Positions 1 to 64,000 of a stretch of DNA of 64,000 bases are shown one piece after another. The DNA lies in the NCBI GenBank assembly GCA_037379345.1, contig CM074512.1:15438001-15502000 (forward strand), in the 5' to 3' direction. Source of the stretch: Perna viridis (lineage: Eukaryota). Every line of letters begins with the position of its first letter. The stretch's first letter is position 1. The notes beneath the pieces are model-generated. The model had not been told where the DNA came from. It made no database searches and saw only the letters and a list, made by a program, of their open reading frames with translations. The translations under genes were made by a program, and so were the position numbers.

Positions 1-2529
1 GATCGGACAATTAAACTGTCATATTCATCATTAAAGCGTGAACAAATTGTACAATTTTAAAGATGAATTATATACTGTTATGAACTGCATAAATTTTCTC
101 CAAAACATGATGAACAGTCATCGATTTTAACACCGCCTGTTTGATATGAAAGTGGTCATTAAAATCTGTCCATACGTATCAGAGTCAAATAATGTTGGTT
201 TTAAGCCATGACATTGGTCACTGCACGACTTTTCTTCGTCATGCCATGCCATTCTCTATAACACGAGCTCTTTGTATTCTTTAGTGACCTATTACACTCA
301 ATTTTGAGTCATTTGTCGTAAAATATTGCTCTCATTATTTGTAATAACTGCATCATGTATAGTTATAACTTAATTTGAGATAGGAATAAAAGACCTCCGT
401 AGTATTGTTACTCCAAGAATAGTTACAACATCAGATATTTAATGTCCATACTTTAATGATTCCCGAAAGAATTTTTATAAGCTATTATTTCAAAGGAATA
501 AGCAGGGTCTGATAAGGCGTTGTTTCATACTGAAAATTAATGTTGAACATCTTGGTGTTTCCTGAGGAGATGTGCTGCAATATGCATGAAAAATATCATT
601 ATATTGTATCAAATAACATTTTTCTGGAATCACCTGAAGATTCTAGTGACTTTAAACTATGTTTAAATGTAATAAGAAAATGAAATCTGAACTACAAATG
701 CTTCCAGCTCAGCAGTTGTTACGCACCACGAACGGTTTATGAGATGTCAGGAATTAATAAAAGTAAAGAATAAACATGACATAATATGGCCCTTTGTGTT
801 GATATTAATGATATTTCGCCATTTTGCTATGGCTCCTCATGTTCTTAAATGACTTGACCTGTCACATTCGCACACCTCTTAACATTTGGTTTATGCTGAT
901 GTGGATATATGAAGCGGCATTTTATGGTTTTTCGTGCCTCTTAAAACCTGTAACAACCTTATGGTATTAATAAGACATTGCGCTACTTTGAATACAGTAA
1001 TTCATAAAATAACCTTGGCGTTATGTACCTTAAATGGGGTTTTCAGCGCTTACGTTTTTTCCATTGTTCTTTACTAGACTTTGGTTTTCTATACGCCTGG
1101 GTTTTGTTCGTCTTAAGTCTTCAAATTATTAACATGTTTATTATTTGTTTGAATTTATATTTCAATACATATAGCATCACAAAGGAATTTTGCGTAGTGT
1201 CTATTCAACTTTCCACCTGGTTTACGTTTGCTGAGAGGTTTATCAGTATGAAAAATGAATTTTATCTGATTGACAAAAATAGGAATCGCCCCAGACAGAA
1301 TATGTGTGGTATTGCTGCTGCACCTGTTACTCAACATTTCACAAGTTGCGCAACCAATAGCCATCCCTTGCCCTGGATGTAATCTTCTAATTAGTTGCAA
1401 CAGAGTCTGTAGTCTGGAAATGATATCAGCAACCTCAAGTTAAGATTTCATGCCCTCATATTCTACATTCTATTGCTGAATTATCTTACCTATGCTGCTG
1501 GTTATATTATTAACTTCAGTGAGAATAGAGATTTCTGAAAATTTTTCTTTGTCAGTTTGAAAGCACAGGTCTTGTAATTTACTTCCTCGGGTTAGAAACT
1601 TGGTTTTTGATTGCCAGAGGAAAGAAATGTTTTTGCTTTTAGACGACTACATTTAATGTGCGTTATAAGATTTTCTGTGTTTGGCTATTGGATGCATTGC
1701 TGCATTATATAACCCAGTATGCCAATTGATCACGTCCAGGCACTAATGAAGAAAGATGTGGTAATAATTATCCGACATGGACTTGTATTTACGCATGCGT
1801 AATTGACTTGCTATCGATTTGAGGAATCTTAGGAAGTGACCCTAGGAAGTCGCTAGTGTGACTAAATTTTAACATTTTATGAACGTTGCATAATCCTGAC
1901 ACACAAAAAATGCCCTAATATACAATATACAGAATTATCTTTGGTTGGAAACAGAATGTTACACTAAAATGGCTTTATGCTTTGATGTTAATGATAAAAG
2001 GATTCACACATTGGAAAATAAAACTATTTGATAACGAATGGATGCAACTGACAGTGTTTAATATAATATCTAAGTTGTTGATCATTTGATAAATCTGACA
2101 AGAATCCTCATAAAAATGCTTTTACTAGTGTTGATTCGTAAGATATTCTCTTTCTTTTTTTGTGCCTATCATGCAAACAAAATAGGTGTGATTTACTGTC
2201 GCTTGATGAAAAAGGGTTCTGATTTAACGGAATAGGCTATTATTCAACTGACCATTTCAATAGATATTATGTAAAGCTATGTAAAACTAAGAATTGCGGA
2301 TTTCTATCAAATTTCATCCGATTTAAGATCTGCACACCAATGCAGTGACATGTCACATTAACATAGTAACAAGTTAATATTGTGTAATATTGGTCTTGAG
2401 ATCAAAATGTCAGATTGATGTGTATTTTTGTCGAAGTTTTAATAGCCTTTAATGGACTTGTGAAAAATCGGTTTTGTTGTAAATGGGCTTACAGTACATT
2501 AATCAAGAAAGGGAAGAGTTCATTACATT

Positions 2530-2545
2530 GGGTCATTCGAGGTCA
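2530..2545 (+). promoter_or_regulatory. Nuclear-receptor DR4-type element in BCL11 intron
   Basis: GGGTCA-ttcg-AGGTCA, a consensus direct repeat with 4-bp spacer, inside a GGTCA-dense intron. Confidence 0.35.
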
Positions 2546-5500
2546 ACTCAGATGTTTGTTTTTTCTTTTTATCTTGTAATAAGTTGCATCATGTGACAAT
2601 GTAGGTCAACAGCTTATATTGATCCTCGGACACATCTGTTTTAAGCATCGCTAACTCTGCAAAATCTTTAGTCCCCGTTGAGAGGCAAATGTCCTTTGCA
2701 ATGAAAATAACATACTCGTATTCGTTTGGCTTGTTTTAATTTTATAGCGTATTTATTGTTACCGGACTTAATAGACCCGGGCACTGGGTTTTAAACTCGT
2801 CAAATTTATTGATCTACGCATAAAATACACAATTTATTTACCAAGTTTGACCTTACGAATGTAAACTAGCCGGGGTTGTCTGTCGCTATAGTAATAGGTC
2901 TATATTGTCTGAAAACTAGCCAATGGCTAAACAATCTAACGTAACACGGAAAGAATTTTATACCTTTGTGTCAAGTGTCGATTACCTGAGTACATTTATG
3001 TCCATAATACACCTGAATTCTTTTTGTGAATATTACGTCATTTCTATCCACGTAGGTGTTAGCAATCTAGAATAGAATGGACACGAGATCGTTTGTGGTT
3101 ACATGTCTCATTTTAACAAATAAGCAGCTGAAAATATCCGAGTCATGAATTGGTTTTAAATCATCTTCAATATGAAAATGTAAATCAGAAATAATTTGTA
3201 TAGCTAGGTCATACATTACACCTATATGATGAATAATACATTTGATCTCGAATATTTGTCCTTGCAGGCTAAACAGACATGTATGTTATATTTTATGTAG
3301 TGATAGATTACATAACCTTGCTTTAAATGATGTTTAAACAAGCTCATATACGCATAAGGTCATGATTATAATCAACAACAATATGTTAGCGTTGAAAAGA
3401 GCAGTTTCCATAATCATCTGTTGTGATGACCAGCGTCATAACAAATGACCACTTGACCTACATATCCGGTTGTTAAGAGATCATTTTGGGATTGGCTAAC
3501 CGAGAAAGTTGTCCTTAGACTGAGGTCATTTTTTCTTAACGCCAGGTCATTATGTTTTCAATTATTTATAGCTACCTTAATCAGTAGTAAAGTTTAAGTA
3601 CAATTTAAGATAATAATACACCTTGGTCGAGTGACTGTAGAAACAGTTAATTTTTATGGTTGAAGAATCACAAAGTTATAACGTATGTCCGTGAAAAGAA
3701 TCTTGTCAAACAGGTGGATCACTTGTGATACTATCGACTTTACTCTGTGCCCCCATAATCGAAACATGGCATATCTTATTTAATATTTAGGTTTTGGTGG
3801 TCACTTTTCACGTTATGTCAACAGAACCATCAAGGTGACCATGTTACTGCCCGATATTACTGAGCTATTACCTCATTTCAGAATCGTGTTTACTGATACG
3901 CTTATGAAACACTTATTTGTACTGATTCCCTTCGGTAACCGAAATATCAATTTGTTATCAATACTTTGTAGTATTCATTATACAGTACCATCTGATGATG
4001 GAGTGATGCAGGACCTAATTAAGAAACATATGGGCTATCTATATCTCATGGTCATTTAAACAATGACCTGGTTGTGTGGGTTATTGACCGTTCTTTGGCG
4101 GTGTTCCAGATACACAAGAGGCACTTACTGGAATAGAATAAATGTAAATAACCTTTTTCTATGTTATTAAATAAACATTTGATGTACATAGATTGAATAA
4201 ATTAAAGCTCTGGCAATTAAACCGCTTCGATGATTTTAGATAATGAACTGGATATTTTAACTTAGATCACTACATCCTTTTCGTCATTTTAAAAAAAATC
4301 CAATGGTCATATATACGGCCAGTCATGGCATTGACATGTCGGTTAATGACACCACCTTTTTACTTTATTACTGTTAAATGCAGACAACATATATATGGTC
4401 ACTTCTGTCGGTTAGTTTTGTTATTTATGCCCTCATGACGGACTGTCTACATGGTCTGATGGTAATAGTCATTTATGATAATTATTATTCAAGTATTCAC
4501 TTTTTGTAGAATGCTTGTCAATGTTTATAAAAGTAAGTTTTAATTTGTAGAAAAAAAAACCTTTAAAAATGTTCAGGGGGTGAACATTGATATGACCAAA
4601 TACTAACCCCAGCTTGAGGACATTTTCTATAAGATAACGTTATCATTCAAATTAGGGATTTCATTTAAAGGCCATCGAATGCCATGAGATTGAAAGGTGT
4701 TCATCTCGTAGATTTTCTAAAAACACTCGCAGAAGTTATCATTGTGTAATATTTTTCCCATAGTCATGCTATATTAGCTCCTAGTGTAGCGGATTACTGT
4801 CACCGTAATTAGTCTACCTGAAAATGATATTACCAGTGTTCTCCTCCACTACATATAAACATCCTTTGTCCAAACAGTCAACCTTTTACATTTCGCTAAA
4901 CAAACTTTTTTGTGTAATAGAAAACATAATTTTGACACCACGAAGAATGAAATACGATTCTGATTAGGGTTTCATAATAATATTCATGGCTATTTTTTGT
5001 CCAGTGCCAGCTGCCAGTATGTAAAATAGGCTTGGTTAATAATCTGGTGTGTCGGACAGCTGTCGTTGTTAGTTACACAATAACATGCTTCTGGCATTAT
5101 GCACCCCCTAACGACTGTTGTCACCCCATGGATTATATCACTCTTTCAATTGCTAATTTTTTTCAATTGGCATCAAAGCCATTTTCATAATAGGTCACCC
5201 TACAAAATAAAAAGGGTCAATCCTTTGTTCGGGTTTAGCTTGGAAACTGAAGACGTCTTGGACTGAGTGCTTTGTTATTAGGTGTCAACGGCGTAATATA
5301 ATACAGAAAGCTGACATTCAATGGCCGATGATATATAATTAGATGTACATATTTTTTTTCTCGATTTCGACCAGTAATTCGTTTGTTACAATCCATTAAT
5401 ATATTTCTTTGAAATGACTGTCCAATGCTACACATTAGATTGACACGTAGCTACTCGGGGCTTTGTTCGCATTTAATGTGCTTTATATCCATTCAAATAA

Positions 5501-6784
5501 TACCCTTTTTCATTTAAATTCATACTATTTTGGCTTTACCTTAAGGTCATTTCCATAAACAGAGAAAACATAATCTGATTTTTTGAAAGATACATGCATT
5601 AAAAGCCATTAATATTATATTTCATGCAGAAAAATGAATGTTCCGTACGACTGGCGATGATACGCGGACCTGTTACGTGATAATTGCAGCCAATTTTATT
5701 TTATGCAATTAACGCATAAAGGTTTGGGAGTAATATATTGATTTTACTGGTGTTGATGATGTATATGTTAAAATCTTATCAAACATTTAAAAGGTTTTTA
5801 TATGTATGGATCAAACGACATGTCTGGTTTGTGGTCATGGATGGATTCAGTTGACTGCGGGGTAGTCTGTATAATTTTAGTTCACGCCGTATCTTGGTCA
5901 ACCTTTTGATTATAGAATTCGGATGTTTTCATGATATCATCGTTTCAATGGATAAGCCAAGACTTTAAAATTATAACATTTTATAACATTATTTTACCTC
6001 AAATTCTATCTTTGTCCTGACTTATGTCATATACACAGTATAGAAGTAGGACTTCGACAAAGATACGTTCTCTTCTGCTCAAATATTTGTTTGATATAAT
6101 GTTGTAATTTAACATAAGTAAGCAAGCATAAAAAAACGAAAATATTTTTCAATCTTATAAATACAAGTAAAACCATGCAATGTATGTGAGAATTAAAAAA
6201 AATATATGCAGAATGATAACAATGATGCAAATTGATTAATAAGGAAAATCTAAATGATTTATCCCTTCTGTAACCCCATGCATATTTAATGTTGTCTGGT
6301 CAATTTGCTATATTACATAAAGGTATTAACCAAGCGTCGCGATAAAACCTACCTGAATCGATTTCATACTTTAACACAATATCAAGCTTGGCCTACTGTT
6401 TGCCCAGTCTACTGATCAAATAAATAATATTGAATTTCTTTTTTACCTTATGCAATGAAGGTCATTACTAACAATGTGTCGTTTTCAGGACCACAATTCA
6501 AATTGTATGAGTCATATATTCATTTGTAAAATATTCAATTGACATTTGGTCAATGACGACAGGAAGGTGTATATCTTTGGCGATGTGTAATCTAAAGTAA
6601 GCATTCAATAAACTATAATGAATATATCACCATGATGATTTGTTTTTGACAGGAACTATTCCATAAAGTGATTCCATTGTTTTAAAATATATAAAATGTG
6701 CATCCTTATTCATTGGCAGTTCACTTAAATAATACAAAAGGTCCTTAAACTGTTTTAAATATTTTTTGTTGGTTTTCTTTTCAG

Positions 6785-9102
6785 AGCCAACAAAGTTTGT
6801 TTGCGAGACTTGTAAAGTTACTCATGAATCAGCATGGTCCTTACTTCAACATGCTCAACGGGAACATGGAATGAAGATATATTACACTCCCCCAATATCA
6901 GAAAATCAACCAGACAACAAACATCACGAAAGCCTACACAAAGAACTTCTTGAATCCAAAAGGTCTCCTCAGTTGCCACATACACCTAAACTCCACGAAG
7001 ATATCCGGGATCATCCCTTGCATTCACATCGTGAACATCACCGAACTCCACCCTCAGCAGGTAGCTCAGCCGGAAGTGGTGATGCAACTATTACGTCACA
7101 TCACTCACCTAATCCATTCATGTTCCGCTTTCCGTTTGAAAGACCTCCTTTATCTCCAAATCTACAATTCAGCCGTCCACAAGGTCCGGAGTTTATAACA
7201 ACCGAACCTCGACATTTGGGATTACTTTTTCCACCACTGGATGCTCCAACGCCACCATTTCCTCATCTTTTCGATAGAAGTCCTCGTCCGATGGGATTCG
7301 ACAACAAAACATTAGAATCTTTCTATTCACAAAGACTGAGAGAATTGGCATCTCGTGATCCTGTTAGTGGTTCTACTTTATCAGGTTCACCTCCAGTAAG
7401 GAAACATACACCTCCATTCTCGCAGGCTGGAACAACGACAACGACTTTGCTTTCACCTCTTGTATCACAGCAGTCATCTCCAAACCCTGTAGATACAGAG
7501 AGATCCCAGCGACCAGACAGTCTTACACCTCCAAGTAAACTGAAGTCTTGTGAATTTTGTGGGAAATCTTTCCGATTTCAAAGCAATCTGATTGTACATC
7601 GAAGATCACACACTGGCGAAAAGCCATTCAAATGTCCACTTTGTCCTCATGCTTGTACTCAGCAAAGTAAGCTTAAGAGGCACATGAAAACGCACATGAA
7701 CAAATCGCCAATGATGTCGCAAATATCTAACTCATCTGATGGGGGCAATCAGGGATCAGGGGAAAGCACCCCCGAGGGAAACAAGAAATTTATGGATGAT
7801 GAAGATGACGAGGATGACGAAGACGAAGAGATGGAAGAAGAGGAAGAAGAAATAGATGAGAGCGAAATGATGGAAGAAGAAATAGCTGAAAGTAGAAAAT
7901 TATCAAACAACAACTTGGAAAAGAAACCAGAATTAAATATCTTCAGTCAAAGTTTTATACCGCCACATTCGCGAAACGGCAGTCTAGGGATGAACTCAGT
8001 TCAAGACAAATCGTCGTTGCTCAAAGAAGTAATGGAAAATACAGGGTTGACAGGCATTCCGACATACAAGGATGCTCTTAAACAGGCTATAGAAGAAAAC
8101 CTGTGTAAAGAAAACTCTGACAATAGTGGGAAAGAAACGAATGATTCTGGCAGCAAAAATGGCAGCATATCTAGGAGAGATGATATGAAATCAGAACCAG
8201 AAAGTAACCAAGGTAGTAGCTCTGATTTAAAACCAACTAACAGCGAACCCGAAAAACCGGTTAAGAGCGAACCACAAGAGGCAGCACATACGCCAATGTT
8301 CAGCTTTGACATGTTTCCTTCCCTTTCTCAATCATTTTGGAGACCGCAAACTGATATTTATCCACTAATACCATTTCCTTTTGACCCAAACCATAACAAT
8401 GGTTTCAATCCTGTGTCATCGGTGGAGAATGCCATGAAGACGTTTACTAACCAAAAAGCACCAGAAAATGTACCATCAACAAACAGTTCTCCTTTGCCAC
8501 GGAAGGATGCACCCAGACGAAATGATACCTGCGAGTTTTGTGGTAAAGTTTTCAGGAACTGTAGCAACCTAACCGTGCACAGACGTTCCCATACTGGTGA
8601 GAAACCCTATAAATGTGCACTATGCAGCTACGCATGTGCACAGTCAAGTAAACTTACGCGGCATATGAGAACACACGGGCGCATTGGGAAGGATGTTTAC
8701 CGCTGCAAGTTCTGCAGTATGCCATTTTCTGTAGCTAGTACCCTTGAAAAGCATATGCGGAAATGCGTTGGGAATGGTCAAATGAAATTGCTGCAGGATT
8801 CTGATTCTCAACAAGATGCATCAAGAATGCTACCAGATTCAGAATCTGATTCGAGTAGTGCTCCATCAAATGCCTATGATTCAGCTAACACACCTACAAG
8901 TATATATGACGCAAATAATCTAGCCAAGAATATGTATGATTCAGGCAACCCCGTTACAAGTATCTTCGATTCAGTCAATTCGACGAAGACTTTGTATGAT
9001 TCGGCTACTGTTGCTACAAGTCTATTTGATACATCTAAAATGACTACTGGTATCAAGAAGGAGGGACTATTTGATTCGGTTAATGCTACCCCAACTATAT
9101 GA
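6785..9102 (+). CDS. BCL11: BCL11A/B (CTIP1/2)-family C2H2 zinc-finger transcription factor, large final coding exon (upstream exons outside window)
   Basis: 778-aa ORF whose real start is the acceptor ttttcttttcag|AG at 6784/6785 (phase 1). It carries the BCL11 finger set: CETCKVTHESAWSLLQHAQREH; KSCEFCGKSFRFQSNLIVHRRSHTGEKPFKCPLCPHACTQQSKLKRHMKTH; an acidic run; then DTCEFCGKVFRNCSNLTVHRRSHTGEKPYKCALCSYACAQSSKLTRHMRTHGRIGKDVYRCKFCSMPFSVASTLEKHMRKC. Stop TGA 9100-9102. Confidence 0.96.
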
Positions 9103-11965
9103 TTGCTTCGGTTTGCTCAATATTTTGTTATTTATTGACACCTTTAGTGTACACAGCACAAAATACTCATCGTCATGGTCTGCCCAACAATTTGCTGTTG
9201 TAGGAATCGCATGGCACCAACAACCGGTGACATTCATATACATCATAATCATGGATTCACAAGACTGTTGTACTAATGGTGCAGACAAACTTAGATATTG
9301 TAGACGTTATTTTGTATATATATGTTTCTTGTTATGGTTTGTTTAGGAGGAATATTCACCCCATGACGTGTATCTTTAGATGGTGCTTACTCTTCTTGCA
9401 TTGTATTTGTGAAATAGAGATGCACTTATATGGGGCTTATAAAGCGTATATTTTGAGATTATCTGGTATCAACTATGCTTCAAAGAAGCAAGAAAACAAA
9501 ATGGCAGGCGTAAAATATGACTACTCTATTTGTAATTAATAATTTTTCAGTCTTTAGACTTTAAAAATGGAGTATAATTGAAACTTACTACATCATCGAA
9601 GAAGAAAAATTTTACTATATGTTAATTTATATAATTGTTTTAAATATTTGTTCTGGAATGTGGCTTCAGTACAACATCTAACAGAAGGAAAATGATCAGG
9701 GCTTTCAAATCAGGGAGAAATAATTACACCACGGTTTCAATCCAATCAACTGAAATCACTTCAGATATTTAGTTACTTGTTTGTGCCTATCTTTTGTCAT
9801 TTTATTGGCAATAAGTCTTTTTTCAATATTGTGCCATATTATATTTAAGCCAGTTCCGTACTTTACAACAGTCTGGTGTTAGGAGTTGAACGACATACAT
9901 TTTTGTTGCAAAATAAGCTATCATCTGAAGTATTTTCAGTTAAATGGAATAAGTGAATCTTATTATTTGAAACCTTGTCATGTGATGTAAGAAATATATT
10001 GAAATCGGCGAAAAGTAATATGCATAATTGCAAAAAGAAAAATACAACTATGGAGTAAGGCAGCAGAAAAAAATGTAATAGTGCCTAAACTGTTCCTGCC
10101 AAGCAGAATTTTCTTGTTGTAAGATCAACAGAAAGTCAACCAAATCGGAGAAAATTATAATAGTGCAACTGTATTTGTCAAGGAGGGCGTTACTCTAATA
10201 AGGTGTTTGTATAAAGTTTTCATTGTTTGTTTAGTGTTAGAGAGTTTTATATATTATATACCCTCATCCTATAACTGTTTCCCAGGCAGTCTAACAACTA
10301 AGGGACTTGACTCAGTTTTTATTTTGGTGCAATAGTGTGCTCAACCTTACAGCTAGTATGATACAGATGATACATTGGCATTTTATTTTGGGTCTGAACT
10401 TTTGGTTTATAGCCTTTGCCATAAGATCTTTACAATAAACAGGTATAAATTGTAAAAAAATCCACAGAAATCAAGAAAAAACTCTTTTAGGCTGTATCAG
10501 AAATCTTAAAGCACACTCAATGCAACAAGTCAAGTTCGAAATAACTGAAATAAAATATTGATTTTGCTATGTAACTATTTTGCTGTCCAGTTTTTTGCAA
10601 GAAATTATAACCAAACCATAAATAGTTTTCTCGAAATAAAAAAAAAATAAATAACAACCATAAATGAAAATAACATATTTCAGCTAAATTCAACAAAATG
10701 CTTTTTTTTTAATATGACAATATTTTTGTTAATGATGTATGTTTCAATCAATTTATTACAGAAACCAATCACTGCACTGTGGATTTGTTATAAGCAGCAG
10801 TTCGTTGTATCAGGGGAATTAAGTTTTTTACCATAACTTTTCACTATTGTATAGAAATACATAATTCACCAGTTATGTTGTTAGTCAGTCTTATGTGTTT
10901 GTTATTGTTAACGTCTTTCACTTGTAATTTCAGGGCAGATTCTGCCATAGGCGTGCCATGTAAAGAGGGTTCAGTTTATATATTGGTATAATTTTGGTGC
11001 ATTTTTGGAATTTTTTTGCAAATAAACAGTGCTGCATTTTTACGCCATACGACCAGAGTCTTTGCTTGTTTTCTCTTGCATATTTGTACATATTTTATCT
11101 TTTCATATTATGTCATCATTTAGTGCTGTTTTAAGGTTTTCCTTTTTATTGAATTTTAACCGCATGATGATTATTTTAAGCGACAGTAGTGCTTTTTATG
11201 TGGACATTTTATTAGGGCCATTTTTCAGATTTTGTTTCCCGGTGATCAGTGCTTCTTGTGTTTAGATCTCTTGTATTTTAGGGTTGTTCCATTGCAAGAC
11301 TCTGGTCATTTATCAGTGCCATAACCATATTTTTTTTAAATTCTGATAATTATTTTTGTCTCATTTTACTGTGATTGCTTATATATTCTCATAATGGCGA
11401 ACAAAACCATTTATTTCATTGTATTACACAGTCTGTAGAGAACATTGCTTTCTGTTTTGGTCACAATTGATTTCTTATCACCCAAATAGCGTAAAAAGAC
11501 AAGTGTGGATTTTCGCTCTTTTTTTCAGATCTCATATAATTGTATAGTGGTCCTGTTATGGATAATTTCTTACAATGTATAAAGAGGTCCGGAAAGTATA
11601 ATAGTAAAAGACAGAATGTCAGAAGTTTCATCATAACATTTTGGTCTCGAAAATAAATTAATCAAAAGAAACATTTTTTTACATAATTATTATTTCTGAA
11701 ATCTGGCTAAAAAGGCTTACAAAAATAATGTATGAATAGCTTAAAAATATAAGTGACAACGAAATGTGTCAAAAAGAAATGCTAGATAGCGAATTCTAAA
11801 ACAGAAAGCAGTGTTTATGTGCCTTTGTTTAGAAAATTCTTTTTTGTACATGCAATGTACTAGGAGCAATTTTAGAACTACAGCTTCATGTATTTATAAT
11901 GTGATTGTCCGTATGACAGTACAAAGTACACTTTAATAAAGCATTTCCTCTTCTCATTTCATTTG
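9103..11965 (+). other. Putative long 3'UTR of the BCL11 gene
   Basis: Repeat-free AT-rich stretch after the stop, with miRNA-seed-like and TGTANATA motifs, ending at AATAAA 11935-11940 followed by a T/GT-rich tract. Other AATAAA hexamers occur earlier, so the end is inferred. Confidence 0.55.
11935..11940 (+). terminator. Candidate polyadenylation signal for BCL11
   Basis: AATAAA with upstream TGTA motifs and downstream ttcatttgtttt; repeat-derived sequence resumes soon after (~12270). Confidence 0.5.
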
Positions 11966-12272
11966 TTTTAACTACTTGAAAAATAAATTTAATGTGTTCA
12001 AATGTGTCATTAATTCATATGTTTAAAAACAGAAGTCCATTTCTAATTAGAATGTTAGAGTATAGGCAAACTCCTTTTATATTCAATGGATTTCTGACAC
12101 CTATTCTTGTGTGCTTGCAAATAACTTTTTTATTAAACAGTGCCGCACTTGTCAAGACAATTTTTTTTGTACTTCTTACAATAATCTTCTTGAACACTAC
12201 AAGGTTGGTCATCACTACTGAAGTTTTACGGTCGTCATCATGAACTCGTAGATCGTTAGCGTGTGTATCCAT

Positions 12273-12408
12273 ACTTTCGTTACTTTGTATATTTTATTTT
12301 GGTTATTTTATGTTTGTGTTGTGCGCGTCTACTTTCTGCGTCTGGTCTTTGTCCCTGGATTACATTCTTCTGATTTCCGCTAGAATCTTGGTTCCATTGA
12401 TTATTCTT
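12273..12408 (+). mobile_element. Partial copy of the repeat at 55168-55360
   Basis: Direct sequence similarity over ~135 bp. Confidence 0.7.
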
Positions 12409-15400
12409 GTACTAACACAATTGAAATCCACTTGACATTTACGGAGCAAGGTTCGGTAAAATGTCACCCCCCCCCTACTTTCCACACACACACAAAAAAA
12501 GAAAACTTCAGACTTTCACCAAATTTGATGAAAATTACTAATACTTACAAAATAAGTTATACTGGAATTCAATAATATTATTCTATAATTCATATTAAAT
12601 TTGGCAACCGTCCTCAGATATGCATTTAAGACTAAAGAAAAAAATCACCAAGAATGGTCTGGGTAATAACACAAATATACATTATTTAAATTTTTTTCAG
12701 TTTCGAGACCATTCGTTTGCATCAGCATCGCCTGTAAGTACCCACAACACATGTATTTACATCATCTTCCTCCAACCACGCATGCACAGGGTATTACACG
12801 TGGTCTCATAGTAAAGATGACTTAACGCATATTGAAGAAACAAGATAATGATGGCGACTTTTGAAGAAAAATGACGTCAATTTTGAGGCTACAAAGTTTG
12901 TTTTGTAAAAAAACTTTAACTTGAACAACTAGATTTTTTTCACTAGTAACCTATGAAAATGCTTTAAACATATATCGGCATTTCAAACTCGACACATTCG
13001 ACAATTGGATTTTACATATACAGTACCTAATGTTTCAGTGTGCCATTTAGAGTGTTCGATATTGTTTTGTCCCATTAGTACTATACTTCCTATGGTTTTA
13101 AACCTATATTCAAAATGAACAAAAAAATGTAATTGCTGGTATTCTGGCAGTGTTGAATTTCTGTCCGTTTATAATTAATTTTGAGTTATCAAAAGTAATT
13201 TAAGACATTCTTTCATATGATTAGACTTCTGTCACAGTGTTAGTAATTTATGTTATTTGTGACATTAATCAAGGAAACTTTGAATTCAATTCGTTAAATG
13301 AGAAAAACAACACATGGTTATGACAAGGTAAATGTGAGTCATCTACTAGGGGTGCTCTGATTTTCTCAGAAGGTTATTTCATTATTTTAAAAATTCACAA
13401 TTCTGGTCAAAAACTATCTTCAACAGGTAAAAAATCAAATAGGTTTTCAAAAACTAGGTCTTTCACTAATTCACGATCTTTCAAGTATAGCTGATTGGGT
13501 TTCTACAGGGATCTTTAATAACTAGTAGTCTATTTACCGAGGCTGGAACGTTGAGAATTTTGATACCATCTACCATGGTTAAAATATGCAATATGTACTG
13601 GAATTGTCATCTAGTGTTAACACCTAGTGCTTTGTCCGCATAAGTTGACAGTTTGGCCTCGCACACAGCGGTTGAAACTATTCAACACCATATTTAATAA
13701 TGGATTTTACCGTACCATTTGTATTCCTATTACATAATTTTAATCAAATTGGAATAATTATCAACCAACCTTTGGACACGATACTGTACATCTATTATCT
13801 TTGCTCGAATATTAGTATTTACTATGGTTAGCCTTATCTTCCGGAGCTTGCATCAAGTGGTCTAACCTCCAGTGGCTATACCATTTATCCATTTATAAAA
13901 ATTGGCACATCGTGATCGATCTAACGGGGTTGATACCTTAGTGACTGGTTTAATGGGATGCCAAATTGTTGACTACCTGCTGGGGTTGACAACCACTGGA
14001 ATTTGTATCGGCTATGGTACCTAGTAGCCTGTTTACTTCAAATATAAGTTTTATCAATTGACCTACACCCCAATAACACATCTTATAAACCGACACCAAG
14101 TCAATTTCAGTACTGAAGCGAAAATTTCATATCCTTGTCGTCATAGTGTAAATGATGCTTAGACATGATGTGTAAATTGTACTTACTTTTTCATCTACCC
14201 TAACTTCCCATTTAATGAACACAAGTTTTTAATGACGTAGGTGTTCTTATCAACTTATGTTGGCATAGATATATATATATATACATTCAATGCAAAGCAG
14301 AAATTTTAATGCGAATCAAGTTAACTATTACTGGAATTTGGTGTAATAGTGGACAAATTTCACAATATCTATATTCGACTGTATTACTGTAGCTCTATTT
14401 GAATTTCATGCTTTTTAATTTATTTATCAGATTTGTAAGGTATAAATAACACCAGCTTACTTCAACAGTCAGGGGATTTACTTCCCATCTTTGCCTAATT
14501 GTTCGAAAGAAAACTCACCATATCAATAATATTACCTTATTGAATGACCGTTTGAATAAATATTTAGAATCTAACAAAAAATTAATACAAAGCTTATCGA
14601 CTTTTGATAAAAGGAACCAGTGAAGTGTGCTGACTACTTGTCAAAAACTGAGAGAAAACTATCAAAGGGAAATCCTTGTTGATGAAGCACAATGAGTATA
14701 GCTATCCTCTCCTTAATCCATGTCTAATTAAAAAGAGCAGATATTGTGTAATGAAGTCCCCAACAGATCGATCGCTATGTAAAGTATTACATTATTTAAT
14801 TACTCTTCTATCTGTCAAGAAAATCTTCTTGTCGATAAACCCGTCATAAACTCAAGCCATTCCGACTCACCACTAGGATTATCGCAAGCTTGAACCAATT
14901 ACTGCGCATGTTCACGGCAATGGCTTGATTGATACATCGCTTTCGGTAGTCCAGGCCAACCCAGCTCGTTAATTATACCACGCTTTTTTTTGTTGGATCT
15001 CATGGTAATGTAGAAAACGAACATGCATATTGTTATGTCAACTTAAAAATCTAGTACATGTAAATTTAATTGCAAAATTCAACGTGATTACAAGAAATCA
15101 CTGGCTCCATATTTAAACGGCATGTATTTGGCTTCTTTCTCACGCAGCGGGCTGTTGATCTTTTAATGAAGAATTCCTAAAGTAAAGACTTGGAAATTCT
15201 AGTTACATGATAATTTAATTCAATTTCTTCCCTTATTACGGGAAAACGAAGCCTGTCAATAAATGGCTGTCGACCTGACCAATGTGAAGTCGCAGCAAGA
15301 AACCTATTAAAACCTGGCTACTGTTTTATATGTGCCCATCATTGAAATGTTTGGGTTTTACTTAAACTTTATTGAAAAGACCAAGCAGAATTGATTGGAT

Positions 15401-16524
15401 ATGTTCTCAGCAAATATTTTTTTCAAAGATTTTTAAGGTATATCTAAATATATATCACTACCCTTCTTAAAATCTTGCTTTCATCTTCAAAATGTCTAGA
15501 CTGGTACGCTTGAACCATTTTTCAGGACCTAGGAAATTGAATGAAATATTTGGCAGTAAAATTATTTTCTTAATACCCTCTCAGCTTGAAAGTAGAAGAA
15601 AATACGAATATATAACCTTGGCATCATTTCAGCTAAAAGAATAAAGGTAGAAATACTAAGCGACCGCGGCGATTACGTTGTAACCATGTCAACATAGCAA
15701 TTATCAACTAGCCTTGATGGGTTGCACTCTTGGCAGAATTAGAGACGAACAGAAGCCAAATGTTTCTCACTTATGGACAAGCAGATTGCATAAGAAGAAT
15801 GTGTCGGCAGCTGTGTGTTATGTCTACTTTGCAGTCTATAACCTTTGCCAAGTAATAGATTCACAACTTCAAATTAATAAAGAACCGATGAAAAATATAA
15901 AGTGATGATATGCAATGTCAAGATACACAAGTGTTGTGGTGATTAGAAGGAAGATCGCTACATTGAAAATAATGCACTTGTACTTAGTTGTGTATTATGG
16001 AAAACGCCCATTGCCATGAAAATACAAGACAATCAGGAAAGGAAACACGTCAACTCTTTTCCCCTTTAAATCAAAGCAAGTTTAAGCCCGGAAACAGCTA
16101 TGTCCAGAATGATAGGCGATCTGAATATTTCCAAGCTGTGTGTTCGAATTGCGTCATTATCCAAATCTTATTCACAAAAATCTATCCAGTAGATTAGGAG
16201 AAAAAGTAGATAGAAATGCGTGAGACTAACGGATGGACGGACACCCTGGTCACTATTTACAGCCCTGATTTAAAGCGGGGTATTGGCATGTCAACAGATT
16301 ATGCCAACATCATTATACCTTATTGAGTCATACGGCGAAGTTAAATTGGCGCAAATAAGTTCTTTGCCAAACCTTGGCTTCTTGAACCGCTCAAATTACA
16401 ATTTACAAATATCGATTCAAATACCAAAGTCAAACATGGAAACCCACTGATGCATGAAGTAAAATACTTCCTCAAAATATATAAGGCGTTTTAAAAGTTT
16501 TAAGCGGGTGTTGCGTATTGGCAA

Positions 16525-16761
16525 GTCCGTTCGCCCTTCCCAGTCGTTTAGGGCGCTGGACTTTGTGTAGGCGGTGTTGCCATAGATGTCTCAGCGGTAC
16601 GAGTTCGTATCCCGCGGAGGAAACGACCAAAAATTTGCTTCGCAAATCTGACAGTTCTAACATCGTTGGGAATTTTTCAGACCCTCCTATGCTTAAATTA
16701 TCTCCCTGTATCAATCTGATCCGATGGAGAAGTGTAGCGAATAGAGTCGTCACATTCTGAG

Positions 16762-16790
<29 letters not shown>
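16525..16790 (+). mobile_element. tRNA-derived SINE with (CA)n tail
   Basis: GC-rich island with degenerate A box, B-box-like GAGTTCGTATCCC (16601-16613), body accaaaaatttg..tctaacatcgttggg, ending in (CA)n 16762-16784. Confidence 0.65.
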
Positions 16791-16793
<3 letters not shown>

Positions 16794-18822
16794 CATGTTA
16801 TGGGTCAAGGTCAATTGAAAAGTGGTGTCAAAGCACGCGAAGAGAGGAGGCATGTCATATGCAAAAACACACTTAATTGCATGATAACGAAAATTAAAAG
16901 AAAATATTGAGTGAAAAGTCAACATATACCATGATACATGATTTTCAAGGAGATTACATTTGACATCTATGTACCAAACACCATCCATATGTAGATCAAA
17001 TGTTGATTTTATAAAATCTGCGTTTTGAAACACATTTTAACAAACATAGTTCAACCGAAAACATGATGTCAAAGTATAAGCCATCTGTACCCAGTTTTGT
17101 CAAATACAAATAATATGTATCTATATGTGAAAACTGAACGCCATGATAATATCATTTAATGTATATCATGTGTATTATTCACTTCTTAGTATACCATTCC
17201 AAGATAAGAAAAAAGATGCGAAATGGTTAAATATACGGTTCAGTTATGGGGACGCAAAAGTACGGTTAACTGTTCAGAATGAAGTTAACAGAGAAAATTA
17301 TAAATCTTGGTATAACCGAGATGATCATAAATACATAACAAACATTTGGTTGTACGAGAGCGTGATAACCTCTCTATCAGGAACATCGCCAGGTTTCTAA
17401 TAGTTATAACAAAAAAAGTGACAACGGACAAAAACTAGAAGCGTAGCAAGTCCTTTATAGTTTATTTTACTGCCATCTTCTATTAGAAAAAAATCTATGT
17501 AAAAATGATTAAAATAGTGAAAGACTTAAAAGACCAGCTATCATATTATATAGGTATCGAAAGTTGGAGAGGTTCTGACCAAGGTCCAAAATGAACGTTA
17601 TCACTACCTGTACATTTATATTAAACGTAAAGATCGATTCGTAACGCTGCAATGTTAAAATATGCAACAATATTAGTAGCCCATAATTCGGAAAACCAGT
17701 ATATTAATATTTAATCGAAAAGGGCGATTAAACTAATGATGTTTTCAACCTGCGCAGACCTGCACAGTTTCCAGTCTGGTGATTTTTGTGCCTGGGGCTG
17801 CTAATGTTAGACACATTCAAGCATACCGATTGACCTCAAGGTCCATATTAATATCAAATATTCATAACCAGTTGTTTTTTATATTGACGTAACATACATC
17901 GAGGACATTTAATTTATTGTATGGGACCTATTTACTACCAATCTGCATTCTATTATTCGTGTACTTTCCATTTAATATCAAATTACTCACTGTGGTCAAT
18001 AAACATATTCCTGTTTTAATATAACGTTTAAGTTATAAACAAACAAGAAATTGTTAAATCGTAAACTCTTAACAGCTGTGTGCAATAAGGCGATGCATAT
18101 CATACTAGAAATTTGTTTTATTTGCAAACTTGAGTGCACACTGCATATGATAATGTTTTTTACCACTCCAGGACACATCGGCTGGGTCAGATTACAATCG
18201 CCGACCAATGGCAGACCGTCTCAACCTACCTACTCTGTCCTTTTGGGGTCATCGTTTCTATGATCATTGTGTGGGTCAAAATGGTTGAATCCATTCTATT
18301 TTAAAATGGGGAAATTGATTGGTTACGTGTTTTTCTGACCATGTGATGTAATGGTAGATTGCAGGTGATTTCTATTATGTGTAAACACTTGCACTGGTTA
18401 TATAGATTACATAACAACGTTAGATGTTTACAATGGAAACATAGAATGAGTAATGAAATGCCCACAACTATTCAAATTTGAAAAAGGGAGTTTACTTACT
18501 TAAGTGAGATCAGCGGTGTCATTATAATAAGCAAAAGTAAAATTATTTTATTTTTGTTGTGTCTAAAAGAATAGATACCAGGAGTGGTGATGGGGGATTA
18601 TTGTACTTGTATGCACGTCATTGTGAAAGGGTTGTTCGGTAAACATCAACATCGTTTGGAAAAATCAAATTCGTGATATTGGCAGAAAAACGGACCTATT
18701 TATCCAATAGGCGAAAACACTTCTTACATGTACAACTTCATTTGTTTAACAAAAATGGAAGCTAAGTAGTACCAAAGCCGTTTTGAATTTTTTTCGGTTC
18801 TTTTTTTAGCAGTCGACGATTG

Positions 18823-19301
18823 GGGTATACCTTTCACGGAGTTATACCTCTTTTGTTGTTGGTATAGATATAGCAGGGTAAACCTTTGACACAGAGATGC
18901 CTCGTCTGCTGTAGGTGTAGAAGTAGCAGAGTAAACCTTTCATAGAAAGATGCCTCGCCTGTTGTAGGTATAAATATAGCAGGGTAAACCTTTCATAGAG
19001 ATATGCCTCGTCTGTTGTTGGTATAGATATATTAGAGTAAACCTTTCACAGAGATATCCCTCGTCTGTTGTTAGTATAGATATAGCAGAGTAAACTTTTC
19101 ATAGATATATGCCTCGACTGTTATAGGTATAAATAGAACAGAGTGAACCTTTCGCAGAAAGATGCCTCGTCTGTTGTTGGTATAGATATAGCAGAGTAAA
19201 CATTTCACAGAGATATCCCTGTCTGTTGTAAGCGTAGATATAGTGGTGGTAACATTTCACAAAGATACACATTGTGTTGTTTGCGTGAATATGTTTGGGG
19301 A
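18823..19301 (+). repeat. 53-bp minisatellite (~9 copies; resumes briefly after the SINE at 19822)
   Basis: Unit gagtaaacctttcacagagatatgcctcgtctgttgttggtatagatatagca at 18876, 18929, 18982 ... 19141, 19194. Confidence 0.92.
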
Positions 19302-19821
19302 TTGATTGGTTGATTGTTAGAGTTTAACGCCTGAGCAGCATTATTTCAGCTATATTCAGGCGATGAACATGAAATGAATGAATAAAATGAACATGGAATA
19401 ATGTTATGAAAAGTTGGATGGGACACAAGGATAATGGGATCAACGAATTTTGCTTGCCACTTGAAACAGGGAGAGGTGGGTAGGGTCGGGCAATTTAATC
19501 TCCTGTGGCAGAGCGCAAAGGTTCCTACTCCGAAAGAATATCACAGAAGGGATCTTTAACGTGCGAGGAACGTGGCATTTTTCCCAACATGGTGCATCAC
19601 AATGGTTTGCGGTCAGGTTTTCCGTATTATGACCTGACGACCCCAGCATATAGCATGCCAGGGGTACCCCATTCCACCACCTGGGGCACACAACTCAGTT
19701 GCTCTGTGGGCAAAACGCCCTAGCCCCAGGCCAGGGTTTTGAGCACTATTTAGTCGCCTTTTACGACAAGCTTAGCGATGCTGTGGGCCTATTTTTTTTG
19801 ACACCCGGACCTGCACGGGGC
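19302..19821 (-). mobile_element. SINE-like retroelement, family A copy 1
   Basis: ~520 bp; (CAAT)n-like tail; 15-bp TSD gaatatgtttgggga (19287-19301) / gaatatgtcggggga (19822-19836). Confidence 0.88.
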
Positions 19822-19959
19822 GAATATGTCGGGGGAAAACCTTTCATTGATTATGTCCTCACCTGTTAAAAAAACTAGACGTTATCTAATAATCACTTTT
19901 GGTAGAACTGGATTTTAATTCAAACAGAAATATGTGTCGAATGTTTTAGAACCACGTAT

Positions 19960-20400
19960 ATCCACCCACTGAGATATGTCTTACCTGATGCACCTCTCAT
20001 AGATACAATTCTTGCTTGGTGTAACGAAATAGAACCCATCTTTCTCTCTCACTGGGTCATGTCTTACTAATACCTGATGTAGATCTAGATAAAACCACTC
20101 ACTGATATATTTCTCGCCTGCTGTATAACCAGACAGAACATCTCACTGAGATATGTCTTGCCTGATGCAGATCTTGATACTACCTCTCATATACATTTCT
20201 CGCGTGTTGTAGAACTAGACTAAACCCCTCAGAGATATTGCACCAGTTATAGATAAAACCTATCACAGAGAAATGTATCGCTTGTTGTACACAATATATA
20301 ACAATAAATATCTTACGGTGATGTGTCTCACCTATTGTAAACTCTTAACTGAGATATTAAATTCTTCGACCGTTGCAAAACTAGATACAACCTCTCAAAA
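19960..20400 (+). repeat. Degenerate ~43-bp minisatellite related to the 53-bp array
   Basis: Recurring aacc(t/a)ctcactgagatatgtctcgcctg..gtaga..tagat at ~20093, 20137, 20181, 20223. Confidence 0.7.
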
Positions 20401-20465
20401 AGGATACACACATGTGGCCTCATTTTCTTAGCTAATAATGGACTAAAATCTCAAATATCGATCAA

Positions 20466-20795
20466 TTGATTGATTGATTGTGGTTTAGCGTTCTTTGGTA
20501 GATCCATATTTCCTACATATCTGGACGATAGAATAGACCCTGCTTCGTAATAGTCCAAAACGCTGGACCGGATTCTTAATGTGCTAGCTCACAGAAGCAA
20601 GAGTCCGCAGGTAAGCAAGCCATTTCACTCGGACACATTATTCCGACTCGAAGCAAAGCAGCCCTCACTATATCCGATATGGCGCGTGCCCGGTGGAGAA
20701 TGCCTATTTAAAATCTGGCATGACTCGACCGGGGATCGAACCCAATACCCCTAGCACTCGAGGGGAAAAGCTTACTACTACAAGACCACCGAGGT
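20466..20795 (-). mobile_element. tRNA-derived SINE (Meta/MESC-core-like)
   Basis: Minus strand: A-box-like GGTGGTCTTGTAGT, B box GGTTCGATCC (20742-20733), core ATAATGTGTCCGAGTG...GCGGACT..TGAGCTAGCAC, (CAAT)n tail. Confidence 0.8.
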
Positions 20796-22415
20796 ACGAA
20801 ATGAAAAATAAATATTTTCATACAGCTTATCAGCTAACTTTATGTATAATAAAATATTCTGAAAAGTATGGTATAAATTGCTAATGCTGGAGGAAAGTAG
20901 AGACACAATGTATACAACAGCGACCCTTTTGATTTTAGTGCTACTTTTATGTATCATGCAGTCAATGATTACCAACAATATACACATACACATGTATTAA
21001 TACCGAGGGAAATAGTGATGGACTGCCCTTAAACAAGTCGACTTTCTTCGTAATTTTGAGGATTGCGAGGTAAGGGAGGTAATACCACTGTTTATTACTT
21101 CGATGCAATCAGTGTTAATACAATTTCATCTTTTTAAACATCTTTTAGCCTTTCCACCTGATCAAAGATAAGGCTTTACTTTTCAGTATGTCTTTAATCT
21201 TTATAATTGTAAACAACATGACAATGCACGTCTTTGTATATGCAATAACAAAAATTAAAATTTCTAGGTAATGACAATAGAAATGCAAATGATGAGACGT
21301 TTTGGTTGACTTGCACACAAAGCCATGCCTTCCGGACATCGGCGCAATATCTGCAATCAAAAGTGACATTTATAGCACATAATATTTTTGATCCTTGGTT
21401 GACTATTAACAAGTAGTACTTGAATGAGGCAAAACTGACGACCTTAGTGCCATTCAATTGGCTACAACCAGGATCAAGGGTGATAGAATGACATGCTATT
21501 AAAATTTCTAGACATGTCCTTCAGGTGCAAATTTTATATATATAGAGAGTGATCAATTATGACAAATTTGAAATGCTTAGACAAAAGGTCATCAATTTTT
21601 TGCATAATACTTGTAAAGTTATCATGTGTTGTTTTTTTTTGTCTTAGCTAATCGGTGTTTTTCTTTGCACTAAAGGTAAATTAAGGTCGTGTGAATTTTA
21701 ATCAAACGTGACCGAAAGTCGAATCTCAGGAGGAATTTGTGCAATGAAATGGAAAGCAAAGATGAGTTGAATTGTAGTTTTACAATTGGACAATCGTGCG
21801 TGTATCGTTAATGAAAAAAAGATGATTTCTCAACCTGTAAGAACTTAAGCTTAGGGGCCTCCAGAGCAAAACTCGAGAATGAAAAGTGTTCCAATACTGA
21901 GAAGCATCAAAATGGTCAACCGCACTCTTTTATAAGAGTTATTTATAAGAATTGAATGCTTTATTTTTCATTTTTTTCAAAAAAACATCAATAATGAAAT
22001 ATTTAATTATTTTAATAACATTTCATATGTTTCTCTTATTTTACTTCTATTTCATTGTAAGATACATATATACATAGGAAATAGGTTATACCTAGTGCTC
22101 AATAAAAAAAGTCCACTTAATAGTGGATGTGGTTGTGTAAATATGTGTTGCATCGACTTGTGAAATATCATGTATAAAGCCGATTGTCCAATTTAACAAG
22201 CGTATTTAAAGGTATGCAGACATGAGAAATTATGTCCATTACTAATGGGAAAAAGCTAGACACCCGAAGTCAAGCTCAAATATCTATAAGGAAAAAAAGG
22301 ATGCCAGAGAGAAAATCCGAAATGTTCAAGGACAACAAGCGTCAGAAGAACTTAATGAACTACAGCAGGTAGTAGTACCTTCATGATGCTACGGGGAGAG
22401 AAAATAACCTCTTCC

Positions 22416-24650
22416 ATAAACAAAGGACTACTGGTAGAAAGGAAGTCAACAATTTCAAAGTCAATGACTTGGATATAATATCACCACAAGAAATAAACAA
22501 AGGACTACTGGTAGAAAGGAAGTCAACAGTCTCAAAGTCAATGACTTGGATATGATATCACCACAAGAAATAAACAAAGGACTACTGGTAGAAAGGAAGT
22601 CAACAATCTCAAAGTCAATGACTTGGATATGATATCACCACGAGAAATAAAAAAACGACTACTGGTAGAAAGGAAGTCAACAGTCTCAAAGTCAATGACT
22701 TGGATATAATATCACCACAAGAAATAAACAAAGGACTACTGGTGGAAAGGAAGTCAACAGTCTCAAAGCCAATGACTTGGATATGATATCACCACAAGAA
22801 ATAAACAAAGAACTACTGGTAGAAAGGAAGTCAACAGTCTCAAAGTCAATGACTCGAATATGATATCACCACAAGAAATAAACAAAGGACTATTGGTAGA
22901 AAAGAAGTCAACAGTCTAAAAGTCAATGACTTGGATATAATATCACCACAAGAAATAAACAAAGGACTACTGGTAGAAAGGAAATCAATAATCTCAGTCA
23001 ATGATTGATTGATTGATTGATTGTTGGGGTTTAGAGTCCGAGCAGCAATATTTCAGCTATATTCAGACGATGAACATGAAAGGAATAATAAAATGAACAT
23101 GAAATGATGATGAAATGAAAAAAAGGGGATGGGACACAAGGATAATAGAGTAGACAAATTTTGATTGCCACTAGAAAAAGGAAGGGATGGGTAAGGTCGG
23201 GCAATTTAATCTCCTGTGCCGAAGCGCAAAGGTTCGTACTCCTATCGAATACCACAGCAGGGTTCTTTAACGTACAAGGAACGTGGCATCTTTCCCAACA
23301 CGGTGCACCACTATGGTTTGTGGTCAGATTTTCCGTATTATAGCCTGACAACCCCAGCATGTAACACAACAGGGGTACCTCATTCCACCACCTGGGGCAC
23401 ACATCCCAGTTGCTCTGTGGGTAGAGCGCCTAGCCCCCGGCTAGGTTTCTGAGCACTATTTAGTCGCCTTTTACGACAAGCTTAACGCTGCTGCAGGCCT
23501 ATTCTTTTAACACCCGGACCTGCACGGGCCTCAAAGTCAATGACTTGGATATGACAACACCATAAGAAATAAACAAAGGACTACTGGTAGAAAGGAAGTC
23601 AACAATCTCAAAGTCAGTGACTTGGATATGATTTCACAAGAAAAAAACAAAGGACTACTGGTAGAAAGGAAGTCAACAGTCTCAAAGTCAATGACTTGGA
23701 TGTGATATCACCACAAGAAATAAACAAAGGACTACTGGTAGAAAGGAAGTCAACTGTCTCAAAGTCAATGACTTGGATATGATTTCACCACAAGAAATAA
23801 ACAAAGGACGACTGGTAGAAAGGAAGTCACCAATCTCAAAGTCAATGACTTGGATATACTATCACCACAAGAAATAAACAAAGGACTACTGGTAGAAAGG
23901 AAGTCAACAGTCTCAAAGTCAATGACTTGGATATGATATCACCACAAGAAATAAACAAAGGACTACCGGTAGAAAGGAAGTCAACAGTCTCAAAGTCAAT
24001 GACTTGGATATGATATCACCACAAGAAATAAACAAAGGACTACTGGTAGAAAGGAAGTCACCAATCTCAAAGTCAATGATTTGGATATGATATCACCACA
24101 AGAAATAAACAAAGGACTACTGGTAGAAAGGAAGTCAATAGTCTCAAAGTCAATGACTTGGATATGATATCACCACAAGAAATTAAAAAAAACGACTACT
24201 GGTAGAAAGGAAGTCAACAGTCTCAAAGTCAATGACTTGGATATGATATCACCACAAGAAATAAACAAAGGACTACTGGTAGAAAAGAAGTCAACAGTCT
24301 CAAAGTCAATGACTTGGATATAATATCACCACAAGAAATAAACAAAGAACTACTGGTAGAAAGGAAGTCACCAATCTCAAAGTCAATGACTTGGATATAA
24401 TATCACCACAAGAAATAAACAAAGGACTACTGGTTGAAAGGAAGTCAACTGTCTCAAAGTCAATGACTTGGATATGATATCACCACAAGAAATAAAAAAA
24501 ACGACTACTGGTAGAAAGGAAGTCAACAATCTCAAAGTCAATGACTTGGATATGATTTCACAAGAAATAAACAAAGGACTACTGGTAGAAAGGAAATCAA
24601 TAATCTCAAAGTCAATGACTTGGATGTGATATCATCACAAGAAATAAACA
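22416..24650 (+). repeat. 77-bp tandem satellite, ~22 copies, split by a SINE insertion
   Basis: Unit ggactactggtagaaaggaagtcaacagtctcaaagtcaatgacttggatatgatatcaccacaagaaataaacaaa, period 77 (22425, 22502, ...). Confidence 0.97.
23005..23529 (-). mobile_element. SINE-like retroelement, family A copy 2
   Basis: ~525 bp, colinear with 19302-19821; (CAAT)n 3' tail; TSD ctc(aa)agtcaatga at 22993-23004 / 23530-23543; central CACGTTAAAGA.CCC...GAGTA segment resembles the Deu/Nin SINE core. Confidence 0.88.
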
Positions 24651-27600
24651 CTGCTTTCTATGACTACTTCATAACAACAAAACGTGCACTTTGACGAACA
24701 CCATGATGAAAATACATGTATGAATGTAGAGATTATAATCATGATAATAAAAATGTGTGAAAATAATCGAAAAATTATTCCCCTAGTATCACAGGAAGAA
24801 GCGTCCAAAATTCTAGGAGCATTACATAAAACCAATCTGGCAGCTAAGCATCTTCAAAATGGTGGAGACATGCTGGTTTTATACCTTACAAATATTATAA
24901 ACAATATTTCCGAAAGCAAATACGCTTCTAACATTACTAAATAAAGGTCTATTAACTGCGGTACAGAGAAAAACAAAGATGTTATAATTCACAAAACTAT
25001 AGTAGAATCACTGTTACCTCCGTTATATGAAAAGTACGCTTAGTTTGTATAAACATAGAATTGAACATTAGATCGTAAAAACAAAAACTACATAGAGGTT
25101 TCAGAAGGAACTCGTCCTCCAAAAATACTGCTTTGTTGATTTCAGAAGCTGTAACTGTCAGAATCAAAAGACAACGGCGAAAACTAGATCTATACGGAAT
25201 AAACTTTGGCGTGATAAACCATTCACGCCTTCTTAGAAAGCTGTCTAGTCAGCATATAACTGGAAACATGTGAATGATTTTAAGAGCCTGCACCACAGCT
25301 CCGTTACCCATGGGAAAACATCAGGAGTAATTTTAGAAGCACATCCAAGCAACCATTAAGTGCGTCAGGGGGTATCCTGTCAACCGCGCTAGACAAATAT
25401 TATGACAAATCAGTATTAGATACTATGGGAAGTTCTCACAATGGCTTATACATGAACACAGAATATGTAGGATGCCCAACATTTGTAGACGTAGCCAACT
25501 CTACACATGAGACACAACAACTATACATAATAGAACATACAACCGCCAAAGATCGAGTGAAGATAAATAGTAAGAAAACGGGAGTGGTGGCTATAAAAAA
25601 AAAGTCACAAAGCATGAATCCATTATATCTCTTTAATGAACAACTCGAACAAACGAAAGACATTATACATCGAGGAAAAGAAGGAAATTATCTGGGTAAG
25701 TCAAATAACATAATCTCTGTAGCTAGGGGCACCTTATACTCATTGATAGGAGTTGGTATGCATGGCTTAAATGGACTAAATCCAAGAGTCTCATATAAAC
25801 TATACAAAAAGTATGTTATACCTAGCATGCTACACGGAATAAAAGTCCTAAATGTCTGTAAACTGATCTACAGATATTGGAAATACTTCACAAATACTAT
25901 CGCTGCCTGATAATACAGAGAAGATACTGCATTGTACATCCTATTCAAGCAGAGTATAGAGCAGTTAATTCATTAAGCAGCAGTGGGATTATTCTTGTGA
26001 ATTATACTGAAAGAAGCGACAACGGCATATGCTCAACCTAGCCGACAGATATCGATAAAAGGAGACAACTCCAATAGTTGGTTAAAAAAATCCACATATT
26101 TTCGAACAATACACTTCAAACGAATGAAGCTTCAAATATCCACACCTTATTTAGCAGTGTTGGGAATGGCCCTTGGCATATCCGTAAGGAAATTCAACGG
26201 TGTAAAATCCTGACGAGAGGACAAAGTGCTAGAGATTAAAAAACGATTCGACAATTCCAAAAATCAATTTCAAGTTATATAATGGAAAACCTGAAGATTA
26301 CACTTTCTACTTAACTGAAAAACACTAGCGCATACTAGAAAAAACACAAGCTGACAGGTACTCGGAATTTTAACTTCAAATTGTAGTATATTGTACAGTG
26401 ATTGTCCAAAAAGTCCGATATGAGGACAGAAATACTAGAAATCTCTAGAAACTGCATTTTTGCATTATACGGTGAAAAATTACGTCTGTCAGATGCAGTG
26501 ATAAAAATGATGGGTTATCATAGCACCCTATTATCTAAAAAAAAAAACAAAAAAAAAAACGTAAGGCTAGTAGAGTATTGCATGTGACACTCATGCATGC
26601 ATGCATGCATGGGGGAATGTGTATATAGTACACAAGGTGCAAGTATAACTCTAGGTGTACAGGGAAATTTCAATTGGTTAAATTGTACTTGCAACACTAA
26701 CGCTTAGTCCTGAGCTATATACTTATTTTATTTTTTCCCCCAAGCATAATTATATTTTACCATATAATATTATTAATTTTTATCAAATTGGTACTAATGT
26801 AACTAAATTAAGATGAAGATTTATGATATTATAAATGTTTTACACATTCTGCATAAAATATATAATAAAACACAATATACTTAGTATAAGACGGCAATTT
26901 CTCATTTGAGTCCAATGTTTTATCATAGGCGGAAAGTTCAACAAAACAGTAGTAGGCATGAAAAGCAAGTCATAATGTAAATATTCTCATGGATAAACAT
27001 AAGAATAATTTAAACTTTTATATATAACTCTTTACCATATTTTAATTTTTAATTATTTCTTTTTCTTTTTAACATATAGAGTCCAATATGAATAAGTACT
27101 GTTATATGTTCATTTCATTTTTTTTCATTAAACAGGAGTTCTGTGGTTTCGAAATCGCTATCCTCAAGTCAAATTAGTCGTATAATATAATAGTTTCCTA
27201 CGCCAGAAATGACCACAGAAAGTTATACCTCTTGATCATGCACATTAGTATAGGTCTCTCCTTTAAAAAATGTTGAGGTACTGGTGCAACTGTTAGATAT
27301 ACCTTCTGATAGTTTATTCAAGTTCTACAGATGGATCATTTAAATATCTCTTGGTTGCATTGTTTTTTTTTAAAGGATAAATCAGATTTCTGTATCTGCT
27401 ATTTTGAAAATATTTTATTTTGTTTCTAACCAAGGTTTACACATACTGTTTATTGGTCATCTGTTGTATGCATATCTTGCTCTCTTTGAAGCTCTTCAAT
27501 TTTGTAAATATTCTCCAATAAGGTTGGTCTTCCGCAGATAACAACATAATCTAGCTACATGTAGTTCACATGTCGTAAGCATCTATTGTTTACAATTCAT

Positions 27601-30600
27601 AATGAGTCATTTTACTGTGGCTGTTCTTGTGAATCAGATGAAAGCTAGATTTTATATATTCTGCTGCTTGAACACTGTTAGAAATGTCCATGCATGTTCA
27701 TATCAGAGTACTTTAACCCAGCCACATTTGTTGCGCCTGTGTCAAGTCAGGAATTTCTGGCCCCTGTATGTCTTTTTCATTTTCACTTTCAGTTTACTTT
27801 TATGCAGCTGGAGTATACAGGGGCAACTATTTCGCTGTACCTATGTAAAATGTTGTTTTGAGGCAAAGACAACCTGCCCTGTGTTGTGAGGGTTTCCTCA
27901 TTGTTCATTGAAGACCTATGGGTGGCCTTAAGCTGACATTTTTTCATCAAGGTAGGGTTGTTGTCTCTTTGACATATTCACCTCCTCCATATGTTGTAAA
28001 AACCTGTTTTTGGAGGGTGTTGTTTCTCTTATGATATTACAGTTTTAGGAAGTCAATGTCTAATTCATTCTGTTATTAAACTATTTTGGTATCCGAGTAT
28101 GTTAGTTGTCACCTCTTGGTCCCATGGTTTTCTATGTCTCTGAGACTTTACCACTACATACTATTTTTTTTTTGGTTGACATTACAAAATTATGACCAGT
28201 ACAGGGGGAAGGGTGTATATTGTAAGGGATAAGATGACAATAAATTAGATGTTGATTTATTAACATGGCAGGAAAAATCCAATAGACATAATAACAATTG
28301 AATACTATAACTGTTGTACATTAAAGACAGTTGTTCCATTTATAACATTTTGGCATAATTTCACTGATATATAATGCCAAAAAAAACTGATGCTTCAATT
28401 CATCAATAACTGACACTTAATCCTTGAAAGTAAATGTATCAACCTGATACAACCATGACCTACCACTTTATTTATATTTACAAGATCAGTCCAATTTTCT
28501 TGCTTTTTAACACATATGCAAAGTAAAATGTAGCATAAAATTGGCATACTAGCTTGTACTGGATTTATAATTAATGAAATGTTTTTTTTTCCATATGTGT
28601 CATCAAGTGTGAAAATAAATAATAGAAAGTCCTGTTTTACTCAGACTTGTTCTTTCCCTTTTATTAGCAACATTTGAGTAAAAAAAATCAAACATAAAAG
28701 ATCATAAGATCAATTACCCTTTCAAAACTGTATAATCAATATTCAGTTTAAACATATTTATTTGCTACAATGTCAGCAATGAGATTGGCCATAATACTTC
28801 TAACGGCAGAATCTAATTTACACAGACAGCAGGGGTCACCAGCCATCTAAAAATTAAGCAAAAAGAGTTACTATCTTGAGTTTTGTAATAGAAGAAAAAG
28901 ATATTGTTCATTCATATTTATAAAATAATAAATTTTGTTTAAAACTGGTTTGCTATATTTCAATAACACAGCAACAGCTGTGTAAAGCACATACTAGCCC
29001 ACAAAGTCCAATTACTCTTAGAGAAAATTAGGGAAATAAAGCTTCCTTCAATGAAGACAGATATTCTACAAAAAGACTATTTAATTTATCAAATATAACT
29101 TATTTAACCATTCTCTAGTTATAATACCCAGATGGAAAGGTGTGTACACAAAAACATGTCCATCTTAAGATAGGCAAATAAATATGGTTACATAAGCAAG
29201 ATTAAAATTGTACTGTTTTCAAAAGCTAAATGTCTGTTCAATTAGAACTATACAAAATACTACATGTAGCCATATGTCCTCCACTGCAGCAAAAAAAGTT
29301 TCAGCCCAGAAGTCCAGTAACTCCTGTGAAAACTGTCAAATCAAAATTGCAATGCAACAAGATCAATATCATATGGAGTCTTAAATCATGCAAATTTGAA
29401 CGAAATCTGTGAAGTGGCCTTTGAGGAGTTCAAATAGTTCAGAATGCAAAAAAAAGTAAAGATCAAGAACTCCAACCAAATTTGTAGAATAGAAATGACA
29501 ACAGGATGTAATCTAGTACATATGGTGACTTACAATCCTGCAAAATCTGCAACAGTGTTTGAAGAGTTGTGTCCACTAAGTGTCCTATAGTGTAGTACAT
29601 ACAAATTCAACAAAGTCCCATAACTTCTGTAAATTTTATTAAATCAAAATAGCAGTACAATATCATCAATGACATATGGTGACTTACAATCCTACAAAAT
29701 TTGAACAAAATGAGTTTAGTGGTTTCCAAGGAGTTGTATTCACACAGTCAAGACACCAGTTTTTCTAAGTTCACATTTGGACTGCTGCAGGGGGGCAAAA
29801 ATTATGTTCTGAACAAACTGACAAGCTTGTTACATGAAGTATTGGTGATTTATTCTCCTTGATATTGATTTGCTTTAACATTAGCATCATACTGATGTTT
29901 CAATCCTGCAATATGCTCAGAAAGGATGCTCACTCAATGATAATCAGATTTATCTCAGAGTAACAAATGAGTTCCATGTATTCTTACAAGATTTTTTTTC
30001 TTTTCCTAATGTGAAAGATAAAAGTTTCCACTGTACCTTGGACTATGTCCAAAGCCTTCTGCTAATATATTTATCATAGCAAATAATTATTTCATGAGAG
30101 CTAATAACAGAACTATTATTGTTTATTGAATCCATTTAAAAATACAAACCATGTATTTAAAGTTTCTACCATAGGATAGCTGGTATCCATTGGTGTAGTT
30201 TTATCCACATAGTTTCTTCAACAAAATTTTAACAACTCTGAAAACCTATATATAATTGTTGATCATCTTTTTTCTTTGGTTTAAGGGCCAATAACATAGG
30301 GTTTGTTACCTATGACAATATCTATGTTTGTTTTTCTAGATATTTTCCATTCCCAATCTACTGCAATGAAAAAAGAAATTAACAGACAGATCAGAAATGA
30401 AAATACGAAAATTGACAATTCTACATAATATGTTTAGTTGAAAATTCAAATAATATATTGACTGCAGAAATTTTGGGTTGGTATTTTAAGAAATTAAAGA
30501 CATACATATGTGATAAAATGAATATGAACCTTTCACAGCTAGTTTTATAATACCAATTCATTTTACTTATGAATAATTTCCACATTTTGTTTGATTTAGC

Positions 30601-32731
30601 ATCAAATAGTGAAGCCTTTATACAGGTATATTACACTTTGTATGAAAAATTAATAAAAAAAATAGTGAAATAATTCAAAAATAAAAGAATAGCCAAAATT
30701 AATCTGTAGTAATTATCACAGAGGCATTAGATACTAATCATTTTCTTATAGAGTATAACAGGTTGCTTAAGGCCCTTTTACACTAAAATAAAAAACTGAA
30801 CAAACAAACTGCTAGCCAATTAAAAAAATAGAAAAGTCACCATCAATCCCATGACAGATAAAGAGTTGATGTTTTGGATGAGCTAACACAAATATGCAAC
30901 AAGTAAAGCACATTCAAAACTATTTTTCCAAAAACAAAAAATGAACACAAAAACAAGTACAGAGCAAGCCCCAAATTTCTGTACACAGTGCGCATAGATT
31001 TAACCAAGTGGAACAAACACACACAAAAGGCATAAAAAATCTGATTATATTACAAAATATTTTAGAAATGGAATGCATACAAACAGTTTGCTATTTGGAA
31101 AAATGAAGGTAAAAAAAAATTGCAGGATCTTCAGTGCATGTCAAACAAAATCTTTAGAAACAAGTGAATATCTTTTAAATGGGAATATCTTACTGGTTTG
31201 CTGTCATATAAATTTGATATTTTTAGGTTTTAAGAGCTTGTCTTAAAACAACTTGATTGCTTGAAAGGACCTCATTGTATATATGTATATTTTTTAGATA
31301 GCGTGTGACATTGCAATAAAAGACTTCCATAAAAGACACTTAAATACAATGTACATGTACATCAATGTTTACGTATCTAGACTTTAATTAGCTACATGAA
31401 ATAAGGTCATGCTTGCCAGGCATTTAAACGAATAGTATATGACAACTCACTTTGTTGCTGGAGTTTTGATATATCTTGATTCTCCAACTTGAACATATGT
31501 GGGTAGATATTGCTTAGTGGTAAATTTGAATTTTATGCATTATTTACCTTTATATATTTGAAAAATATCAAATGAAAGATAAGTAATAGGCAATTAATAC
31601 TTAGGAACCCATTTTGAAAAAAAAGTATCAAATTTTAATTTGAAGTTGTTATAAGAAGTTATATTGGAGTTGGATAGTCCACTTGCGAAGTCTCACCAAA
31701 GCGCTAAGAAAGTTTCAATGGTAACACATTTTTTTTTTTTTTTTATCTCTGATAGATAAATAGAATCATGAGACATCTGCAGATAACAATATGTGCTTTT
31801 ACTTTAAAAATTCCCTAGTTGCTTTCAATTATTCAAATAAAAATTCTAAAATCACAAAAATATGTTGTTACTTGAATCATGATTCCTAAATGGCTTACTC
31901 TAGAGGTTAAACCTGAACAGAAAAATCCTTCATCTCCACAAAATGTTTTAAATATCAATATCAAGATAAACAGTAACAACACATATATTTTTAAAATAAT
32001 TTTTTTCTTACAAAAGAGGACACCAAAGCCAACTGTGTTGAAAGTGTTCTGTAAACGTGCATAACTTCTGATAAAAAGCACCTTCCGAGCCCAACAAATA
32101 GCGAACGTTTTTGGGTTGTTTTTATTATAGTGGGCAAAATGATAACAGAACATTTTCTATATGTTTTCCACAATTTGTTGGCATTCATTAAGAATTTTAT
32201 GATTGAATAAAAATTCTTTAAGTTCAGAAGAAATGATAATGTACTCAAAGAAATAACAAGGAATAATAAACAAACATAAAATGTGCATAAGTTTGATGTT
32301 CCCTGAGCGTTTAACAAAATTGCAGTTCGATTCTTCAATTCTTTATAGTGTAAAAGCCCCTAAACTAGGTCATTGCCTGTTAGATAAGAACACTGTAATG
32401 TTGGTTCTACCAAGTTGGTACATGAATGTATTTTTATAGAAACCCCTTCCAAGTATTAATCCATGTCATTTTGGTTTACATTGAGACTAGCAAACAATGA
32501 ATAAGTAGATAAAAACAAAAGATGATGCAAATTGATGTCAAAGGCCATCTGGACTTTGGCCTAAGTGATCATTACTATGGAACTGTATTACTACCAACAA
32601 TTTGATTTCATGTACAAAATGAAACATTTGCCATTATTTATAAAATCCTTTGTCATGACCCAAACAGATCAACATCATAGAATGAACACACTGTTATCCA
32701 GTTCCTCACAATAATTACCAGTAAAGCTGTT

Positions 32732-32786
32732 TCATTTCCTTGTCATTTGTGATGATCTTGGCCTTTCTCTTGATCTTGATCGAGAC
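32732..32786 (-). CDS. CLASRP: CLASRP final coding exon (stop TGA at 32734-32732)
   Basis: SRSRSRERPRSSQMTRK*; acceptor attttag. The 18 exons sum to 1827 nt = 608 aa plus stop. Confidence 0.82.
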
Positions 32787-33379
32787 CTAAAATAATACTC
32801 AACAAAATCCATCTCTTTCTGCATAATTGTAAATGTTAATATTAATCACTTCTTTTGAATAGACCTACAGTTTGTAGTTTTTATGATTTGCTAATTGACT
32901 GATGTTTAATATAATCTCAGCCTTTTTCTATCAATAATTATTATTTTAGAAGTATGATGCCATTAAGGACATTCCATATTCTGGTCAACAGCACAAGTTA
33001 TCATTTAATCAACCACCTGCTTAGTGCAACTTATTATTCTTTTAGCACGTGTAAATGTTAACAAAAGCAAAAATTTCTGTCAAAAATCTCAGCCCCCTCT
33101 CTTGATGGGAATGGTTTGAAATTTAGTTTTCAGCTCCACTATAATTATATTATTTGTATGTTGTAATTTTGGATGCTGTTTGAGTAGCTGAACTTGAAGT
33201 TTTCAGTACATGTAAAAAACAGTAGATATTATCTAAGCAAAAATCTCAATTGTCCATAATAAGAATACTCTGAAATTTGGTTTTCAGCTTCACTTAAATG
33301 AGTTGTACACTGATAGCAACTTTAGATCCTGCCAAATGTAAACTTCCAGTTTAGAGGAGTAAACTGACAACATGTGTAC

Positions 33380-33522
33380 CTTCTTCTCCTTTGTCTTGGT
33401 GACTCCGGACTTCTACTACGACTTCTACTGCATTCACTGCTACTTCTATCATCCCTGTGTCGTTTTTCTCTTTCCCTTCGTCTCATTTCTAAAGCCCTTA
33501 TCCGTAATTCTTCTTCTCTATC
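33380..33522 (-). CDS. CLASRP: CLASRP coding exon 17
   Basis: DREEELRIRALEMRRREREKRHRDDRSSSECSRSRSRSPESPRQRRR; ttttag / gtacac. Confidence 0.9.
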
Positions 33523-34935
33523 CTAAAATAACTGTAAATACTTGAATAAGTTCACAAAAAATAATACCCACTTCACCTGGCCTTTAAACATGTTAAACCT
33601 TCAAGTTGGATTATCTCCCATTGCATGTATCCTAAACAATTATCTTCCTTCATGCACATCTAGAAATGATGCCAAATGTTCATATAAATACTCTTCAAAT
33701 TCTAAGCAATTTAGTTGTTGTGCTTATGTGATGTGAATAGTTCATAACACTTAAGTTTGATTATTTCCCCTGGCTTGTTTTTAAACTATTTGACCCACAG
33801 TTCCTTAAAAGTTACTGGCATCACTACCTAAATCAATTCCAGCCTTTCTTCTGTTGCCTTCTTACAATTTCATATTGATTCATTCACTTATGGCTCAAAA
33901 CCAGAAAAAATTGCCATTTTTTGGTCCTTAATTTTTGAACACTTAAGAGTCATAACCCCAAAATCAATCCAAAACATGCTTTCTTTTAGTATGGAACCAA
34001 GTAGTAGGATTTCATATAGATCATAATATGATGAAGGTGAAACCTTTTAATGCTCCCGAAGAAACATTTATTAAAAACAACTTTGATAATTTTTGTCAGC
34101 TCTGTTCCCTGATTTGAAATGTTATATTTATAACCTTCAAATATGGTAGTTTTTGTAATGATAAGTCCTAAAGCATTATATTAATTGTCATGGTCTGATA
34201 TGTCTATTTGCCGAAATGTCCGGCATTCATAAGGAAGTATTGGTTGTCATGGTCCGAAATGTCTTTGGGTCGAATTGTCCGGCACAGGTAAACATTATGG
34301 TTCTTATAATTTGTGAAATGTCTTAAAATATTTCTTTTATTCAATTTAGTTTCGCTTCATTCTGTTTCGATTTATATTGTTTAATTATGTTTTTATTACA
34401 ATTTGATTCATTTTATCCAATTGTTTCATTTCATTTCTTTCTTCCCTTGATTATTTTCGTTGCGTTTTGTTTCGATTTCGTTTCAAAATTTTTATGACCC
34501 GAGAATTATGGGCAATATTGATTACATGATTTTCATAAACATCTGGGTGCCATTCCGCAGACTACTGTGACCAACCCTATCTTGGAAAAGCTATGATTTG
34601 ATTGGTATTTAATTATCGAAACTGGCGAATATTTTTCAAGACTGGTTTGGCTCTCATATATATACAAGTATAAGCAAATGAAGCTGCCATTATGCTGTTT
34701 TTAGGCTCCTGAAAATGAAGGTATAAACCGGATATTGATGCTTTTTCTTGCCATCAGTATACAGAACCAAGTTGATAATACAAACATACACGCTCCCTTT
34801 TGGAGCATATTATAATTTTTGTTTTTATTATATTTTTATTATTACATACAAAACTCAAATGGTTAAGGATAAAAAATGAAACAATCTGTTGATCATATGT
34901 GAAATTTCAGACTTTCAAATGTACAGAAAACATAC

Positions 34936-34994
34936 CAATCTCTCCTGCTGAGATTTAATACTTCTTTCAACTTCAGCCTTTTTGTCTGCTTTGA
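34936..34994 (-). CDS. CLASRP: CLASRP coding exon 16
   Basis: (F)KADKKAEVERSIKSQQERL; ttttccag / gtatgt. Confidence 0.92.
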
Positions 34995-35063
34995 CTGGAA
35001 AAAAAAATATCAAGTTCCAAAAATAGTTTTAAATCAATTACTTTTTGCTGTTACAATTATTAA

Positions 35064-35134
<71 letters not shown>
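35064..35134. repeat. (ATAG)n microsatellite, possibly the tail of a minus-strand LINE 3' fragment (~35135-35430)
   Basis: ~17 perfect ATAG units; on the minus strand AATAAA directly precedes the (TATC)n run. Confidence 0.9.
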
Positions 35135-36223
35135 TTTTTATTTCAAAGTGAATCCTAGCATTACAGTAAATCATACAATATATAATTTCAAATTATAAGT
35201 TACAGTAACATTATATACAATCATACAGTATAACAAGCCAGCCTATTGAGGTTTTTGATGTACATTTATCAATAGTAAGGTTTTTCTGATTTAACAAGGA
35301 TTTAGGACTGGTACTGTAATCATTTTTGAAATACATGTAAGTGATATTCTGATTGTAAAGCATAAGTCTATATTTGCGTATCAAATATGATATATATGTA
35401 AGTCTTACAAAATTAATGTTGTATAGAAATATAAATTCTCCATAGAGAGTAGTGGAAAACCAGTAAATGTTACCATGCCTAAATGGCAAATGGGGAAAAC
35501 TAGGACACCAATAAGACCAAAGACATTCAACTTACAACTTAAACTAACTAGAAAGTACCCATTGAAACAAACATCAGTGTGCAAAATATTCACATATTGC
35601 AATAGTGTAATATAGCTTCCTTATATGACATCATTAAGAGCTATATTCTTATAATACACCACTGCAATTAAGATATTGTGATGTTATAAACTATTTCAAC
35701 CATGTCTTGGTCTCTACTATACAATAAAGTGTTATTGCATGGAAACTTGCAAACACTGTCCCTCACAGAATGTACATTGCACTCATAAACTTGTGCAACA
35801 TAAGATTCTACTTGGACAACACTATTACGTATTTCAAAAAATACATTACATATTGAGTTATCTCTCCTTGCTTGGTACTAAAACACATGGGAAATGACAA
35901 GTACCTGTTAAAATATCATTTATTAAATTCATATATCATGGTTTATTTTGAAAAAAAATTATATGTGTGTATTTATTTTAGTATCTCTTGACAGGCTTTT
36001 TGGAGAATATTTGGTATGGAAGGCTGAAAATAGGCTTTTTCCACATGAATATACCTTGAAACATAGACAGGATCCCATGGGCCAATGCAGATTACTTTCT
36101 CCGAATTATCAAGCCAGTTAACACTTTATCAAAAACGTATCTAGAACGATCCATTGAGATTCTGAGAATAAAATTGAAAATCTACAAATTCTTATCCCAA
36201 TCACTGTTTCTTATCTACATATT

Positions 36224-36436
36224 GATTGTAATACCTCATATGGACTTAGATCTAAGAGATTGTAATACCTTACATGGATTCTGATCCTAGAGATGGTACT
36301 ACCTTACATGGACTTTGGTCCTGGTGATGGTAATACCTCACATGGACTTTGGTCCTGGTGATGGTAATACCTCACATGGACTTTGGTCTTAGTGATTGTA
36401 ATACCTCACATGACATTTGGTCCTGGTGAGCTAAAA
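36224..36436 (+). repeat. 34-bp tandem repeat (~6 copies) at a HINE-like terminus
   Basis: gatggtaatacctcacatggactttggtcctggt repeated; last copy runs into ggtgagctaaaa. Confidence 0.85.
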
Positions 36437-36473
36437 GTGTGTCATTTTGTACAAGCCAATAATAATTCCTTAC

Positions 36474-36537
36474 AAGATTTGCTGAGAGCAGCTTGCATTC
36501 TTTTCTTCAACTTTTCCTGTGGTGTTAACTTTGCAGC
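36474..36537 (-). CDS. CLASRP: CLASRP coding exon 15
   Basis: AAKLTPQEKLKKRMQAALSKS with conserved KLTPQEKLK; tgtag / gtaagg. Confidence 0.93.
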
Positions 36538-38165
36538 CTACAAACAGGAAATTCAATTCATACATTCTACTTCAGAAAAAAAAACATATAGTAAAAAGTT
36601 GTAACTATCAAAATCCAGAATGTTTTTTTTATATAAAAGTAATAGAAATAACAGGTCTAACTAAATTGTATATTAAACTTTTTTTGTAAAAAAACAGCAG
36701 TTACTCTAAATTTCTGCATATTCAACAAAATTACTACACATAGCAATATGTCTCCTGTCACAGAAAAAAGATGAAACCCCACACGATACAAAATGTGTAT
36801 TATTGAAATGATGGACAGTATGGATGCCAATACTTCAACAAAACATAAGAGCAGTGTGACCTCAGTCAAAGAGGGCAAACCCACAAGACAAAAGGCCAAT
36901 CCAAGAGCAATAGTGTTTTACAAGGATGAAGTAAATGTGATGAATAACAATATAATGAACTACAAAATCTGAATCCAATCAAAGGTCTTACTGATGTTGT
37001 GTCCACTAACTATATACACATTAATATTAGCTCCGTAACTCCTGTTAAATTTTTCAAATCGAAATGGTGGAACACTAGGATCAGGTACATGTTGTGATTA
37101 ACAATCCTGTAAAATTTAAACAAAATGTGATAAAGGGTTGCATTCACCAAGTGCCCCTGTAGGGTCAAGCAAATAAAAACATGAACAGGGAGTCTCAAAA
37201 TTCTCATCAAACTTGTTGAATTAAGATGGCAGTCACATACATTTGGTGAATAACTATTAGAAAATGTGGACAAAATACAAACATAAGCGTTGAAGGAGTT
37301 GCATACACATATACAGGCAATTACTAGTTCCCTCCACGCCTTGGACAGGGGCATATAACCACATTCCTGTGACAAGTTCATATTAACTTTACTTTTTCTT
37401 TAAAGCAATATGTCTTTCATTCAACTGTCAAAGAAACTTTCTTGCTGTATAACTGGCATTTTGTTGCCTAGTTTTTTGATAAGTGCATGCATTGTATCAA
37501 AAGAAAAATTAACTAAAATTAAAAAAGTATCATTAAACTCATACTAACAGAGTAAAGCTAAACACTGTGTCAACATTATGAAGACTATTATGATAAGAAT
37601 GAAAAGAAACTCAAAAATTAAAGTCAACCTTCTATCATTGTTACAAGATCTTCATTTAACATCAATGTACATTAACAAACACCAGATATCAATATCAGCA
37701 AGCATTCATATACTAAGTCTATTCACATGGTATATCTATTAAATTTGTAGTCAAAAGATCATAATTTGGTCAAAATCAGTGAAGCAGAACAAAAATTTAA
37801 ACTGAACTAGAAAACATCACAAGATTCAACCACATACAAAAAATCCTGCATTGACATAAAAAGTCTTGACACTGTTGAATGATATAATGACTGTAAAATA
37901 TATGAGAAGGCCAATTTGTGGCAGAGGTATAAAAACTCACAAACTAGCTTTCTACTGATTATCACCATGAACAGTGTAACGGCTTATTTGTGGGTCTTAA
38001 CAGTAACAATGCAAATTAACAATGATAAGTCAAAATCTTAGTTTAGGTTTATACCTAACTTGCATTAACTGTGATATCAAACATTGTCTAAATTCATGTG
38101 ACAATCAATGTTCATTTGCATTGACATGAGATGGGTTTTGTATTACAGATTTAATTCTTACTGAC

Positions 38166-38214
38166 TTGAGGCACAGCTGATGAACTTTTATTACCAATAC
38201 TCTTTGTCTCTGAC
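38166..38214 (-). CDS. CLASRP: CLASRP coding exon 14
   Basis: SETKSIGNKSSSAVPQ; tttcag / gtcagt; supplies the needed phase 2 to 0 bridge. Confidence 0.78.
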
Positions 38215-38376
38215 CTGAAATTTAAAACAAAAACTGACAAATCTATTATCAGAGTAATTTAAGCATCAATCATGGGTATTAAGTTTGAAGCCTTTCAATT
38301 AGTATGAAATAAAAAAACATGCACTTTGTATGATACATGAACCCTAAATGTGACATACTATGATCAGCAGTAGGAA

Positions 38377-39186
38377 TTAACAAAATGCTTCTTCGGGCAC
38401 AGCTTGATACGACCCCAGAAGTCTAACCCTGAACAGGTGGGGCAAGTATGGACACATCATTTAAACCTGATACAGCTTTAAAATTTTATTGTAATAGACA
38501 TTTGACACAGGATAAGAATTTAACCAGAATCAAAGAGGCCCTTTTGGCCCCTAATTCCTAAATGGTTCCAGTCATAACCTCAAAAATCAATCCCAACCTT
38601 CTTTTTGGGGTAAAATTTAAAATAAAGTTATCATCTAAAAGAGCAGAAAATATGCTTGTTTCTGACCCCTTATAGCCCCTAATTCTTAACAGACTCAAGT
38701 CATAACCCAAAAAATCAATCTAAGACTTCCTTATGTGATATGACACCACATAGTACAATTTAAAAGACCTATTTACTCTCAGTCAAGTTATTGTCCAATG
38801 CTTGCATGTGGGCCCTATTTGGTCCTTCATTTCTAAAAAGTTCAAATCTTCAACCCCGAAAATCAATCCCAGTATGACCACAGAGATATAAAATATTTTT
38901 GATATCCATATGCTTTTACTGGAGTTAAAATAGTTAAATTCTTTACAAAAATTGTTTCTGTCCCTTTTCAGTCCCTAATTCCAAACAGATTGGGGCCATG
39001 ACCCCAAAAAAACTATATCAGCCTTCAATTTGTTTTTTGGAAACTGATGGTAATATTTAATAAAGATTAACCAACTAATATTCAAGTTAACACACAAAAA
39101 CCAAGTGTCTGCAGACAACAAAAACAAGGATGACACCAATGATAACAGTATCATTCAATTAAATGGAGAAATTACGGATATATAAA
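38377..39186. mobile_element. Interspersed repeat (HINE-like) with ~150-bp tandem cores; related fragments near 33770-34020, 43310-43400, 54760-55140
   Basis: Start gcacagcttgatacgacc shared with 43321; repeated ggcccctaattcc...aaaatcaatccc core. Confidence 0.6.
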
Positions 39187-39226
39187 AAAGTAAGTCTGAT
39201 CACAAAAGCTTTTTAATACAATATAC

Positions 39227-39391
39227 CTTTGACCATAGTGTCTATCAAATCTATCATATCGCTCTCTAGAGTCCCTGTATCCTCTGTCTCCAGATGGTCT
39301 ATGATCACTGTCTGAGCCACTAGATTTAGATGACAAACTAGCCCGACGATAACGTTTAATGGGTGGGGCATTCTTTTGTGGAGAAATAGAC
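39227..39391 (-). CDS. CLASRP: CLASRP coding exon 13
   Basis: SISPQKNAPPIKRYRRASLSSKSSGSDSDHRPSGDRGYRDSRERYDRFDRHYGQ; tttcag / gtatat; phase consistent. Confidence 0.87.
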
Positions 39392-40073
39392 CTGAAATTG
39401 AAATAACCTTGTGGTTAAATATCTAAATTAATATGACTGACACTATCATATTACACCTAACAATATTAGTATGAGTGATATTTTTGTATTTGGTACCAAT
39501 CATACTGAGATACACAATAAGAGAATTTTCAGAGTATTTTGAAAGCGAAAATCATCTGTATGTAGAAAAATAAATATACAAACACATATTTAAAAAAAGA
39601 AACCAAATGTGCCATATTTTAGTGATATACCCTTGGGCATCATGAAATTTAACTACACGTATACAGGGAATCAGAAAGTCCTATGCAAAAAAAGATCTAG
39701 TTGAGTTTGACATATGAAAAAGAGGGAAGTAGAAATTTGTCTACATCAAACTAATGAAGCATAATGGCAAAATCTAGATTCGAAAAATAGGACATTAATG
39801 GAACATTAAGTGATACCTGGCCACATAAGTGTGAAAAAAAGGGATGGCAAAATGTTAAAAACTCAAAAACTACATTTTGGTTTGTGCTGAAAATTGAACA
39901 TAACCAGTATTTCATAGTACTTAACAACTGTGCCAATTAGAAAAAAAATTATTGACCTATTTTCAAGTAATCATCTGGAAACTGTCAGGGGACGACAGAT
40001 GGACGTGCCACTTTTCGGAGGGTATCAATTAATATCTCATCACTTCTTCTGATAATATATAAAATGTGTTTAC

Positions 40074-40343
40074 CTGGACTTCGATGAAATTGAAGATGAT
40101 CTTGATGTAGATGAGAATGACCTACTATGGGACCTTGACTTTGATCTGGAAACGGATCTAGACCTTGAAGATCTTGACCTTGAGCTAGACCGAAATGAAC
40201 GTGAACTATCACTTGAAGAACTTCTGGACTTTCTTTTCTTTCTAAATGATGTTTTCAGCCTATCTCTTTCCCTCCTCTTATTTGAAGGTGACACTGATCT
40301 GGATCGCTTTCTTCTCTTATTTTTTTTCCTTTGCTTTTTTGTC
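40074..40343 (-). CDS. CLASRP: CLASRP coding exon 12 (RS domain)
   Basis: Open Arg/Ser-rich frame TKKQRKKNKRRKRSRSVSPS...SRSSSISSKS; ttgtag / gtaaac; 270 nt, phase 2 to 2. Confidence 0.9.
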
Positions 40344-40842
40344 CTACAACAAAAGTTTCTGTTTTAGAAATTTCCCTATTTCTTTTTTTCTAATTTCATA
40401 ATAGTGTTAAATTTCAGTTTGTAATAACATTTTTGTAAGGATTTAAGAAAAAATCTTAAGCATTAATCAGTTTCAAATATTACACCTTTTCAGACACATT
40501 TTATCAATTCAACAAAAAAAAGACTTAATAACATACATAAAACAGAACTGTATAAACTACATATTAATACATAATCACTTTGGATTGTTTTGTAGTAATT
40601 GTTTGAATGTTGTTGTTGTTAGATGATTTAAACCTGAGGGGAAAACCTCCATCAAAAGTTAATTTACTTGTAAAATAATATAAATGTCTTTTCCTCTCAC
40701 AGCCAAGCATGTATCAGTCTTGATTGAAATTCTTCTTGATCCATATAGTATATAAAATCTGGGTTTTGATTAACAGGTTAACTTCCACATTTTGACTATG
40801 GTTTCCACAATATCCAATGAACCCCTTACTATAAATACCGAC

Positions 40843-40989
40843 CATTTATCTGGCTTATCAGTGCTAGGCAATGAAGGGCCCTGTACCACTGGTCTGTCTT
40901 CATCACTCTCTCCACCAAAACTTGTAATAAATAACACACTATCTTTTCTCTCTGGTGATCTTGACCTAGACTTGGATGATGATGAAGAC
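40843..40989 (-). CDS. CLASRP: CLASRP coding exon 11
   Basis: SSSSSKSRSRSPERKDSVLFITSFGGESDEDRPVVQGPSLPSTDKPDK with the conserved FITSFGG; donor gtcggt chosen by phase match to the next exon. Confidence 0.88.
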
Positions 40990-41690
40990 CTAAAATAAAT
41001 CATCATAAATAACTGTCTCATCTATTTACAAGTTATTCTTAAATCAGCAACTTTTTTCCATTTTCAGATTCTTATGCCAATGAAGTGATACTAAAAGATA
41101 ATGATAATTTACAACATGACCTAATAATGGCTGTTCAGTTTTGACAGAAAATATCAACAGCATCACCTTTGACCTTTTTTAGGCTGGCTTGTCATATTGG
41201 TCATACTTCTTGTCTCAACTTCAAAACTGTTGTCATCTGTATCAAACACATTCTCTAATAAAATTTTATAAACTCACCATATTTTTTTTTAATTTACTGA
41301 GATTAAAAGAACACATAGAAGACAGTGGCAGATTAAGAAATGTTCAATTACTTCACCAACCTTTTAAAAACACCAAATATATAATATATGTCAAAAGTTT
41401 GTCTGATGCACATCAAAAAGAAACTACAAATTAAATGTAACACAGAATATGCCTTTCACTTGGATTATAAATATGTAAATACTTGAAAAATACAGTATCT
41501 TCCTCCCCTTAAAAGCACCTGATAATAGTCATTATCCTTCATGCACAGACCACCAGAAATGACACCAGACACCAATACATCCCCATACCCTTTTTTGCAG
41601 TGAGTAGATGGGAAATAAATTTGGGAAGAATCTATGAATAATAAAGAGACATAAAAGATAGACAAAACGCTACTCAAGATGTATGTCTAC

Positions 41691-42559
41691 AACAAGAGGC
41701 TCCCAGGAGCCTGAATCACTCATCTGGTTCAATATTTGCCTTTCAAGGGCAATAATTCTAACCAGGAGCTGTCAGACAATTTTTACTCAATAGAAGGCTT
41801 AGGTAGGATATATCATAAGGATCATTCCATCCATTGCAAGTTTCTTTTTATCTATTATATTTTCAAGATACTGCATTACTGGCTGAAAACTGCTAAAAAC
41901 ATCATTTTTCATCTTTCATGGAAATAACACTAACAAGGTGTCTTCCGACATCTTTGATTCAACACAGACTTTTGTAGGCCTTATCATAAAGATCAATCAG
42001 CGATCGAAAGAATTTGGCTAAACCTAATGGTTTTGGAGAAATTTGAAAAAAACTTCTGTCTTGCCCCTATGTTATATTTTAAGTAATGGCAGTCATGTTT
42101 TTCTTTGGAGCACATCAGTTCTATCCAGAATATCAAGCTTGGTTCTAATTGGTCAAGTAATGGAAACGTTAAAAGTGGTTAGTAAGACCTAAAAAGAAAA
42201 TTTGACCCTAGATAGATCTCATCATGCTGAACACTTTAATTGAAGCAGAATTTGTCTAAACCTAATGGTTTTGGAGACATATGTGAAAAACTTCAGTCTG
42301 ACCCCTATGTTCTATTTTTAGCAATGGCAGCCATGTTTTTCCACCAATCATAAATCACTAAATAAGTGCTATGCAGAATACCCAAAGGAACATTTTTACA
42401 TTTTTAACTAATTCAGTTCTAATTGGTGCTGTAGTTTCAGAGGAGATGAATTTAGGAAAATTGTTAACAACAACAATAACAATGATAACAAAGGATGACA
42501 ATGACGGACACCATGTGATGGCAATAACTCACATGGCTACTGGCTAGGTGAGATAAAAA
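41691..42559 (-). mobile_element. Non-autonomous Helentron/HINE (DINE-1-like) element, copy 1
   Basis: Terminal hairpin aggctcccaggagcct next to aacaag; opposite end ctcacatggc..ggctaggtgagataaaa; (ACA/GAC)n microsatellite; internal duplicated core; shared with 48695-49303. Confidence 0.82.
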
Positions 42560-42596
42560 GGAACATTATTAAACTGTTTTAATAAATTTTACTTAC

Positions 42597-42638
42597 CTTT
42601 CATAAGGTTCATATTTTGGACTATCTCTTGCAGCATAG
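42597..42638 (-). CDS. CLASRP: CLASRP coding exon 10 (42 nt)
   Basis: YAARDSPKYEPYE, matching the SYARRDSPTYDPY motif; tttcag / gtaagt. Confidence 0.92.
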
Positions 42639-43450
42639 CTGAAAATTTTTACAGGAAACCAGTTTGATTTTTATTTTTTACACATATTTTATAAATACTC
42701 ACTCACTACTTCAAGCAGTTATAATAACATTGTATTTAAGCATCTAATCCCTGCTTTGAAAGATTTATGACAATAATCAGGATGTAAAATTTGCCTGAAA
42801 AGTTATATTCCAGTCTGTACTTTTTTTAGGAGAAAAATTTATTCAGAGGTCCAACAGCAGACATGACAGTGACATCAGATAACTACAGTGGGTGTTTAAG
42901 GATAGTAATAGGTTACATAAACTTGTCTAGATGAGCTAAACAGCTAATCTAGAAATTCAAGAAACTACAATGTTCAACTGAAAACCCTAATATCTTTCTT
43001 TCGACTAAAACAAAGAATTCCCAGCTAGGAAAAGACCATACATATTAAGTGCTTTAATAAAAATAAAAAAAAAACAGGGTATTGTTTTCTGTTTTAGTTT
43101 TTATCATTTTGAAACTATTTTAATGGCAAACTTTTGATGTCAAATTTTTACATTTCACCATTAAAATAGAAAATTGTTAATAAAGTTCATAAAACAAGCT
43201 TTAAAGGAAAAAAATGCCCTTAGTTTTAAGAATACTTCACACAAAATGATATCAATAAATAATATCATCACTGTTTAATACAAAATGTCTACCATAATTA
43301 TTGAATAAAATGCTTCCTATGGCACAGCTTGATATGATTACAGATGTCAACCTAGACTAGTTTTGGGGTATGGCTTGATACAGCTTTGAATTGACAGTAG
43401 CATAAACATCAGTATAAGAATGGCATATAATAGAAAGTATAAGAAAATAC

Positions 43451-43524
43451 CTAGGAGGACTCAATTTTCTCCCAGCTAAACGCTTCTCCTTGTATGCTCT
43501 CCTCTCTCTTCTAGACTTCCTACC
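43451..43524 (-). CDS. CLASRP: CLASRP coding exon 9
   Basis: GRKSRRERRAYKEKRLAGRKLSPP(S); ttcag / gtattt. Confidence 0.93.
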
Positions 43525-43783
43525 CTGAAGTTAAGTCATCCTTATGATAAAGGCAAATTGAAAAAAAAAAACTCAATATGGATTCCCTAAATAATTAAAG
43601 GAGCAGTATTGTGCATAAATGTGTCCAGTGAATATGTCATCAATGAGAATAATTGTAACATTAAAAAGATAGCTAAATTATGTCTGTTTTCTTCCTTCAT
43701 ACCTTTTCAAAATAACATGGAGCCCATACCTCATCACTGTCGAATTTTATCAATTATTCAAGGCCTTAACAAAAATATCGATA

Positions 43784-44645
43784 CAGTGAAACTTCTCCAA
43801 ACCGGCCTCCATTGGGACAAGAAAAAATGGCCAGTTTATAGGGGTGGTTGGTTTTGTGAAAAATAGCAATGCATTCTAAAAGCTGTTCCATTAATGTGTT
43901 CTATAACCCTATACCTTGTCAGATTGTTGGTTGAAACATGTTTAATGCCGATTCAAAACTTTTGGCCTTTTATTACATTTCAAAGCTTGCATCATTTGTA
44001 AATGATTAGATTTTACAAACAGTACTGCCAACAAAATAATGTTTACGGTTTTGAAAAGAATGTGTATTAAAGATCAAAGGGCTATTGATGGTAATTAATT
44101 ATTTGCATTGTTTTCGTAAATTACCCATCAACAAAGTCTAATAATTTCACCCCTATGTTCTTTTGGCTTGGGTACAGGTCACATTAATTGACAGTTAAAA
44201 GATCGTAAAGATCATACTATTAAATGACCCCAGTTGTCTGACGTTTGTACACAACAATTAACACCAACCAGTGACAAAATGTAATGACTGGATTAAATTT
44301 GTTGTTTAAACTACTGTCCCCTTCAATTATCATCTGTCCAATGATGAAATGCAAACCGGTCTGTGAATGAGTTATTAATTACGTAATATTACGTAGTCAT
44401 TTACAGTTTTGTTGATACATTTAATAAAGTGAACAATAACCGGGTGGCCGGAATGGTGATGTTGTTTTTATTTGAAATATGTAACTAAAACTGTGAAAAA
44501 CCGGCCTATGTACAGTTTTAGGGGGTGGCCGGTCTATCGAAGACAAAACACACAGATTTAAGGTATATTAGCCGGGACTTTTGAAAACGGCCGGTTTGAA
44601 GGGAAGACCAGTTTTCTGAGGGTCCGGTTTGGAGAAGTTTCACCG
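43784..44645. mobile_element. Tc1/mariner(pogo)-type MITE
   Basis: TIR CAGTGAAACTTCTCCAAACCGG / CCGGTTTGGAGAAGTTTCACCG (21/22), TA on both sides, 862 bp, no ORF. Confidence 0.92.
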
Positions 44646-45175
44646 TATTCTACATTGTCATCACCACCTGATTATTTCATTTTGAAACTGATCAAAAAAC
44701 AAAGAGGGAGTAAAGTTTTGAAATATGTGTCATCAGTGTTAACTGTACAAAAAAATTTTGGTGTGATTTTTTTTAAATGCATGAAAAACTGTTGTTGAAG
44801 TCAATATTTAGATAAATAATTGAAAAGTATTTTACACATATTTTACAAACTTTGTTTTATTTCCTTATTTCACAAATATGAAACCAGTCCAAAAACAAAT
44901 TTTTTATACCATTAAAAAACTCAGAGTATTTATCCATTCACTGTAATTGTACCGGTAGTTATATTAACATTTGAATTTTCATATAAACATAATTATACTC
45001 AGATAAAACCAATTTCAGCTAAAGAAATTAATTTCCTAGATGTGTATTAGATTTTCCAAAAAAGAGACACTTTCATTAATTTGAATTTTACAACCAATTT
45101 TACTTGATTAAATTAAATTACTGCTCTTCACTTCCTGTTTTACAAATCAAAAATTAAATTTTGTTTTTGTCTGCA

Positions 45176-45642
45176 AAAACATATGTCTCCCATGTCCAGT
45201 AAAATGTTCTGAGCATTTTTGGTTCAATAGTTTTAGCATAGTTGCTCTGACAAGGTATTTTATGAGGATTTTTGGCCAATTTCTAAATTCAAAGGGGCAT
45301 AACTACTACAAGAGTTAAAGGATAAAAATTTCCTGTTAATACACACAGTTACATATGATGTTCTTGCTACATACCACGTTCTGTAAAATTTGGTTCAATA
45401 GTTTCCGAGGAGTCGTGCTGACAAGGTAATTTATGAGGATTTTTTGGCAAATTTCTAAGTTCAAAGGCGCATAAGTCCTACAAAAATTTCCTAGTAATAT
45501 GCACAACTATGTTTTTGCTACATACCAAGTTTTGTAAAATTTGGTTCAGTAGTTTGAGAGGAGTGGCGCTAAAAAACTTTGTGATGGACACACCGACATG
45601 CCAAAAACAATATGTCTCCCCACCAAAGTAGGGGGAGACATA
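45176..45642. mobile_element. HINE-like element with tandem ~180-bp core
   Basis: Repeated core (gttcaatagttt...ctgacaaggta..ttatgaggattttt) and terminal palindrome tatgtctcccc...ggggagacata. Confidence 0.65.
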
Positions 45643-46565
45643 AATATTGATAAAAGGAAGAAAATTTTGATTGATAAATATAATCAATACTTCTTGACAC
45701 ATTCAGCATAAACTAAATATCCTAAATACGAATTAATTACTTAACATCTTCTGGTACATTAATATGAACAAGTTTGTATTATTATGTCCCTGCATCTTTC
45801 AAGGCCAAAAAGAAGTCCCTCAAATCTTTATTTAATTTAAATTTATATGCAGCTAAACTTTCATTTAGCCTAAAACAAAATGACTGATCTTCAAAGAGGA
45901 ATTGAATAATTTAAAAGAAATACCTTTATCAAATACATTTTGAGTAGTTTACAGAAATAGTAGGGAAGTCCTCATGAAGAATCTGTGACATGAGGTATTT
46001 TGATCTTGAAGGATCAAAAACCCAAAAACTAACTGAGTTGATGAGTTATTTTGCTAGGTATACCCCTACTCTTACAGGAAGTTGATATTGAAAAACATAC
46101 AAAATGGTTTTCATTGTATGCTTCATCTATATAAAGCCACATACCAAATTTGAAATCAATTCATCGATTGGGGCTGAGATGATTGTGACAAAACTCGATG
46201 GAAAGACAAAAGAAAAGGTGATTCCAATATACCACCCCCTCGTTTGGTGAGGGGTTTAAAATTTTGTCCATTTCCATGAAGAGTTTGATTTGTAATTGAT
46301 CTTACTATACATAACAAACATTATAGGTACAACTACTTCATGTTCAGACAGTTGCATACATTTATACCATGATGCAACCCATGAAGTAATCTGCAAAATG
46401 AGACTGATTCCCAATTACCTATAAAACATTTAACAATTGAAAAAAAATTGTCTTATTACTAAATTGGAATACATTCATTTATACCATCAAGTCATAGGTG
46501 ATGAAAAATGGATAAGGCAAAAATATCCAAATAACAAAACTACATTCACTGGCATAAGTACATAC

Positions 46566-46644
46566 AGCAAATTGAGCTTTTTCCTCTTCTAAAATTCTTG
46601 CCAATTTAACTTGTTCTGCTTCCTCTTTATCTTTCTGTAGCATG
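46566..46644 (-). CDS. CLASRP: CLASRP coding exon 8
   Basis: MLQKDKEEAEQVKLARILEEEKAQFA; cctacag / gtatgt. Confidence 0.93.
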
Positions 46645-46689
46645 CTGTAGGAAAAAAGGTAAACCTGAATGTACAATAAGAATATAGAA

Positions 46690-47400
46690 TAACAAATCTG
46701 TGAGCTAGTGATATCCAACTTTCAATCATGATATCAGGAACATAAACAAAGTCCTTGTTAAACATGGTTGATGACAATTTTTTCTGAAAATGGATCCCAC
46801 TACATAGCAAACTTACAGAAAGAACATGTCAAAATTTCAAGCCCCTGTGATGAATAGCTACTGAGCAAAAGGGTGAGTAAAATTTCAACATTCAAAAACA
46901 TAGAAAAAAATAAATTAAGTCCTCGGTAAACAGGGAGTTATTGTCGAATTATTCTACAAATGAATCCCTTCATCCATATGGCATACCTACAGCAAGAACA
47001 TTTAAAATTTGAAGCTGCAGTGATGAGTAGTTGCTCATAAAAAAATGAAAATTTCAACTTTCAAAATATGTCAAAAATAAACAAAGTCCTCAGTAAACAG
47101 GAAGTTGTCGTCAAATTTTTCCCAAAATGTATCTTGCCATATGGCATGATTAAAAGAAGAGCATGTTAAAATTTCATGCTGCTATGATGAGTGATTGCTG
47201 AGAAAAATGTGATGAAGAATTTCAACTTTAAAATATGTCAAAATTAAATAAAATTAAGTCTTTGATAAACAGGAAGTTGTTGTCGAATTTATGTGAAAAT
47301 GAATTCTACCATAAAAAAAGTGTTACTGAACTGCAGACATACAGAAAAACGTACAAGGGTTAAAGAGTATATTCTTCCATCCATTGAAGCAGGGGTATAA
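46690..47400. mobile_element. HINE-like element with ~4 tandem ~170-bp cores
   Basis: aagtcct..gtaaacagg.agtt..gtc.aattt recurs at ~46745, 46915, 47080, 47255; ends gcaggggtataa. Confidence 0.65.
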
Positions 47401-47752
47401 TAAACTGGAAATACAGTGGGCTAACTCATAAAAATACCTCTCTCGACAAGCATCCTGCAATTATCACCTTCCATATGCACACCTACATGATACCTAATCT
47501 CCCTATAAAATATCATCAATAAAATGCTTCGCAGAGTGTGAAAAAATATGAAAAATCAACAATATAAAAGTCAGGAGGTGTCATGACTCATAAAATAATT
47601 GAAGCACAACTGAAAGGGCAACACTGATTTCTAACATGATCAAGATAACCATTGGTATATATATTCTTTAAATTCAATTAAAGGGAAAAAGTCACCAAAC
47701 AGGAATGCTTTTAAATCTAAAGACATTCCAACCTAATTATTTACAACTGAAT

Positions 47753-47960
47753 CTGAGTAAATATTTCTTAATTACAATACTACTGAGCAAATATTACTGG
47801 TAATGAATCACAATACTACTACGTAAATATCACTGGTACTGAATCACAATACTACCGAGTAAATATTACTGGTAATGAATCACAATACTACTGAGTAAAT
47901 ATTATTGACCAGTACTGAATCACTATACTACTGAGCAAATATAACTGAATCACAATACAA
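47753..47960 (+). repeat. 36-bp minisatellite (~5 copies) beside the CLASRP exon 7 donor
   Basis: tactgagtaaatattactggtaatgaatcacaatac at ~47781, 47817, 47853, 47888. Confidence 0.85.
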
Positions 47961-47990
47961 TTTAATTTGGTTAGAATGTTATCCAAATAC

Positions 47991-48087
47991 CTGACAAAAT
48001 CTTCCTCTTTCATGCCATACTGCTGAGCACACTCATTTAGTAATCTTTTTTGTTCATTGTTCAGAGTGTCAACATCCAATGTTATAT
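47991..48087 (-). CDS. CLASRP: CLASRP coding exon 7
   Basis: ITLDVDTLNNEQKRLLNECAQQYGMKEEDFV; tgtag / gtattt. Confidence 0.92.
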
Positions 48088-48694
48088 CTACAATGTCAAG
48101 ACAACCTTTGTTACTAACATATCAACCTTGATGCTTGTTTAAGGTGGTTTTTAATTCACCCATTTGTCTAATCAATTATATGGCTTTTTTTAAATTTTAT
48201 AACAGCAATCTAAATGCATTAATTTCTAACAGAGGGTCAACAATATCCAGAACTCCATGCTGGCCTAGCTCTTATCTCAAATTCAGAGAAAAACTGTTTT
48301 TTCTCATAAGGATTAAGTGAAATATAAAATTAGCAATTATTGCCTATGGACTTATGGTAAATTTTTAGAAGTATTCATGTTGTATATACATGTAATTACT
48401 CTAATGTGAATAGACTGTAGAATTTCAATGCTGCCAACAGTCATATGAAGGTTCAAAAACATTTTGCCAATGTACATGTAGTTGAATATGTTAAACAAAA
48501 GAAATACTCCCTATCATGGTATGTAAGAAAAAATAACTCGCCCTACACAAAAAAAATGGACCCCAATTTTAGATGTCCTTATAATATGACTTATTTATTA
48601 TTCAACATGACTCCATCATATTAAAACAATTCTGAATTCATCATCCTTACTGATTTCCCTATACAGTAAATACAAATACCAATACTAATTCTAA

Positions 48695-49303
48695 AACAAG
48701 AGGCTCCCAGGAGCCTGAATCGCCCATCTAGTTGAATTTTGCATTTCAACGGCAATAAATTAGACAAGAGTTGTCCAATAATTTTGACTCAAAAAGTCTT
48801 TGGTAGAGCTTATCATAAGGATCATTTCAACAATTGAAAGTTTCTTCTAATCTATCATAGTTTTCAAGATATTGACTGAAAACTGTTGAAAAAAAGGTCA
48901 TTTTTCCCCTTTCAAGGGCAATAACTCCTACAAGGAGTTATCTGACAACTTTTATCCCTGAAGACTTTTGTAGTCCTAATAATAAGGATCATTTCAGCTA
49001 TTGAAAGAATTTGCCTAAACCTATCGGTTTTGGAGATATATGCAAAAAACTACTGTCTGACCGCTATGTTCTATTTTTAGTAATGGTGGCCATGTTTTTC
49101 GACGAATCAAAAATCCCCACATCAGTTCTATGCAGGATACCTCAAGGAACATTTACACAAAGTTTGGTTCTAATCACTCAAGTAATTTCAAAGGAGAAGA
49201 GTTCTCCATATAATTGTTAACGACGACAACAGACAACGACGACGACGACAGACGCCAAGTGATTGCAATAGCTCACATGGCCTTTGGCCAGGTGAGATAA
49301 AAA
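48695..49303 (-). mobile_element. Non-autonomous Helentron/HINE element, copy 2
   Basis: aacaagaggctcccaggagcctgaatcgc ... (gac)n ... gctcacatggcctttggccaggtgagataaaa; A/T-run flanks, no TSD. Confidence 0.85.
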
Positions 49304-49634
49304 ACAGATGACTAATTAAATGGGAGACCCCGCTAACTCAAATTTATTGGAAGTCTGTATTGTGTACTTTGCAAGATGGGATGCTTAACAAGTAGAGTCA
49401 CAGGAAAAAATTGTCCCATCCCAATTCTTTATTTATACAAAAAGAACCATACTTTTGCATTTTCTATTCCAAAAAAATGATTTCCCATATGACATCTTGA
49501 AAAAAGAAGCTCCATCCCCTACTTAATGATAAATATCTGAAAATCAACTGAATTAGAATGCCCCAATAGCATTTATAGTCTTATTCAATGGTAAATTCAA
49601 AAATGTTGCTGAACATCTCATTTGTATATGGATA

Positions 49635-51762
49635 TTCAGAATCAAAAACCAACCTAAATCAGCATCTTCAACATCTATACTACTATTATAATCATCTGTA
49701 CCACTATTTCACTCATCTGTATCACTATTACACTCATCTGAACCACTATTACACTCATCTGAACCACTTTTACACTCATCTGAACCACTATCACTTTTAC
49801 AATCATCAGAATCAAAAACCTATCTAAATCAGCATCTTCAACATCTATAGGCTAAAAACCACTAATTCCACTTCCCATAGGCTTCTATGCTAATTTCACA
49901 ATATTCAATGGCTTCTCTGGACTTTACCTTAACTTTAACCTGCAGAGGACTATATATCAGCATGATTCTACATATGTCAGCTCACAATCCTCAGAATGGC
50001 ATGTGGGGTTAGCAGACTTGCAGTGCAGTACTGGTCACCGGAAGTGAAGGGTCTATAAATAGCATGGGAAATCCCAGTGTTTTCACAAGATAGCGGTATA
50101 TTTAAAAATCATTATGGAGATTAGGCTTCACATCACAAGAAGCAAAATGCACCTATAAAATGTACAGAAATGTTTTTCCTTTCAGAAACTGTTTAAATTT
50201 TTTAAATAAGATGAGAACTTTTTTCACGGCACTATGAGGAACAGGGGGTAATTTCTGTGTAGGACTATTTTTGCGTACGTTCCAAATGCTCATTGGTTGA
50301 ATTGGTGGTCTGTAACCTAAAGAGTCACTTTTTGTCTTAGAAAAAATAAATAACTATACAGGTATCTTCCTACACACATACTGAATGCATTTGCAAAGTT
50401 TCAGTGAAATGTGACAAGCACTTTTTTAAATATTTGATTTTTAAATATAGGGTAACCAAGTTGCGCGAGCAAAAAAGTGACAATATTCTACCATACTTAA
50501 ATGCATTAAATATTTGCAAAGAACTTTTTCTGACTTTTCAAATAAAAAAAATCAATCACAACTTGATTTTTAACAATATTAATAAAGAGATAGATTTAAA
50601 AGTAATCTTTTTCTGAGAAATTGGTCTATTTTTAAAAATTTATTTCTGGCATGCCTCCCCCTTTTTCTTGATCACATGTCAAAAATCCTAAATCTTTAAA
50701 TTTTCACAAAGGTGATATATTTGGCTTTAAATTTGTAAATACAGTGTTTTCACATTAAAACATGACCAGTAAAGGGCACCTAAAGCAAAAAAAGTACTCA
50801 ATAATGGATTTTCCATGTTGCCATAGGGGAATGCTTATATGGCCTTAACCGCAGTAATGAAAGTGAGTTTTTCCTCATTTCTAACCTAATTTTTGCTCAA
50901 ATCTACACAAAACTTGATTTCAAGTGCTTATTACCACCATATTTAGGTAAATATAGCCCTCAAAGTTTAATATTTGATATTTTTACTAAATTTTCTACAC
51001 TTTTTACAAGATAGGACATAAAAATCAGCCAAAAAGACCAATTTTCCATAATTTGGACCTATAACTTAAAAAAATACATATTTTGAAGGATTTTTGTAGT
51101 GTTTTCCTCTCATGGCAAAGTTAACAAGATCTTCCAGTAGTTTAAAGCTATTTCAAGAAACTTTTCATTTTGCCATGGCTTCAGCTTAAGGCTAAAAACC
51201 ACTAATTCCACTTCCCATAGGCTTCTATGCTAATTTCACAATATTCAATGGCTTCTCTGGACTTTACCTTAACTTTAACCTGCAGAGGACTATATATCAG
51301 CATGATTCTACATATGTCAGCTCACAATCCTCAGAATGGCATGTGGGGTTAGCAGACTTGCAGTGCAGTACTGGTCACCGGAAGTGAAGGGTCTATAAAT
51401 AGCATGGGAAATCCCAGTGTTTTCACAAGATAGCGGTATATTTAAAAATCATTATGGAGATTAGGCTTCACATCACAAGAAGCAAAATGCACCTATAAAA
51501 TGTACAGAAATGTTTTTCCTTTCAGAAACTGTTTAAATTTTTTAAATAAGATGAGAACTTTTTTCACAGCACTATGAGGAACAGGGGTAATTTCTGCGTA
51601 GGACTATTTTTGCGTACGTTCCAAATGCTCATTGGTTGAATTGGTGGTCTGTAACCTATACTACTATTACAATCATCCGTACCACTATTTCACTCATCTG
51701 TATCACTATTACACTCATCTGAACCACTATCGCTTTTACAATCATCAGAATCAAAAACCTAC
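49635..51762. repeat. Tandem copies of the CLASRP exon 6 / intron junction with 21-bp subrepeats, split by the composite transposon
   Basis: tcagaatcaaaaacc(a/t)a(c/t)ctaaatcagcatcttc(a/t)acatct at ~49636, ~49806 and 51745 (the real junction); subrepeat ccactattacactcatctgaa. Confidence 0.88.
49850..51656. mobile_element. Non-autonomous composite DNA transposon with long terminal direct repeats (KolobokP-like)
   Basis: Direct repeats 49850-50317 and 51190-51656 (468/467 bp, 3 differences), each bounded GG...CC with imperfect 19-bp TIRs; TATA duplicated outside (49846-49849, 51657-51660); TAAA and TTAA at inner junctions; 872-bp internal region without a convincing ORF. Confidence 0.88.
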
Positions 51763-51881
51763 CTAAATCAGCATCTTCTACATCTGTACCACTATCACTA
51801 TCATCACTTTCATCTTCATCTTTTAGTACAGGAGTACTGTCCTCATAAACAAAACCTATGGCAGCTTTTTTTCCTTCCAAC
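51763..51881 (-). CDS. CLASRP: CLASRP coding exon 6
   Basis: LEGKKAAIGFVYEDSTPVLKDEDESDDSDSGTDVEDADL; tatag / gtaggt. Confidence 0.92.
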
Positions 51882-53355
51882 CTATAAAAGCCAAGTTTCA
51901 TTTATCAGTTAGGACCAACAACTGTTTGAGGAAGCAATATAAAGTCACTATGGGGTAAATCTTCAATTATATATCTTGTAGGCAAGGAAAGACAGAATTA
52001 CAATCCACATAACCTGGTAAAGAAACCTTGAGGTTAGATGTTTTCACATCACATTCTTTTTAAAACAGACACCAGAAACACTGAAGAGATCTGATCAGGT
52101 ACATTTTTAAAGCATTTAATAAAGCATGTTTGTCATTTACTTTTAAATAAGCCTAATAGCTGACACAGGCAATTTCCAAACACTGTCCAAAAGTCAATTA
52201 TTAGAGTGAACAATGATTTTGATAGATGATCAATTAATGAAAATCTGAATCCATTAATCACCATCTAGAAAGTACAGCCATTCAACCACCAGAATACCAC
52301 TTATTATGTCTACAAGGTGTAAAGTAACAATATAATAGAATAACAAATGTTTCAAACCATTGGAAAAGGCACCTGAAGAAAATTGGCAAAAGTATGACAA
52401 TCAATACCAATACTATTTATCTCCATTACATATAGGTCAGTATATAAATATCTGCAATATATGTATAAACACTAGGCAAGTGAAAAGGCTACAGTATGGG
52501 TAACATATTATCTTAGGTATGTACTTATTGTAGCAAATACTGTTGAAAAATTGCTAAGTTCAACTGATAAAATTGCATATTAAATATATGTCAAATTGTC
52601 TATAATAAGTGTTCCATATCTTCAATATGTATATGTACACTTTGAATTATATTGGTTGTATAATTTTAGTATTATCAATTTTAAATTTCAAGTTGCATGT
52701 AATCCTCTCTCAACTAAGATAGGCACAGGACTACCGGACCTCTGTTTGTGCCTAACTTGAAATTTAAAAGATGCATTCACAAAATATTTTGTGGACTATC
52801 TTATTAATAAATCAAGTAGTCCTGTAGGCTACCTTGCAAGAAAAGTCAAACCCTGGCTAAGTGAAAAATAACTAGTGTTAAATCCAGAAAAGTTATCTGG
52901 ACAAATCCTACACAGACTAATGGAGCAAGGAAAGACAAATGAAGAATTAAAATGTCCCTCATCTTTAAGTTCATCAGTTCATTATATCAGATTTTTATAA
53001 ATCAAAATAAATATTGGAAATCAATAAGTTATAACACAGCAACAAAAACTGAAGTGCACATATCGCCACATGTCCCCTGCTGCTAGTGACATTTGAAGTT
53101 GCCAACATTTCATATCCCTAAAAAATTGGTGGGATTAAAATGGCAGTACAATATATATGCACATCTACAATACATTATAACAAAAAGCGAAGAAAACACC
53201 TGTGAGGTTTCAGAAAATAAGCATCCACGAGGAGTTGCAGATAGTTGGTCCTGTCCTGGCGTAGTATTAGGGGACAAAATCAATATAGTCTTTGAACTCA
53301 CATGTTTGTATATCGAGTAATATTTCCTTGTCCTCATTATTACAAAACATCTTAC

Positions 53356-53440
53356 TTTTTCTTTTCTTCATCCTTAGTCTTGTCAACATTACCAAACTGT
53401 TCATCAATATAAATCTGGTGTAATGCTTGCTCTTCAGTCA
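53356..53440 (-). CDS. CLASRP: CLASRP coding exon 5
   Basis: TEEQALHQIYIDEQFGNVDKTKDEEKK; aacag / gtaaga. Confidence 0.93.
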
Positions 53441-53667
53441 CTGTTAATGGTAATAGTTAACAGTGTAAATCATTTCAAATAATATTAATAATAAAAATGC
53501 TGGATACCTAAACTTCATAGCATCCAATTCAAGGATGTACTTTCTTAAAATCATTTCTTATCTTTCTACTTAAACATTAAGAAGAATGGCATCACATACC
53601 AATAAATAAAACATGGTTTATTAGATAAAGGTCAGATAAGCCAAGATTTATTTGTTCCTAAACTTAC

Positions 53668-53750
53668 ATCCAGCACATTCATTTTCTACAATAATTCTGT
53701 AGCTCTCATAGTTACACCATCGTTCCTCTTCCTCTTCACGTTTACTCAGT
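53668..53750 (-). CDS. CLASRP: CLASRP coding exon 4
   Basis: LSKREEEEERWCNYESYRIIVENECAG (CNYERY-like motif); aatag / gtaagt; phase consistent. Confidence 0.93.
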
Positions 53751-54609
53751 CTATTAAAAATAAAACATTAACAACAACATGGAGTCAAACCACAGTACAC
53801 AGATTTTTTTATCATATACTTATTATAAATAAAAGTTAAATGTTACCTCTCAATAAAACTTAAAACAAAATTTGTTTCTTAATGAATAGCCCAAGTGGGC
53901 AGATTAAAGTGCACTTCCCATATTTATTGCATGCATCTCCTTCATTGTTCAGAAGCTTTATCACACCCTTTTCCGGAAAATTAAATTTTTTTCACTAACA
54001 TGGACTCATGGAGGCAGCTCTTGTTTATGTTATCAGAGATGTTTGAATGTTATAAAAATATACAAATTATTACACAGTGTTTATCACATCATATGCTTTA
54101 TCAGCTATTGAGCCTGATGGCTCTCAGAGCTTATAACATGACCCTATAAAGCATATAATATGAAAAATGCTACCCAACAGCAGACATGTATCTGTCCAGT
54201 CAGGCATTGGCCATTAATGTCTTTTCGTTATTTGAATTTTTAATTTATTTTGAAGAAGTGTCATCATTCTTTTACCGTTGATTCTATTACTTTTGTTGTT
54301 GGGGTTTTTCAGAAGTACTTAAAGGTATGTTACTCTTATTGAAGACCTTTGGTGATCTCTAAGTATTTTCATTAAGGTTATGCGATGGTGCATTTGTGGT
54401 ATTTCACCATATCTGTACCTTTTTCTAATGTAATAATCTATATATTACATTTAACTTCTCAAAATTTTTTAAAGGGTGCTATCAACCATTGTTTCAAAGG
54501 CTTCAGTACTTGCAGAAGTTTCAGCAACAACTATGGTTGTACATATAAAACTTCTTAATTTGATTTATATACAAATCTCCAGAAAATGCCTGCATGAATA
54601 AGAACTTAC

Positions 54610-54708
54610 GTGGGGGGAGCAACAATCTTTGTCTGTGGCATGTAATCAAGATGAGCCCTGACATCAAATCTGTCAATCATATTATCTGTCTGACCCTGCC
54701 ATGGCATC
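54610..54708 (-). CDS. CLASRP: CLASRP coding exon 3 (SWAP/DRY-EERY-type domain)
   Basis: MPWQGQTDNMIDRFDVRAHLDYMPQTKIVAPP; IDRFDVRAHLD motif; ctacag / gtaagt. Confidence 0.95.
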
Positions 54709-55167
54709 CTGTAGTAAAGATTACATGTAAACAAAATGCTCCTCATTGCACATCTCAATACAACCACAGAGGTTGAACCAAGAACATTTCATACATATAC
54801 TAAATACCAAGCTTGATAAAGCTCTAAATTTTAATTGTTAATGAATATTTGACACAACAAAGGTTTCTGAAACAAAATGAATGTAGGAAATGAACTTAAA
54901 AATACTAAATTGGTAAGATATTCAAAACCTAAAAAAAATTAATTGAAATTAGCAAATCAAAGAACCCCAAGAGTTCAAATTTTGAAGGCATATAATATAG
55001 TTTTTGGACCTTTGGACCATAATATGGACCAAAATCTAAACTGGGTATAATTGAACATCACAGTTAGATTCAGTAAACTAATGAACCCAAGGAATTCAAG
55101 ACTTAAAATTTACCCTCATTGAAACTGGTTATGGAACCTTGTGTTACAATTTTATAGAGTTTTATAC

Positions 55168-55360
55168 ACCGGTGCACCTGGTCCATGCTCCCAGTTTTTA
55201 GTGGAGTCCGAGTTGCTCATTTACTTTTGTTACTTTGTATGTATGATTTTAGTTACTTTATGTTCTTTGTTGTGTGTGTCTGTTTTCCAAGTCTCGTCTT
55301 TGTCCCTGGATTATATTCTTTTGATTACTGCTATAACCTTGGTTCCCTTGATTACTCTTC
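55168..55360 (+). mobile_element. Short interspersed repeat (probably Penelope terminal-repeat derived); second partial copy at ~12273-12408
   Basis: Shared gttactttgtat...gtctttgtccctggatta.attctt.tgatt.c.gcta.aa.cttggttcc.ttgatta.tctt in both places. Confidence 0.7.
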
Positions 55361-55802
55361 CATTCACTTGCACTCAATCTATTGTCTGAAAACCACATGA
55401 TTACAGACAGCAATGATGACATCATCAAAAGTGACACTCTATCAAAAGAGCTATATTTGGTACACCTACTAAACTTGAAGACAAAATTAAATCCCACTAA
55501 AAGTAAGGCATCTCACATGCCTCTTATTATATCATACATAACATTAACAATGGAAAACTGTTTCTTCACAAAGACCATGTGAAATATGTATGATATATCC
55601 TATAAATATTTTGCAAAAATTATTGGCTCACATACTGGTTGTACATTTACACATAAAGCTATATATTTCACAACAACAATGGCTGTATGTGTAAAGCATG
55701 ATATTTCACCCCATCCTGCTTGAATTCATGAAGCGTATTAAATTACACCTGTATAGATAAATGTCTACTGTAAGATTTTAACTTTAAAATGGTAATACTG
55801 AC

Positions 55803-55900
55803 ATGCTTTGTGGGCTTTCAGCTGCATAAGCAACTGCAGGGTCTAGGTTAATCTTGCATGGTCTTCCATACACTCTAACAAACTGTGCTGGGTCTAATTT
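55803..55900 (-). CDS. CLASRP: CLASRP coding exon 2
   Basis: KLDPAQFVRVYGRPCKINLDPAVAYAAESPQS(M); AG/GT boundaries, 98 nt, phase 0 to 2. Confidence 0.93.
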
Positions 55901-56537
55901 CTGAAAAACAAATCATTTGAAACAGCTAAAAGAAACTCAAAGGACCAATAAACAGGAAACACTTAATCAATATAATACAATCAATTAAATTGGAGCTTCA
56001 AATAATGTAGAGCATTTACATAAATTTTCAATTCAAAATTCATATCAATCCTGTGATGGGTTGCTGAGAAAACTGGAATGTGACATGTGACCTATCTAAA
56101 AAGCTTACATATGGTTTAACCAATCCAGGTGAAGCTTCAGATCAAATTTCAAATTACACGTACATGTATCCCAATATAGAGTTGCTGATATTATTACAGC
56201 CAAAAAATAAGAAAATCTTAAAAAAAAAAACAGGAAATTGTGGTTCACTTATCTATGATATAACCCATCAAGATGAAGCTGCAAACCAAATTTCAATTAA
56301 TTTGCATGAAGGACTGATGATGGTTTGCTGAGATTATTACAACATAATTCACTGGAAATACATATTTAAGAACAGCAGTAAAACTTTATGGCTTTAAATC
56401 TTAAACCAAAGACACAGAAATCAAAAATATGGTAACACACAGAGAATAATACATTAAAATACAATTATTTAACACTGCTGAAAATTTAATTTTGTGACAT
56501 TTTATAAGACATTTCTTTAAGATATTAATGTACATAC

Positions 56538-56636
56538 AATTTTTTCATAGAATTCCCTTCTTCTTTCAGCTCGCTTTTTGTAATCAACCATCAATCCTCT
56601 TATTTTCTTTTCTTGCTTTCTTGCTTCTTGCCACAT
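56538..56636 (-). CDS. CLASRP: CLASRP coding exon 1 (exon begins at 56650 after an acceptor, so a non-coding upstream exon must exist)
   Basis: MWQEARKQEKKIRGLMVDYKKRAERRREFYEKI matches the conserved CLASRP N-terminus; acceptor ttttgacag, donor gtatgt. Confidence 0.95.
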
Positions 56637-56984
56637 GGTTATACCTTTTTCTGTCAAAAAATAAAAAAAAAGATATCTGTCAACCAATATCATATAGTGA
56701 CATCACTGCACCCCAACTTGAGTTTATGCATTATAGCCACATGGTCAAAATACAAACTGAAAATAGTGGTCATATTAACCTGGAATCAACTCCATATGAT
56801 ATGCTATACCTATATAAAACTTATCAAAATATGAAGTGGCCATGACAAGTAGGCTAGAAAATATCAACTTACATGTGTAGTTAGTATACAGAGTAGGTCT
56901 GAATTTGGTAAGTGTGGTACATTCAACTATTTTCCACTATTTGGGGGAAGGGACCTGGGCCCCATGCAATAGAGCAGTTATGAC

Positions 56985-58040
56985 AAGCTCTGGCATAACA
57001 TATGAGTTGTGACATGAACACTCCATACACAGGTACTCAAGGAATGTTACCACAGATGAAAGGAAAGTTGACAATATTGAATGAAAAGTCATCGCATTTG
57101 TTGTAAAATTTCATCAACAGTTTTCCTTAAGTGTAGGTCAAGATATAAGGCAGACTTCACAGTGTCTGTAACATCTTTAATATCATAATCTTTGGGAATG
57201 ATGTGATGTATAATATCCCTGAAAATAGGATTGTTTAACCATAATACTGTAAACGTAGTAATTTTCACGGTTTCTGAAAAGTCAATATGTTCGCGGGTAT
57301 TAATTTTCGCTGTTTTTTTAGGTTGCAAAAATAAGTTTCTCATTAGTGTAGGCAGTGTTTGATTCCTTTTTTGATCAGTTATTTTACCGTTAATATTTCC
57401 AAAACAATATAATGATGGCCATTATTATGACATAAACAAATGGACAAGTTTCCTATGGCCATTTAAATCTGACAGTGAATTCTTACGTAAATCTATAAAG
57501 AACTCACTTAATTGCCCAAGCCGTAGCTAATTGTATGGATAAACTTTTAACACTTTAATTGCATGTTTACTGATTAACTTTTTATTAACAGTTCTCAGCG
57601 TGTGTATTTAACGGTAATCTTTTATTGATGATTACCTGTAGTGTGTGTTTGACACTTACATTCTGTTCTTTTTGTGAATAGAATGTTTGCACAGTATTGA
57701 TTCTTATTCTTTGATGTGCCAGGTACTCCATGGCCACTGATACAAATCATTATACAAACAAGATCATGAATTAAGAAATTATAACCAACATGCTTTTATC
57801 ATAAACATTTTTTATAAAAAACTTAGTATAAATTTATACTTGATTGCATTGAATGATACAAACCTTACACAATATAAAGTTTCTATCAAAAATTGTGGAA
57901 ACCATAATTATAACCTGGTAATGTGAATATATTTTCGTGTTCTTGAGGCAAATGTGAAAATTAATACGTTTACAGTATATTATCTATATAGTGGAAACAG
58001 AGATTAAAGGATCTAACTAGCAATGTTCCTTCCTTGTGAT
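56985..58040 (-). pseudogene. Penelope-like element RT fragment, interrupted by the MITE at 57247-57975
   Basis: Removing the MITE gives LVRSFNLCFHYIDNILWLNNPIFRDIIHHIIPKDYDIKDVTDTVKSALYLDLHL, then FYNKCDDFSFNIVNFPFICGNIP*VPVYGVFMSQLICYARAC: the Penelope RT YIDD...YLDL...KRDDF.F.IVNFP...YGV..SQL.RY.RAC pattern. Confidence 0.88.
57247..57975. mobile_element. TA-targeting MITE
   Basis: TIR CTGTAAACGTAGTAATTTTCAC vs CTGTAAACGTATTAATTTTCAC (21/22), TA duplication, 729 bp. Confidence 0.9.
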
Positions 58041-58512
58041 TATAAAAGTAAATAAATACTTTGATTTGCATTGTTCCTAAATAAAAGGGTAATTGTTTTT
58101 ATATCTTAGTGTTTTGTTTTTTTGTAAAAGTTTAACAAGGAAATGATGAGTTTGCACAGTAGAGCTCTGACACACACAATAATTTCGACAACATTATTTT
58201 CAAATAGGCTTGGGAAAAGGTTACTCTTTGACCAATAGGTAAATTACAGTAACTGTGTAAAGTAGCTGCAGATCTTTTGAAGGAGAGAGTGCTCAACCAC
58301 ACCTACATTGCCTCCCTTTCTTCCCTTTTCCACAAATGCAAGTCGTTACTCCAATTTCATACAGTAAAGGCAGTCAGACCTTGATAGATGCCATTGCTTT
58401 GTAAACAAAAAATTCATATTGTTCTGTTGTTCCGAAAATATCAATCATTTCAAATGTGAATAATCCATCTCTTTAAAACATTGCTCATTTATCAGCTTTT
58501 ACTGTCTTCAAG

Positions 58513-59120
58513 CAGACCCATCGAAATTTTTTTAAGCACATCTGACATTCGGTCAGACACAAGGTGATGACTTGTCTGACCGAAAAAACTCTAAACAATT
58601 TATCGACACGCTAACATTTTTGATGGGGGGGTGGGAATCTCCAAGTATATTTTAAATAAATAAGTTCGACCCAACAAAATTTCAAATGAAAATTTGTTTT
58701 ATCAGATGTTCAATTATTAATCTTTATCAATTTCGATGTAAAAGAAATATACTTTATTATTTTTTTCATTATTATTTTGACAATATAATGACCGCATGTT
58801 TCACATGTAAACGAGTAGAGGGACAACGGAAGGGACGATATATCAAAGGACGAAATGACGTGTAGCGAATGAACTGGAAGTTACATATTATTGTTTACAA
58901 TCAAATTGATTGACTATCTCGCTAGACTGTAGACTAATTCACGTAATTATTAAAATGTTCTAGTTTTATTATTCACAAAAACCACTTCAGTTTTGAGAAA
59001 ATCTTCTTTAACGTAAGAAAAAAACATCGGACACCCGGGCCGACAAGCAACGTGTATTTACCGGACCTGGGACAATTTTACCGGACAGGTCCGACGGTCC
59101 GGCAGGTTTCGATGGGTCTG
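58513..59120. mobile_element. hAT-like MITE with 6-bp TSD
   Basis: Perfect 14-bp TIR CAGACCCATCGAAA / TTTCGATGGGTCTG; TTCAAG on both sides (58507-58512, 59121-59126); subterminal GTC(C/A/T)GAC and CCGGAC repeats. Confidence 0.9.
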
Positions 59121-60930
59121 TTCAAGTTTTATTTTTATTATCAAGCACTGATGAAGTGATGCTATTATTTAGGAATTTTCAGTGGTCAGAAACAAACTTG
59201 CCTGTTGATGAAGTAACACCCTTTTAGAATCTTTCTTCTCAATTAGACTGATTAAACTAATGTCTGTCTATACTTAATGAAATGTTAGCCATGAAATTAA
59301 AAACTTTATTTATTTGAAAACACATTACGAAAAATTATTGAGTACTGGTCATGTGAGTCTATGTCAAGGTTGGAGTAGTTTTACTTTACTAAGCAATGGT
59401 AGAAATACAGAGTTTGAATGTTCAAGTACAAATCCTTAAATTATTATTAATTATATGTATTTGGTGTCCAAGGGAAATGAGGTCTTCCTACATTAGACTC
59501 ATATTTGATAGTGGGAGCAAGCCCCTGTGATACCACATAATCCAAGATTTTATAATTTTATAATTTGTGTGAAAATAATTTAAGAAGATGAAACACACTT
59601 TTTCATCAAGTGCAATGCACTCAATGAGATAGGACAGATTATTTTTCCAAAAATTGGCAAAGGTTATATACTCAGTGTCTGATACAGACAGCACTAAAAT
59701 AATTGTGAACAATTACTCAAAACTTAGTAAGTTAGTATAAAGATGTCCCCCTCCTATATATTCAATCACTTTTTTTATAACACGTACAAGGTATTTTGTG
59801 AATTATTGATATAGTATGTAATGTATTTTTACATTTAACTGTATCTTATAGTGAGCACAGATCACCACAGCATGAGCTCATAGCTCTACGGCAACATGCA
59901 GGTGCAAGTATGGGAGGTGCAGAATAATGAGGTGAAAAAATCATCGTCCAGAAGTGATATGCTGTGGAGAGAATGTAAAATAACAATACATATGTAAGCG
60001 TCCACAATAATTATTTTAAAAACTAAAACGATTATTTACATGTCTAAAAATCTAACAAAAGAGGATTGGATCTACGTACAATGTTCACATTATGAGAATG
60101 TCTCATTGCAGTTAATGTAATCCCTTCTGCTTTCATCCCAATTCAGTTCCAAAGACAAACAATATTAAATGCCAGAATTATGGTCGAATAGACAAATGCA
60201 CATGCAGTTCAAAACACACATGTATATATTTTAATGATAATTATATTTCAAAGAAATATTAATAGTCAACATTCTCTGCTGACTAAATACTGCTCATGCA
60301 TATGCCTACAACTATTTATCATTTACAGTGAAAACTACATGTAATACTGGTTAAAAAGAAATGTTGTTCTCCCTTACATGTAAAGGAATAGTTCTTCCCA
60401 ATTGATTATTTCGTCTTCTCCTGTGAAACAATTTCAAGCCCAAAATTTATGAAAAAATGTCTAACAGATTTCTGATACTTTGTTCTCTAAAATGCACCAT
60501 CATACAAGGACTTTCATCGAGGAATAAAATGTTGGTTAGCAGATTGGCGAGAATTGCCTCTATCTTGATTATATTATATATGTAAAATTTGAAAAAGTTT
60601 CATATTGTTATGGCACTTTGAGAGGCAAAAACATCAGATTAAAAAAATGCCTCCACAAACATCATGATTATCTGTACTAGCTAAATGTTTCTGCCAGATA
60701 ATGGCCAGAATCAAATTGTTCATTATATTGCCATGATTTACACTTGAAGGAAGATCCTTACAGTCCCTGATTGTCCGAGAAAAAACGGAGTTTTTCTATA
60801 TTGGTTTTTGAGCTGCAGAGATTTGGAAGCATTTGGGAAACATGTTTCGTGATACTGTTAGGTGTCTAGAAACAGATATAATTTTATAACCATGTATAAA
60901 ATTTCATCTGTGGCCTTAATTATGACATTT

Positions 60931-61025
60931 TGACCCTGCAACCCTCCTCTATTTTATTTGGATATTGATATGTCGGGTTGGGACGTATCAATATTCAAAT
61001 CAAAAAGAGGAGAGTTGCAGGGTCA
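60931..61025. repeat. 95-bp inverted repeat (44-bp arms, 7-nt loop)
   Basis: TGACCCTGCAACCCTCCTCTATTTTATTTGGATATTGATATGTC-gggttgg-complement with 5 mismatches. Confidence 0.9.
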
Positions 61026-61619
61026 GAGGAAATTCGGACTATTAATGTATTATTATTAATGTAATAATGAGTATGTGCCAATAAAATATAATACAGTAGA
61101 CATTATAAATACAAAAAAAACAAAGGTCAATATTGAGATCAATAAAACAGCTACAGCCTACATATATCAATATATATACTGTAGTCACTAGATGATCCTC
61201 ACTCGACTACGCTCGAAAATCAAAATACGTCAGGATGGTGCTGTCTAAAGGGGAGATAAATCTAAATAAAAAATGAAGGTGTGCCTATAAGGGGAAGCGC
61301 ACAATTCGAATATCGGAGTTTTATTGGGGGGGACTAGAAAAACTTTCAAACAGGGACTTTATATTAAATATTCAATACACACTCTATGTTTAAATCCAGA
61401 CTTTTTAAGGACATTCAAGAACACACAAGTTTAATAATCCTATATCCTGTGATATACTTGGTTATGATGAAACTATAAAGTGGTCCCAATATTAGTAACG
61501 GACATGCATCCATGGGCGGTTGTGATTCACACTTGGGCAATTTCAGTGAAAAAAAAAAAAGAAAAGATATGGCGAAACGCAAAAAAAAATGCGCTTGCAA
61601 ATACTTTCAGGGATCACTA

Positions 61620-62300
61620 AAGGTTCAAAGAATAGACAATAGTTTAAAAATCGAATCTTTTACGAATGAATCTATTAAGGTTGTTTGATAAACCCATCGG
61701 TTTTTTTGTTTGAAAGAATACTTCATGTAGACTATATTTCCGTAATTTTCTGCATTACCAATACCACTTTCGATTAAGAACCTGCAAGTGCTATCATATT
61801 TTTGTATCAAGGTTTTGTATTGGTGAAAAAAGGTAAATGTTTTAAATAATTGTGATATCGATACCCGTAGTAGAAAATCTTTTCTGTGAGGCATGTGTTA
61901 CTTTCAATAAAATTTTACACTTTATTACAAATACGAGCAAAACGGACCAGTTGTGTAAGATGCTTTTTCGATTGTTCACGGTAATCAATAATATTTGAAT
62001 GTTAAAATAATATCTAAAATTAATATACCAATTTACTGTACAAGATTAGAAACCTTTAAACTTTTAAAGCTTGTTACTAACAATTTCTTTGATTGAATGG
62101 CGATATACCAATAAAATGTTTTAGATAGGGTATATGATTGGTCTTCCTCGATCTGATAAATACATGGCCAGTACCCGATGAAATGCCTTAAATAGTTAAG
62201 TAGTTAACTGCATGGGGATAGCATTGGTTTTCCTTTAATTGAATGGTTATTACCCGCCTCCAAAAAAAAGTTTGACATAAAGCTAATTGCAACGGAAGAC
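61620..62300 (-). pseudogene. Second, more decayed Penelope-like RT fragment
   Basis: TQLVRFARICNKV*NFIESNTCLTEKIFYYGYRYH then FKTFTFFHQYKTLIQKY...GIGNAENYGNIVY; boundaries approximate. Confidence 0.75.
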
Positions 62301-63082
62301 ATTTTGAATGCAATTTGCTGGAAAGTACTAAATCACATGAGAAAAAAACCAACAAAATTGAAAAAAATTACAACAACGTACACTGAGATTCATATATGAT
62401 GACTAAGACAGCTCATACACTGCTCTGCTCGAAAAATTTAAAATACAATCACAATAAAAAAAAATACGAAAAGATCGAGAACCATGGCATTAAATACCTT
62501 TTAAAATACTCAGCAACAATGGTCCAAAATTTCTGCACGATTTGGTTAATTTTAAGAATGTTCCTATAATTTTAGGAAAGGCATAGCTGAAATTCCACGT
62601 CTGAGAACAACAAAGAATGGTAAAAGAAGTTTTAGGTACGAGGCAGCAAAAATCTGAAACTCCTTACCAAACGAGGCATGCACGGAGTTTATCTACTTTC
62701 GGACATTTTTTTTAAAAATCGTATCTACTTCGTGTTGTTCTGAAAGTGCTATTGCTTTGCCTGCCGATATTCTTAGTGTTTGCTGTCAAGTGGTCATTCT
62801 CTCAAATCTCCTTCTATGTTTGCTTTTCATTTTGTTTGCTGCCTTTTATTTGTTAGTATTGCTTTAATTTTTGAACTGCTTTCTTTAGTTCTTATTCTTG
62901 TGCTGCTATTTATATAATTGTTTTTGCTAGATATGTTCTATTAGTAACTAATATACTAGTGTTTTTTGTGTATGTCTTGTGCATTTTATATGCATGTGCT
63001 TGTTTTATTTTTTACTTTTATTTTATTTTTTTTGGTTGTTGTTTTAAAATATGCATAGTCGGTTTCAAGAACTATACAGAGC

Positions 63083-63249
63083 CAGGCGCGGATCCAAGGA
63101 CTGGCGTACCGGGCGTACGATCCCCCTAAATCGGTAAGAAAAAAAAGTTCACCACAAGTTTCACCCCATAACATGTTTTGCCTTGCTTTGCACGGCATTT
63201 AATTCTATTTACCCCCCTCCCCCCAACTCAAATCCTGGATCCGCCCCTG
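63083..63249. mobile_element. Short hAT-like MITE with 5-bp TSD
   Basis: TIR CAGGCGCGGATCCA / TGGATCCGCCCCTG (13/14); AGAGC duplicated at 63078-63082 and 63250-63254; 167 bp. Confidence 0.88.
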
Positions 63250-64000
63250 AGAGCTCACGTTACTCATGTTATACTGTTTACATTTATATTTTATGCCGAC
63301 TCTAAATGAAAATACTTGCTTACTTACTAAATGTACACAGAAAAAATCCACATGAAGTACTCAACGAATACATCTAGACTTACCCTTAATAGAAAATTAT
63401 TGGCCAGATCAAATGGTCGATACTAATTGTGTGGGGGATCACAATTGTTTAATGCCTATCATTGTGTATAAAGAAGTTAGTTATGCGGAGATTACTGACC
63501 ATGAGTACTTAAGCACTTTGCTTCCGTAAGAGGAAGTATGGTACGCCAAAGAAGATACTAACATAAAAAGCAAAATTGTATAAATATTGATTTTCAGTGA
63601 TTTTTTTTAGAATTCAGTTGTTACAGAATTGCATATGGAATAAAACAAAATGCATTGAACTTAAATAAACAAAAAGGCAATGACTAGTGTGTCATACAGT
63701 CAGATCTCAGCACAACAAAAGCAGTTACACTCAGTTTATTTTAAAATCATCACAGATCAGTAGATATACATTTATTAGTTTGGACTAAGCGTTCTTGTTC
63801 ACGTCTTTTTACCCCATGTAACAAAAAACAAGAGTACTTATTATGCCAATGTATGGAGGACATGACCACAGTCATTGTTAAAATTTACTCATTTTAGTAA
63901 GACGGCCTCGCGGATAAATATAATCAATACTAGAATTTATTTTAAATAACTACTTAATCTAGTATGTTTATAAAATATCTTTATTAAAACAGTGATTGGG

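Follow-up and report, generated by a model that had tools for sequence, protein, structure and literature searches.

In KolobokP transposons, an internal region (INT, here also called the core) lies between two direct repeats, the LTDRs, of ~450 or ~660 bp (Kojima and Bao 2022, Mob DNA 13:24, PMC9587614). The LTDRs carry short terminal inverted repeats (TIRs; up to ~18-25 bp) with 5′-RR and YY-3′ ends, and in Table S1 of that study the ~450-bp class spans roughly 430-480 bp. Duplications of 3-5 bp surround monomers, solo LTDRs and multimers. Solo LTDRs are frequent, and multimers take the forms (LTDR-INT)n-LTDR and LTDR-(INT)n-LTDR, the latter with a loss of 3-4 bp between adjoining INTs. LTDRs can be excised alone, and unequal exchange between them generates solo LTDRs and multimers. 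Autonomous members encode a Kolobok DDD/E transposase together with a His-Me finger nuclease that lies downstream on the opposite strand (PMC9587614).

The window analyzed here, a stretch of 64,000 nucleotides from Perna viridis (C2:15438001-15502000 of the 723-Mb assembly), contains one copy of a composite family with the layout LTDR-INT-LTDR and a total length of 1,807 bp. The left LTDR (468 bp, 49850-50317) and the right LTDR (467 bp, 51190-51656), both on the plus strand, are 99.4% identical. Pairwise alignment gave two substitutions, both CpG transitions, and one 1-bp indel within a G run. The right LTDR has the same sequence as the majority of sampled copies, and the left LTDR carries 3 private differences from that majority. 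Both LTDRs start with GGCTAAAAACCACTAATTC and end with GAATTGGTGGTCTGTAACC (plus strand, 49850-49868 and 50299-50317 in the left LTDR); these GG...CC ends match in inverted orientation at 15 of 19 positions, as counted by eye. The plus-strand INT between them (872 bp, 50318-51189) is non-coding and runs from TAAA at 50318-50321 to TTAA at 51186-51189. The tetranucleotide TATA stands on both outer sides of the element, at 49846-49849 and 51657-51660. The near-identical direct repeats, their inverted ends differing from TG...CA, the outer TATA and the inner TAAA and TTAA had all been described in an initial annotation, and each was read again in the sequence.

The coding capacity of the element was assessed from the list of open reading frames and by homology searches. 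The longest frame within the element is a 70-codon GTG frame, and no frame of 50 codons or more lies within an LTDR. A tblastn comparison of transposase and nuclease ORFs with the element gave no coding remnants and no resemblance in the INT, and an Rfam search of the element returned no match. The earlier description of the element as a non-autonomous derivative devoid of transposase and nuclease ORFs stands.

We regard the element as a copy of a non-autonomous KolobokP family, that is, a composite DNA transposon of the cut-and-paste type belonging to the Kolobok superfamily, and assign this reading a probability of about 0.9. The LTDR-INT-LTDR layout, the LTDR length of 468 bp, the RR...YY TIRs, the 4-bp duplication and the derived forms of KolobokP (PMC9587614) were all found, in agreement with the earlier proposal of a KolobokP composite that is rare but not new. 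The element resembles KolobokP, and especially non-autonomous families such as KolobokP-N1_CorFlu and KolobokP-4N1_OwFu, in its LTDR-INT-LTDR order, its ~450-bp LTDR class, its imperfect TIRs, its INT bounded by duplication-like tetranucleotides and its conserved terminal sequence. The motif GGC-N3-AAACCAC in the 5′ TIR and the motif GTGGTCT-N3-ACC in the 3′ TIR recur in published KolobokP LTDRs as well as in a 452-bp LTDR of the same genome (L052:1780 and L052:2231, respectively). In the excerpted part of Data S1 of PMC9587614, LTDR consensus sequences start with ggccccgagaccacaattaattcc (Mytilus coruscus), ggcctcagaccacaattaattt (Pecten) and ggccacaggtcactaattcttccccattgacttcaatgttaattc (Patella), and one published LTDR ends with ...aattggtggtctgcctcc. 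By eye, the LTDR of the element shares with these excerpts a 5′ module, ARACCAC..TAATT..CCCAT.G.CTTC.ATG.TAATT, and a 3′ end, written ...AATTGGTGGTCT-N-CC or GGTGGTCT-N-CC. Within the same excerpts, the ends of the element resemble consensus ends from Mytilus, Pecten, Mizuhopecten, Crassostrea and Patella, and approximately the first 45 and the last 20 nt can be aligned with mollusc KolobokP LTDR ends.

A family with the dimensions 1,807 bp and 468 bp (LTDR) is absent from Table S1 of PMC9587614 when compared by length, including its three Perna viridis families, and neither the termini nor the INT start of the element has an exact match in the supplements of that study. What is new here is thus a family unlisted in the defining paper, and its unusual point is a very high copy number. 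Since the architecture was published in 2022 (PMC9587614), the find is otherwise ordinary and introduces no new principle.

The element is inserted into a host repeat of 170 bp. Host unit 1 (49636-49805) carries the uninterrupted target site acatcTATActact at 49671-49685, with the TATA at 49676-49679, whereas unit 2 is split by the element into 49806-49849 and 51661 to ~51790. The initial annotation had named this site as a locally readable pre-insertion state, and it is indeed intact. Because TATA is duplicated and the sister site is undisturbed, the insertion at this locus is a clean one. A host open frame on the minus strand (51656-51901 in the ORF listing) encodes an acidic sequence (...DEDESDDSDSGTDVEDADL) and ends at a donor-like site, GTAGGT. 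From the open frame and this site, 51656-51901 is a putative exon, and the element probably lies just downstream of it, in an intron.

Contigs of the Logan collection from four sequencing runs were compared with window positions 49300-52200. Run X1 comes from the organism itself and run X3 from the gut metagenome of an invertebrate; in each of them a single contig (2,970 and 3,158 nt) joins position 49697 directly to 51679. These contigs skip 1,981 bp, made up of the element together with one copy of the duplication and a single 170-bp unit of the host repeat. As both contigs skip the element, the locus is polymorphic for it. The contigs of runs X17 and X2 stop at the repeats, which is compatible with the filled allele without proving it. 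The joint of the skipping allele shows 52 nt of identity, and its joined host unit has left-hand variants from unit 1 and right-hand variants from unit 2. Two origins of the skipping allele come into question: it may be a one-unit allele as it was before the insertion, or it may have arisen later by deletion between host repeats. A deletion is considered because a host unit is missing along with the element and because of the 52-nt homology at the joint.

The family was counted across the genome by short near-exact pattern matches in place of a full annotation. A 32-nt pattern of the LTDR 5′ end, allowing up to 2 mismatches, occurred 7,121 times, compared with 0 for the reversed control, and the LTDR-INT junction pattern occurred 3,443 times. 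The family is thus extremely abundant: its LTDRs number about 7,000 and its cores about 3,400, which together make up roughly 6 Mb or ~0.9% of the 723-Mb genome, a level that one non-coding KolobokP family can evidently reach. The largest count in Table S1 of PMC9587614 is 2,693 as against the 7,121 LTDR patterns here, although the counting rules differ. The junction count also bears on the possibility, raised earlier as grounds for rejection, of two MITEs inserted independently on either side of unrelated DNA: a core joined to the LTDR at 3,443 places is not the product of chance insertions. Sampled copies diverge from the majority sequence by ~0.5%, a value obtained from a sample biased towards the best-matching copies. 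The family, including the present copy, is young.

The copies that were fetched fall into four forms: solo LTDRs, monomers, a trimer-like LTDR-core-LTDR-core-LTDR unit and long arrays. LTDR-core-LTDR monomers were seen on seven different stretches, and at unrelated loci their boundaries always lie exactly at the LTDR termini. Matching 4-bp duplications of their own were present at 9 of 11 solo LTDRs and 5 of 7 monomers sampled at different loci (14 of 18 together), which bears out the suggestion that the element moves whole or as solo repeats. The duplications read TATA, TAAA, TTCA, TGAA or TAGA, mostly TATA or TAAA, and 7 of 9 further flanks fit TNNA. The initial annotation had proposed a TTAA-like target of 4 bp, but the target is TNNA with a preference for TATA and TAAA rather than strictly TTAA. 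About half of the cores reside in tandem arrays with a period of 1,340 bp, for example C4:224392-236922 and C1:19175473-19207056, and a nine-unit array on C7 has one TATA duplication around the whole array. LTDR spacings of 2,207-2,208 bp correspond to LTDR-core-core-LTDR. The core-core junction in one such copy (L080) reads ...CAGCTTAAACAGTCAC..., from which a loss of 3-4 bp is deduced.

The variation among LTDRs was analyzed in seven monomers. Divergence was 0.6% between the LTDRs of one element and 1.0% between elements, and at columns 189, 229/442 and 435 the variants that distinguish one element from another are common to its left and right LTDRs. In this small sample of seven monomers, no variant was restricted across copies to the left LTDRs or to the right ones. 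The consistent left-versus-right differences that rigid end-to-end copying of the composite would predict were not found, and variants were shared within elements instead. The pattern fits new monomers being drawn from homogenized arrays or from a one-LTDR intermediate.

The forms of the family also bear on other explanations of the element. One alternative is a miniature LTR retrotransposon of the non-autonomous TRIM or LARD-like kind, its direct repeats being LTRs produced by reverse transcription. It would likewise combine two long direct repeats with a 4-bp duplication and a short core that encodes nothing. Known TRIM forms also include solo repeats and tandem arrays in which repeats are shared through unequal exchange, and the tendency of an element's two repeats towards common variants would agree with such an origin. 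However, the repeats have their own 19-nt inverted ends of the GG...CC type instead of TG...CA, and neither a primer-binding-site-like sequence nor a polypurine tract lies beside the LTDRs, where the INT borders read TAAAGAGTCAC... and ...GGCTTCAGCTTAA. Moreover, where a single repeat has been lost, the resulting core-core junctions lack 3-4 bp, which fits excision of the repeat and not reverse transcription, and the ends show homology to the LTDRs of DDE-transposase-encoding elements. Relatives encoding gag, reverse transcriptase or integrase, the other finding that had been named as speaking against a DNA transposon, were not seen; the full-length relatives encode a DDE transposase and a His-Me nuclease. 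An element propagated through an RNA intermediate is therefore very improbable. We give just as little credence to the idea that the locus is a 1.35-unit fragment of a 1,340-bp satellite, copied by segmental duplication or ectopic recombination. The large share of cores in arrays of that period would suit it, but monomers that end precisely at the LTDR termini, most of them within matching 4-bp duplications, would not, and neither would the duplicated TATA and intact sister site at the present locus.

Somewhat less remote, yet still unlikely, is the idea that the composite was assembled from a TIR element of another superfamily (for example a piggyBac, Sola or other Kolobok-lineage MITE) and has converged on the appearance of KolobokP. 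An autonomous partner with the same LTDR was not found in the genome, and A/T-rich targets of 4 bp occur outside Kolobok as well; both points would accommodate such an origin. On the other hand, the LTDR length of 468 bp falls within the narrow ~450-bp KolobokP class, the full set of derived forms matches KolobokP, and the ends align both with the excerpted mollusc KolobokP LTDRs and with those of a coding family in this genome. piggyBac in particular has a strict TTAA target and CCC...GGG termini, which differ from the TATA, TAAA, TTCA, TGAA, TAGA and other duplications and the GGC...ACC termini observed here.

The genome was also searched with Pfam profiles for the transposase and the nuclease of coding relatives. 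At least 574 candidate matches to the nuclease profile PF05551 (His-Me endonuclease zinc loop) and at least 660 candidate matches to the transposase profile PF20700 (Mutator-like by its Pfam label) were obtained. The two lie in opposite orientation, and most belong to tandem arrays whose period is 3,971 or ~4,426 bp. Loci L051 and L052 contain an intact transposase frame of 680-696 aa and a nuclease frame of 157-160 aa on opposite strands, with the transposase ORF situated in the internal region. The 4,426-bp unit includes a 452-bp LTDR (L052:1780-2231) with the ends GGCACGAAACCACAATTAATT and ...AATTGTGGTCTCGTACC, and the 3,971-bp unit is its internal region without the LTDR. Over the stretch of the PMC9587614 alignment that is shown, the transposase reads the same as the row ..._PeVi_1p. 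The autonomous family with the 452-bp LTDR (L052:1780-6657) is probably KolobokP-3_PeVi. The LTDR start published for KolobokP-2_PeVi (PMC9587614) has 1,149 occurrences in the genome.

The family with the 452-bp LTDR resembles the non-coding family in several respects. It has the same GGC-N3-AAACCAC and GTGGTCT-N3-ACC motifs, including the C/T and A/G asymmetry between the two ends, and its arrays, too, occur with LTDRs and without them. When the 468-bp LTDR was aligned globally with the 452-bp LTDR of L052, the score was z = 5.5 against shuffled sequences, with the likeness mostly in the first 130 nt. The family with the 452-bp LTDR differs in that it codes for a transposase of 696 aa and a His-Me nuclease of 160 aa, and in that its INT ends are TATTA...TATTA instead of TAAA...TTAA, with INT sequences that are unrelated.

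An autonomous element carrying the 468-bp LTDR type was not found in the genome searches. DNA flanking ~20 nuclease loci showed no LTDR or INT similarity by BLAST and fuzzy TIR search, apart from one nested insertion (L067). A pattern search for the 468-bp LTDR type abutting the INT ends of the two autonomous families examined yielded chance-level matches or none. The longer copies with a Kolobok DDE transposase and a His-Me nuclease that had been predicted thus exist in related families, but none was found with this LTDR. Two candidates for the missing partner were rejected. A pair of LTDRs spaced 4,054 bp apart on C1 (L053) contains ORFs of at most 102 codons and consists of two separate insertions. 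A core located beside a nuclease gene on C13 (L062/L067) belongs to a nested INT-LTDR insertion within the 5′ TIR of an LTDR of another family. This insertion has TACAA on both sides and lacks the left LTDR, corresponding to the "INT-LTDR" form of PMC9587614.

Of the coding families, the one with the 452-bp LTDR appears to be the best candidate helper because it has the same end layout and asymmetry and the same class of 4-bp duplication, and because its first 130 nt are alignable (z = 5.5) and it offers hundreds of intact transposase frames. The TIR of the candidate helper is identical to that of the 468-bp LTDR at 11 of 19 positions, and with so low an identity its role in trans-mobilization amounts to a guess.

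Each LTDR is itself a small TIR element with GG...CC ends, so that in the mechanism we propose a transposase might use either the outermost ends or the ends of one LTDR. A Kolobok DDE transposase would act in trans on an element that itself encodes nothing; the likeliest source would be the abundant 452-bp-LTDR family with its intact 696-aa transposase and 160-aa His-Me nuclease. Use of the outermost pair would move the whole unit, and use of the ends of a single LTDR would move or excise a solo LTDR. Homologous exchange between LTDRs would produce solo LTDRs and (LTDR-INT)n arrays. Such an element would resemble the bacterial composite transposons Tn10 and Tn5 and the IS26 pseudo-compound transposons, in which two small TIR elements bracket a passenger and either the whole or one arm is mobile. 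In bacterial composites, however, the arms are insertion sequences that encode the transposase, whereas the arms of this eukaryotic Kolobok element are non-coding and in direct orientation only, and in the coding KolobokP relatives the enzyme is located in the middle and not in the arms.

Its nearly uniform sequence and its polymorphism between individuals make the family a good natural system for questions about KolobokP, namely the interconversion of solo LTDRs, monomers and arrays, the involvement of circles or inside-end cuts, and the identity of the transposase that serves orphan families. In annotation, masking should treat the family as a single composite DNA transposon, neither as an LTR element nor as a satellite.

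LTDRs that directly abut one another were also observed. The pattern of an LTDR end followed by 0-12 nt and an LTDR start occurs 65 times in the genome. One array on C6 (9.058-9.086 Mb) with a period of 475 bp and the spacer TAAATTAA accounts for 41 of the 65, and a further 8 lie in an array on C7 with a period of 1,809 bp (LTDR-core-LTDR-TTAA) and a single flanking TATA duplication. The main text of PMC9587614 does not mention directly abutted LTDR-LTDR arrays, and head-to-tail arrays with TAAA, TTAA or TAAATTAA spacers may be a new observation. The core begins with TAAA and ends with TTAA, and one or both of these tetranucleotides are kept, so the junctions look like precise losses of the core. 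Tentatively, and with considerable doubt, they could be footprints of a transposase that cut the two inner ends, after which the INT was lost and the LTDR ends with their 4-nt flanks were rejoined. They could equally be integrated circle junctions, as proposed by Kojima and Bao (PMC9587614). If cleavage at the inner ends did occur, the junctions would document in nature how a Kolobok transposase cuts with a 4-nt stagger, and they would be reciprocal to the LTDR excisions from which INT-INT junctions result. Inner-end cleavage would also explain the origin of LTDR-only satellites, such as the 475-bp array on C6 and the 1,809-bp higher-order array on C7.

The spacers vary among loci and samples. 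TAAA is found at several other abutted LTDR loci, and at L085 both the spacer and the outer duplication read TGTA, which indicates a different origin. The spacer TAAATTAA reached a contig depth of 2,505 in X17, where single-copy sequence has ~92, and was not reported in X1. A TAAAA spacer had a depth of 1,940 in X1, and junction depths differ strongly between the samples.

Head-to-tail arrays of the 468-bp long terminal direct repeats (LTDRs) of the studied non-autonomous KolobokP composite were observed at C6:9058423-9086367 and C7:4819960-4836270 (L081-L084), and also at C2:10466608-10467582, on contigs of the assembly that holds the window. One array with the spacer TAAATTAA had a period of 475 bp and comprised 41 junctions, and one with the spacer TAAA had a period of 471 bp. 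In a third, the unit LTDR-INT-LTDR-TTAA (INT, the 872-bp internal region) was repeated with a period of 1,809 bp and 8 junctions, and a single TATA duplication enclosed the entire array. The spacers in these head-to-tail arrays are the terminal tetranucleotides of the INT. The paper defining KolobokP (Kojima & Bao 2022, PMC9587614) does not describe head-to-tail LTDR-LTDR arrays anywhere in its main text.

Among the sampled LTDR copies (L001-L030), the variants that separate one monomer from the others were common to both of its LTDRs, and no left- or right-specific variants were found. Because of this pattern, the sequences point to homogenisation before or during spread, which would have occurred via arrays or a one-LTDR intermediate. 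The depth of particular LTDR-LTDR junction types over window positions 49300-52200 varied greatly among individuals in the sequencing runs X17, X1 (the organism itself), X2 and X3 (an invertebrate gut metagenome). The TAAATTAA spacer had high depth in X17 and was not reported in X1, and the TAAAA spacer had high depth in X1 only. The arrays therefore differ within the species in copy number or form.

The host site of the window copy (49636-49849 and 51661-51901) is a 170-bp tandem duplication with 21-bp sub-repeats inside it. Within it, the last part of an acidic open frame on the minus strand is repeated together with the GT donor-like site of that frame. An allele without the element and with a single 170-bp host unit was carried by samples X1 and X3.

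An autonomous KolobokP family formed very long tandem arrays with intact frames for a 696-aa transposase and a 160-aa His-Me nuclease (C8:43.88-44.43 Mb, C15:25.74-25.89 and 26.48-26.64 Mb, and C3:32.616-32.627 Mb). Units consisting of the internal region alone, with a 3,971-bp period, and units that include the 452-bp LTDR, with a period of ~4,426 bp, were intermixed inside single arrays. A second autonomous family, ~70% identical in DNA to the commonest one, was observed in L067 (C13:22373500-22381800); its LTDRs begin with GGTACGAGGACAC and end with GTGATCTCGTACC, and its copies cluster on C13. In L067 its transposase is split into three frames, and within its 5' TIR the studied family has a copy of the INT-LTDR form, with TACAA on either side.

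The published LTDR start of KolobokP-2_PeVi, a P. viridis family, occurred 1,149 times genome-wide (≤3 mismatches), for example at C10:8268459-8284044 and C1:495026-513942. Some of its arrays had a period of 3,890 bp and others, shorter, had periods of ~1,718 and ~1,047 bp; this pattern suggests additional abundant non-autonomous derivatives. Separately, His-Me nuclease frames of 125-163 aa without stops recurred over ~100 kb at C2:60461470-60566558, spaced by ~919-923, 1,838 or 4,417 bp; this region looks like a satellite made mostly of the nuclease gene.
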